Below, one piece after another: positions 1 to 61,356 of a DNA stretch of 61,356 nucleotides. A model generated the notes under the pieces. The model had not been told where the DNA came from and did not search any database. It saw nothing but the letters and a program-made list of their open reading frames with translations. The DNA lies in NCBI GenBank assembly GCA_944389655.1, contig CALXND010000002.1, forward strand, positions 1 to 61,356, read 5' to 3'. Numbering within the stretch: position 1 is the first letter of the stretch; the number at the start of each line of letters is the position of its first letter. The DNA is from an uncultured Clostridia bacterium (GTDB taxonomy: Bacteria > Bacillota > Clostridia > TANB77 > CAG-508). Made by a program: the position numbers and the translations under genes.

Positions 1-2690
1 GAATATACTCTTTTTCCAAATTTAATTTCATTAAACTTCTTTTGTACCTCTATAATTACAAGAGGAAGAACAGATATTGCTATTGTATAAATCCACTGCG
101 TACTATTTAGTGGAACCAATTTAAATACTTCTGCAAACATTGGTACTGTCACAACAACTACTTGCAAAATTGTTCCTAATATAAATGCTCCTATCAAATA
201 TTTATTTTCAAAAAGTCCAACCTTAAATATTGACTCTTCGCTTTTCACATTAAAACTATGTACTAATTCTAGCATTCCAAGAGAAACAAATGCCATGCTT
301 CTTCCAACCTCCACACCATATAGATTATTACCTATGCTAAATGTAAATAATGTAAGCATTCCAAGCATTGTTCCTTCTACAAATATTTTACCCCATAATC
401 CATCTGCAAATAGTCCCTTCTTACTGTCTCGCGGTTTTTTGTTCATTATGTCTTTGTCTGGTGGTTCCAAACCTATTGCTATTGCAGGAAGTGAGTCTGT
501 AACTAAATTTATCCATAATAGTTGTATTGCTAGAAGAGGCGCTTTCATTCCTAGGAGCAGGCCTATAAATATAGTTACAATCTCTCCTATATTTGTTGCA
601 ATTAAAAAATGTACCGCTTTTTTTATGTTCTCGAAAATATTTCGCCCCTGTTTTACTGCTTCTACAATTGTAACAAAATTATCGTCTGTAAGTATCATAT
701 CTGATGCATTTTTGGCAACATCTGTACCATTTTTTCCCATAGCAATTCCTATATCAGCTTTTTTTAGTGCTGGTGCATCATTTACTCCATCACCAGTCAT
801 TGCAACCACCGCACCAGTTTTTTGAAAAGCATCTACTATCCTTACTTTGTGTTCTGGCGACACTCTTGCAAAAACAGAATATTTAGAAATTGTTTTCTCT
901 AAAACATTTTGTGGAATTTCGTCTAGTTCCTTTCCTGTGATTGCCAAATCTTGCTTCTTTAATATCCCAAGTTCTTTTGCTATTGCTTTAGCTGTAGCAA
1001 TATGGTCGCCTGTTATCATAACCGTTTTTATGCCAGCTTTTCTGCATGTTGCTACCGCTTCTTGTACCCCTTCACGTGGTGGATCAATCATTCCTATTAA
1101 GCCTACAAATGTTAGATTTTGTTCTATACTCTCGCTATCTATATTATTTGGAAGTCTAGGTAGCTCCGCATATGACACGGCAATTACCCTTAAAGCATCA
1201 TCGGCCATTTGAGCATTAATTTTCTCTATTTTTTGAAGGATACTATTATTCATTTGTCTAACTTCACCATTTAAAAAATACTTTGAGCAACGCTTAAGTA
1301 AAACATCTGGTGCCCCTTTAGTAATTACTATGAATTTTTCTTGTATATTAGATATTGCTTTAGTTTTTTTACTTTCTAATAACTCATTTTCTCCATTGCT
1401 ATCCCTTATCCTATTAGAGCTATTAATTTTATGTATTGTGCTCATCATTTTTCTGTTAGAATCAAATGGTATATCATTAATTCTCACAAATTTTTGATAT
1501 AATCTTTCTTTATACGCTCCTCTTTCTTTAGCTGCATTCACAATTGCAAGTTCTGTGGCTTCTCCCACATCATCTTCAACATCTGTACACATTGTTCCAA
1601 GTTCAAGTATAAAACCTTTCTGCATATCTAAACTTTTGCCTTGAACATCCATTACCTTTGTGACTGTCATTTTGTTTTGTGTTAATGTTCCAGTTTTGTC
1701 TGAACATATTACACTACTGCTTCCTAGAGTTTCAACTGCTGGCAATTTTCTTATTATACTATTTTTCTTTGCCATTCTAGTTACACCTATCGAAAGCATT
1801 ATTGTAACTATTGCAGGAAGCCCTTCTGGAATTGCTGCTACTGCCAGTCCTACCGATGTCATAAACATTTCAATTGGTTCTATTTTCTTTAGTATACCTA
1901 TAACGAATATAAAAGCACATATTGCTAAACAGCCTATTCCTAAGCTCTTTCCCACTTCTCCTAATTTCTTTTGTATTGGAGTTTCTGGTGCTTCATTCGT
2001 TATAATCATTTTAGCAATTTTTCCAACTTTAGTATTCATACCTATATCTGTAACAATCGCCTCTGCATGTCCATTAACTACAATTGTATTTGCAAAAGCC
2101 ATATTTAAAGTATCTCCTAGAGCTGTTTTATCATCCAAAAGCACATTGGCATCTTTAGTTATTGGAACAGTTTCACCCGTCAGGCTCGATTCCTCTATTT
2201 TCAAATTGTGGCTAGTTATTAATCTGCAATCTGCTGGCACAAAATTTCCCGCATCTAGAAGCACTACATCACCTTGAACCACTTCCGTACCTTTTATAGT
2301 AATTACTCTTCCATCTCTTTTCACCTTTGCAACTGGTGCTGCCATATTTTTCAGAGCCTCTAAAGATTTCTCCGCTTTTGCTTCTTGTACAACTCCCATA
2401 ATCGCATTAAGAACGACAATTGCAATTATTATAATTGAATCTATATAATCATTTTCCCCCTGGAAATACGAAACAACCGCCGAAACAACTGCCGCTATAA
2501 GAAGAATAATAATCATAAAATCTTGAAATTGCTTTATGAACCTTATAAAAACACTCTCTTTCTTTTGCTCGTCCAGTTTATTAGGTCCATCTCTATTCCT
2601 TCTACTATCCACTTCACCTTTTGTAAGACCTGTATTAATGTTTGTCCTAAGTTTCCTTGCAACTTCATCAATATTAAAAGACTGCCACAT
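1..2690 (-). CDS. P-type cation-transporting ATPase (Ca2+-ATPase, PMCA/SERCA-like); 3' end runs off the window
   Basis: Not in the ORF track because it is open at the window edge. My reverse-strand translation from the ATG at 2690 gives MWQSFNIDEVARKLRTNINTGLTKGEV... It contains CSDKTGTLTQNKM (about 1660-1700), MITGDHIATAKAIA (about 1000) and MTGDGVNDAPALKKADIGIAMG (about 740-800), the P-type ATPase signatures. Confidence 0.88.
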   Translation of the reverse strand, partial: MWQSFNIDEVARKLRTNINTGLTKGEVDSRRNRDGPNKLDEQKKESVFIRFIKQFQDFMIIILLIAAVVSAVVSYFQGENDYIDSIIIIAIVVLNAIMGVVQEAKAEKSLEALKNMAAPVAKVKRDGRVITIKGTEVVQGDVVLLDAGNFVPADCRLITSHNLKIEESSLTGETVPITKDANVLLDDKTALGDTLNMAFANTIVVNGHAEAIVTDIGMNTKVGKIAKMIITNEAPETPIQKKLGEVGKSLGIGCLAICAFIFVIGILKKIEPIEMFMTSVGLAVAAIPEGLPAIVTIMLSIGVTRMAKKNSIIRKLPAVETLGSSSVICSDKTGTLTQNKMTVTKVMDVQGKSLDMQKGFILELGTMCTDVEDDVGEATELAIVNAAKERGAYKERLYQKFVRINDIPFDSNRKMMSTIHKINSSNRIRDSNGENELLESKKTKAISNIQEKFIVITKGAPDVLLKRCSKYFLNGEVRQMNNSILQKIEKINAQMADDALRVIAVSYAELPRLPNNIDSESIEQNLTFVGLIGMIDPPREGVQEAVATCRKAGIKTVMITGDHIATAKAIAKELGILKKQDLAITGKELDEIPQNVLEKTISKYSVFARVSPEHKVRIVDAFQKTGAVVAMTGDGVNDAPALKKADIGIAMGKNGTDVAKNASDMILTDDNFVTIVEAVKQGRNIFENIKKAVHFLIATNIGEIVTIFIGLLLGMKAPLLAIQLLWINLVTDSLPAIAIGLEPPDKDIMNKKPRDSKKGLFADGLWGKIFVEGTMLGMLTLFTFSIGNNLYGVEVGRSMAFVSLGMLELVHSFNVKSEESIFKVGLFENKYLIGAFILGTILQVVVVTVPMFAEVFKLVPLNSTQWIYTIAISVLPLVIIEVQKKFNEIKFGKRVY

Positions 2691-2761
2691 ATATATCAAC
2701 TCTCCTTTTTAAGGTTATATTAATATATATTCAGCAGTCTTTACTTTTATGACTATTTTTT

Positions 2762-2801
2762 TAAAAAAAGTGCGCAAATGGGGTCTGACCCCATTTGCGC
2801 A
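2762..2801 (-). terminator. Rho-independent terminator downstream of the phosphatase gene; also a minimal copy of the TGCGCAA(A/T)TGGGG palindrome family
   Basis: Palindrome tgcgcaaatggggtc / gaccccatttgcgca (2771-2801), followed in minus-strand sense by a run of 7 U (A-run 2763-2769 on the plus strand). Confidence 0.6.
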
Positions 2802-2851
2802 TTATGCTATATTTTTCTAGATTACAGTAGGTTTTGCCCTTTTTGCACAAA

Positions 2852-3310
2852 TTATTGCTTTTCCTCCAGATGCTTTAATAAACCCTTACAGCCTTCCAAT
2901 ATATCATTATATGCAACTTCAAAATTTCCTGTATACCATGGATCATCAATATCTCTTGGATTATCTGTAAAATCTAATAAGCGGTATACCTTTCCTTCTC
3001 TATCTTCACCTATTATTCTTATAATATTCCTAACATTATATGCTTCCATTCCGATAATATAATCATATTTTTTATAGTCCTCTTGCTTTAATTGCCTTGC
3101 TTTATGTTTTGAATATGGAATGTTTTTCTCATCTAGTTTATCTTTTGCTCCCCAATACATATCATTTCCAGCTTCTTCACTACTAGTTCCAGCTGATGAT
3201 ATACAATATTTGTGCCCAAGCCCTTTTATATTTAGTAAATTTTTAAATATATACTCTGCCATGGGAGACCTACAAATATTTCCTAAACATACAAAAAGTA
3301 TTTTTTTCAA
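2852..3310 (-). CDS. Low-molecular-weight protein phosphatase (LMW-PTP / arginine-phosphatase fold)
   Basis: N-terminal CLGNICRSPMAE (CX5R(S/T) P-loop) and a DPWY-type C-terminal motif. 152 aa is typical for the family. Confidence 0.85.
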   Translation of the reverse strand: MKKILFVCLGNICRSPMAEYIFKNLLNIKGLGHKYCISSAGTSSEEAGNDMYWGAKDKLDEKNIPYSKHKARQLKQEDYKKYDYIIGMEAYNVRNIIRIIGEDREGKVYRLLDFTDNPRDIDDPWYTGNFEVAYNDILEGCKGLLKHLEEKQ

Positions 3311-3432
3311 TTAAATCTCTCCTTGTTTGATGATTGGTGATAGCTCTTATATTCATAAATGTAACTTAAAATAGATAGCGAGTAATAAATATTAGATTAG
3401 TCCATCACTTATTTAATCATTTATTTTCAAGA

Positions 3433-3900
3433 TTAGTCAACATTAATTTTATGTACCGGGAAATTACCATCTTTCAAAATTCCTGGTACTACCTTTGGAA
3501 GCAATGGATACGCTTCAATTTTGTCTAAGTCTAGCCACTCATATTGCAAATAGTCCTTGCCTTCTACATTCTTTAGTGTATAGTCTATATGCTTATCTTC
3601 TTCATTTATAAACTCAGCTTTATTTATAAATAAATATTCATGATACTTTTGCCCATTCATTTCAAAAAAGTTTTCTACTGTAGCAATATATCCAGTTACT
3701 TCTATGTCCTTCCCTATTTCTTCTTGTACCTCTCTTTTTACGGTTGTAGCTGAGTCTTCACCCAACTGCACCCTTCCTCCAATTAATGAATAGTGATCAG
3801 AATTTACGTTTTTATGCACTAAAACTTTATTATTATGTATTATAACTGCGGCTGCCCTTACATTTAATTTGTAATCTTCTAAAACTATTGATATATCCAT
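3433..3900 (-). CDS. NUDIX hydrolase
   Basis: Nudix box GGRVQLGEDSATTVKREVQEEIG (GX5EX7REUXEEXGU). Confidence 0.8.
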   Translation of the reverse strand: MDISIVLEDYKLNVRAAAVIIHNNKVLVHKNVNSDHYSLIGGRVQLGEDSATTVKREVQEEIGKDIEVTGYIATVENFFEMNGQKYHEYLFINKAEFINEEDKHIDYTLKNVEGKDYLQYEWLDLDKIEAYPLLPKVVPGILKDGNFPVHKINVD

Positions 3901-4026
3901 CTTTTCCTCCTCTACAAACCAAGTTTATATAAAAATATTTCGAGTTATTATGTTTTGTCTTGATAGATATTTTTATTTATATTTATTAATTTTTCGTTTA
4001 TAATTTAGTTAGATACTATTTTTTAT

Positions 4027-5352
4027 TTACTCTCTATACTTATTTGCAAACTTTGTATAATTTCCAAGCCATAAAAGTTCTACTGTACCTGTAGAACCAG
4101 CTCTATGTTTAGCTAAAATTATTTCTGCAATATTCTTTTTTTCACTATCTTCGTTGTAATAGTCATCTCTATATAAAAACATAACTATATCTGCATCCTG
4201 CTCTATTGAACCAGATTCACGAAGATCTGACAACATTGGCCTATGATCAGGTCTTTGCTCTGGAGCTCTTGATAGCTGAGAGAGTGCAATTACTGGCACT
4301 TCTATTTCTTTTGCTAAAATTTTAAGTGAACGACTAATTTCTGCGATTTCTTGTTCACGGCTAGCTCCTCTTTTCCCACTTCCCTGTACTAATTGCAAAT
4401 AGTCTATTACTACTAATCCAATGTTTTTTTCTAGCTTCATTTTCCTGCATTTTGCGCGTATTTCCATTATAGATATGCCTGGTGTATCGTCTATATATAT
4501 ATTAGACTCTGAAAGTACTCCTGATGCCTCTGCAAGCTTCGCCCAGTCGTCATCTTCTAGCGTACCTGTTCTAACTTTATTGCTATCTACCATTGCTTCT
4601 GAACACAAAATTCTGTTTACCATTTGCTCCTTTGACATTTCCAAGCTAAATATTGCTACAGGTGTATTGGCCCTTACTGCTGCATTTGTAGCGATGTTTA
4701 ATGCAAAGGCAGACTTTCCCATAGCCGGTCTAGCAGCTACTAGAATTAAATCCGACTTATGAAGACCTGCTGTTTTATAATCTAAGTCCGCAAATCCTGT
4801 TGGTACACCTGTTACATGTGACTTTCTATTATACAGTTGCTCTAATTCTGTAAATGTATCTACTAGAATGTCTTTTATATTACTATATCCTTTTTGATTT
4901 CTTTTTTGCATTACTTCAAAGATTTTCTTCTCTGAGCTGTCAATAATATTTTCTACTTCTTGAGTTGGATCGTATCCGAGTGTTATAATATCATTTGCTG
5001 TTTTTATTAGATTTCTTAAAATGGATTTTTCTTCTACTATTTTTATATATTGTTCTACATTAGATGTTGTTGGAACTTTATCTGGAAGCTCTGCAATATA
5101 TTCTAGTCCACCTACTGCTTCTAGTTTTCCCATGCTTGATAGCTCAGATTTTAATGTAATAATATCAATAGGCTCACTTCTGTTATATAAGTTTAATATT
5201 GCTGTATATATTATTTTATTATCTTCTCTGTAAAAATCTTCTTCTTTTAACACTTCAATTGATGCAGATACAGCATCTCTATCTGTAAGCATACTACCTA
5301 TTACAGCTTGCTCTGCTTCTGTATCATTTGGTGGTACTTTACCAAGCTCCAT
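4027..5352 (-). CDS. dnaB: Replicative DNA helicase DnaB (DnaC in Bacillus nomenclature)
   Basis: N-terminal PPNDTEAEQAVIGSML, Walker A ARPAMGKSAF, and a typical 441-aa length. It sits next to rplI, as in other Firmicutes. Confidence 0.96.
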   Translation of the reverse strand: MELGKVPPNDTEAEQAVIGSMLTDRDAVSASIEVLKEEDFYREDNKIIYTAILNLYNRSEPIDIITLKSELSSMGKLEAVGGLEYIAELPDKVPTTSNVEQYIKIVEEKSILRNLIKTANDIITLGYDPTQEVENIIDSSEKKIFEVMQKRNQKGYSNIKDILVDTFTELEQLYNRKSHVTGVPTGFADLDYKTAGLHKSDLILVAARPAMGKSAFALNIATNAAVRANTPVAIFSLEMSKEQMVNRILCSEAMVDSNKVRTGTLEDDDWAKLAEASGVLSESNIYIDDTPGISIMEIRAKCRKMKLEKNIGLVVIDYLQLVQGSGKRGASREQEIAEISRSLKILAKEIEVPVIALSQLSRAPEQRPDHRPMLSDLRESGSIEQDADIVMFLYRDDYYNEDSEKKNIAEIILAKHRAGSTGTVELLWLGNYTKFANKYRE

Positions 5353-5411
5353 TTTTTCGCCCTCTTTCTAATTACATTAAATCCTATACATAATCAATTA
5401 TTTAACCTTAT

Positions 5412-5858
5412 TTACTCGCTAATTACCTCTACCTTTAGACCAGCAATAACTCCTTCAAATAGTTTAATAGAAACATTAAAACTTCCCAATGTTTTTATTG
5501 TTTCCTTAAGTTCTATTTTTTTCTTGTCTATTGCCATATTATATTGTTGTTGTAAATTTTCTGAAATTTCTTTAGAGGTAACTCCTCCAAATATTTTTCC
5601 GTTTTCACCTGCTTTTACCTTTATTTTAAGCATAATTCCTTTTATTTTTTTTGCAAGTTCCTCTGCTTTTTGTTTTTCAACATCTTTTTTATAACTTGCT
5701 GCTTCTTTTTTGTTGTTTAATTTTGCCATATTTTCATTGTTTGCTTCAACTGCTAATTTCTTAGGAAATAGATAGTTCCTAGCATAGCCATCAGATGCAT
5801 TTATTACTTCATCTTTTTTTCCTACACCTTTAATATTATCTAATAAGATTACTTTCAT
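5412..5858 (-). CDS. rplI: 50S ribosomal protein L9
   Basis: MKVILLDNIKGVGKKDEVINASDGYARNYLFPKKLA is the classical L9 N-terminus. 148 aa. Confidence 0.96.
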   Translation of the reverse strand: MKVILLDNIKGVGKKDEVINASDGYARNYLFPKKLAVEANNENMAKLNNKKEAASYKKDVEKQKAEELAKKIKGIMLKIKVKAGENGKIFGGVTSKEISENLQQQYNMAIDKKKIELKETIKTLGSFNVSIKLFEGVIAGLKVEVISE

Positions 5859-5890
5859 TTAAGATACCTCCTTCTACTTTATTGGCTGAT

Positions 5891-6120
5891 TGGGAACTTA
5901 GCTTTTTTGCACAAATACTATTTTGATTTTCAGTAAATTTATATATTTTTTATTTTTAGTCGGAGTGCTTAAGGTGGGGACCAGCAAGTTTACAAACTGT
6001 ATGCGAGATTATTTCGAGCATTTACAGTTTGTACGATGCCGGAGGCCGGAGACTAAAAAGAAAAAATATATAAATTTACTATAATAAAGATTAAACATTG
6101 CGCCAAAAAACTAAGGCACA
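5891..6120. repeat. Nested-palindrome intergenic element, copy 1 (about 230 bp); inverted copy at 39521-39768
   Basis: Three nested inverted-repeat layers: outer 5891-5914 / 6098-6120; middle gtaaatttatatattttttatttttagtc (5933-5961) / gactaaaaagaaaaaatatataaatttac (6051-6079); inner GC-rich arms ending acaaactgt / acagtttgt around a 23-nt loop (6001-6023). Confidence 0.85.
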
Positions 6121-8107
6121 TTAAATTTGTTCACTAAAATATTCATTAATTCTATTTATGAGCTCTTGCTTTGCTTCGTCTATATTCATTCCTTCTACTT
6201 GTGCTCCCGCTAAGGTAATATGACCGCCTCCTCCGCAGTTTTTCTAGTATTACTTGAACATTTATATCTCCTATCGAACGTCCACTTATGCATATTTTAT
6301 CATCTAATTTTCCTAATACAAATGATGCTGTAATATTGCTAATTGTAAGTAATTCGTCTGCTGCTTTAGCACAGACTACGTTTGCATCTTTGTCTTCTTC
6401 TTCGTATGTCGATATTGCTATACTATCATATACTAATTCTGCCTTTCCTATTATGTTTGATATTTTGTTATATGTGTCTAAATCGCTTTGGAACCATTTT
6501 TTTACTTTTATTATATCTACACCACATTTACGTAAGTATGCCGCTGCTTCAAATGTTCTAACCCCTGTTTTAAATGTAAATGTTTTTGTATCCATCATTA
6601 TTCCTGCATATAATGCTTCTGCTTCTATGTTTGTAAGTTCTACCTCCTGTTGAGTATATTCTACTAATTCTGTTACTAGCTCTGATGCAGATGAGGCATA
6701 TACTTCATGGAATGTAAGCATTGCATTTTCTATATAATCTGGACTTCTTCTATGATGATCTATTACTATTATTTTCTTTGCCTTTGCTAATAACTCTGGT
6801 GATTCCACATAGTTCTTTTTATTTGTATCTACTACAACTAATAATGTGTCGTCATCAATTTCGCTTTCAGCATCTTGTGGCTCTATTATTAAATTGCTAT
6901 AGTTTTCATCTTCTCCTAGTTCTTGTAAGAATACTGATAAATTATCACCCTTTGTATTTAGCACAATGTTTGCTTCTTTATTTAAAGTTTTAGCTATTCT
7001 ATATATTCCCATGCTTGCACCCATACAATCCATATCTGAATTGCTATGCCCCATTATCATTACTTTGCTTGATTCTTGTATTAGTCCTTCTAATGCATGT
7101 GATATAATTCTAGCTTTTACCTTTGTTCTTTTTTCTAGCTCTTGGGTTCTTCCTCCAAAGAATGTGTATTTTTCTCCTTCATGAATTACAGCTTGGTCTC
7201 CACCACGTCCTAGTACTATATCTAGTGCTGCTTGAGCTGTTTTATATTTTTCTAAATTTGTAGTTCCGTCATTAGATATAGCAATACTTAATGTAAATTG
7301 CATTCTGTCTGATGGTTGCAAATCCTTTACTGCATCTAATATGTCAAATTTTTTATCTTCTATTTCTTTTATATATTGTTTTTCAAAGATACACACAAAT
7401 GTATCTCTTTCTGCTTTTAGCATAAGCCCTTTTGCTTCTGCTGCCCAATCATATAAACTCTTTTCTATTTCTGCTATTAACTGTGGTTTTTCATCATCCG
7501 GTATTCTTTGTATTATTTCTTCATAATTGTCTATCATGATTAATCCGATGTATATGTCTTTATTATCAAATAGACTTTCTAGTTCTACTAGTTTTGTATC
7601 ATCTACAAAATATATTGTAATTATATATTCATCCTTTAAAGGCATATAATCTCCATATAATCTATATGTTTTTTTACCTATTTGAATTTCATCATTTATT
7701 TTTTCTTTTTTATCATTATTTTTTATTTCTAACTTTACATCGTTTAAAATATTTGTTAAATAATTATTAATATCAATATTGGCAAATTCTTGGTTAAATT
7801 TTGTGTTTCTAAATATTAGGTTTCCATTTGTTTCTGCAATTACTAATGGAAATGGTGAATTTACCAAAGCTATTTTTGCAATTTTATCTAAACTAAATGT
7901 TAAGTTTTTGATGTGTTCTGTAAGTTCTTCCTGTCTTTTATTATTTGTCCAATATGCGTACATTAATAGTAATATATATATAATCACTGATGGTACTATA
8001 AAGTATAGATTATATATACATATTACAATTAAAAGAATTGCAATGATTGCTAAATATATTTTTGTTTTTGATATTATTTTTTGCACCACTTTTTTATTAT
8101 GGTTCAT
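6121..8107 (-). pseudogene. gdpP: GdpP/YybT-like DHH-DHHA1 phosphodiesterase (c-di-AMP PDE architecture) interrupted by a 1-nt insertion near 6235
   Basis: Two N-terminal TM helices, DHH motifs (GHSNSDMDCMG, VIDHHRR). The called ORF ends in an aberrant tail ...EKLRRRRSYYLSGSTSRRNEYRRSKARAHK. Shifting +1 at CTG-C-GGA gives EKL-GGGGHITLAGAQVEGMNIDEAKQELINRINEYFSEQI* with its stop at 6121-6123, restoring the DHHA1 GGGH motif. Likely start is the ATG at 8107 (GGAGG 6 nt upstream). Confidence 0.85.
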
Positions 8108-8331
8108 AAAAAACCTCCATTCGAGCAATTATATGCTCTAACGACTTTTAAATTAAAACCTCCAAATTGCGAGAATGAAAGAGTTTTTTTACTACTTACC
8201 TCCATTCGGGCATTTACATACTCTATGATTAACTTTTTGATAAGTTATCTTTTAAATTTGTTATTAATAGTTACTAATTTTTATTTGAATTGCTTATTGA
8301 AAGCGAGAATTGATACTTTCAGGCAGTATAT

Positions 8332-8360
8332 ATTTTACTATTTCAAGGCATTTTTGTCAA
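8332..8360 (-). promoter_or_regulatory. Candidate sigma-A promoter for gdpP (TTGACA-N17-TAAAAT)
   Basis: Minus-strand reading: TTGACA (8360-8355), 17-nt spacer, TAAAAT (8337-8332). About 215 nt upstream of the gdpP ATG. Confidence 0.4.
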
Positions 8361-8371
8361 GTTTACGTAAT

Positions 8372-8401
8372 TTGACAAGATATGTGTAAATGTGCTATAA
8401 T
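8372..8401 (+). promoter_or_regulatory. Candidate sigma-A promoter (TTGACA-N18-TGcTATAAT) for ORF 8504-8866
   Basis: TTGACA at 8372-8377, TATAAT at 8396-8401 with TG at 8393-8394 (extended -10). Back-to-back with the gdpP promoter. Confidence 0.5.
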
Positions 8402-8503
8402 TTTACAAGAAGGTTCTTTTTAAGAATAGCCTTCCGAATATTCGGAGGGCAAAAGTTCTCCGATGTATACAAATTAATATTAATATATTAGGAGGACAAA
8501 ATT

Positions 8504-8866
8504 ATGACAAAATCAAGAAATAATTTACCAGAGGCAACATCTTTTTCTGTTGCAATAAACTTAAAGATTCCACATAAATTATTTTTATATAATAATTGGA
8601 ACGCTCGTGAATATGAAGAACTCTTTAAACACCACCCATATTTCTCATCAGAAGAAGTTCAAATATATTACGAAATTGCTCGGATAACTATGGAGCAAGC
8701 TATCAGATGTGGAGTTTCTATGTCAAAGTTAGAAGTACGAAATGTTGGTAGCATTTTTGAAAGCACTCCAGTTTTCGAGTTCACATTTAAATTTTGCAAC
8801 TTAAGTAGTCTCACGGATTTCGTTCAATCACTTGAAGAAAAAGTAAAAAGTGATACTGGAATTTAA
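8504..8866 (+). CDS. Hypothetical protein (120 aa), no family recognised
   Basis: Strong RBS (AGGAGG 8 nt before the ATG), its own promoter and terminator. Locally less AT-rich than its surroundings. Contains the only ordinary in-frame CGG codon I found (8681-8683). Confidence 0.55.
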   Translation: MTKSRNNLPEATSFSVAINLKIPHKLFLYNNWNAREYEELFKHHPYFSSEEVQIYYEIARITMEQAIRCGVSMSKLEVRNVGSIFESTPVFEFTFKFCNLSSLTDFVQSLEEKVKSDTGI

Positions 8867-8896
8867 TCTTGGTAAATTTTGACTAATTAGACCTTT

Positions 8897-8934
8897 TAAA
8901 AGCCCCAGAGAGTAATTTCTCTCTGGGGCTTTAT
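8897..8934. terminator. Bidirectional stem-loop between convergent ORFs
   Basis: agccccagagag (8901-8912) / ctctctggggct (8919-8930), a 12-bp perfect stem with a 6-nt loop, flanked by T/A-rich runs. Confidence 0.55.
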
Positions 8935-9146
8935 TATAGTGGTTGAAGATTTCTGATAAAAATATCAACATCATCAATAGTTATATTGGGAATTCTTTTC
9001 TTCATTGAATCAAACTCAAACCGTCTGATTTTCTCCAAAAGTTCATTATAATTCTCCATACAACTTAATCTTTCAGTTACTACGCTTCCATAAAATGCTT
9101 CTTTAAAGCCTCTTACCCTTACTTCTCCATAAAAAAAATATAACAT
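8934..9146 (-). CDS. Hypothetical protein (about 70 aa from the ATG at 9146)
   Basis: ORF-track ORF 8934-9176. The internal ATG at 9146 is preceded by AAAGGAGAAAAAAT, so it is the better start. No family recognised. Confidence 0.45.
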   Translation of the reverse strand: MLYFFYGEVRVRGFKEAFYGSVVTERLSCMENYNELLEKIRRFEFDSMKKRIPNITIDDVDIFIRNLQPL

Positions 9147-9287
9147 ATTTTTTCTCCTTTCATTCAAATAGAACATTTAGTTACATTTTAATTATATCAT
9201 ATATTAGTTGGAATTTCAAGTATTTGACATAATATATATTTTCTGTGGCTACTGGATAATAACTTAATCATTTTTAAATATAAAACT

Positions 9288-9324
9288 TAAAAAGCCTTGC
9301 AATATTTTAATACTGCACGGCTTT
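9288..9324 (-). terminator. Rho-independent terminator after rpoC
   Basis: Minus-strand sense: agccgtgcagtatt-aaa-atattgcaaggct followed by TTTTT, immediately after the rpoC stop at 9329. Confidence 0.6.
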
Positions 9325-9328
9325 TTAT

Positions 9329-12300
9329 TTAATTATTATTTACAATCATGTCGTTTTCTTTTGGCTCTTCCACTTTTTCTGTGTTAATGTGAATGTTTTT
9401 GTATGCTGCCATACCAGTTCCTGCTGGAATTAATTTACCTATGATTACATTTTCTTTTAATCCAATTAATTCATCAACTTTACCTTTGACGGCTGCTTCT
9501 GTAAGAACTCTTGTTGTTTCTTGGAATGATGCTGCTGAAAGGAAGCTTTCTGTTGCAAGTGATGCTTTTGTAACTCCAAGTAATACACGTTTGTATGTTG
9601 CAGGTCTTCCTCCTCCTGCAATAGCTTTTTCGTTTGCATCTTCTACTTCGTATATATCTACTAGAGAACCTGCAAATAGAGGTGTATCTCCGTTGTCTTC
9701 TACTCTTACTTTCTTAAGCATTTGTCTTGCTATAACTTCTACGTGTTTGTCGTTTATATCAACACCTTGGTTTCTATACACTTTTTGTACTTCTTGTACT
9801 AAGTATAGGTAAACTCCCTCTGCTCCATTTATTGCCAATATCTCATTTGGATTTATAGAACCTTCTGTAATAGGTGCTCCTGCTTTTATTTCGTCCCCAT
9901 CTCTTACACGAAGTTTAGAACCAAATGGTATTGTATATGTTTTTGCATCATCTTTTCCTGTAACTGTAACTTCTTTTCTGTTCTTGTCATCTGAAATGCT
10001 AACTTTACCATCAATTTCTGTAATAATTGCCAAGCCCTTTGGTTTTCTAGCTTCAAATAACTCCTCAACTCTAGGAAGACCCTGTGTAATATCTGCAACA
10101 CCTGCAACACCACCAGAGTGGATAGTTCTCATAGTAAGCTGTGTACCAGGCTCACCAATTGATTGTGCTGCAATTATTCCAACTGATTCTCCTATATTTA
10201 CTTCTTCACGAGTTGCTAAGCCCATTCCATAACATTTGCTACAAACTCCATGTTTTGTTCTACATTCAAGTACTGAACGTACTTTGACAGATGTTATTCC
10301 TGCTGCAACTATTTTATCTGCAATATTTTCAGTAATTAGTGTGTTCTTATCCACAATTAATTCGTTTGTTTGTGGATTGTATATGTCTTCTAGTGGATAT
10401 CTTCCAAGTAGTCTTTCCTCCATTTTTTCTACAACTTGGTTTCCGTCTTTAATGTCAGATACTTCAATTCCTTTAGTTGTTCCACAATCATGTTCTCTAA
10501 CGATTATATCTTGTGATACATCAACAAGTCTTCTTGTTAGGTATCCAGAGTCTGCTGTTCTTAAGGCTGTATCTGCTAGTCCTTTTCTAGCACCATGGGC
10601 AGATATGAAATATTCAAGTGCATCTAGTCCCTCTCTAAATGATGATGTAATTGGTATTTCGACTGTTTTACCTGTTGTAGATGCCATAAGTCCACGCATA
10701 CCTGCAATTTGTCTTAATTGGTTAACATTACCTCTGGCTCCAGATTCTGACATCATGTATACTGGATTTAGTTTTTCAAAGTTATTTTTCATTGCATCTG
10801 TAACTTTGTCTGTAGCTTGTTCCCAAATTTTTATTACTGAGTTATATCTTTCTGTGTCTGTTATTAAACCACGTCTATATTGTTTTGTTACATTGTCTAC
10901 TTGTTCTTGTGCTTCTGCTAATATTTGCTTTTTAGCTGGTGGCACTTTAACATCTGCAACTGATACTGTCATACCAGCTGTTGTAGAATATTTGTATCCT
11001 GTAGCTTTAATATAGTCTAGAAGTTCTGCTGTTTTGCTTAATCCATGCTTATTTATGCATTTTGCAATTATTTTTCCAAGATTTTTCTTCATTACTGTGA
11101 AGTTTAATTCTGGTTCAAATGCATTTTCTGGATTCTCTCTATCTACAAATCCTAAGTCTTGTGGAATTCCTTCGTTATATATTAATCTACCAACTGTTGT
11201 TTTAACGAATTTACTTTTTTCTACACCATCTATAGTTTTTGTAATACGTACATTAACCATAGCATGCATTCCTAAATCATGATTGAAGTTAGCTATTATA
11301 GCTTCTTCTGGAGATGAATAATATCCACCTTCTCCTGGTTCTCCTTCTACTTCCATTGTTAAGTAATATGCACCTAAAATCATATCTTGTGTAGGTACTG
11401 TAACTGGCTTACCATCTTGTGGCTTTAATAGGTTGTTTACAGAAAGCATTAAATATCTTGCTTCTGATTGAGCCTCTGGTGATAATGGTAAGTGAATAGC
11501 CATTTGGTCACCATCAAAGTCAGCATTGAATGCTGTACAAACTAATGGATGTAGCTTTATTGCTCTACCTTCAACTAAAACTGGCTCAAATGCTTGAATA
11601 CCAAGTCTATGTAGTGTAGGCGCACGGTTTAACATTACAGGATGGTCTTTTATAACGTCTTCTAATATATCCCATACTTCTGGACGTAATCTTTCTACCA
11701 TTCTTTTTGCATTTTTTATGTTGTGTGCTATTCCACGTCCAACTAATTCCTTCATTACGAAAGGTTTAAATAATTCAACAGCCATTTCTTTTGGAAGTCC
11801 ACATTGATAAATTTTAAGTTCTGGTCCAACAACTATAACTGAACGTCCAGAATAGTCAACACGTTTTCCAAGTAGGTTTTGTCTAAATCTACCTTGTTTT
11901 CCTTTTAGTAAGTCTGATAATGATTTTAAAGGTCTATTTCCAGCACCTGTTACTGGTCTTCCACGTCTACCATTATCTATTAGCGCATCCACAGATTCTT
12001 GTAACATTCTTTTTTCGTTTCTTACAATTATCTCTGGTGCACCAAGTTCTAGTAATCTTTTTAATCTGTTATTTCTATTTATTACTCTTCTATATAAATC
12101 ATTTAAGTCTGATGTTGCAAATCTACCACCATCTAATTGAACCATTGGTCTTAAATCTGGTGGAATAACTGGTACAACACTCATAACCATCCACTCAGGT
12201 CTATTTCCTGATAGTCTAAATGATTCTACTGTATCTAATCTTTTTACAAGTTTAGCTTTCTTTTGCTCACTTGCTTTTTCTAGCTCTTTCTTTAATTTTT

Positions 12301-12868
12301 CTGATAATTTGTCTAGGTCTATTTCTTCTAGCAATTTTTTAATTGCTTCTGCTCCCATTTCAGCTTTAAAAGAACCATTTCCATATTTTTCTACTGCTTC
12401 ATGATATTCCTTTTCAGATAATACTTGTGCTTTAGTAAGTCCTGATGTTCCTTTATCTGTAACTATGTATGAAGCAAAATATATAACTCTCTCTAAGCTT
12501 CTTGGTGATACATCTAACATTAGACCAATTCTACTTGGTATTCCTTTAAAATACCAAATGTGCGCTACCGGTGCTGCAAGTTCAATGTGTCCCATTCTTT
12601 CACGTCTAACTTTTGCTTTTGTAACTTCAACACCACATCTATCACAAACAATTCCTTTATATCTAACTCTCTTATATTTACCACAATGGCATTCCCAATC
12701 TTTTGTTGGTCCAAATATTCTCTCGCAGAACAAACCATCTCTTTCTGGTTTTAATGTTCTATAGTTTATAGTCTCTGGTTTTTTTACTTCACCTTTAGAC
12801 CACTCTCTTATTTTTTCATCTGATGCTATACCTATTTTGATTTTATCAAAAATATTTAATTCGTCCAC
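9329..12868 (-). CDS. rpoC: DNA-directed RNA polymerase subunit beta'
   Basis: 1179 aa. Zn-finger [23 protein letters not shown], catalytic [12 protein letters not shown], trigger-loop and bridge-helix regions are recognisable. Confidence 0.99.
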
Positions 12869-13009
12869 TCGGTTTAGCCCCCTTAAAATTTATTTGTTTG
12901 CTTCTCAAGCATTTTTAAAGTACTACACCGCTGTGCAATTCCCTATTGTTAACCTTAAAACTCCTTTTGAAGCTATTCAATTAAGTTTCTATATATTGTT
13001 TATTTTTTT

Positions 13010-13289
13010 AAAACACTTTTGTGCATTCATAAACGAAGCAAAAGTGTGTATATTGCTAGGCAAAATCCAAAAGAAAACCGGAGGCATGCTTTTTGCTATG
13101 CTAAAGGATTTTCTTTTAGATTTTAACGACGCAAGTAACTAGCCACATCCTTCTTTACTGTGCTGTAATTTTGAAAAGAATTGATTTTTGGCTAGGCGCT
13201 AGAATTAAAAATTTATGAGGTGTACTTTGTGTACATTGAATAAATTTTTAATTCGTAGCAACAACGCCAAAAACAATTATCTTCAAAAT
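13010..13289. other. Highly structured rpoB-rpoC intercistronic spacer (stacked long hairpins)
   Basis: The 420-nt gap (12869-13288) holds three hairpins. The first is about 122 nt with arms 13168-13192 / 13266-13289, starting at the rpoB stop codon. The second has arms aaaatccaaaagaaaa (13062-13077) / ttttcttttagatttt (13109-13124). The third is acacttttg...caaaagtgt (about 13013-13048). Confidence 0.7.
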
Positions 13290-16200
13290 TACTCTACTAT
13301 GTCGGAGTCATTCAAAAGATTATCCTCTCCCAAATCTGTATCTCCAAGCATTATCTCATCATCTGAAAATTCTTCAAATAGAGCCTCATCATCTTCTTGT
13401 TCTTCATCTGCTAAGACTGCTTCTTCTTCATATCCTTCTGGTAAGTCTTTCATTGCAAGAATATCATTTCCTGTCTTTTTATCATCTATATTAAAGTCTA
13501 TTCCATCATCTATATTTTCTTTCAATTCTAGTTCTTCATTATCTGGCGACAATAATCTTATATCTAACCCTAAAGCTTGAAGTTCTTTTATAAGTACTTT
13601 AAATCCTTCTGGAACTCCTGGTTCTGGAACATTTTCGCCTTTAACTATTGCTTCGTATGTTTTTACACGTCCTACTGTATCATCTGATTTTACAGTAAGC
13701 ATTTCTTGTAATGTGTAAGCTGCACCATATGCCTCTAGTGCCCAAACTTCCATCTCTCCAAAACGTTGTCCACCAAATTGTGCTTTACCTCCAAGAGGTT
13801 GTTGTGTAACTAATGAGTATGGTCCTGTTGAACGAGCATGTATCTTATCATCTACTAAGTGATGTAGTTTTAACATGTACATTACACCAACTGTTACTGG
13901 ATGATCAAATGGGTCTCCTGTTCTACCATCATATAGAGTTGTTTTTCCATCTTCTGAATATCCAGATTTTCTAAACAATTCTCTTATTTCTTCATCTGTT
14001 GCACCATCAAATACAGGTGTTGCAACTTTCCAGCCTAATAATTTTGCTGCCATTCCTAGGTGAACTTCTAGAACTTGACCTAAGTTCATACGAGAAGGAA
14101 CACCTAGTGGGTTTAAAACTATATCTACTGGAGTACCATCTGGCATAAATGGCATATCTTCTTCTGGTAATATTCTTGAAATAACACCTTTGTTACCATG
14201 ACGTCCAGCCATTTTATCACCAACTGATATTTTTCTTTTTTGAGCTATATAGCAACGAATTATTTGATTTACACCAGGTCCTAATTCATCAGAATTTTCT
14301 CTAGTAAATATTTTTACATCTACTATTGTACCTTGCTCACCATGTGGTACACGAAGTGAGGTGTCTCTAACTTCTCTTGCTTTTTCTCCAAATATTGCAC
14401 GAAGCAATCTTTCTTCTGCTGTAAGTTCTGTTTCTCCTTTTGGAGTAACTTTACCTACTAATATGTCTCCTGGTCTTACTTCTGCACCAATACGTATAAT
14501 ACCATTTTCATCTAAGTCTTTTAATACGTCATCACCAACATTTGGTATATCTCTTGTAATTTCTTCTGGGCCTAATTTTGTATCACGGCATTCACAATCA
14601 TATTCTTCAATGTGAATTGATGTGTACACATCTTCTTTAACGAGTCTTTCACTAATTAACACAGCGTCCTCGTAGTTGTAACCTTCCCATGTAGTAAATG
14701 CTATTAATACATTTCTACCAAGTGACATTTCTCCATTTTTCGTTGCTGGTCCATCTGCAAGAAGATCTCCTGCATTTACTTTTTCTCCACGAACAACTAC
14801 TGGTCTTTGGTTTATACATGTACCACCATTTGTTCTCTTGAATTTTCTTAATTTATATGTATCTATTCCGTCTTTATTATTTCTAACTAGAATTTCATCT
14901 CCAGTTACTTTTTCTACAACACCTGGATTTATAGCTGTAACTGTAATTCCTGAATCTTTTGCCGCTCTATATTCAATACCTGTACCTACTATTGGTGATT
15001 CTGGCATTAGCAGTGGAACTGCTTGACGTTGCATGTTAGCACCCATTAGTGAACGTTTTGCATCATCATGCTCTACGAATGGAATCATTGCTGCTGCAAC
15101 AGAAACAAGTTGTTTTGGAGATACGTCTACAAAGTCAACTCTGGATTTGTCTACCATTGTGATTTCTTCTCTCATTCTTACTTTAATTCTGTCATTTACA
15201 AATCTTCCTTCTTCATCTAATGGCTCTGATGCTTGTGCTATTATGTATTTATCCTCTTCATCTGCTGGCATGTATACAACTTCGTCGGTAACTTTCCCTG
15301 TTTCGTGATCCACCTTTCTATATGGTGTTTCTATAAATCCGTATTCATTAATTGTAGCAAATGATGAAAGTGCTGAGATAAGTCCAACGTTTGGACCTTC
15401 TGGTGACTCTATTGGACATAGTCTACCATAATGTGTATAGTGAATATCTCTAACCTCGAAACCTGCTCTTTCTCTAGAAAGTCCTCCAGGTCCTAATGCA
15501 GATATTCTTCTTTTATGGGTAAGCTCAGATAATGGGTTTGTTTGATCCATAAATTGTGACAATTGTGAGCTTCCAAAGAATTCTCTTATTGATGATGATA
15601 TTGGTTTTGTATTGATTAGTGTTTGTGGTGTTACTACGTCTAAATCTTGAATTGTCATTCTTTCACGTACAACTCTTTCAAGTCTCGTTAAACCAATTCT
15701 AAATTGGTTTTGTAGAAGCTCTCCAACACATCTAATACGTCTATTTCCTAAGTGGTCTATATCATCTATTACTCCTAGTCCATTGTCTAGGTTTAGTATA
15801 TAGTTTATAGATGCTATTATGTCCTCTGTTGTAATATGTCTAGGAACTAGTTCATCATATCTTTCTTTTATAACATCATGTAATTTTTCTTCTTCTGTGC
15901 TGTCTATAATTGATTTTAGCACATTGTAGTTTACATATTCTTTTATATGTACATCGCTTACATCTACATTTGGTAAGAATTTATGAATGTTAACTGTTCC
16001 ATTTCCTATTATCCTAACTTTTCTATCATCTACTTTAACATCTACAATATTAATACCAGAATTTTGTATATCCTCAGCTACTTGTTCAGATATTACATTG
16101 TCTTTTTCTACTAATACTTCTCCTGTTTCTGGGTCTACTATATCTTGAAAAGCAACTTTTCCTGTAATTCTTGCAGCTAGGCTTAATTTTTTATTAAATT

Positions 16201-17026
16201 TATATCTACCAACTTTTGCCAAGTCATATCTTCTTGGATCAAAGAATAGCCCATTGAACAGATTTCTAGCTGCGTCTACTGTTGGAAGTTCACCTGGTCT
16301 TAATTTTTTATATATTTCAATTAATGCTTCATCTTGTGTTTTTATTGGGTCTTTTTGAATTGTAGCAGCAATTTTTGGTTCTTCGCCAAATAATTCTACA
16401 ATTTGTTCATCTGTAATAACTCCAATAGCACGTAGTAAGGATGTAACTGGTATTTTTCTTGTTCTATCAACTCTTGCCCAGTATACGTCATTTGCATCTG
16501 TTTCATATTCTATCCATGCACCTCTTAAAGGCATTACTGTTGATGTATAAATTTTCTTTCCTGTTTTATCATAGGCTGAATCATAATAGCAGCCTGGTGA
16601 ACGTACTAATTGGCTTACTACAACTCTTTCTGCACCATTGATAATAAAAGTTCCACTATCAGTCATAAGTGGAAAATCTCCAAGATAGATTTCTTGTTCT
16701 TTTATTTCTCCTGTTTCACGATTGATAAGTCTTACTTTTACATGTAATCTTGTTGAATATGTTGCATCTCTTTCCTTGGCTTCTTCTACTGTGTATTTAG
16801 TTTTATCTTCCATGTAGTAATCTAAAAATTCTAGAATTAAATTTCCTGAATAATCTACTATTGGAGAGATATCTCTTAAGATTTCTCCAAGTCCTTCTTC
16901 AACGAACCAGTCGTATGAATCTTTTTGGACTTTGATTAAGTTTGGCATTTCGATTGAATCGCCGATTTTTGCAAAAGTTTTACGAGAGCATTTCTCGTGT
17001 TTAATTTCTTTTACCAAAAAAATCAC
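13289..17026 (-). CDS. rpoB: DNA-directed RNA polymerase subunit beta
   Basis: 1245 aa with conserved blocks throughout (e.g. [45 protein letters not shown]). The track start is a GTG overlapping the RBS; TTG at 17017 (AGGGGTGA + 5 nt) is an alternative start. Acidic C-terminal tail. Confidence 0.99.
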
Positions 17027-17458
17027 CCCTAAAAAAAATTAAGCAGATTAAAATATATATTATTTATCAAGAAGTCCTTCTTGTATCTAGTATTCTTTTG
17101 TGCTTTATTGGTTTACTGCTCTCTTACCTTTTATTTCACAATTAGTACTAGCCAATTCCTCTTCTTGGTAAATTTATGACAAAAATATAGTAATTATCTT
17201 TTGAGAATACTTTGTTCCTAAAGTATTTTTGTTTTTAAAGACGACAACAAAAAGGCAGGCTGGTACTTTTTTCTTGTTACCAACTAACCTTCTTCTGTTT
17301 ATTTGTTAAATTTTTTTATCTAAAATTAACTTTTTTATATTAACTCCATTCCTTTCAAGGTTTAATTTTGCTTGAATTTAGCTAAATTATTCCAAGTTTT
17401 AATTAAGAGTTGTTTAAGTTTTACCAACGTCGTCCGATAAAACTCCTATAATATATTT

Positions 17459-17488
17459 ATTTTACTATATATCAAGTGGGCTTGTCAA
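17459..17488 (-). promoter_or_regulatory. Candidate promoter of rpoB (TTGACA-N18-TAAAAT), implying a 5' leader of about 430 nt
   Basis: Minus-strand TTGACA (17488-17483), 18-nt spacer, TAAAAT (17464-17459). Confidence 0.35.
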
Positions 17489-17613
17489 TGGTTTGGGGAG
17501 AATTTTTGGAAAGATTTTGTCCAACAATTTTAAAATTATCCATGATTTATTTAATCATTCTTGTAATACTAACTAATTAATATAGTTCATTTTATTTTTT
17601 AATACTTATTTTT

Positions 17614-17820
17614 TCAACATCTTATGTTATAGTTTAACTTTGTTACTGGATATAAATTACAAAAAACATAATTTTTATATATTTTTTCTTTATGTAATTG
17701 TTTAAGTTTTTCGTCTTTTAGCATTGCAAATGAAATCAATTTAGATATTTTTTCATATGTTTCAAATACTGTTAAATTCTGCTTTAATAATACACTTACT
17801 TTTAAATTAAAGTATTTCAA
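17614..17820 (-). CDS. Orphan small ORF (68 aa), possibly the N-terminal remnant of a larger gene
   Basis: TTG start with a strong RBS (AAGGAGAGGGG). MKYFNLKVSVLLKQNLTVFETYEKISKLISFAMLKDEKLKQLHKEKIYKNYVFCNLYP... reminds me of Cas6-type N-termini from low-GC Firmicutes, which is recollection only. Nothing coding follows the stop. Confidence 0.3.
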   Translation of the reverse strand: MKYFNLKVSVLLKQNLTVFETYEKISKLISFAMLKDEKLKQLHKEKIYKNYVFCNLYPVTKLNYNIRC

Positions 17821-18052
17821 ACAACCCCTCTCCTTTACAGTATGGTTATATTATACTTGATTAAAAGAACTTTTTCAACATTTTTGTACTATTTTTTTAT
17901 AAGTAGTAATAACTATAATAAAGTTTTATTATTAAAATTAAGAATATATTAAAATGTTAATTTTTTCACTTGTTATTTAAAATATAATTAAGGACTTAAT
18001 TACTAAAATACATAATAATAATTAAATCCATCATTTTCCAAAATCCTAATTA

Positions 18053-18412
18053 CTATCTTAGCAACACTCTTTTCCACTCATCTTCCTTAAAACCAACTAA
18101 AATTCCCTTATCAGAAATAACTATTGGTCTTTTTACAAGCATTCCATCACTGGCAAGAATTTTTATTTTTTCCGCTTCCGACATATTAGCTAATTTTTCT
18201 TTTAAGTTTAATTCTTTATACTTCAAGCCACTTGTATTAAACCATTTCTTTAATTCTTTTCCACTTTTTTGTATCCATTCTATTAATTCTTTCTCGGTTG
18301 GATTATTTTCCACTATATGTCTATCTATAAACTCTATATTATGACTTTCTAGCCATTTTTTTGCTTTTTGACATGTTGTGCATTTTGGGTATTCTATAAA
18401 TAAATTTTTCAT
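18053..18412 (-). CDS. ArsC/Spx-family redox protein (YffB-like)
   Basis: N-terminal CTTC (CXXC) in a thioredoxin-like beta-alpha context, ...GMLVKRPIVISDKGILVGFKEDEW C-terminal signature, 119 aa. Confidence 0.8.
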   Translation of the reverse strand: MKNLFIEYPKCTTCQKAKKWLESHNIEFIDRHIVENNPTEKELIEWIQKSGKELKKWFNTSGLKYKELNLKEKLANMSEAEKIKILASDGMLVKRPIVISDKGILVGFKEDEWKRVLLR

Positions 18413-18489
18413 TTTTTATCACATTCCTTTCCTAAAACATAAATTATTTATTATATTTATGTATAAAATTTGTGTTACTATTTAAAGAT

Positions 18490-18547
18490 TTAAATGATTT
18501 TTAACTTTTAAAATCAAGATATATGTATATTTTGCAGATTTTGCAGT
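18490..18547 (-). promoter_or_regulatory. Conserved about 58-nt upstream module, copy 1 (second copy at 36459-36517), with embedded TTGATT-N17-TTTAAA
   Basis: tttaaatgatttttaacttttaaaatcaagatatatgtatattttgcagattttgcag. About 80% identical to the module upstream of the WG-repeat gene, in the same orientation relative to the downstream minus-strand gene. Confidence 0.4.
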
Positions 18548-18670
18548 GCCGTAAAGCAAGCAAATAAGCGCTATGCATAAGTGCAATTTGGAAAGCCTAG
18601 CACATAATTTACCTATATTTTATCATAACATTTCCCATTTTTCTACAAAATATGTTATAATAATATCATT

Positions 18671-19708
18671 ATGAAAAATATAGAAAGATATAAACATTTA
18701 AATAAATATTTAAAAGAAAAGTTTGGAGAGCGTACCTTAAAAATATGCATAGATGGTGGATTTACTTGTCCTAATAGAGATGGCACAAAAGGGAGCGGTG
18801 GTTGTATTTTTTGTAGTGAAAAAGGTTCTGGAGAGCATATAAAAAGTCTAGAATTTGATTCAGACAATCTCGTTAATAAATTGGCTTTCCCTCTTTGTGA
18901 TAATACACTACCGTTTGCTACAAATATTTCTGAACAGGTAAGGAGATATTTTAATAGCTACAAAGCTCAAAGAGCTAATAAATTTATTGCTTACTTTCAA
19001 AATTTTACTAATACCTATGATACCATAGAAAATTTGAAACTAAAATATGATTCTGCTCTAATTGACGACAGAATAGTTGGTTTAGAAATAGCCACTCTCC
19101 CAGATTGTATAACAGAAGATATTGCAAAATTATTAAAAAGCTATACCAATAAATATTATGTATGTGTGGAACTTGGTTTTCAAACTGCCAATGAAGAAAC
19201 TGGTAAATTTATTAATAGATGCTATTCAGATGAAGAATTTTCTAATGCCATTAGTTTATTAAATAAATATCAAATTGATGTTGTAGCACATATTATGATA
19301 GGGTTACCTACAATTGTAATAGATGAGGACTTTATAGATAATAAACCTTTTAAATATGTTATAAAAAATGAATCTATTCACGATATAAAAAACACCGTAG
19401 ATTTTATAAACAAGCACAATATACAAGGTTTGAAAATACATTCTTGTTATATTGTAAAAAACACAAAACTTGAAAAATTATTCAATGAAGGAAAATATGT
19501 TCCTTTGTCACTTGAGCAATATTTAGAAGAGTGTGGCTATGTAATAACACACATTAATCCTAATATTATTATTCATAGGGTATCTGGAGATGCACCAAAA
19601 GATTTACTTGTAGCACCTGAATGGAACTCTCATAAAAAGTGGATTATCAATGGTTTAGATAAGTTATTAAAAGAACAAAATTTATACCAAGGAATGTACT
19701 TTTGCTAA
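18671..19708 (+). CDS. Radical SAM protein, TIGR01212 (YtqA-like) family
   Basis: FTCPNRDGTKGSGGCIFC cluster motif near the N-terminus and an IHRVSGDAPKDLLVAPEW C-terminal block. Carries AT-rich low-complexity insertions. Confidence 0.85.
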   Translation: MKNIERYKHLNKYLKEKFGERTLKICIDGGFTCPNRDGTKGSGGCIFCSEKGSGEHIKSLEFDSDNLVNKLAFPLCDNTLPFATNISEQVRRYFNSYKAQRANKFIAYFQNFTNTYDTIENLKLKYDSALIDDRIVGLEIATLPDCITEDIAKLLKSYTNKYYVCVELGFQTANEETGKFINRCYSDEEFSNAISLLNKYQIDVVAHIMIGLPTIVIDEDFIDNKPFKYVIKNESIHDIKNTVDFINKHNIQGLKIHSCYIVKNTKLEKLFNEGKYVPLSLEQYLEECGYVITHINPNIIIHRVSGDAPKDLLVAPEWNSHKKWIINGLDKLLKEQNLYQGMYFC

Positions 19709-19854
19709 ATAAATTTTTATTTAAAAATCTATTTTCGCACAATAACAAGTTTTATTAAATCTTTCATTTGATAAATTATTATTTTAGGCTTAAACAATAA
19801 TTTATCAAAGGCACTGACAAAGATTACATTTTAAAAGCTTGTTATTGTTTCATC

Positions 19855-20856
19855 TTATATATTTCTTACAAAATAGTTATTCTGTGTCTGATATACATAT
19901 CCATCTATTTCCATCATGGTGATTATAGGAATTATTTCTTGAACTGTTTTTGTTAATTTTTTTGCTAGCTCGTTAACATGAATGGGCTCGCCTGATAATA
20001 CTTTATATATGGTAATGTATTCTTTTGGTATAACTGTTTTTTTACTTTTCTTCTCTGTGCTTTTTTCTTTTTCAATATTTTTATATTCTTCTTTTATCTT
20101 TTTTTCACTATTTATATATGCTTCTATTTTATTATCATTTGAATATTTTTCTATGTTTTTATTAGTCTCTTTTTCATTGTTTGTATGATTTTTTATTATA
20201 GTAGATGGTTTAACAGTTTTTATTATCTGTTCTGGACTAGTTAATAGAATTGCCCCCTCTTGTATTAGTCTATTTGTACCTACTCCTGTTTTTGCATATA
20301 TATTATTTGGAACTGCAAAAACTGGTTTTCTACTTTTTCTAGCATATTTAGCAGTTATACTGCTCCCACTTCTATATTCTGCCTCAACAATAACCACTGC
20401 ATCAGAAAGTCCACTAATAATCCTATTTCTTACTGGAAAATTTTTACTATCCTTCTGTGTATCTGGTGGATATTCAGATACAATACATCCACCATTATCT
20501 AATATTTTGTGGAAAAGCCACTCGTTTTCTTCTGGATAAATGTAGTTAAATCCGCTTCCTAAAACCGCAATTGTTTTTCCTATTTCCTTTATTGCCACAT
20601 TATGTGCAATTCCATCTATTCCTACAGCCATTCCACTAATTATACAAATTTCTTTTTCTGAAAGGCTCTTTGTAAGTTCATTTGTAACTCTCATCCCATA
20701 CTCACTGCATGCTCTTGAGCCAACTATTGCTGCCGTATATTTTGAATTTAGTAAATCTATATTTCCTACACAATAAAGTTCCACAGGAAAATTTTTTGTT
20801 TCTAATAATCTTTGTGGATATTTTTTATCTTCTAAATCTAATTTTATTATCTCCAT
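19855..20856 (-). CDS. dprA: DNA-processing protein DprA (Smf)
   Basis: AIVGSRACSEYG, ISGMAVGIDGIAH, FPVRNRIISGLSDAVVIVEA blocks. ATG at 20856 with GGAAAG 8 nt upstream. A K/E/N-rich linker precedes the C-terminal winged helix. Confidence 0.9.
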   Translation of the reverse strand: MEIIKLDLEDKKYPQRLLETKNFPVELYCVGNIDLLNSKYTAAIVGSRACSEYGMRVTNELTKSLSEKEICIISGMAVGIDGIAHNVAIKEIGKTIAVLGSGFNYIYPEENEWLFHKILDNGGCIVSEYPPDTQKDSKNFPVRNRIISGLSDAVVIVEAEYRSGSSITAKYARKSRKPVFAVPNNIYAKTGVGTNRLIQEGAILLTSPEQIIKTVKPSTIIKNHTNNEKETNKNIEKYSNDNKIEAYINSEKKIKEEYKNIEKEKSTEKKSKKTVIPKEYITIYKVLSGEPIHVNELAKKLTKTVQEIIPIITMMEIDGYVYQTQNNYFVRNI

Positions 20857-20881
20857 AAATAACACTTTCCTTTTCTAGACT

Positions 20882-22415
20882 TTACTTCCAATACTTTCTA
20901 TCTAGGCTCCTATACTGTATTGCCTCTGCAATGTGGTTTGCTTCAATATCTTTTTTTCCATCTAAGTCTGCAATAGTCCTTGCAACTTTTAAGATTCGTC
21001 CATATCCTCTCGCACTAAGTCCTAGTCTTTCAAATGCATTTTGTACTATCTCTTTTGATTTATTGTCTATTTTACAATAAATATTGCTTAAGGCTGGAGT
21101 TAATTCTGAATTTGAAAAAATACCATATTTTTTATATCTTTCGCGCTGTATTCTTCTTGCTTTATTTACTCTTTTCTTTATGCTTTCTGAATTTTCAGTC
21201 TTTTCATTACTTTCTAATTTTTGATACTTTACAGGTGTAACTTCTACTTGAATATCTATTCTATCTAATAACGGTCCACTAATTCTTCCCATATATTTAG
21301 ATATTGCTTGCGGAGTACATGTACATTCTTTATCTTTTGAACCATAAAATCCACATGGGCACGGGTTCATTGAGGCCACAAACATAAAGTTGCATGGGTA
21401 TGTTAAACTTGCATTTACTCTACTTATTGTAACTTCTCTATCTTCTAATGGTCCTCTTAAAACTTCTAATGTATTTTTATTAAATTCTGGTAGTTCATCT
21501 AAGAATAAAACACCATAGTGAGCCAAACTGATTTCTCCTGGTTTTGGAAATTTACCTCCACCTACTAAAGAATTAATAGTAATTGTATGGTGTGGAGACC
21601 TAAATGGTCTTTCCAATAAAATAGGTGTATCTTTTGACAGTAATCCCGCTATACTATGGATTTTTGTTATTTCTAATGATTCCTCAAATGTTAAATCTGG
21701 TAAAATAGATGGTATACGCCTTGCCATCATTGTTTTTCCTGAGCCTGGTGTTCCTACCATTAGTAAATTATGTCCACCGAGCTGCTGCTATTTCTAATGC
21801 TCTTTTTACATTTTCTTGTCCTTTGACTTCTGCAAAGTCAAATGCATATTTACTTTTTTTATTATATATTTCTTGTATATTTATTTCTGATTGTTCAATA
21901 TTAATCTCTTTGTTTAAATATTCTACAACTTCCCTTAAATTAGTAGCTCCAATAACTTTTATTCCAGATACAATTGCAGCCTCTTTTGCATTTTCTTCAG
22001 GCAAAATAATTCTCCTTATGCCGAGTTTTTTTGCTTCTATACACATTGGTAAAATTCCATTTATTTTATTTATCTTTCCATTTAAGGACAATTCTCCTAT
22101 AAAAACTGTATCATTCAAATTTTGCCATTTTATTTCTTGAAAGTCTAGCAAAATTCCTACAGCTATTGGAAGATCAAAGAAAGAGCCTTCCTTTCTCATA
22201 TCTGCTGGTGCAAGATTTATTACAATTCTTCTACTTTGATATTCAAAGCCTGAATTTTTTATTGCTGTTCTTACCCTTTCTTTTGATTCCCTTACGGTAG
22301 TATCTGGTAAGCCTACTACATCTAAATTTGGCATACCCGCTGAGACATCAACTTGAACATCAACAAGAAATCCGTCTAAGCCCTGCAAGGACATACTTTT
22401 TACTATAGATAACAT
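20882..22415 (-). pseudogene. comM: ComM/YifB Mg-chelatase-like AAA+ protein split by a 1-nt insertion at 21779
   Basis: ORFs 21768-22505 (Lon-like N-domain, ends ...ALEIAAARWT*) and 20882-21760 ([15 protein letters not shown]...). A +1 shift at GCT-C-GGT restores [23 protein letters not shown] across the junction. Likely start is the ATG at 22415 (AAGAGG RBS). Confidence 0.88.
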
Positions 22416-22511
22416 ATTTTTAACCTCTTTTGGATATTTCGATTTTGAACAAAATCTAATAGAATTAATATGGAATATATTACCATCTTTTACATTTTTT
22501 GTCAATATGTT

Positions 22512-22865
22512 TTATATAATTTGCTTTATGTGATTTATTTTATAAAATTTATTTTGAAAGTACACCTCAATTACATCAAGTCTTATGAATTCATTTTCTA
22601 ATTTTTTGGAATATAAATAATATTTTACTGCACTAATTAGGTGCTTTTGTTTAACTTGATTTACTGCATCTATTGGTTTGCCATATAAATTATTTGTTCT
22701 AGTTTTAACTTCTATAAAAACTAGTTCTTTTTTATCTTGTGCAACTATGTCTATCTCTCCTTGTTTCGCCACAAAGTTCCTTTCAATTATTTTATATCCT
22801 TTATTTTTTAGATATTCTGTTGCTAAGTCTTCCCCTAATTTTCCTATTTCGTGTTTTAAATACAT
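22512..22865 (-). CDS. yraN: YraN-family (UPF0102) endonuclease-like protein
   Basis: GEDLATEYLKNKGYKIIERNF....GEIDIVAQDKKELVFIEVKTR signature. Conserved position next to comM. Confidence 0.85.
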   Translation of the reverse strand: MYLKHEIGKLGEDLATEYLKNKGYKIIERNFVAKQGEIDIVAQDKKELVFIEVKTRTNNLYGKPIDAVNQVKQKHLISAVKYYLYSKKLENEFIRLDVIEVYFQNKFYKINHIKQII

Positions 22866-23002
22866 ATTTTAATTCTTTCTATTTTACACTCCTTTCTTGG
22901 TTTTTCATTATATGTTTCATTAAGAAATATTATTAATTTTAATAGATTTTCCATTTTATGTCAATATTATTAACTGCCATTGAGGAACAGTCCCCAACGG
23001 CA

Positions 23003-25036
23003 TTACTTTTTTTCAAATTCTATTGTTACCTTAAATAAGTCTCCATCTAAATATATATTAAATTTGCCTTGTTGCAAATCTGTTAAGCTACTTGCTATTG
23101 ATAAACCAAGTCCGCTTCCTTCTGTATTTCTTGATGCGTCTCCTCTTACAAATCTTTGCATTAGCTCATCTACACTTATATTTAATTTTTGTTTTGATAC
23201 ATTTTTTAGTTGAATCATTATAGATAAGTCATTTTCTATAATATCTGTATATACTCTGGTTCCTTCTAAGGCATATTTGGATATATTTGAATACATGTTT
23301 TCTAGTACTCTATACATATATCTACTGTCTGCATTTATATATACATCATGTTCTGGTAATGTTATTATCTCTTCTAGCTTATGTGCTTTAAATTTGTCTT
23401 CAAACTCTCCTGATACTTGTTTTATTAATTCATTTACATTTAGTTTTTCAATATTTAGTTTTATTGCTCCCGATGATGCTTTTGATGCTTCTACTAAATC
23501 CTCTGTCAGTTTTTTTAGCCTTTGTGACTTACTGTCCAAAATGTTTAGGTATTCTTCTGCCTTTATGCTATCTATTCCTTCTTTTTTTAGTAAGTCTATA
23601 TAATTTATAATTGATGTTAATGGGGTTTTTATGTCATGTGATACATTTGTTATAAGTTCTGTTTTTAGCCTTTCACTTTTTAATCTTTCCTCTATAGCAT
23701 TTGATAGTCCTCCTGCTATATCATTTATTTCTTTTGATGTTCCTTTCATCTCAGTTGTAAAATCTTCTTCTTTTAGATTTAGTTCCGTATTTCCTTTATA
23801 TAAATCGTTTATTGCGCTTTTTATTTTTACAAATGATTTTACCCTTTTTGAGATGTAACTATATGTTACGATATATAGGATTATTGATAATACTATGCCA
23901 GGGAAACCATCTGACCACATAATTCCAAAGCAAATTAAATTTGCTACTATAAATAATATAAAATATAATATTAATTTCTTAGTTATTTTCATGTCGTCTA
24001 AAAATTTTTTTAGCCTTACATATACCCAATATGCAAATGTTGTTTTTAAGAATGTATGTGTTTTTAGTCTTTTTACTATTGTTTCAAAAAAGAGTATACA
24101 GCTTAAATAAATTATTAATATGCCTACACCCATCACAGACATCCCTAATACAAATGTTGCAACTGTATTTGCACCACTTATAGTTGCCATAAAGCATACT
24201 CCTATACCTGCTATAAATATGGCTATAAATAAAGCAATTTCGACTAAAATTTTATCATACCAGTTAAGTTTTATTTCTTCACTTTTTGCGCTTTTACCAA
24301 CGCCTACAACAATTATTGGTACTAATATAATTATTAGGATTATTAAGATTGGTATTAGTACTAGAGATTGCCTAGAAACTGAAGAAAATGTATCATATAA
24401 GATTTTGTTAAATGCAATTTCATCCGCATATTCTAAATTGTCTAATACTGCTGTGTATATAGTGTAATTCTGTATATTATTGTTTTGCTCATTACTTTCT
24501 TTTTCACTACTCTCTATTCTTTTAACTATTCCTTTTTTTATATATTCTGAATTAGATAATTTATTAATATTAGTACTTATTTCTTCATTTTCGTAATTCC
24601 AAGTGATTCCGTTTTGCATAATTGTATTTTTTATGCTTTCTATATTACTTGTTTGTATTGAATAATCTAAGTTTGTATATGCTTTTTTTGTGTTGTTATC
24701 AATTATTAACCATTTTACATTACTTCCATTGTATTCGTAATAATAGTTTATTTCTGTAGCAATAGCATTATTATCTAATTGCTCTGTATCTACATAATAA
24801 TAACTATAAATATTGGTTGTTTTATCATCTTTCAGATAATTTACTGCATCTACTGCATTAAATATTTCGTATGCATATTCTTCTGCAAATCGGTTAGTTT
24901 CAAAGTAGCTTTGATTATTTTTTTCTATTGGGTATGTTAAACCAATTATTAAGATGCATAGAATTGTTATAAATATAGGAAATAATACATATGATACATT
25001 TTTAAGTACTCTTGGAACACATATTTTCTTTTTCAT
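23003..25036 (-). CDS. Sensor histidine kinase (large extracytoplasmic N-domain, multi-TM, HAMP-like, HisKA, HATPase_c)
   Basis: H-box ELITNVSHDIKTPLTSI, N-box RVLENMYSNISKYA, G-box GSGLGLSIA. Confidence 0.9.
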   Translation of the reverse strand: MKKKICVPRVLKNVSYVLFPIFITILCILIIGLTYPIEKNNQSYFETNRFAEEYAYEIFNAVDAVNYLKDDKTTNIYSYYYVDTEQLDNNAIATEINYYYEYNGSNVKWLIIDNNTKKAYTNLDYSIQTSNIESIKNTIMQNGITWNYENEEISTNINKLSNSEYIKKGIVKRIESSEKESNEQNNNIQNYTIYTAVLDNLEYADEIAFNKILYDTFSSVSRQSLVLIPILIILIIILVPIIVVGVGKSAKSEEIKLNWYDKILVEIALFIAIFIAGIGVCFMATISGANTVATFVLGMSVMGVGILIIYLSCILFFETIVKRLKTHTFLKTTFAYWVYVRLKKFLDDMKITKKLILYFILFIVANLICFGIMWSDGFPGIVLSIILYIVTYSYISKRVKSFVKIKSAINDLYKGNTELNLKEEDFTTEMKGTSKEINDIAGGLSNAIEERLKSERLKTELITNVSHDIKTPLTSIINYIDLLKKEGIDSIKAEEYLNILDSKSQRLKKLTEDLVEASKASSGAIKLNIEKLNVNELIKQVSGEFEDKFKAHKLEEIITLPEHDVYINADSRYMYRVLENMYSNISKYALEGTRVYTDIIENDLSIMIQLKNVSKQKLNISVDELMQRFVRGDASRNTEGSGLGLSIASSLTDLQQGKFNIYLDGDLFKVTIEFEKK

Positions 25037-25076
25037 CTAATGTGTCATCTCCTTTAACTATTTAGTTTAAATTCCT

Positions 25077-25781
25077 TTAGTCTAGATTTTCTATTTTATA
25101 TCCTATCCCCCAAATAACTTTTAGGTATTTAGGTTCTCTAGGGTTTATTTCTATTTTTTCTCTTATGTGCCTAATATGTACAGCTATAATGTTTTCTGCA
25201 CCATAACTTTCTTCCTCCCAAACGTTTTCATATATTTGTTCTATTGAGTATACTATTCCTTTATTTTTTGTTAGAAATTTTAAAATATTATATTCTGTTG
25301 GAGTCAGCTTTACTTCCTTTCCATCTACTTCTACTGTTTTTGTTGAATCATTTATAACAAGGTCTCCTGATCTAAAAATATTATCATTTTTTTCTTTTTT
25401 TACCATTGAGCCTAAACTTGTATATCTTCGTATTTGTGAATTTACTCTTGCTATTAATTCTAATGGATTAAATGGTTTTGTTACATAGTCATCTGCCCCA
25501 TTGTTGAGGCCAGATATTTTATCGTAGTCTTCTGATTTAGCCGAAAGCATTATTATTGGAATTGATTTTTCTTTTCGTATTATACTTGCTGTTTCTATTC
25601 CGTCTAATTTGGGCATCATTATATCCAATATTATTAGTTGTATATCATCATTATTTTTTAAAATTTCTAGTGCTTCCATTCCATCGTATGCTTTTAAAAT
25701 GTTATATCCTTCTTTGCTTAAATATATTTCGATTGCTTTTACTATTTCCTTATCATCATCACATACTAGTATGTTGTACAT
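25077..25781 (-). CDS. OmpR/PhoB-family response regulator
   Basis: Receiver domain (ILVCDDD...LDIMMPKLDG) plus a winged-helix C-terminus (LTPTEYNILKFL...IWGIGYK). Confidence 0.93.
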   Translation of the reverse strand: MYNILVCDDDKEIVKAIEIYLSKEGYNILKAYDGMEALEILKNNDDIQLIILDIMMPKLDGIETASIIRKEKSIPIIMLSAKSEDYDKISGLNNGADDYVTKPFNPLELIARVNSQIRRYTSLGSMVKKEKNDNIFRSGDLVINDSTKTVEVDGKEVKLTPTEYNILKFLTKNKGIVYSIEQIYENVWEEESYGAENIIAVHIRHIREKIEINPREPKYLKVIWGIGYKIENLD

Positions 25782-25921
25782 AATTAACCTCCATTTTAAG
25801 CATATTAGCTCTATTAAAAATATTATTTTTTATTGTTATTTTTATATTATATCATATTTTTTAATTATTTTTAGTTAAAGTTTTATTATTTTATTTAACT
25901 TGAAATTTAGTATATCATAAT

Positions 25922-25970
25922 TTTATTAAGAAAAAAGTGTAAATTTATTAAGTATTTATTAATCTATAAT
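25922..25970 (+). promoter_or_regulatory. Phased TTTATTAA(G/T) direct repeats abutting a TATAAT box (possible response-regulator site and promoter of the repeat-protein gene)
   Basis: tttattaag at 25922-25930 and 25944-25952, tttattaat at 25955-25963 (22- and 11-bp phasing). TATAAT at 25965-25970. The AT-rich background makes chance occurrence plausible. Confidence 0.3.
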
Positions 25971-26114
25971 GAGGTTTATATTTGGTGTTGATACATTGTA
26001 TACATGGGTTTTATTCTGAGTCTCTTTCCGTTTTTTCTCGTAAATTTTTTCTTGTAATTTATTTAATAATATGTTATACTTTTACTAGATTAATTTGGAA
26101 AGGAGATGAATAAT

Positions 26115-26675
26115 ATGGAGCAAGAGACTTTAACATTAATTTTAACTAAATTAAATCAGATGGATAATAAAATAGACATCAAATTTGAGAGTTTAAATAC
26201 TAAGATTGATACGGTTAATAAGACTCTAAATGATAAGATTGATACAGTTTTTAATGTTCTTAATGCAAAAATCGATGATGTTAACGAATCTCTTAATAAG
26301 AAAATCGATGATGTCAACGAATCTCTTAATAAGAAAATCGATGATGTCAACGAATCTCTTAATAAGAAAATAGACGACGTTAACGAATCTCTTAATAAGA
26401 AAATAGACGACGTTAACGAATCTCTTAATAAGAAAATAGACGACGTTAACGAATCTCTTAATAAGAAAATAGACGACGTTAACGAATTTCTTAATAAGAA
26501 AATAGATGACGCAGTTGTATCTTTAACAGAGCGTATGGATTATAGAATAGACGATGCATCCGATACATTAAATGACTTAATTAAAATGTCTCATAAAGAC
26601 TTATCTTCATCAATTAAAACTCTTCAAAGTTATCATCAAACTGGTTATTCTGTTTTGAATGAAGACGATGTCTAA
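26115..26675 (+). CDS. Hendecad (11-residue) tandem-repeat coiled-coil protein, function unknown
   Basis: xLNxKIDxVNx units throughout, with 7 near-identical ESLNKKIDDVN copies. The ATG at 26115 sits 9 nt after AAAGGAG; the track start 26106 abuts the RBS. Confidence 0.7.
   Translation: MEQETLTLILTKLNQMDNKIDIKFESLNTKIDTVNKTLNDKIDTVFNVLNAKIDDVNESLNKKIDDVNESLNKKIDDVNESLNKKIDDVNESLNKKIDDVNESLNKKIDDVNESLNKKIDDVNEFLNKKIDDAVVSLTERMDYRIDDASDTLNDLIKMSHKDLSSSIKTLQSYHQTGYSVLNEDDV
26271..26510 (+). repeat. 33-bp in-frame tandem repeat, about 7.3 copies, two sequence subtypes
   Basis: Units atcgatgatgt(t/c)aacgaatctcttaataagaaa (x3, from 26271), then atagacgacgttaacgaatctcttaataagaaa (x3), then one copy with gaatttctt (26469-26501), then a decayed copy. 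Confidence 0.92.
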
Positions 26676-26694
26676 TAATATTTCCAAAGGAATC

Positions 26695-26764
26695 TAGAAG
26701 TGGCTTAAACATATAATTAGTAAAATAATTACATATTTAAGCCACTTCTATTATACTATTTTTT
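26695..26764 (+). terminator. Stem-loop terminator after the repeat-protein gene
   Basis: tagaagtggcttaaa (26695-26709) / tttaagccacttcta (26736-26750), with a T-run at 26758-26764. Confidence 0.45.
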
Positions 26765-26831
26765 AAAAGTACATGTTTATAATTCAAATGCTTTTTTCAT
26801 TCTAAAACTTTTAGCTTTATAAACTCATTTT

Positions 26832-27962
26832 TTATTCTTTAATCATTCTATTTTTATATTCTATATAATCACTTATTAGCAATTTTATAATTGCTATAAC
26901 AGGTACTGAAAGAAACATTCCCCAAAATCCAAAATATGCTCCTCCTACAGCAACTGCAAAAATAACTAATAATGGGCTTATTTTTAACGAGTTTCCTAAT
27001 ATTTTAGGGTTGATAATATTCGCATCTATCTGTTGCAATATCGTTACCAGTAACACCATTATGACAGCTTGCCATAGTCCTCCTGTTAGTAATGTTATTA
27101 ATGCTGCAATAATTACAGCAATAATCGCTCCAAAATATGGGATTAAATTAAATATTCCTATCATAACTCCTAGCAAAACAGCATATTTCACACCTATTAT
27201 TGACATAGCAATAGATGTTATTATTCCTATTATTACACCGTCGAGTAATTGTCCTGCTAAGAAATTAAAAAATATATTATTGCTTCTATCGAAATATTTT
27301 CCGATATTCTGATATGTATTTTGTTTAAAAATAGCTCTTCCTAATTTTTTTATAAATTCCATTATTTCTCTTCTTTGCAATAGCAAATAAATTGACACTA
27401 TAATTGCTACAAAAAAATCTATTATCTTTCCAGCTACATTTATTACACCTTTTGCATACTCTGCAAGTTTCTCCATATTTATATATTGCTTTAAATCTAT
27501 ACTTTTAAAATTATTTACTAAATCTATAACTATGTCACTTTTAAATATAGAGTCATCTGGCATATTATTAATATTATTCATAAAAGAATTATAATAATTC
27601 TGTATATTACTAACTAAATCAATAATACTATTGGCTAAAATCGGTAATAAAAAATTTATGCCAATAATTATTAAAATTAAAGCTATTGCATAAACTGTAA
27701 AAATAGATAATCCTCTTGCTCTATTTTTTAAAAGTTTTATTTTTTTATTTTTCCTAAAGCAACTCTCTATCTTTCTACACGGTATATACAAAAGATATGC
27801 TATAACAAGCCCAACTATAAAAGGCATTAATACATCAAATAAATTTTTTAGCCAATTACCAATAGCCGAAAAATTATCTAAAGTTTTATAAACAATTATT
27901 ATTGCCACTGCAAATAAAAACCAATATAACCATTTAGTTATTTTTCTCTTATTATTTTCCAC
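26832..27962 (-). CDS. AI-2E family transporter (PerM/YtvI-like permease)
   Basis: Multi-TM protein with the family-typical C-terminal IPYFGAIIAV...LGNSLKISPLLVIFA...GMFLSVP blocks. GTG start as called by the track; start uncertain. Confidence 0.82.
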   Translation of the reverse strand: MENNKRKITKWLYWFLFAVAIIIVYKTLDNFSAIGNWLKNLFDVLMPFIVGLVIAYLLYIPCRKIESCFRKNKKIKLLKNRARGLSIFTVYAIALILIIIGINFLLPILANSIIDLVSNIQNYYNSFMNNINNMPDDSIFKSDIVIDLVNNFKSIDLKQYINMEKLAEYAKGVINVAGKIIDFFVAIIVSIYLLLQRREIMEFIKKLGRAIFKQNTYQNIGKYFDRSNNIFFNFLAGQLLDGVIIGIITSIAMSIIGVKYAVLLGVMIGIFNLIPYFGAIIAVIIAALITLLTGGLWQAVIMVLLVTILQQIDANIINPKILGNSLKISPLLVIFAVAVGGAYFGFWGMFLSVPVIAIIKLLISDYIEYKNRMIKE

Positions 27963-28082
27963 TAAGCATCTTTAAAGGGGTTCTCCCTCCTCCTTTTAAT
28001 TTTCATAATTTCGTTATGTAATCTTGTTTAAAATCTATAATGCATTATTTCCGTAGCTTTTATAAAGATCTTTTCTATTTGA

Positions 28083-28850
28083 TTACATATCTATATCTAG
28101 ACCTACTGGGCAGTGGTCACTTCCTAATACTTGTGTAAAAATATAGCTCTCTTTTATTTTCTTTTCTATAGATTTAGAAACTATAAAATAATCTATTCTC
28201 CACCCCGCATTTTTTTCTCTTGCTTTAAACATATAAGACCACCAAGAATACATTTCCGTTTTGTCTGGATATAAATATCTAAAAGTATCTGTAAAACCAG
28301 CATCTAAGAGTTCTGTCATTTTATTTCTTTCCTCATCTGTAAAACCAGCATTGTACCTATTAGTTTTTGGATTTTTTAAATCAATTTCATTATGAGCAAC
28401 ATTTAAATCTCCACACATTACTACTGGTTTAGTTTTATTCAATTTTATTAAATACTTTCTAAATTCATCCTCCCAAACCATTCTATAATCTAGTCTTTCT
28501 AACTCTCTTTTTGAATTTGGTGTATAACAATTAACAAGATAAAATTTTTCAAATTCTAGTGTTATAACCCTACCTTCTTTGTCATGTTCACCTATACCTA
28601 TTCCATAAAATACATTCAATGGTTGCTTTTTAGAAAAAACAGCTGTTCCTGAATATCCTTTTTTCTCTGCACTATTCCAATAACAATTATATTGTGAAAA
28701 TATTTTTTTAATATTGTCATCGACTTGATTTTCTTGCATTTTTGTTTCTTGAATACAAAAAATATCTGCATCAATTTCCTTAAAAAATTCTTCAAATCCT
28801 TTTGTAATAACTGCTCTTAGTCCATTTACATTCCACGAAATTAATTTCAT
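28083..28850 (-). CDS. xth: Exodeoxyribonuclease III
   Basis: [13 protein letters not shown]...IFCIQETK...[12 protein letters not shown]...SDHCPV, canonical EEP/ExoIII motifs. Confidence 0.94.
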
Positions 28851-28866
28851 TTTTTCCTCCTACTAA

Positions 28867-28979
28867 TGCGCAATTGGGGACGGGCTTATTTTGCGCAAAT
28901 TCAACTTGATTTTTAAATGTAAATTTATATATTGAAAAAAACAATATTTGCGCAAAATAAGCCCGTCCCCAATTGCGCA
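28867..28979. repeat. Perfect 33-bp inverted repeat (short member of the TGCGCAATTGGGG palindrome family)
   Basis: tgcgcaattggggacgggcttattttgcgcaaa (28867-28899) is the exact reverse complement of 28947-28979. The 47-nt centre contains gtaaatttatatatt, shared with the 230-bp elements. Confidence 0.9.
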
Positions 28980-29016
28980 TTTTTAAAGGGAGGTGGCTAT
29001 CCATCTCCCTTAATCT

Positions 29017-30021
29017 CTATAATGAATTAAAATATACGTTTCCACCTATTACTTCTCCCGAATGGTAACCTGCTGCTCTAAATGATAAGTAATTGTGATT
29101 TCTTTTTCCATTTAAAGCATCTAAAACTGCTTGTTTAACATGTGATGGATAGTTTCCATTTAATCTTTTTCTCCAGTGACTATCAATTGAATAGCAAAAT
29201 TGGTTTGGTGCCATATATTGACTTAATGGATCTGTTCCATACTTTCTCCAACTGCTACTTTTAGTTCTATTACATGCTGTTGTTATTACTGCTAGTGCTC
29301 CAGAATAACTTGAGCTACATTCTTGTGCAGTTATTGCACATAATAAATCTATATCACTTGCAGAATATGACCATTTGCCACCACTATATGTTGTTCTAGA
29401 TGTACCTCTAGTTGTAACTTGTTTTGTTCTAACTTCTATTATTTTGTCTACTGGCTCCTTTATAACCTTAGAGTCTATCTTTGTTTTTTCTATTTCTTCT
29501 CCATTTTGGTATTTTACTTTATATGTTACTTCTCTTATTCCGTTTTCACCTTTTTGTATTACTTTGTCTTGCTTTTTTCCACTTCCTGTCGTTACATCTT
29601 TTGTAATTGTTTTATATGGAATGCTTTCTTTTTCTACAACTATTTTTTCTATTATTTTAGAATAGTTGTCGTTTAATAAATCTTGTGTTGTAACATCAGT
29701 TGATTTTTCTATCTTTTCAGATACTTCAACTTCTTCGTCTTCTTTTGAAATTGTTATTGTATTATTATCTGATAGTTCTTCACTTGTGTCTGGAGTAACT
29801 TTTTCATCTTCTAATAATACTATATGATTTTCGTCTAGTATATCTTTGACACTTGTCTTTGATGTTAAAATATCCATTTCATAACCGCTAGATAAAACTA
29901 TTTTAACATTTTTTAATTTGACATTACCTGCCATTACGCCAACACTTAATAGGAATATAAGTATAATACTTATGCACACTATTTTTTTCAGCGATATAGA
30001 CGCTTTATCATTATTTTTCAT
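29017..30021 (-). CDS. Cell-wall hydrolase: signal/TM, DUF348-like, G5, SleB-type (Hydrolase_2) catalytic domain
   Basis: G5-like block (GSGKKQDKVIQKGENGIREVTYKVKYQNGEEIEK...) and a C-terminal DIDLLCAITAQEC...APNQF...LSFRA SleB/CwlJ-like domain. Confidence 0.8.
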   Translation of the reverse strand: MKNNDKASISLKKIVCISIILIFLLSVGVMAGNVKLKNVKIVLSSGYEMDILTSKTSVKDILDENHIVLLEDEKVTPDTSEELSDNNTITISKEDEEVEVSEKIEKSTDVTTQDLLNDNYSKIIEKIVVEKESIPYKTITKDVTTGSGKKQDKVIQKGENGIREVTYKVKYQNGEEIEKTKIDSKVIKEPVDKIIEVRTKQVTTRGTSRTTYSGGKWSYSASDIDLLCAITAQECSSSYSGALAVITTACNRTKSSSWRKYGTDPLSQYMAPNQFCYSIDSHWRKRLNGNYPSHVKQAVLDALNGKRNHNYLSFRAAGYHSGEVIGGNVYFNSL

Positions 30022-30057
30022 TTTTAATTTGTTCCCTCCTTTAAAAGCAACAATGTT

Positions 30058-30086
30058 ATTATACCATATTTATTCTTTTCTGTCAA
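30058..30086 (-). promoter_or_regulatory. Consensus sigma-A promoter (TTGACA-N17-TATAAT) of the cell-wall hydrolase gene
   Basis: Minus-strand TTGACA (30086-30081), exactly 17 nt, TATAAT (30063-30058). About 35 nt upstream of the RBS/ATG at 30021. Confidence 0.6.
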
Positions 30087-30315
30087 ATTTTGGTTCTTCC
30101 TTGATTCTAGCAACATTGCTGTTTTTGAAGTTTTGTTTTCCGCTTCCCTCTAAGTATAATTTTTTTTAATTTTTATATACTATATTATATGCAGCTTGTA
30201 CTAGATTTATGATTAAATTATTACAAAATTTACATATATTTTTCACAATTATTGTATAAGATATATTAATATGTTATTATATTAGTATATTTTATTAAAA
30301 AGGAGGAAACAATTT

Positions 30316-30870
30316 ATGTGGTGGATAATACTTATAATAGTTGCTGTAATTATTATTGCATTAATTGCACTATATAATAGTTTAGTAACATTAAGATTAA
30401 GAGTAAAAAATGCTTGGAGCCAAATTGATGTTCAATTACAAAGGAGATTTGATCTAATTCCAAATCTAATTGAAACTGTTAAAGGATATATGGCTCATGA
30501 ATCTGACGTTTTAACAAAAGTTACAGATTTACGTTCTTCTTGGGCAGATGCTAAAACTGTAAATGAAAAAGCTGCTTTGGATAATGAATTATCACAATCA
30601 TTAAAAACGATTATGGCTGTAGCAGAAAATTACCCAGAGTTAAAAGCAAGTCAAAATTTTTCTGAGTTACAAACTGAACTAACCAACACTGAAAATAGGA
30701 TTTCTTATTCAAGACAATTTTATAATGATACTGTAACAAGATATAATACAAAATTAGAAGTATTTCCTTCTAATATTATTGCTTCAATGTTTCGTTTTAA
30801 ACCAGAAGAATTGTTTGAAGTTGATAATGTAGAAGCCAAAAAGAATGTTAAAGTCGATTTTGGTAAATAG
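30316..30870 (+). CDS. lemA: LemA family protein
   Basis: N-terminal TM followed by [32 protein letters not shown]..., typical LemA. Paired with htpX as commonly seen. Confidence 0.9.
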
Positions 30871-30891
30871 AAATTATAGGGAATGATATTT

Positions 30892-31788
30892 ATGTATGAA
30901 GATATACGAAATAACAAAATAAAAACAGGTTTAATTATATGTTTATTTTTAGTTGTAATTACATTAATTGTATACTATGTATGTATGGCATTTGATTTAG
31001 GCTCAATTTCTATTGTAATTGCAATGGTATTTTCAATAGCTACATCTTGGGCATCTTATTATTACAGTGATAGGATTGTTCTTTCTGTAAATAGAGCTCA
31101 TCCAGCAGATCAGGAGCAATACAATAAATTAAATAATATTTTAGATGGATTAATGGTATCATCTGGATTAGAACATAGACCTAAATTATATGTAGTAGAT
31201 GACCCCCAGCCAAATGCATTTGCAACTGGTAGAAATCCTCAAAATTCTGTAATTTGCGTTACAACTGGTCTGTTAGAAAAAATGGACTATTATGAACTTG
31301 AAGGCGTTGTCGCTCATGAGCTTTCCCATATTAAAAATTACGACATACGTTTATCTGCAGTAGTCAGTGTAATGGTTGGCTTTATAGTAATGCTTGCAGA
31401 TTTCGTAAGCAGAGCACTTTTCTGGGGACGTGGAAGAGATAGTGATGAAAAAGGTAATCCAATACTAATGTTAATTGGACTTATATGCTTAATTTTAGCA
31501 CCAATATTTGGCACCTTAATGCAACTTGCACTCTCTAGAAGAAGAGAATTTTTAGCAGATGCAAGTGCAGTTGAACTTACCAGAAATCCAGATGGATTAA
31601 TCTCAGCTTTACAAAAGCTAGATTCTGATCCAAATGAGTTAAAGTCTGCTAATAATGCTACAGCATATATGTATATTGTAAGTCCATTTAAAGCAAACGC
31701 TAAGGATGGTAAAAAGAAAAAGTCTAGTCTATTTTCTACTCATCCATCTATTGAAGACAGGATTGAAGCAATTAGAAATTTAAAATAA
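30892..31788 (+). CDS. htpX: Zinc metalloprotease HtpX (M48)
   Basis: HELSHIKNYD (HEXXH), 4 TM segments, C-terminal STHPSIEDRI. ATG at 30892 has better RBS spacing than the track start 30883. Confidence 0.9.
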   Translation: MYEDIRNNKIKTGLIICLFLVVITLIVYYVCMAFDLGSISIVIAMVFSIATSWASYYYSDRIVLSVNRAHPADQEQYNKLNNILDGLMVSSGLEHRPKLYVVDDPQPNAFATGRNPQNSVICVTTGLLEKMDYYELEGVVAHELSHIKNYDIRLSAVVSVMVGFIVMLADFVSRALFWGRGRDSDEKGNPILMLIGLICLILAPIFGTLMQLALSRRREFLADASAVELTRNPDGLISALQKLDSDPNELKSANNATAYMYIVSPFKANAKDGKKKKSSLFSTHPSIEDRIEAIRNLK

Positions 31789-31917
31789 GAAAGGCATTTC
31801 GCAGGGTTAGTCTCTGGAGCAACAGCGAAATATATGTCCTCGCTTTGCTCGGACGGCCCAAGGTAGCCTAACCTTGTTGTATACGGAAAAATCGTTAAAG
31901 ATACTGAAATAATAAGG

Positions 31918-31952
31918 AAAAACCAAGAGGTACAATTTCTCTTGGTTCTTTA
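31918..31952. terminator. Bidirectional terminator between convergent htpX and tatD
   Basis: aaccaagag (31921-31929) / ctcttggtt (31939-31947), with T-runs on both strands. Confidence 0.65.
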
Positions 31953-31954
31953 TT

Positions 31955-32827
31955 TTAAAAATCAATTTCAAATATTCTACATGCATTTTCACAAGTAGCC
32001 ATAGCTATTTTTTCTATTTCCATTTGTTTTACATCAGCTATTTTTTGTGCAATGTACTTTACATTTCTAGAATCATTTCGTTTACCTCTATTAGGCTCTG
32101 GAGATAAATAAGGGCTATCTGTCTCTATCAAAATTTTATCTAATGGACACATTTCTATAATCTCATTTGCATTTTTTGAATTCTTAAATGTCACTGGCCC
32201 TGCAAATGATATATAAAACCCTAGTTTTAGCGCTTCCTTTACTAACTCCCTGTTTAGTGGGCAACAGTGAAATATTCCTTTTTTTAGTACCTCATTTTCT
32301 TTCAAAATTTGTATTGTATCCATTACTGCTTCTCTTGTGTGAATTACAATTGGAAGCTTTAGATTATTTGCTAATTCTATTTGTTTTACAAATGCCATTT
32401 TCTGCAATGTTATATTATCTGTATTCCAATGATAATCTAGTCCAATTTCACCTATTGCGACTATTTTATTATATGTTTTTTTGGTACTTTTTTCTATGTA
32501 TTTATTCGAGATTTCATCTATATTTTTATTAGTATTTCTTTCGTTCTTTTTCTCTAATTTTTCATTACAAATTAGCTCTTGTAATTGATTAATTTCTTCA
32601 TCTAATTTACTTGCATCCTCAGGTATATCATTTGGAGATATTCCAGATATTGTATACATCCAATCATATTTTTTTGCTATTGCTAAGGCCTGTTTTGATG
32701 ACTCTAAGCTATATCCTGCATTTACTATTTTTGTAATTCCTTCATTATATATTTTTTGTATTAATTCTTCTCTATCTTCATCAAATTTTGTATCATTATA
32801 ATGTGCATGTGAATCAAAAAAGTTCAT
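31955..32827 (-). CDS. tatD: TatD-family metal-dependent hydrolase/DNase
   Basis: FDSHAHYND, AIGEIGLDYHW, IHTREA, LIETDSPYL motifs. Contains a K/N/E-rich insertion of about 30-50 aa. Confidence 0.9.
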   Translation of the reverse strand: MNFFDSHAHYNDTKFDEDREELIQKIYNEGITKIVNAGYSLESSKQALAIAKKYDWMYTISGISPNDIPEDASKLDEEINQLQELICNEKLEKKNERNTNKNIDEISNKYIEKSTKKTYNKIVAIGEIGLDYHWNTDNITLQKMAFVKQIELANNLKLPIVIHTREAVMDTIQILKENEVLKKGIFHCCPLNRELVKEALKLGFYISFAGPVTFKNSKNANEIIEMCPLDKILIETDSPYLSPEPNRGKRNDSRNVKYIAQKIADVKQMEIEKIAMATCENACRIFEIDF

Positions 32828-33004
32828 TTAATTTGTAACGGATAATTATAAATCCGTATGCTCCTTATACATTATATTTAGGTTTTAATCTGCGGTTTTA
32901 CCTATAAACCTATATGATTTTAATTATAGTTTCTAAGTATTTTAAGACATTATTATTTAATTGCTTTTGTGTATTCTAAGCTTTAATATTAATGCTCTTT
33001 ACTC

Positions 33005-33406
33005 TTATTCTTCAAATACCGCAACTGCACTTGCCACGGCAAATTCCTTTATATGCGATATACTAACATCTATATTTACTAAGCTTAATTTATCTCCAGC
33101 TTTTTTTATGTTTTTCTGCAATTTTTCCACATTTAATTCAGGCTTTCCACTTTCTAGATTTATTACTTCTATGTTTTTCCAAATTGCATCTTCTCTACCT
33201 TCTATATAACAAGAAATTGCTTTAAATACAGCTTCTTTTACTGCAAATCTCGCTGCGAAGTGCTGATATTTATTGATATTTGATTTCTTGCAATACTCTA
33301 TTTCATTTTCTGTATATATTCTATTTAAAAAATTTTCTCCAAGCTCTTCTATTGTTTCTTTAATTCTATTTACTTCTATTATATCTATCCCAGTTGTAAC
33401 TTTCAT
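33005..33406 (-). CDS. acpS: Holo-[acyl-carrier-protein] synthase
   Basis: GIDIIEVNRI...FAARFAVKEAVFKA...ISHIKEFAVA, canonical AcpS. Confidence 0.92.
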   Translation of the reverse strand: MKVTTGIDIIEVNRIKETIEELGENFLNRIYTENEIEYCKKSNINKYQHFAARFAVKEAVFKAISCYIEGREDAIWKNIEVINLESGKPELNVEKLQKNIKKAGDKLSLVNIDVSISHIKEFAVASAVAVFEE

Positions 33407-33460
33407 TCTTGTTTCATTCCTTCCTCCAAGTCACAAGCCTATGTTTTTATGCCAAATTCT

Positions 33461-34705
33461 CTATTTTAAAGCTGCAAATAAAATAGTAATAATATTTATG
33501 ACTAAAATAGCTGCAATAATTACTCTTGTTACTTTATTATTTTTATTAAGTTCCTCCACATTATGTTTTTTATATGCTACATCATACTCATTTTTTAATT
33601 TATAAAATGTCTTCTCTACTTCCAAATTTTGCATCCAGTTTTCTTCCATTCTTCTGCCAAATTCTTCATTGGTTGTATCCTGTATCCATAATTTTTTTGT
33701 AAAATCTAGGAAATCATTTTCTGCATTCTTAAATTTATTGCTAAACTCATAGTTAAGTTTATTTAATAGAATCTTTTTATATAACACTAGAATATAGGTA
33801 TATAAGTACTCACTCTCGTATTTTTGAGGTACTAAAGTAAAATTGGTTGTGTTGATGTTTGACGTAAAGAGTACTGTACTTGCTATTGTAAAACCATATC
33901 TAATATATTGGTTTTTGTACATCGACTTACTTTCTTTTTCGTGTTCTAAAAGTGTGTATTTATCATTTAAAATTTGCGAATTGACTGGTAAAATTGACCT
34001 ATATTTTTCAAATAACCCGTTTAATTCTTCTTTTGTATTTTCGTTCCAGTCTTTTTGGTCAACACATGCATATGAATATACAAAAAATTTTTCTGTTCCT
34101 ATATTTATTTTCTGTGATATGTTATCATGCCCAGTAATTTCTTTTATTAATTTAGATATATCTTTTACATCTTTAAATGTACTTGATTGTATTTTTATAT
34201 TCTCATATTCTTTTAAATCATATGATAACGAGTTTATTTCTCTAAATTTGTAGTTAAAATTTAATAAATCTGAAAAACTATTAGTATTCTCTAAGTTAGT
34301 TTTAAACATTAGAAAGCATATACCAGATTTAAAGCATATTACCTTAATTTCTGATATTTCAAAAAATATTCCTCCTGCTGCTCCTACTTTTCCTTGTAAT
34401 TTTTCGGGTAATTTGTAATTAAAAATATTACACTCGTACTTGCTAAGTAGTGTCGCTTTAACTTCTGAATCTAATGTATTAAAATTTCTTAGTCCTTCTT
34501 TACTTAAATTAAAACTACCAAACAAAAAGTCTCTAACCACTGGTAAAAAATATGTATATAAATGTATATCTTTTTGTTTGTCAAAAATTCTTAATTTACA
34601 TTTTTTATTTTTTAATAAGCTTTGCAAATATTTTTTGTATTTACCTTTTTCTATTACATAAGGGTACACAAAATAAGTATATTGATACTTCATCATTAGT
34701 TCCAT
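33461..34705 (-). CDS. Hypothetical tail-anchored membrane protein (414 aa)
   Basis: RBS GGGAGAG 9 nt before the ATG. Soluble about 380-aa region, a predicted helical/coiled segment, then a single C-terminal TM (VIIAAILVINIITILFAAL). No family recognised with confidence. Confidence 0.6.
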   Translation of the reverse strand: MELMMKYQYTYFVYPYVIEKGKYKKYLQSLLKNKKCKLRIFDKQKDIHLYTYFLPVVRDFLFGSFNLSKEGLRNFNTLDSEVKATLLSKYECNIFNYKLPEKLQGKVGAAGGIFFEISEIKVICFKSGICFLMFKTNLENTNSFSDLLNFNYKFREINSLSYDLKEYENIKIQSSTFKDVKDISKLIKEITGHDNISQKINIGTEKFFVYSYACVDQKDWNENTKEELNGLFEKYRSILPVNSQILNDKYTLLEHEKESKSMYKNQYIRYGFTIASTVLFTSNINTTNFTLVPQKYESEYLYTYILVLYKKILLNKLNYEFSNKFKNAENDFLDFTKKLWIQDTTNEEFGRRMEENWMQNLEVEKTFYKLKNEYDVAYKKHNVEELNKNNKVTRVIIAAILVINIITILFAALK

Positions 34706-34820
34706 TTATTTTTTCTCTCCCATCTCTGTTTTTATTTATAGGTTAATGTTTAATATCTATTTAGTTGGTTAAATGGGCAAGAATGCTTTTTGGTATTTTA
34801 CTCTTGCCCAAACTAAATCT

Positions 34821-36350
34821 TTATTCGTCTGTAAAATAATACAAATTTAAATCTTCTCCTAAATGCCATTTACCTATAAATCGTATTAATGCATTATTCT
34901 CTAATTTATACGAAGGCTCTACTACTACATTTCCTTTAGAATCTATGGCGCCCCATAAATCATTTTGTTTAACACTAGCATAACCATATTCATTTTGTTC
35001 GCTAGCATCATCATATATATAGTTTACTACTACATTTCCATTTTTGTCAACAAATCCGTATTTTCCTTCTTGATTTTTACTTAAGAATAATGTGTTTCCT
35101 GCAAAAATATTCTGTACATTCTTTTCTTCAAATTTAAAATTATAATATTTATCTTGATTATTTTCTCTAACTTTCATGTATCCATCTGTAGTATTTAGTT
35201 CCGATAATATTACATTTGATAGTTTAACATTCATGTTAGCATCTATTAAATCTGATGTATAATCGCTATTTGTTGCCTCATAAAAGTCTGCTATATCTCT
35301 ATAAGTAATGCTTTCATACTTAAAGTCTACAAGTTTATTTCCACTTGCATCTATAATTCCATATTTATTGTTGCTTTTTACAATATATTTATTATCTGAA
35401 CCATAAGAAATCTCTTCATATGTTGTATCTATAATTTTTTTGTTGTCTGTAACCTGAACTACTCCATACTTGTTATTATCTTTTACAATAACATTTTCTC
35501 CATTTATAGAAACTATATCGTCATAAGCTCCCTCTAGGTATTTTTGCCCATCCTCGCTTACAACTTCCCATTTATTGTTCTCTTTTACTGCATAATATTT
35601 TCCATTACTATATATTTTTTTAATATCATCATATTTTGTCTCTAACTCTGTTGTCTTTGTATAACTTATAACCCCATACTTACCATTTTCTGCTTCTACT
35701 ATAAATCCATCTTCGTATTTACTAGAAATTGGCTCTATTTTTTTATAGTTATTATCTATAATTACAGTACCTACATTATCTATTATTCCGAATTTTCCAT
35801 TTTTTTCTGTAAGAAGTACTTTATCTACTCCTTGTAGTGCTTCTATAGAATCATATTCTGGACTTACTAGCAATTTTCCGTTTGTATCTATAACACCATA
35901 TTTTCCGTCTTGTTCTACCTTAAAAATTCCATCTTCATACCAAAGATTATTATTTTCATCATAATTTTCTAGAGCCTCTACATTATTATAATCTGTATAG
36001 ATTTCCTCATTTTTCTCATTTATAACTTTTGTTTTATATGTTCCTTTTTCATAATCCACATCATAAGTACATATAAATATAGGCTTTGTATTATCTGGAA
36101 TTACTATATATTCATCATACTCTGGACTTATTATAGTATTTCCTTTAGAATCTATAACTCCCCATTTATTATCAGTATATACTGGAAAATATTTTAGGGC
36201 AACTGTCTTTTCTTCTGTTGTACTTTTTGCACTAAATAGGTGTTTTATTCCTATTATAAACATTATTATAACTGCTATCGCTATGATAACTGCAAATACT
36301 TTTTTTAAGTTGAGTTTTTGCTCTCCTTCATATCTTCTTCCTTTACTCAT
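34821..36350 (-). CDS. WG-repeat (KWG-type) membrane-anchored protein
   Basis: N-terminal TM, then more than 10 repeats of the (K)(W/Y/F)G(V/I)ID..G..(V/I)..P.YD type. ATG at 36350 is preceded by GGAGGAAGCCT. Confidence 0.8.
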   Translation of the reverse strand: MSKGRRYEGEQKLNLKKVFAVIIAIAVIIMFIIGIKHLFSAKSTTEEKTVALKYFPVYTDNKWGVIDSKGNTIISPEYDEYIVIPDNTKPIFICTYDVDYEKGTYKTKVINEKNEEIYTDYNNVEALENYDENNNLWYEDGIFKVEQDGKYGVIDTNGKLLVSPEYDSIEALQGVDKVLLTEKNGKFGIIDNVGTVIIDNNYKKIEPISSKYEDGFIVEAENGKYGVISYTKTTELETKYDDIKKIYSNGKYYAVKENNKWEVVSEDGQKYLEGAYDDIVSINGENVIVKDNNKYGVVQVTDNKKIIDTTYEEISYGSDNKYIVKSNNKYGIIDASGNKLVDFKYESITYRDIADFYEATNSDYTSDLIDANMNVKLSNVILSELNTTDGYMKVRENNQDKYYNFKFEEKNVQNIFAGNTLFLSKNQEGKYGFVDKNGNVVVNYIYDDASEQNEYGYASVKQNDLWGAIDSKGNVVVEPSYKLENNALIRFIGKWHLGEDLNLYYFTDE

Positions 36351-36458
36351 AGGCTTCCTCCAAATGCTTATTATTTTACATATATAATATATCACATTTT
36401 AGGTGGAAATTACAAGATTCTGCAAAAAGTTTGTCATTTTTTAGTTACTGGATAATGG

Positions 36459-36517
36459 TTTAAATGATTTTTTATTCGTAAAAACAAGGTATATGTATAT
36501 TTTGAAGCATTTTGCTG
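36459..36517 (-). promoter_or_regulatory. Conserved about 58-nt upstream module, copy 2 (see 18490-18547), with embedded TTGTTT-N17-TTTAAA
   Basis: tttaaatgattttttattcgtaaaaacaaggtatatgtatattttgaagcattttgctg. Sits about 110 nt upstream of the WG-repeat gene start. Confidence 0.4.
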
Positions 36518-36531
36518 TTTTTACATATTAC

Positions 36532-36728
36532 AAGCCAGAGTTAATATATTCAAAATTTGTGAGAATATGGAATGGAAAGTGATTTGAAGATACTAATTCT
36601 TGAAAAATTTTTGTAGGGAATCTCACGCCTCGCCGTGAGGGCGCTACAAAAATTTTCTTAGAATTAGTTCAAAAATCAGCTTGACCGACATATTCGATAC
36701 AATATTTTGAATATATTAACTCTGGCTT
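36532..36728. repeat. 197-bp nested hairpin element with 25-bp perfect terminal inverted repeats and a GC-rich core
   Basis: aagccagagttaatatattcaaaat (36532-36556) is the exact reverse complement of 36704-36728. Inner arms ...actaattcttgaaaaatttttgtag / ctacaaaaattttcttagaattagt. Core ctcacg-cctcgc-cgtgag. Confidence 0.85.
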
Positions 36729-36783
36729 TAGTATTAACTCTGTTTAAGTCGTGGAATACATTAAAACTAATTTTGCCTTTAGC

Positions 36784-39264
36784 CTATTTATCACTTATTT
36801 TAGCAACTATTACTGTCATATCATCTTTTTGCTTCCCAAAATCATTATCTATGGCTTCACCAATTATTATATCTGCCATTTTTTGTGCATCGTCTGTTTC
36901 CATATCTTCTAACAAATATTTAAGCCATAATTCCCTATTTAGATATTCTTTATTTGAATCTAATACTCCATCTGTGCACATTACTAGAATATCACCTGGT
37001 TGCAAATCATAGTCATATACTACTAAGTCAATATCACTAAGAATTCCTGTTGGAAGTGACATAGATTTTAGAAGTTGTACTTGTCTTCCTCTTTTTACAT
37101 ATGTTGGGCATGCACTATTTTTTATAAATTCCATGTTTCCTTTAAATAAATCTAAAATTTCTATATCTAATGTTGAAAACATATCTTCATCAGTATTTGC
37201 AGATATTGTAGAATTTATTAATTGTAATGATACATCTTTTTCAAAACCTGCTGTTAATAGCCTTTCTAACATTTTTATAGCAATTTTACTACTTTTCATT
37301 GCCTCTGGTCCTGAACCCATGCCATCACTTATAGCTAGTAAATATTTTCCATCATCTAATTTTATATGTATACTACTATCTCCTGATACTGATGAGCCTT
37401 CCTTTGTAGATTTTGCTATTCCTATTTGCACTCCGTATTTGTCGTCCGATATATACGTAAATTTGCATATTGATTTATTCATTCTAAGGCCGCATTCTTG
37501 TTTTTGCATAATCATCTTATGTCCAATGACTTTACTTAATAATTTACATATTTTTTTAATATCACATTCTGTACCATCTGGATTTCCACAAGTATCTGTA
37601 AAAATATCTATTATATATCTTCCTGCACTTGTTTTCTTTATTTCAATGCTTTTTATTTCTATTTCTTTTTGTTCTAATAATGCAAGTATTTGTTTTTTTA
37701 ACTCTACATGCTCTTCTTTTTTATCCATGTCTGTAGCCATTTTTGAAATAGCCTCTGATACACCTTTTAGCTGTGATGAAACGTTCTTTTTGCTTTCGTC
37801 TAGTTTTTTCTTCCAGATAAAATTTATTTTACTTATTTTGTATGAATAATTAATTGCCTTTACTATTTTATATACATCTTCTTTTGCTTGTGATTTTGTA
37901 TTATCAAAACCTACTATGTAGTTATTATGTTTCTCTAGTATTTTTATAAATTCTTTTTCTGTTATAATATCATTTTCCATTAAATATTCAAATATATCTG
38001 TAATAAGTTCTTTTGTGGGATAGTATATTTCCTCATATAGCATATTGTCCTTTAAATCTTCTATATTTTTTTGCAATTCCTCTAGAAATATGTCTATATT
38101 ATTTTTTTCTTGTGCTTTTAGCTCCTCTTCTGTTAATATTGTTGCTGCTGCCTCACTATAGCTCTCTGCCATGTCAAATATTGTTTCTGATATGCTATTT
38201 AATTTATATATTGTGTCCTTATTTTCTTCTAAATCTCCGCCTGTACTTTCTGGTAAAAGTCTAGTACTTCCGACTAAATCCTCTATATTAATCTCTATGT
38301 TTTTTGGAATAGCTAAAAGTCCGAGTGACGCAATTAAGATTTCCTGAAACATTATAAGATCTGTAGTATTTCCATTAGCCGCATAGGCAAGTACTACATT
38401 TCCAAGTGCAAATCCTACTATAACACCAATTCTTCCAAATCTGTTAAGTAGACCTGCTATTAAGCCAGAAATTGCATATGCTGCTATCATTATTGGTTCC
38501 GTGCCAGTTATTACTCCAAGTACAACTCCTATTGTAATACCCCCTGTAGCCCCTACTAGCAATCCATTTTTCCAACCAAGTACAAGAACTATTAATATAC
38601 TTAAAATGTTTTGAATTGAAAAACCAAATATATTTATACTTCCAAATACTGTAACAGATATTGCTAACAGTAGACTTGTTCCCATTACTTCTTCTATTGT
38701 AAATGCTCTTCTTGTTCCAAAATCTATAATCATTGTAATTGAGTTTACAAATATTTTGTAAAATATGTACGTTGTTATTCCAAGCATTATACTTGTTAAC
38801 AGGTCAAAAACATAAAAGTTTCTAAAAAATATTGGAACTAGTTGTACAATTGTAACTGCAAAAAATAGATGACCACCTATTTTCTTTTGTTCATTTACGC
38901 CTTCTTGTAATTTAGGCCTAATTATTAATACTAGAGCAAAAAATACAAGCGATGTTATAAAATACACTAATAAGTTATTTAACCCAAAACCTATAAATGT
39001 TCCTATTAGAGATAACACATACATAATACCAACTGGTCTATTATTGCTTAATGCTCCTGCAATTACTGCTAGTCCAAAAGGAACTAATGAAAATATTAAA
39101 GTATTTGAGCCAAACCCTACCATTGATATTAAAAATGTAACTGTATATAAAACTATATTTTGTTTTGCAAATAGTTTTTTGAGCACATCTTTTGTATTAA
39201 CTTTTTTTACATCTTCTTCGTATTCTGTTTTTCCAGTTGCACTCCCTGCTATATTTTGAAACAT
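36784..39264 (-). CDS. spoIIE: Stage II sporulation protein E (PP2C phosphatase with about 10 TM segments)
   Basis: Long polytopic N-terminus, central regulatory region, C-terminal PP2C domain (SGDSSIH...AISDGMGSGPEA...LVMCTDGV...DDMTVIVAKI). ATG at 39264 follows AGGGGTGG. Confidence 0.93.
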   Translation of the reverse strand: MFQNIAGSATGKTEYEEDVKKVNTKDVLKKLFAKQNIVLYTVTFLISMVGFGSNTLIFSLVPFGLAVIAGALSNNRPVGIMYVLSLIGTFIGFGLNNLLVYFITSLVFFALVLIIRPKLQEGVNEQKKIGGHLFFAVTIVQLVPIFFRNFYVFDLLTSIMLGITTYIFYKIFVNSITMIIDFGTRRAFTIEEVMGTSLLLAISVTVFGSINIFGFSIQNILSILIVLVLGWKNGLLVGATGGITIGVVLGVITGTEPIMIAAYAISGLIAGLLNRFGRIGVIVGFALGNVVLAYAANGNTTDLIMFQEILIASLGLLAIPKNIEINIEDLVGSTRLLPESTGGDLEENKDTIYKLNSISETIFDMAESYSEAAATILTEEELKAQEKNNIDIFLEELQKNIEDLKDNMLYEEIYYPTKELITDIFEYLMENDIITEKEFIKILEKHNNYIVGFDNTKSQAKEDVYKIVKAINYSYKISKINFIWKKKLDESKKNVSSQLKGVSEAISKMATDMDKKEEHVELKKQILALLEQKEIEIKSIEIKKTSAGRYIIDIFTDTCGNPDGTECDIKKICKLLSKVIGHKMIMQKQECGLRMNKSICKFTYISDDKYGVQIGIAKSTKEGSSVSGDSSIHIKLDDGKYLLAISDGMGSGPEAMKSSKIAIKMLERLLTAGFEKDVSLQLINSTISANTDEDMFSTLDIEILDLFKGNMEFIKNSACPTYVKRGRQVQLLKSMSLPTGILSDIDLVVYDYDLQPGDILVMCTDGVLDSNKEYLNRELWLKYLLEDMETDDAQKMADIIIGEAIDNDFGKQKDDMTVIVAKISDK

Positions 39265-39520
39265 AATAACCACCCCTACTTTTTTATTTATGCATTAATG
39301 TTTTTCTCAAATTGTTTTTCTTTTGTGTTGAATTGCTTTTTAATGCTACTTTATTATAGTTCAGTTCATAAAATTTTTTTGTCACATTTAATCCATAATA
39401 TAAAAAAGTTTTTTACAAAATGTGATGTGCTCTATATTTTTTATTATTTTTTTTACATTATTCATACATAATTTTATCGCAAACTAGCATTTTTTTCAAT
39501 CTTTTAGCGAAATTTTTTAG

Positions 39521-39806
39521 TGCGCAATTGGGACTTAGCTTTTTTACGCAAGTATAATTGTTTTTTAATTGTAAATTTATATATTTTTTCTTTTTAGTCT
39601 CCGGCCCCCAACATCGTACAAACTGTAATAATTCCACTAACGTGCAATTAACAGTTTGTAAACTTGTTGGTCCCCACCTTAAGCACTCCGACTAAAAAGA
39701 AAAAATATATAAATTTACTAAAAATTGAAATAGGATTTGCGCCAAAAAGCTAAGTTCCTAATTGTGCAAATAAAATACGCAAAAGAGAGTTTTTCTCAAT
39801 TGCGCA
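39521..39806. repeat. Nested-palindrome intergenic element, copy 2 (inverted relative to 5891-6120), with an extra outer CAATTGCGCA arm
   Basis: The reverse complement aligns with copy 1 over both stem sets (e.g. gtaaatttatatattttttctttttagtcggagtgcttaaggtggggaccaacaagtttacaaactgt). The central 24-nt loop (about 39626-39649) is unrelated to the copy-1 loop. Confidence 0.88.
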
Positions 39807-39819
39807 TTTTTGCTTTATA

Positions 39820-42800
39820 CTATTCCGTTTTATTGTCATTCTCACCATTGTCTTTTCCTTTTAGTACTTTTCTTCTTATTAATACGATTCCTCCTATTAA
39901 TAATACTGCTATAACTGCTCCAATTATATAGTAAATACGAACTTCACCAAATGGTGGTAATATAATTATTCTTTCTGCTGCACTACTATCAACTTCTGAT
40001 GCATTGCTTTCTGTTGGATCTTGGTTACCAACTACGGAGTATGCCATTCTTCTACCAACAGTATTTGATGTTTTAACAATTTCTACCATGTTACTATATG
40101 TTAAATCGTCTTCTGTATTTTCTGGTGTAATTAATTGTGATAGTATAAGTGTCGCTGTTTTTTCATCATTTGGAGCTAAATCTCCACTTAAATTTCCTGT
40201 CTGAATTATATTATTAAACTTTTCTAAATCTGCTGATAATTTTTCATTTACTAGTCCGTCACTTGTTATTGTTCCTTTATCTATTACAGACCATCCTCCA
40301 TTTGCTTCGTTATTACTATCAAATTGTAAGTTATTTACAACATAGTCTATAACTTGGTTTGCATTTGTTGTACTTATAGTTGCATTGTCTGCAACTCCTT
40401 TATAATAGTAGTCCTTTTCAGCTCCATCCACATAATCTACTTCTCCAACGTTTTTAACTTTTAGACCATATGTTACTTGAATTGTTGCACCATGCATTAG
40501 CTCTTGATCCATTGTAAGTTGTATTAATCCTTTTTCTGTACCTTTTACAATTTCATCAATTTTGTCTCTAAATGAATACCTGTGTTTGCCTTCTTCTCCA
40601 TAATATGTTTCGTACATACCATCTTTCATTTCTTCTCCAATATTGTATTCTTTATGATCTTGCCATAATGCATTGTTAGCGGCTTTGTTTATATCAAATA
40701 ATATTGTATTATTAGCAAGTGTAACTTTAACATTTGTTACAGATTTATCTATTTCAAGTTGTGCTTTTGGTCTTTCTGTTAATCCTAAGTCTATGTCATT
40801 TAATTCATAATTACTGTTATATCTGTTGCTTTCATCTACATAGTCTTTACTTGAGTTATCCTTATTGTTTTCTGTTTCTTTTAATCCGTCTGCTTGTTGT
40901 CTATCATATTCAAATTCTACAACTATAATACCTGTTTCTGCTGTCATTGCAGTATTTTGCATCAATTCTTGGTATAGAGCATCCATTTCGCTTTCGCTAT
41001 ATTCTGCTCCTTTATATGTAGGTTTTACATATGGAGATGCCAAAACTTCTGCTACATGGTTTGTCACATTATCTTTACTGTAATTAATTACTTTTTCTCT
41101 TTGACTCCAAATATCTTTTGCATCTGAATAATTTGTTTCATCACTATCTAATTTATAGATGTCATATCCATATGTATCATCCTTTGGCTCTCCCTTGTCT
41201 GGATTATATTTTCCACTTTCATTTTGTTTTTCAGTATTAATATATCCTTGATATCTTTCAGATATATCAGTAGTTCCTTCTTGGTCTATATCTTTTTGAT
41301 ATGTTGTAGACTTAAAGTCTTGACCATTGTATGATACATCGTTTGAGCCTCCGTCTTCTTTTGTAAGTGCTGTTGAAACTGAATCACCGTATTTAAATCT
41401 AATTACATAGTCTCCTGGTATATAGTTTTCAAAACTATATTTACCATCTTCCCCTGTTGTCGTTGTTTGCCATTCGTATTCTGAACCGTCTGTACATTTT
41501 TCTATTAATTGTACTGTAACTCCAGCAATTCCAATCTCATCTTCATCTCTAATGCCATCTCCTATTTTTGCTTCTCCCGCTTCTTCTGTTCTTTCATCTT
41601 CCCACACAGTTCCATTTGCTTTTCTTACTGCTTCTTCATCGACTAGCACTCTTAAACTTGGTGCTCTATCTGTATCATCTTCAAAGTTCTTTTCGTATTT
41701 TTCTCCTTGTAGGTCTTCTGCAACTAAGTTACCTGGATTTGAGTCTCTATCTAATAGACCAGCTATATTTTTAGAATTTTTTGTAACTCCATTTGGTAAT
41801 TCTGTTCCGTCTCTATAGTATGTAGAGTAACCATTTATTTCTGCAATATTTTCTTTTGGGCTACTTTCGTCATCTAGTATTATCCTTCCAGATTCATCTT
41901 TCTTAACTTCAAATGTTAAATATATGTATGCACTTTCACCTGTTGCAAGTTTTTTATCTTCTAAGCCTTTAACATATAATCTTTGATATTGCTCACCTAA
42001 GTCTTTTTCATTTCCATAACGGCTCTTGTCAACTTCCACTTTTGCATCTTTAGAATTTTCTATAAAGTCTGTTGCACTTGTGCTTTCATTGTCTATTATA
42101 TCTTGAGATTGTTCCATCATTTCGTAGAATTTGTCCTTATCTATGGTAGTTCGTTTATTTTCGTCTGTCTTATATATTACCCAAGATAAATTTGGTTTAT
42201 ATGTGTAGTCCCTATCATAATAATCTACTACTTCTTTTATTTGTCCAATTATACTCATAGATTGGTTTCTAACCGTTATTTTATATGTAATGTACATTTC
42301 TAGTGGTTCTCCTGGATGTCCTTCACCAATTCCACCTGTTGTATTATACTCGTAATCTGTTTGATATACCTCTCGATTGTATCCTGAGTTATAATATGCA
42401 TCATAATCTGACATCCTTACATTGATATCCCAATATGTATTATTGTCTTTACCATTAGCATTATTTGCTCCTTCGTCTTCTACTGCTCTTTTATCATAAT
42501 TGTACACTACTGTCTTTCCGTTTATCTTCATTGTTGCTTTATATACATCTTTTCTAAGTGCTGCATCAAATTCTTGTCTTCTCCATAAACCTAGATTTAC
42601 ATAGTATTCTCCATAGTATAATGCTGTATACTCTGTTCCATCTATTATTTCTTCTCTTACATCAAAGTAGCCTTCAATTGATGAATTTGGATCGAAATCT
42701 AGAGATTCTCCATTTTCTACTTTATTTATCTTGAATTGATCAAATAATGGATATAAGTCTATTTTTTGTGATTTTGGTGAACCAGAATATGCTTGTATAT

Positions 42801-45045
42801 AACAATCTTCTATAAACTGTAGTTTTCTTTGAAGTTCCTTATTACTTCCTGCAATACTAGAATAAATTTGTTTCATAGCATTGTCATCAGGGAATTTTTT
42901 ATTTGACTGTATATATGCCCTAACTTTATTTGAGATTGCCCCTTCTGCAAATTCCGTTGTCTCTAATCCGTTCTCATCAAATTTGTAACCATCTATTAAT
43001 TGAGTTTCTGTTTGATGATATTTACCATTATCATCCAATCTGTATCCCATAAGTTCTAATTGAGTATATGCTGCATTACGTCCATTTGATGCCCAGCCTA
43101 AATTATTCGATGATGGATAATTTTCAGGATATGATGCAATTTCTTGATACCTTCTATCATAATCATTTCTTGATATTTCTACACCTGCAACTTTGCTTGA
43201 TGTAGATTCTGTTCCTTTAGAGGTAACCTTCCATTCTGTCGTATTAAATAATCCCGCATTATACATTTCTTCTGCTGAACCATATTGGCCTTTTGAAGTA
43301 TTTAAATATTCCGTTGGTAAATATCTTTGTCCATTATACTCAAATACTACATAATATTTTTTCATTGAGTTTAGTCCTTGGAATAAATATCTACCGTCTT
43401 CATCAGTATATGTAGAATTTATTCTATGCATTATATCGCCTTCGCTTGTATCTACAGCAAGCTTTGCAGGTTTATTTGTTTCTGCATCATATAATGTTAC
43501 TTTCACATTCTTTAATCTTATATCTGTATCCTGACCAGTTGTATTTATAACACCATCTGCTTTTGACTCTTTAGATACTACCTTATCTTCCCATACATAG
43601 CCACCTAATTCCATAATTATCTCTGCATGCTGACGGTTTCCTCCATCGTCATCATCGTCATCATCGCCATCGTCGTCATCTCCATCACCAGGTGGTTCTT
43701 TTCCTGGTTCATATCCTAGTACAATGAACTGTTCATAAATAGATCTTATTGCATCCATCGCTGCTACATATTGTTGTGGAGTTTCTTGTAAATATGCTGT
43801 AGCTGTACAACTATAATATGATCTTGTTGTATAAATTGGGTTTCCTTCTTCATCTACACCTGTTTGCACTTGTTCTGTTCTTTGAGTATGACTATGTTGA
43901 TATCTTACTTCATATAATGTACCCTTTAGTTTTGTATATTGACCATTAGCCACCATATATTGGAATTTTACTTTTACTGTTGTGCTAGTAACATAATTTG
44001 GGTCATCTTCTTCTAGTCCTTGGTTTGGATCACTAAAGACTACAAAGAATTGTTGATTTGGTTTAGGATACTTTTGTTCAGAACGGTCTACTTTTGAATC
44101 CTTTTCAGGTTCAAAATATTCTGGTTTTTCAGCTTTTCCATATTTTCCTGTTGTTTCATCTTGCAATATAATTTTCTCTACTTTTATGTTATTTTTAACT
44201 AGTTTACCATTTTTATTAAATCCATACACTAGCATTTCAGATATTCCTGAAAAAGCAACATCTCCATAAATACCATTCACATAATTCACTTTATATGGAC
44301 CCACAGTATATTGTTTTTTATCTCTGTCAACAAGTACATGTACTACTTCAGGATCTTTATTTACATCTCCAGTATGTTTTGAATTATCTTCTATTTGTAG
44401 TCCTTTACCATTTACTTTACTATCATAATCTGCATAATCTGCTGCTTCTTTATCAAAACTAGATGCTCCATCACTGCCAGTATTCATCATTAATCCTTCA
44501 TCTAATCCAGATGCTGCAGTATTCCATATTCCAAGTTGCTTGTCTAATGTGTACGAACCTATTGTAGCTCCTGAAACAATGTATGCAATTGCTGGTGATA
44601 ACTTACTTGTTCCTACCTCTGAGTATACTGGCCATGTTTTAGCTCCGTCTGCAGGTGTACTAGCACATCCATATGATGAGTAGTTACTTTGTCCTACCAT
44701 TGCTAGTGCTTCTTCATAACTTATTGAACCTTCATAGCGGATTTGACCTCCCATTTCAATACAGTAAATTTGATAACTTCCATATATAGGTATTGCGTGA
44801 GGTGGTGTTTGATACTGTGTTGCTTCAAATGTTCCTGTATGAGTATAATAAGGATATGATTCTGGATCTTTCTCTCCTTTTAGTAATGTTCCTATATACC
44901 CTGAGTTTCTAGAATTATTTACTACGGTTCTAGCTTCATTGTTTTTAGTTTCTTCCGCTTTTGAACTAGTAACAAGTAATGTTCCCAGAGTTATCAGTAT
45001 AGCTATAAACATTGTTGCTACTGCACCAATTATTTTTTTACTCAT
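39820..45045 (-). CDS. Giant surface protein 2 (1741 aa): signal peptide, thioester-domain-like N-region, poly-Asp linker, SdrD/Cna-B-type and DUF11-like repeats, C-terminal hydrophobic anchor
   Basis: MSKKIIGAVATMFIAILITLGTLLVTSSKA signal. YQIYCIEMGG and DKQLGIWN motifs. GGYVWEDK... and GTVWEDERTEE...DGKYSFENYIPGDYVIRF B-repeat folds. DRDSNPGN...EDDTDRAP motif. The tail is LPPFG + TM + RRK. Confidence 0.85.
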   Translation of the reverse strand: MSKKIIGAVATMFIAILITLGTLLVTSSKAEETKNNEARTVVNNSRNSGYIGTLLKGEKDPESYPYYTHTGTFEATQYQTPPHAIPIYGSYQIYCIEMGGQIRYEGSISYEEALAMVGQSNYSSYGCASTPADGAKTWPVYSEVGTSKLSPAIAYIVSGATIGSYTLDKQLGIWNTAASGLDEGLMMNTGSDGASSFDKEAADYADYDSKVNGKGLQIEDNSKHTGDVNKDPEVVHVLVDRDKKQYTVGPYKVNYVNGIYGDVAFSGISEMLVYGFNKNGKLVKNNIKVEKIILQDETTGKYGKAEKPEYFEPEKDSKVDRSEQKYPKPNQQFFVVFSDPNQGLEEDDPNYVTSTTVKVKFQYMVANGQYTKLKGTLYEVRYQHSHTQRTEQVQTGVDEEGNPIYTTRSYYSCTATAYLQETPQQYVAAMDAIRSIYEQFIVLGYEPGKEPPGDGDDDDGDDDDDDDGGNRQHAEIIMELGGYVWEDKVVSKESKADGVINTTGQDTDIRLKNVKVTLYDAETNKPAKLAVDTSEGDIMHRINSTYTDEDGRYLFQGLNSMKKYYVVFEYNGQRYLPTEYLNTSKGQYGSAEEMYNAGLFNTTEWKVTSKGTESTSSKVAGVEISRNDYDRRYQEIASYPENYPSSNNLGWASNGRNAAYTQLELMGYRLDDNGKYHQTETQLIDGYKFDENGLETTEFAEGAISNKVRAYIQSNKKFPDDNAMKQIYSSIAGSNKELQRKLQFIEDCYIQAYSGSPKSQKIDLYPLFDQFKINKVENGESLDFDPNSSIEGYFDVREEIIDGTEYTALYYGEYYVNLGLWRRQEFDAALRKDVYKATMKINGKTVVYNYDKRAVEDEGANNANGKDNNTYWDINVRMSDYDAYYNSGYNREVYQTDYEYNTTGGIGEGHPGEPLEMYITYKITVRNQSMSIIGQIKEVVDYYDRDYTYKPNLSWVIYKTDENKRTTIDKDKFYEMMEQSQDIIDNESTSATDFIENSKDAKVEVDKSRYGNEKDLGEQYQRLYVKGLEDKKLATGESAYIYLTFEVKKDESGRIILDDESSPKENIAEINGYSTYYRDGTELPNGVTKNSKNIAGLLDRDSNPGNLVAEDLQGEKYEKNFEDDTDRAPSLRVLVDEEAVRKANGTVWEDERTEEAGEAKIGDGIRDEDEIGIAGVTVQLIEKCTDGSEYEWQTTTTGEDGKYSFENYIPGDYVIRFKYGDSVSTALTKEDGGSNDVSYNGQDFKSTTYQKDIDQEGTTDISERYQGYINTEKQNESGKYNPDKGEPKDDTYGYDIYKLDSDETNYSDAKDIWSQREKVINYSKDNVTNHVAEVLASPYVKPTYKGAEYSESEMDALYQELMQNTAMTAETGIIVVEFEYDRQQADGLKETENNKDNSSKDYVDESNRYNSNYELNDIDLGLTERPKAQLEIDKSVTNVKVTLANNTILFDINKAANNALWQDHKEYNIGEEMKDGMYETYYGEEGKHRYSFRDKIDEIVKGTEKGLIQLTMDQELMHGATIQVTYGLKVKNVGEVDYVDGAEKDYYYKGVADNATISTTNANQVIDYVVNNLQFDSNNEANGGWSVIDKGTITSDGLVNEKLSADLEKFNNIIQTGNLSGDLAPNDEKTATLILSQLITPENTEDDLTYSNMVEIVKTSNTVGRRMAYSVVGNQDPTESNASEVDSSAAERIIILPPFGEVRIYYIIGAVIAVLLIGGIVLIRRKVLKGKDNGENDNKTE

Positions 45046-45066
45046 TTTTTTCCTCCTTTCTTTTAC

Positions 45067-48000
45067 CTATATTTTTTTATTTAAAACATGTTTTTTTATT
45101 TCATATATACCCAAACTTAATAATGTTATAACTACAAGTATTATTGCAGTATACGTTACTATCTTACCAGTTACTAATGATAATACCAACTCTGCTTTTC
45201 CTATATCATCTTCTGTCTCTTCTCTGTTTGCTGGTGTTGAATCTACATCTGATAGTCCTTGTTCATTATAAGCTTCGTATATTTCTGAATAATTTTCTAG
45301 TGTTCCTAAGTTATTTTCGTTTATTTGTACACTAACTATTAGTGTTACTTCTTTTGATTCTCCAGGATTAATTTTTTCATTTGCTAAACTAGAATTATAT
45401 ATATTACCATTATCTGATAAATACCAATCTGTATTTAATTCTGTATTAAATTCTACATTATGTGGTAAATAATCTACTATCTTATTTACGTATCCTGGTA
45501 CAGAACCTTCATTAGTAACAACTATTTTATATTCCACTACTGCACTACTTTTTCCTAGATTTTGTCCTAAGACTTCCTCTTTTACTAATGAACTATTATT
45601 AAAGTTATCTACTCTTGTTCCAATTGTAGGTGTCATTAGAGATACTTTACTAATATATTTGTCTAATCTTAAATCAAACTTATTTGCAGTATATAACCCT
45701 ATATCTACGTCTCTTGCATTATCATTATTTATTGTTATAACATCTGTTATACCTGCGATTTTTCTTTCACCATTTAATGTTAAATTTATATCTATGGCAT
45801 CAGAATTAAATCCTTCATCTACCCCGTTTTTTTGGTATTCTGTTAAACTATAATTTGATGAATCATACAAGAAAACCACTAAATATTCACCATTTGGTAG
45901 ATTGTTAAATTCGTATGTTCCATTATCTGAAGTCGTAGTAATTTTTTCTTCATTTGTGTCAGGATCTTTTACTATTGTATTTCCATCTTTGTTTAATAGT
46001 AGTATTTGAATATTTGAAAGTCTAGTTTCGTCTGAATCCTTTTTACCATTTAAGTTTTCATCTAACCATGCAGTACCTGTGATCTTATGTCTTCTATTTG
46101 TATTTACTCCTCCATTATTATCTGTGTGAGCTTCTTCATAATATTCTATAATATTACTTACCATATTGGTTTCAACAGTTGCAAAGCTTTGCGCACTAAT
46201 ACTTATTTTATTTTGTACTTCTTTATCTTCTTCGTCAGGAAGTAATCCTGCTTTTGCAACTATACTGATATCTACACTTTCACCTGGTTGTAATACATTA
46301 ATGTTAATTTGTACTTTTCCATCTGTTAGAATTGTATCTTTTCTTTCTTCTCCATTATAACTGTATATAGAATATTCATAATTTAAATCAGATGGTAGCT
46401 CATCAACTATTAGTAAGTTTCTTACCATAGTTTTACCGGTATTTTTTATAGTAAATCTATATGTAACATTCTGTGATTCTTTTACATATCTAGGTGTTGA
46501 TGTCAATTCCGAAACTTCAAGCTCTACTTTGCCAGATTTATGTTCAAAAACATTTGAATAATGTTCTGTTATACCATCTGCCTTTACCACTGGCATTATA
46601 GAAAAGTCTCCATTTAGGCCATCAACTTTAACTGTCAATTCTATAAATTTAATTATATCCAATGTTCCCACATTTATGGTAACAGTATTACTGTTTTCAT
46701 CATAAGATACTCCTTCTGATGTTTCTTCTGTTGCGCTTACTGTGTTTCTTATAACTGCTTTTTCAAATTTTATTCCATCTGGTAATTTAATGTTTACAAC
46801 TGTATTATTTAGTGCTCCAGATGTTCCTATATTAGTTAAATTTATACCGTATCTGATTGTATCTCCATCTTTTAATACAACATCTTCTCCAATATATGAA
46901 AACGTATTAATTCCAATGCTTCCATCTTGTACTTCGAATTTTAATTCATTTGATTGTATCTCGCCAGATATTCCTTCAACAGTTGCACTAACTTTATTTA
47001 TAATTTCTTTTGGAAATTTCATTTTTTCATTCATAATGTCGTAAAACTCTTCTTCTGACATTTCATCTTTTAGGCTTGAATCAACTCTTGTTGTATCATC
47101 ATCTATTTTTATATAATAACTTGCCTGTACTGTTTCTCCAGCCTTTACTGTTCCTATATCTATCGTATAAGTATCATTACTTAATTCAAAAAATCCATTT
47201 CCTAGTCCATAATCTAAAAATGTAACATACTCTGGAGCTTTCGCATTTACTTTTACTTTTTCTGCATCTATATCACCAGTATTTTTTACTGCAACTTTCA
47301 TTTTTATGTACTGTCCTTCTTTTACAGTATCTACTGAGCTAGAAAGATTAACTTCTAATTCTGGTCCCTCTCCTGTTGATAATCCCATAACTGCTGAAAC
47401 CTTATTTTCAGACATAGTTCCAATATTTGCATTATTATCATAATATATTTTATACATTGCATAAGCATCATTATTAGCAGATAAACTTTCTGGTATTTCT
47501 ATATTATAATTAAATTCAACTTTACTACCTGATTTTAATTTATAATCATCATTAAAATCTATTAGGTATGATTTTGAGTTTGTCGTAGCTGTTTCTGACC
47601 AATTATTACTCTTATCTTTTAAATTACTCGTAGCATTTTGGTTATCTGAATAATATATTTTATATTCACTTTTATTAACCCCCGACGTTGAAATTGCCGT
47701 AGCCAATGGTGTTGTAAACGTAGAGCCCATATCGCTGTCTGTATCTATTTTTTTGTTGCCTTGAGAAGGAATTCTTCCAAGTATTTTGACATTACTTATA
47801 TCGTTTGAGTAGTTGTTTATTATAGTTCCTTCCATTTTAGCTTGTCTTTCCTGTGCATAAGTATCTATTTCAGCTGTTTGAGCTTCATTAGATATTGATA
47901 ATATGTCTGGTGCTTCATCTTTATAATTGCTTACTCCGCTTGCTGCAACAACTCCAGTAGGAGCAACAAATTTTATTTTTTGTTCCAAAGTTCCTTCTGT

Positions 48001-50067
48001 TTTTTGTGCTGTTTCACTTTTATTCGTATACTCTAATATTACTGTATCCGTTCCACTTGCTGTTAAAGTTTTTACAGTTAGATTAGTATTTATTACAACT
48101 ATTGTACCTTTATACTCTGCATTTATTGTGTACTCTGTTTGTGTTCCATTAAGAACTACATTTATAACTTTATGCCCATTTTCTTCAGTTATTTTTGTTT
48201 CTTTTATTTTTAATCCATTATTTAATAATATGTTAGCACTTTTTACTTCTACACCTTCTATTGATGATGGTAATATAAATTTTAGTATTGGATCCTTAAA
48301 TAGTGAGTTATATTCGCTTGAAGTATCTAAAACTGCTCTAAATTCTACATTCTCATTTTTTACAACTGTAGTTAAATCTTTTTTACTAATTGCTAATTCA
48401 ACTTTCGTTTCTGGTTCTTTTAAATTAATATCTTCATTTATTCTTGATTCTGAGACATTTGTCCTAGCATTAGCATATACTTCTATACTTTTAAAATTTT
48501 GCATTTGTTTTTTAGAGTAAGCTATATCTCCCTTTATCGCTTTGAATATATTTATTTCGATTTTTCCTTCTGCTATAGGTTTTGTAGTCTTTAATTGTAA
48601 ATTATTGCTATTTTTATCACTTAGATCTAGTATATAATTTTCGTTTTCTACTAATGTATCTTTATTTATTATTCCTATTTCCGTATTATTATCTTTTACT
48701 ATAATAGAACCATTCTCTCCTAAGATTTTATTAAATACTGCTTTACTTATCTCAATTCTTTTGTTATATGCTAAATTATTATTATTTAGAGTAGTCAAGC
48801 CTTCTTTTTTGTCTTCTGTAGTAAATTTATCAATTCCTTGTTCAAACTCTATTTCTTCAATTAAATTTACATTATATATCGTTGCTAAATACTTTACGCT
48901 ATATTCAGTTTCTGTTTTATTTTTTGCATCATAATTTGCATATATATTACCTTTACTTATTTCGTTTGTAGCTTGTATACTAAAATCCGAATACTGTCCC
49001 ATATTGTGATTATATTTTATATCCAGTTCTGATAGTTTTTCTATTTGTGTTTCTTCACTATTATATAATGTCAATTTTAAATTCGCTATAGTTGAGGTAT
49101 TCACACCGTTTTTTACTGCATAATCATAAATTTCTTTTCCTTCATATATATAAGTTACCAAATATTCATCTACGGCGTTTTGTTTCCAAGAGATTCTGTC
49201 TTCTAAGTTAGAAGTACTTATATTTATCTTTCCATCCTCAATATCATAAGAATAATTTTCTTTATTAAAGTTTAGACCATCTGCTTCTCCATTTGTTGCT
49301 TCTATTTTATTTGCTACCACTGTAGCTGACGTTGGCTTACTATTATTTATTGAAGGTACAGTAATTTCAATATTTGTATTATGAATTGGTAGCACGTTTT
49401 CTTTTACTTTAGAATTAATTTTAGTTTGCAACATTACCCCATAGTTTCCATTAATGTTATATGGTATATATTTAGTTGTCTCTAAATTTAACTCTGCCTC
49501 TGCTTCACCTTGCCAATAAATAATATTAAATATTTCTTTTTGAACATTCTTATCGTTTCCCTGATTATCTACATATGTTGCTGTAAAGTTTGTTTGTACT
49601 TCTTTGCTAAAGAAATCCATAGAAACCTCTTCGCTTTTTAGAATTTCTATTGGAAGTTCTATAACTGCTTCTGTCCCATTATTTATTTTATTTAATTTTA
49701 TTGTATTATTTTTAGTGTCTACATTTTTTATATATTTACTTTTTATATCATCTTTTAGTTTAAAATTCGTATTCTTGCATTCTACTACCCCATTTTCTAT
49801 AAAGCCTGAGTCTTTAACTTTTATTTCTACATAAATCTTAGCATCATCTTGATTTATATTAAAACTTTTGTTATGGACTTTACCATAAAAATAGGAGTCA
49901 AATTCGACATTCTTATTGTTTGTCTTAGAATTTTGCTTATTTATCTCGTTAGTATCAGCAGTTTCTGTTGCATATACAGCATAATTTGCTCCCAACATAA
50001 CTAAGTTTAATCCCATTAAACAAATAATTAAAAACATTGCAATTACTTTACTTAATACTTTACCCAT
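45067..50067 (-). CDS. Giant surface protein 1 (about 1666 aa): signal peptide, many Ig-like/DUF11-type repeats, one SdrD B-like domain, C-terminal hydrophobic anchor
   Basis: Start moved to the ATG at 50067 (GGAGGG RBS, and a promoter lies inside the longer track ORF). MGKVLSKVIAMFLIICLMGLNLVMLGANYAVYA signal. ITGTAWLDENLNGKKD...DNGTYEFNNLPNGEYLVVF. DVDSTPANREETEDD. The tail is SLVTG + TM + KKHVLNKKI. Confidence 0.85.
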   Translation of the reverse strand: MGKVLSKVIAMFLIICLMGLNLVMLGANYAVYATETADTNEINKQNSKTNNKNVEFDSYFYGKVHNKSFNINQDDAKIYVEIKVKDSGFIENGVVECKNTNFKLKDDIKSKYIKNVDTKNNTIKLNKINNGTEAVIELPIEILKSEEVSMDFFSKEVQTNFTATYVDNQGNDKNVQKEIFNIIYWQGEAEAELNLETTKYIPYNINGNYGVMLQTKINSKVKENVLPIHNTNIEITVPSINNSKPTSATVVANKIEATNGEADGLNFNKENYSYDIEDGKINISTSNLEDRISWKQNAVDEYLVTYIYEGKEIYDYAVKNGVNTSTIANLKLTLYNSEETQIEKLSELDIKYNHNMGQYSDFSIQATNEISKGNIYANYDAKNKTETEYSVKYLATIYNVNLIEEIEFEQGIDKFTTEDKKEGLTTLNNNNLAYNKRIEISKAVFNKILGENGSIIVKDNNTEIGIINKDTLVENENYILDLSDKNSNNLQLKTTKPIAEGKIEINIFKAIKGDIAYSKKQMQNFKSIEVYANARTNVSESRINEDINLKEPETKVELAISKKDLTTVVKNENVEFRAVLDTSSEYNSLFKDPILKFILPSSIEGVEVKSANILLNNGLKIKETKITEENGHKVINVVLNGTQTEYTINAEYKGTIVVINTNLTVKTLTASGTDTVILEYTNKSETAQKTEGTLEQKIKFVAPTGVVAASGVSNYKDEAPDILSISNEAQTAEIDTYAQERQAKMEGTIINNYSNDISNVKILGRIPSQGNKKIDTDSDMGSTFTTPLATAISTSGVNKSEYKIYYSDNQNATSNLKDKSNNWSETATTNSKSYLIDFNDDYKLKSGSKVEFNYNIEIPESLSANNDAYAMYKIYYDNNANIGTMSENKVSAVMGLSTGEGPELEVNLSSSVDTVKEGQYIKMKVAVKNTGDIDAEKVKVNAKAPEYVTFLDYGLGNGFFELSNDTYTIDIGTVKAGETVQASYYIKIDDDTTRVDSSLKDEMSEEEFYDIMNEKMKFPKEIINKVSATVEGISGEIQSNELKFEVQDGSIGINTFSYIGEDVVLKDGDTIRYGINLTNIGTSGALNNTVVNIKLPDGIKFEKAVIRNTVSATEETSEGVSYDENSNTVTINVGTLDIIKFIELTVKVDGLNGDFSIMPVVKADGITEHYSNVFEHKSGKVELEVSELTSTPRYVKESQNVTYRFTIKNTGKTMVRNLLIVDELPSDLNYEYSIYSYNGEERKDTILTDGKVQININVLQPGESVDISIVAKAGLLPDEEDKEVQNKISISAQSFATVETNMVSNIIEYYEEAHTDNNGGVNTNRRHKITGTAWLDENLNGKKDSDETRLSNIQILLLNKDGNTIVKDPDTNEEKITTTSDNGTYEFNNLPNGEYLVVFLYDSSNYSLTEYQKNGVDEGFNSDAIDINLTLNGERKIAGITDVITINNDNARDVDIGLYTANKFDLRLDKYISKVSLMTPTIGTRVDNFNNSSLVKEEVLGQNLGKSSAVVEYKIVVTNEGSVPGYVNKIVDYLPHNVEFNTELNTDWYLSDNGNIYNSSLANEKINPGESKEVTLIVSVQINENNLGTLENYSEIYEAYNEQGLSDVDSTPANREETEDDIGKAELVLSLVTGKIVTYTAIILVVITLLSLGIYEIKKHVLNKKI

Positions 50068-50095
50068 AGTACCCTCCATTTTTAATAATATATAT

Positions 50096-50124
50096 ATTAT
50101 ACGACATTTTTGTTGTTTTTTCAA
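50096..50124 (-). promoter_or_regulatory. Sigma-A-type promoter (TTGAAA-N17-TATAAT) of the giant surface-protein operon
   Basis: Minus-strand TTGAAA (50124-50119), 17 nt, TATAAT (50101-50096). About 25-30 nt upstream of the RBS/ATG at 50067. Confidence 0.55.

Positions 50125-61356: not shown

Follow-up and report, generated by a model that had tools for sequence, protein, structure and literature searches.

The contig of an uncultured Clostridia bacterium analysed here carries, between the genes rplI and gdpP, a nested palindrome of which a second copy on the same contig shares the arms and has an unrelated centre, which raises the question of what kind of element has conserved stems around a replaced loop. 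The initial annotation of the window, that is, of the whole stretch of 61,356 nucleotides, considered a structured RNA with a variable, guide-like loop, a cassette-bearing MITE, and a REP/PATE-type element mobilised in trans. The best reading of the sequence data is that the palindromes belong to a clade-restricted family of non-autonomous MITE-type intergenic repeats, which would bear a candidate structured RNA module.

Palindromes in the Window

As shown in Table 1, the two palindromes are inverted copies of one nested palindrome, at the positions first assigned to them. Copy 1 read on the + strand aligns end to end with copy 2 read on the − strand, and through the asymmetric centre this alignment is better than that with copy 2 on the + strand. 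Under a covariance model built from family members, copy 1 (5927–6085) scores 144 bits on the + strand and 38 bits on the − strand, and copy 2 (39565–39724) scores 154 bits on the − strand and 35 bits on the + strand. The three tiers of inverted repeats that had been described are real, and the middle arms of copy 2 form a perfect 29-nt inverted repeat. In the window, the scaffold motifs are confined to elements of the family, and dinucleotide-preserving shuffles gave 0 matches.

Table 1. Positions of the elements and their parts in the window.
Feature	Position	Strand	Remark
Copy 1, full element	5891–6120	+	gdpP-rplI spacer; folding (G-rich) strand is +
Copy 1, outer left arm GGAACTTAGCTTTTTTGCACAA	5893–5914	+	imperfect pairing with 6098–6119
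Copy 1, P1 5' arm, 29 nt	5933–5961	+	pairs with 6051–6079
Copy 1, conserved 5' core GGAGTGCTTAAGGTGGGGACCAGCAAG	5962–5988	+	conservation among 111 distinct copies
Copy 1, P1a 5' strand	5965–5974	+	inside 5' core
Copy 1, bubble UGGGGACCAGCAA	5975–5987	+	inside 5' core
Copy 1, P2 5' strand TTTACAAACTGT	5989–6000	+	pairs with 6024–6034, two bulged T
Copy 1, P3 apical hairpin AUGC-GA-GA-UUAUU-UC-GA-GCAU	6001–6023	+	"loop" of the initial annotation
Copy 1, P2 3' strand and 3' core ACAGTTTGTACGATGCCGGAGGCCGGA	6024–6050	+	family alignment
Copy 1, P1 3' arm	6051–6079	+	partner of 5933–5961
Third copy, core-less, internally deleted	28864–28982	.	perfect 36-nt outer inverted repeat (AATGCGCAATTGGGGACGGGCTTATTTTGCGCAAAT)
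Copy 2, full element	39521–39768	−	folding strand is −
Copy 2, P1 arms	39571–39599 and 39690–39718	−	part of copy 2
Copy 2, core	39600–39689	−	part of copy 2
Copy 2, P3	39627–39650	−	part of copy 2

The sole wholesale difference between copies 1 and 2 is a central segment of 23–24 nt between ACAAACTGT and ACAGTTTGT, which reads ATGCGAGATTATTTCGAGCATTT in copy 1 and TAATTGCACGTTAGTGGAATTATT in copy 2; the two sequences are unrelated, as had been noticed. The argument that a replaced centre in a conserved scaffold is not a product of neutral decay also holds, and the stems are kept by compensatory change. What had been taken for GC-rich inner arms is not a pair of simple arms but a conserved asymmetric core with a wobble-rich helix and a 13 × 4 bubble, and the supposed loop is itself a hairpin, the variable tip P3.

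The outer left arm of copy 1 is a degenerate type I outer repeat (GGGGACGGGCTTnTTTTGCnCAA). In the 3' strand of P1a, CC and A in copy 1 replace the UU and G found in most copies, so that wobble pairs become Watson-Crick pairs. Its P3 belongs to the class UAUGCGAAAUGUAAUUGAGCAUUU, which is also carried by the copies L072 and L112. The third copy retains 15 nt of the P1 5' arm (GTAAATTTATATATT).

Family Size and Distribution

That only two copies exist, which would have left local deletion and repair as an explanation of the differing centres, is contradicted by the third copy in the window and by more than 140 family members in other genomes. A 20-mer probe from the core matched, among the matches listed, more than 113 loci in at least 15 GTDB species genomes, and all 15 genomes among these matches are MAGs of uncultured Clostridia or Clostridium sp. 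from the gut. One MAG has copies at no fewer than 30 loci, and 24 further copies were found in metagenomes using a gapped pattern. The covariance-model alignment took in 117 copies. The elements are 225–250 bp long and have no consistent ORF, and each full element contains a conserved module of ~155 nt, the core of which forms a GC-rich island, the genome having 29% G+C. GC-rich islands in AT-rich genomes often mark structured RNAs.

No family of Rfam 15 reached the gathering threshold in the window, and the only hit at seven related loci was one partial tRNA. At E values up to 10, only plant microRNA-precursor hairpin models appeared, spuriously, on the AT-rich stem, and a tRNA/tmRNA scan found none. 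The core sequence is absent from the literature text searched and from the 200 of 408 supplementary files of a human-microbiome structured-RNA survey (PMC8040213) that the search covered. A phage or plasmid origin was rejected: there was no annotated phage or plasmid match, and three viral 15-mer matches, in high-GC contigs, are attributable to chance. A small ORF in the core (GGAG-N8-GUG, a 9-codon frame) was also rejected, its variants being non-synonymous and frame-breaking.

Predicted Fold and Strand Specificity

The predicted fold is a rod on the G-rich GGAGUGC strand and consists of five parts. P1 is an AT-rich stem of ~30 bp, the sequence of which varies with full compensation; P1a is an invariant non-Watson-Crick helix, CUUAAGG/UUGGGGG, with wobble and G·A pairs; it is followed by an invariant 13 × 4 bubble, UGGGGACCRRCAA, by P2, and by the variable apical hairpin P3, usually with tandem G·A pairs. 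P1a, the bubble, P2 and P3 form the invariant core of ~90 nt, and each position of the 5' core is identical in 101–111 of the 111 distinct copies, except for R at position 58. The 3' UUGG segment could pair either with CUUAAGG or with CCGAC, each pairing excluding the other.

In the covariance-model alignment, 98% of cells are paired, and 39 of 51 pairs are changed on both sides, 27 of 28 within P1; compensatory variants affect six of the 11 pairs of P2. The covariation score of 0.464 compares with 0.127 for shuffled alignments, 0 of 500 of which reached it, and with ~0.06 for slid partners. RNAalifold independently gave compensation in 35 of 49 pairs.

The covariance model places the sense strand ~110 bits above the other strand. 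P2 and P3 together contain 22 G·U cells and 2 A·C cells, and P1a has four conserved G·U pairs, with 410 G·U cells and 0 A·C cells. Minority variants of P1a convert G·U to G-C or U-A, and its outer pairs are compensated in three variant copies (L029, L031 and L078). In an alignment-free comparison, the G strand gives the more stable hairpin for 64 of 69 distinct P3 sequences (p = 1.6e-12), and the folding energy of the inner domain is −26.7 kcal/mol on the G strand and −17.6 kcal/mol on the other. These model-based comparisons show that the predicted inner domain folds on one strand only. The structured-RNA reading in the initial annotation stands in so far as it concerns a fold backed by covariation and a strand-specific wobble signature, and falls as regards the guide-like loop. 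Because the core is nearly invariant and strand-specific and the swapped loop is a tip hairpin, the family can be regarded as a candidate structured RNA, uncatalogued and carried on a transposon-like repeat, rather than as a guide RNA.

P1, with 31 G·U and 30 A·C cells, has no strand signature, so that maintenance of the long stem may take place at the level of DNA. Such strand neutrality is expected of a DNA palindrome and favours the explanation that the fold matters in single-stranded DNA, where the G-strand hairpin, exposed during replication or transposition, would be recognised, for example, by the mobilising enzyme or by a replication or repair factor of the host. The well-known DNA mini-hairpin GCGAAGC is found among the short P3 variants, and G·T and G·A mismatches are well tolerated in single-stranded DNA too. 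However, the 13 × 4 bubble and the six-pair non-Watson-Crick helix make cruciform extrusion unlikely, and together with the evidence on mobility and orientation given below we judge an origin of the constraint in single-stranded DNA to be unlikely.

Variation of the Apical Hairpin

P3 is self-complementary and is composed of a stem, tandem G·A pairs, a short stem and a tetraloop. About 25 classes recur and are common to copies at unrelated loci and in different species, combining freely with arm subfamilies: the largest P1 cluster (25 copies) contains eight P3 classes, and the largest P3 class (26 copies) occurs in nine P1 clusters. The flanks and arms of L122 and L022 are 97–99% identical and their P3 sequences differ: at this one locus, P3 has been exchanged between near-identical genomes. 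The tip of the rod also tolerates insertions of 40–130 nt in other copies. We infer that the swapped loop arises by short-patch recombination between copies, in which the invariant flanks of P3, 39 nt and 27 nt long, would provide the homology. The term "cassette-bearing" is thus apt only in the sense that P3 variants are shuffled between copies by recombination across invariant flanks. Hybrid elements were also found (L120, L003 and L007). For the L003/L007 hybrid, a putative rearrangement close to rplI, the parental locus was not among the sequences analysed, and no reciprocal product was found beside gdpP.

A conserved scaffold with a replaced 23-nt centre is what a programmable guide loop of the bridge-RNA, omega-RNA or crRNA type would present. 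In a related proposal the C-rich complement would be the functional strand, with open CCCC loops pairing with ribosome-binding sites; this strand would be co-transcribed with the neighbouring genes in ~75% of cases and would expose CCCCCAAC and GGUCCCCACCUUAAG. However, P3 is internally paired and takes identical forms at unrelated loci in different species, searches with P3 sequences gave no further match in the window and no match among 2.9 million viral contigs, and no effector-like paralogue and no IS110, TnpB or Cas gene adjoins the 115 copies whose surroundings were searched. By the wobble and G·A statistics, it is the G strand and not the C strand whose fold is under selection, and in ~10% of the copies Watson-Crick pairs shut what would be the C-rich loop. 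The reading of P3 as a guide or specificity loop was accordingly rejected; the guide and C-strand proposals are already largely refuted, and the probability left to them is very slight.

Mobility

The elements occur in two kinds of shell. Type II copies have the terminal inverted repeats GTTACAATTCACAG / CTGTGAATTGTAAC, and type I copies, to which the copies in the window belong, have outer repeats such as GCAAAAGGGGACGGGC. The outer arms of type I resemble a terminator stem that an insert of ~200 nt would have split.

The check for target-site duplications that had been proposed gave a divided result. Among 46 type II copies, 21 have at least six of eight matching flanking bases, where 1.8 are expected, and seven have perfect 8-bp duplications. 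No target duplication was found among 25 type I copies or at the three window copies, where the palindrome runs on outward. Filled and empty sites were found in three comparisons, L046 with the window at ~20876, L071 with L114, and L027 with L065. The terminal inverted repeats of type II and their 8-bp target-site duplications identify a true MITE, and the elements of the family as a whole are small, non-coding, multi-copy and polymorphic for presence between relatives. The initial proposal of a multi-copy, MITE-like mobile repeat is therefore borne out by the type II duplications and the filled and empty sites.

The copies were presumably spread by a DDE-type transposase encoded elsewhere. 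In the 860 kb around 115 copies, no autonomous partner or transposase was found; this result concerns genes that adjoin family members and a few genes of the window. There was no pair of type II termini 0.5–3 kb apart and no core whose halves are split by a gene. When 773 neighbouring ORFs were compared all against all, no associated protein emerged; the only groups obtained were ordinary paralogue families, which from their size and membership we take to be those of transporters and two-component systems, and spurious ORFs that run across the element.

The single-stranded DNA explanation draws support from deletions that span the hairpin between short direct repeats, both in the third window copy and in L070 relative to L027, where a deletion of the same kind lies between ATTTTA repeats. 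At some sites (L071 and type I copies) the palindromy reaches into unique flanks, which suggests "perfection" of palindromes by template switching. The 8-bp duplications, however, point to a double-strand DDE mechanism that needs the termini only.

Constraint in Orthologous Copies

In orthologous copies, the identity is 91.7% in the flanks, 89–95% in the outer layer, which changes at about the rate of the flanks, 98% in P1, 97% in P3, 99.4% in the 3' core and 100% in the 5' core. The module changes much more slowly than the flanks, although frequent exchange between copies could inflate its apparent conservation.

These values bear on the explanation that the family is an ordinary selfish palindromic MITE with a functionless core, which recent bursts from a few master copies, together with gene conversion between copies, would keep uniform and whose stems would result from palindrome correction at the DNA level. 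Identical arms are common to many copies across loci and species, the exchange of P3 demonstrates conversion between copies, and the three hybrids agree with it; derivatives that lack the core persist, and neither an associated protein nor a known RNA family was found. The core, however, does not vary among at least 15 species and 29 P1 subfamilies that have diverged from one another, whereas the arms differ at most positions. Judged by known minimal homology lengths, the conserved blocks of 39 and 27 nt are too short for conversion to police their own interiors. Orthologous copies that have been in place since speciation show about six times less change than the largely coding flanks, and a MITE mobilised by a DDE transposase needs its termini only, yet the termini and the outer layer are the least conserved parts. 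A selective agent that distinguishes the strands is needed to account for the wobble and G·A signature and also for the orientation bias, the shell being symmetric. We consequently give a low probability to an inert core.

Gene Context and Orientation

The genes flanking copy 1 are those first annotated, gdpP (6152–8107, − strand) and rplI (5412–5858, − strand), and its folding strand is antisense to both. Copy 2 lies between the gene of a 1741-aa surface protein and spoIIE, with its folding strand in the sense of both. Among 94 independent loci, 66 lie between tandem genes, and at these the folding strand is antisense at 51 and sense at 15 (p = 1e-5); the antisense bias is present within every shell type. 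Because the shell is symmetric, the bias would reflect selection on the asymmetric core. In about three quarters of the tandem contexts, read-through from a neighbour would yield the complementary strand and not the folding strand, which counts against an RNA module.

If the fold acts in single-stranded DNA, the bias would stem from more frequent deletion of the more stable G-strand hairpin where it lies on the lagging-strand template, a preference known for asymmetric palindromes. Genes are, however, mostly co-oriented with replication, and the G strand would usually be the leading-strand template and rarely single-stranded, so that a positive function is hard to picture. GC skew tracks the coding strand and therefore did not separate the direction of replication from that of transcription.

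A further explanation takes the element to be chiefly a terminator of transcription or a hairpin that punctuates mRNAs, like those of the REP, SPRITE or Correia kind, and active in either orientation. The centre of the element is ~115–120 nt from the stop of the upstream gene and 190–220 nt from the next start, the type I outer arms AAAAGGGGACGGGC...GCCCGUCCCCUUUU resemble a terminator stem with A and U tracts, and at least one insertion lies in the loop of a pre-existing terminator-like hairpin (L071 relative to L114). However, divergent genes flank 14 of the 94 loci and convergent genes another 14, which is roughly random intergenic placement when set against a prior of ~70/15/15, itself a crude assumption and not a computed value. 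An intrinsic-terminator scan found none at either window copy, P1 is AU-rich and has no U tail, and a bidirectional terminator accounts for neither the invariant asymmetric core nor the orientation bias. A punctuation hairpin is thus quite improbable. Promoter and terminator scans gave no signal peculiar to the G strand. The promoter-like boxes TTGCAA-N17-TATAGT, which occur in the type I consensus, are symmetric, and in the window such boxes are no more frequent than expected by chance.

Interpretation and Significance

We hold it to be reasonably probable that the palindromes are MITE-type repeats that carry a strand-specific folded module, which is the best overall explanation. Whether the module is a structured RNA domain is nearly evenly balanced, leaning slightly towards doubt. 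Such a domain would arise by transcription of the G strand and may act as a protein-binding or processing signal, and the sense strand of operon transcripts would for the most part be kept free of the active fold. A stronger reading, in which the ~90-nt core is a new functional class of structured RNA spread by MITEs, is possible though rather doubtful. Under that reading, activity of the fold in transcripts would bring the orientation relative to genes under selection. Candidate roles of the core are those of an RNA that sequesters a protein, of a processing RNA, and of a new fold that cleaves itself or is switched by a ligand or protein.

Should the core prove to be a functional RNA, the family would offer a clear example, in bacteria, of a structured RNA module that was copied to dozens of loci by transposon-like shells and then came under purifying selection. 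It would also indicate one way in which signals for regulation or processing are disseminated within a genome. If the core is inert, the family is an ordinary, though well-characterised, new MITE family. The combination of a symmetric shell and an asymmetric core is a natural experiment that could separate DNA-level from RNA-level selection on palindromic repeats. The family also breaks short-read assemblies of these gut Clostridia, in which contigs end inside elements, and it may mediate rearrangements between copies.

Comparison with Known Systems

The rod with a central bubble resembles 6S RNA, and the family shares with structured RNAs of Rfam a GC-rich island in an AT-rich genome and a peripheral hairpin of variable length. 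For 6S RNA, RAGATH, HEARO and the self-cleaving ribozymes, no Rfam model reaches its gathering score in the window or at the seven related loci.

REP/RAYT elements and the PATEs of IS200/IS605 are, like the present family, hairpin-forming, multi-copy, intergenic, biased in orientation and mobilised in trans. PATEs leave no target duplication. The initial suggestion of either type is contradicted by the length of 225–250 bp and by the terminal inverted repeats and 8-bp duplications of type II, and no Y1 transposase was seen nearby. The ends of the elements are inverted repeats of each other, which also departs from a PATE, with its subterminal hairpins at two unlike ends. REPs are imperfect palindromes with a conserved 5' tetranucleotide, described as 20–40 nt long with a GTAG or CGTC tag (PMC3733652), and the family differs from them in length and architecture.

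The Correia elements of Neisseria (CREE/NEMIS) and the BIME/RIP elements of E. coli are also small palindromic repeats with a conserved internal site between inverted arms; they lie, as the present family does, in intergenic regions, and they influence transcripts or become part of them. An IHF site is present in both Correia elements and BIMEs, and promoters are present in Correia elements as well (PMC3184786). Correia elements differ in being 104–157 bp long with a TA duplication and in having a duplex protein-binding site as cargo, whereas the centre of the present family has a covarying, single-strand, strand-specific signature.

The bcr1 (group A bcr) elements of the Bacillus cereus group, intergenic repeats of ~155 bp in Firmicutes flanked by short direct repeats, show the same patchy distribution between relatives and a predicted RNA fold kept by compensatory changes (PMC3184786). 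They have 5-bp duplications and a two-hairpin, cruciform-like fold of variable stability, in contrast to the 8-bp duplications of type II and the single long rod found here. Transcription of bcr1 is known. The present family has no sequence similarity to bcr1, and its core is invariant, asymmetric, GC-rich and common to two different shells.

Family Members in the Window and in Other Genomes

As listed in the coordinate table, the window (29% G+C) carries two full copies of the element. Each contains three tiers of inverted repeats, and copy 1 (+) aligns with copy 2 (-) over the full length, the asymmetric GC-rich centre included; the sole non-aligning block is 23-24 nt long and bounded by ACAAACTGT and ACAGTTTGT. 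The initial annotation of two nested triple palindromes with a conserved scaffold and an unrelated centre is thus confirmed. The 22-29 nt scaffold motifs are confined within the window to these elements, and shuffled sequence gave zero matches. A scan with a covariance model of 87 copies detected exactly these two full copies and a third, hairpin-only match, an internally deleted, core-less member in which the initial 15 nt of the P1 arm are retained; its outer inverted repeat is perfect over 36 nt, whereas the outer arms of the full copies are far less perfect.

Coordinates of the features (L-numbers denote stretches from other genomes with or near family members)
Feature	Location	Strand	Context
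Copy 1	window 5891-6120	+	gdpP and rplI
Copy 2	window 39521-39768	-	1741-aa surface-protein gene and spoIIE
Core-less member	window 28864-28982		between G5-domain gene and Exo_endo_phos gene
Alternative pairing	window 5975-5987 with 6038-6042		copy 1
Promoter-like boxes	window 6078-6106	-	outer part of copy 1
Empty site	window ~20876		filled in L046
Unrelated nested palindromes	window 36532-36728, 13159-13298		
Unrelated palindrome	window 26691-26754		
Different nested palindrome	L068:4880-5010		gdpP-rplI spacer, another species
Copies disrupted by second repeat	L107:1094-1305, L058:2061-2300, L114:1072-1200		
Insertion after P3	L122:2800-2945		one copy
Hybrid elements	L003:1960-2250, L007:480-770		two samples

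A copy count by scaffold search, as had been proposed, revealed a large family rather than a pair. The core 20-mer GGAGTGCTTAAGGTGGGGAC, searched in bacterial assemblies with one genome per species, matched more than 113 stretches among the matches listed, all in MAGs labelled uncultured Clostridia or Clostridium sp. (15 assemblies), and the MAG ERR4968598_bin.23 alone accounts for at least 30 loci among them. With a gapped pattern, 24 additional copies were recovered from metagenome contigs of low GC, together with two chance matches in high-GC contigs. Viral contigs, annotated phages and plasmids gave no family matches.

Three other palindromes in the window are unrelated to the family. The arms of the two nested ones, of which that at 36532-36728 has the GC-rich centre GGAATCTCACGCCTCGCCGTGAGGGCGC, recur in L003 and L100, which indicates several such repeat families in these genomes. 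The different palindrome in the gdpP-rplI spacer of another species has the centre CAGCGTACACAGAGTACGCTTCCGG, also found in L064 and L100; this intergenic site seems to attract palindromic insertions.

Structure and Polarity of the Module

The strand carrying GGAGUGC (the G strand) folds into the rod summarised in the table of rod parts. In P1a, U.G, A.G and G.U appositions occur twice each, and two or three Watson-Crick pairs close the helix.

Parts of the rod on the G strand, with G.U and A.C cell counts and identity in 13 orthologous pairs from different species
Part	Composition	G.U	A.C	Identity
Flanks	largely coding			91.7%
Outer layer				89-95%
P1	~28-30 AT-rich pairs; sequence varies among subfamilies, within-copy complementarity nearly always kept	31	30	98%
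P1a	5'-G(U)GC-UU-AA-GG with UU-GG-GG-GCC-3'	410	0	
Bubble	UGGGGACCRRCAA opposite four nucleotides, G-N-N-G			
P2	GU(UU)ACAAACUGU with ACAGUUUGUAC; two-U bulge			
P3	apical hairpin, 14 nt or 22-26 nt, rarely 64-130 nt via insertions			97%
P2 + P3		22	2	
5' core				100%
3' core				99.4%

In 117 aligned copies, standard pairs occupy 98% of the pair cells, two-sided changes occur at 39 of 51 pairs, and the covariation score is 0.464, compared with 0.127 in shuffles and about 0.06 with slid partners. The register of P1a is set by three variant copies (L029, GGAC/GUCC; L031, CGUC/GACG; L078, GUC/GGC). In about 10% of copies, UU changes to CC and G to A, so that wobble pairs of P1a become Watson-Crick pairs; copy 1 is a partial case. 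At core positions, 101-111 of the 111 distinct copies agree, where conservation within the probe region is an ascertainment effect of the scan; copies found via the 3' half have the same 5' core, varying solely in the first five nucleotides. In copy 1 and the family consensus, the bubble sequence CCGAC has a possible partner in GUUGG of the 3' core, a pairing that would compete with P1a, and the unusual AGC / CC combination of copy 1 is compatible with both pairings. This competition may reflect a switch or may be coincidental.

The counts of G.U and A.C cells show that strand information is absent from P1 and present in the inner domain. Independently of any alignment, P3 is more stable than its own reverse complement in 64 of 69 distinct sequences (mean 2.5 kcal/mol, p = 1.6e-12), and contains twice as much G as C. 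The predicted folding energy of the consensus inner domain is -26.7 kcal/mol for the G strand and -17.6 kcal/mol for the other. Taken together, the cell counts, P3 stabilities and folding energies indicate that the inner domain is under selection as a single strand of fixed polarity. For the long stem P1, maintenance at the level of duplex DNA is just as possible.

Exchange of the Apical Hairpin

P3, the segment read as a loop in the initial annotation, is a hairpin rather than an open loop: a first stem leads to an internal loop of purine-purine appositions, mostly tandem G.A, and a covarying stem of 2-3 bp then ends in a small loop. Typical sequences include AAAC-GAA-AC-GUAA-GU-GAA-GUUU, AAC-GA-CAC-UUUA-GUG-GA-GUU and AUGC-GA-AAU-GUA-AUU-GA-GCAU, and AAAC-GAA-GUUU is an example of the short form. 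The P3 of copy 1 (AUGC-GA-GA-UUAUU-UC-GA-GCAU) and that of copy 2 (UAAUU-G-CAC-GUUA-GUG-GA-AUUA) match two different classes among these. A guide or specificity role had been suggested for this segment, and is rejected: P3 is base-paired, it reappears at loci unrelated to each other, and neither the window nor viral contigs contain a site complementary to it.

The 93 parsed copies fall into about 25 P3 classes and 29 clusters of P1 arms, in free combination; the largest arm cluster contains 8 P3 classes, and 9 arm clusters share the largest P3 class. At one locus, L122 and L022 have flanks 97-99% identical and identical arms, and their P3 classes differ. The simplest explanation is that P3 would be swapped by short-patch recombination between copies across the invariant blocks flanking it, which is supported by hybrid elements with unmatched halves (L120, L003, L007). 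In L003 and L007, the half of copy 1 nearest rplI is fused, where P3 meets P2, to a different distal half, beyond which lie response-regulator and histidine-kinase genes; this junction could be a real inter-copy rearrangement or an assembly artefact. Contigs in L006, L008 and L128-L130 end inside the element.

In three other copies, a second repeat (GAGAAGTGAGATATGTGATGTGGGATGTGAAAG...) takes the place of the P2 5' strand and P3 directly after GTTTAC. The 130-nt insertion in L122 contains many small GC hairpins and had no significant match in Rfam (best, 23S-methyl motif, E = 0.28).

Constraint and Orientation

The identities in the 13 orthologous pairs indicate that the module has been in place since speciation with about six-fold less change than its surroundings. 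The termini, the region any transposase would require, are the least conserved part. A functionless selfish element homogenised through turnover would also yield uniform copies, and inter-copy conversion does occur; however, we infer that conversion poorly explains core invariance over 29 arm subfamilies, because the invariant blocks are merely 39 and 27 nt long. We consider such an element rather unlikely.

After orthologues were collapsed to 94 independent loci, the G strand was antisense to tandem genes at 51 and sense at 15, with 14 loci between convergent and 14 between divergent genes. The antisense excess (p = 1e-5) is seen in every shell type. Symmetric shells should insert without regard to orientation, so the bias points to selection that acts on the asymmetric core in a strand-specific way. 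GC skew tracks the coding strand, and the directions of replication and transcription are inseparable by skew. Alternatively, the module may act as single-stranded DNA, with the bias arising through orientation-dependent hairpin deletion. A hairpin-spanning deletion between ATTTTA repeats did produce a core-less derivative (L070 versus L027). We regard the DNA role, too, as rather unlikely.

The convergent and divergent share is roughly that of random intergenic placement, for which the prior of ~70/15/15 is assumed rather than computed, and a terminator scan of both window copies was empty; the element is therefore unlikely to act purely as a terminator. Searches yielded neither a promoter nor a terminator specific to the G strand, and the TTGCAA-N17-TATAGT boxes of the type I consensus are symmetric, on both sides. 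In copy 1, promoter-like boxes (TTGGCG-N17-TATAGT) point through the element to rplI; the same box pair stands on both sides of the type I consensus, and in the scan it was not above chance.

Mobility

The same module lies inside two outer shells. Type II has the termini GTTACAATTCACAG / CTGTGAATTGTAAC and 8-bp direct repeats on its flanks: at least 6 of 8 flanking bases match in 21 of 46 copies (1.8 expected), perfectly in seven. Such a short, fixed target duplication is a hallmark of insertion by a DDE transposase. In type I, the shell of the window copies, the outer arms (e.g. (T)nGCAAAAGGGGACGGGCTTGTTTTGCAAAAA) continue their palindromy into the flanks, and no target duplication is demonstrable, window copies included. 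Filled and empty sites were found between L046 and the window, between L071 and L114, where the insertion lies in the loop of a hairpin that was already present, and between L027 and L065. Neither a recurrent transposase-like paralogue beside the copies nor a long version enclosing a gene was found. The earlier suggestions of a MITE or a structured element were right in kind; a REP/RAYT or PATE identity is contradicted by size, inverted termini and 8-bp duplications.

Interpretation and Comparison with Known Repeats

The observation is real and non-trivial, and a clade-restricted MITE-type repeat family with a conserved, strand-specific folded module and an exchangeable tip is well supported. 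The most likely reading of the module, held tentatively and at slightly below even confidence, is a putative RNA-level function, preferred in view of the GC-rich island that the core forms within an AT-rich genome, the conservation of wobble and G.A pairs, the tolerance of the peripheral hairpin for insertions, and the selection on orientation.

The family is absent from Rfam 15, and no description was found in a limited literature search. It is closest in kind to the structured intergenic repeats of Firmicutes and proteobacteria. Among these, bcr1 (~155 bp) is transcribed, has short duplications and shows compensatory changes; in Correia elements and BIMEs, palindromic arms enclose a conserved functional site (PMC3184786). 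Unlike these repeats, the new family is strongly orientation-biased, and its core is invariant, asymmetric, supported by covariation and common to two different shells.
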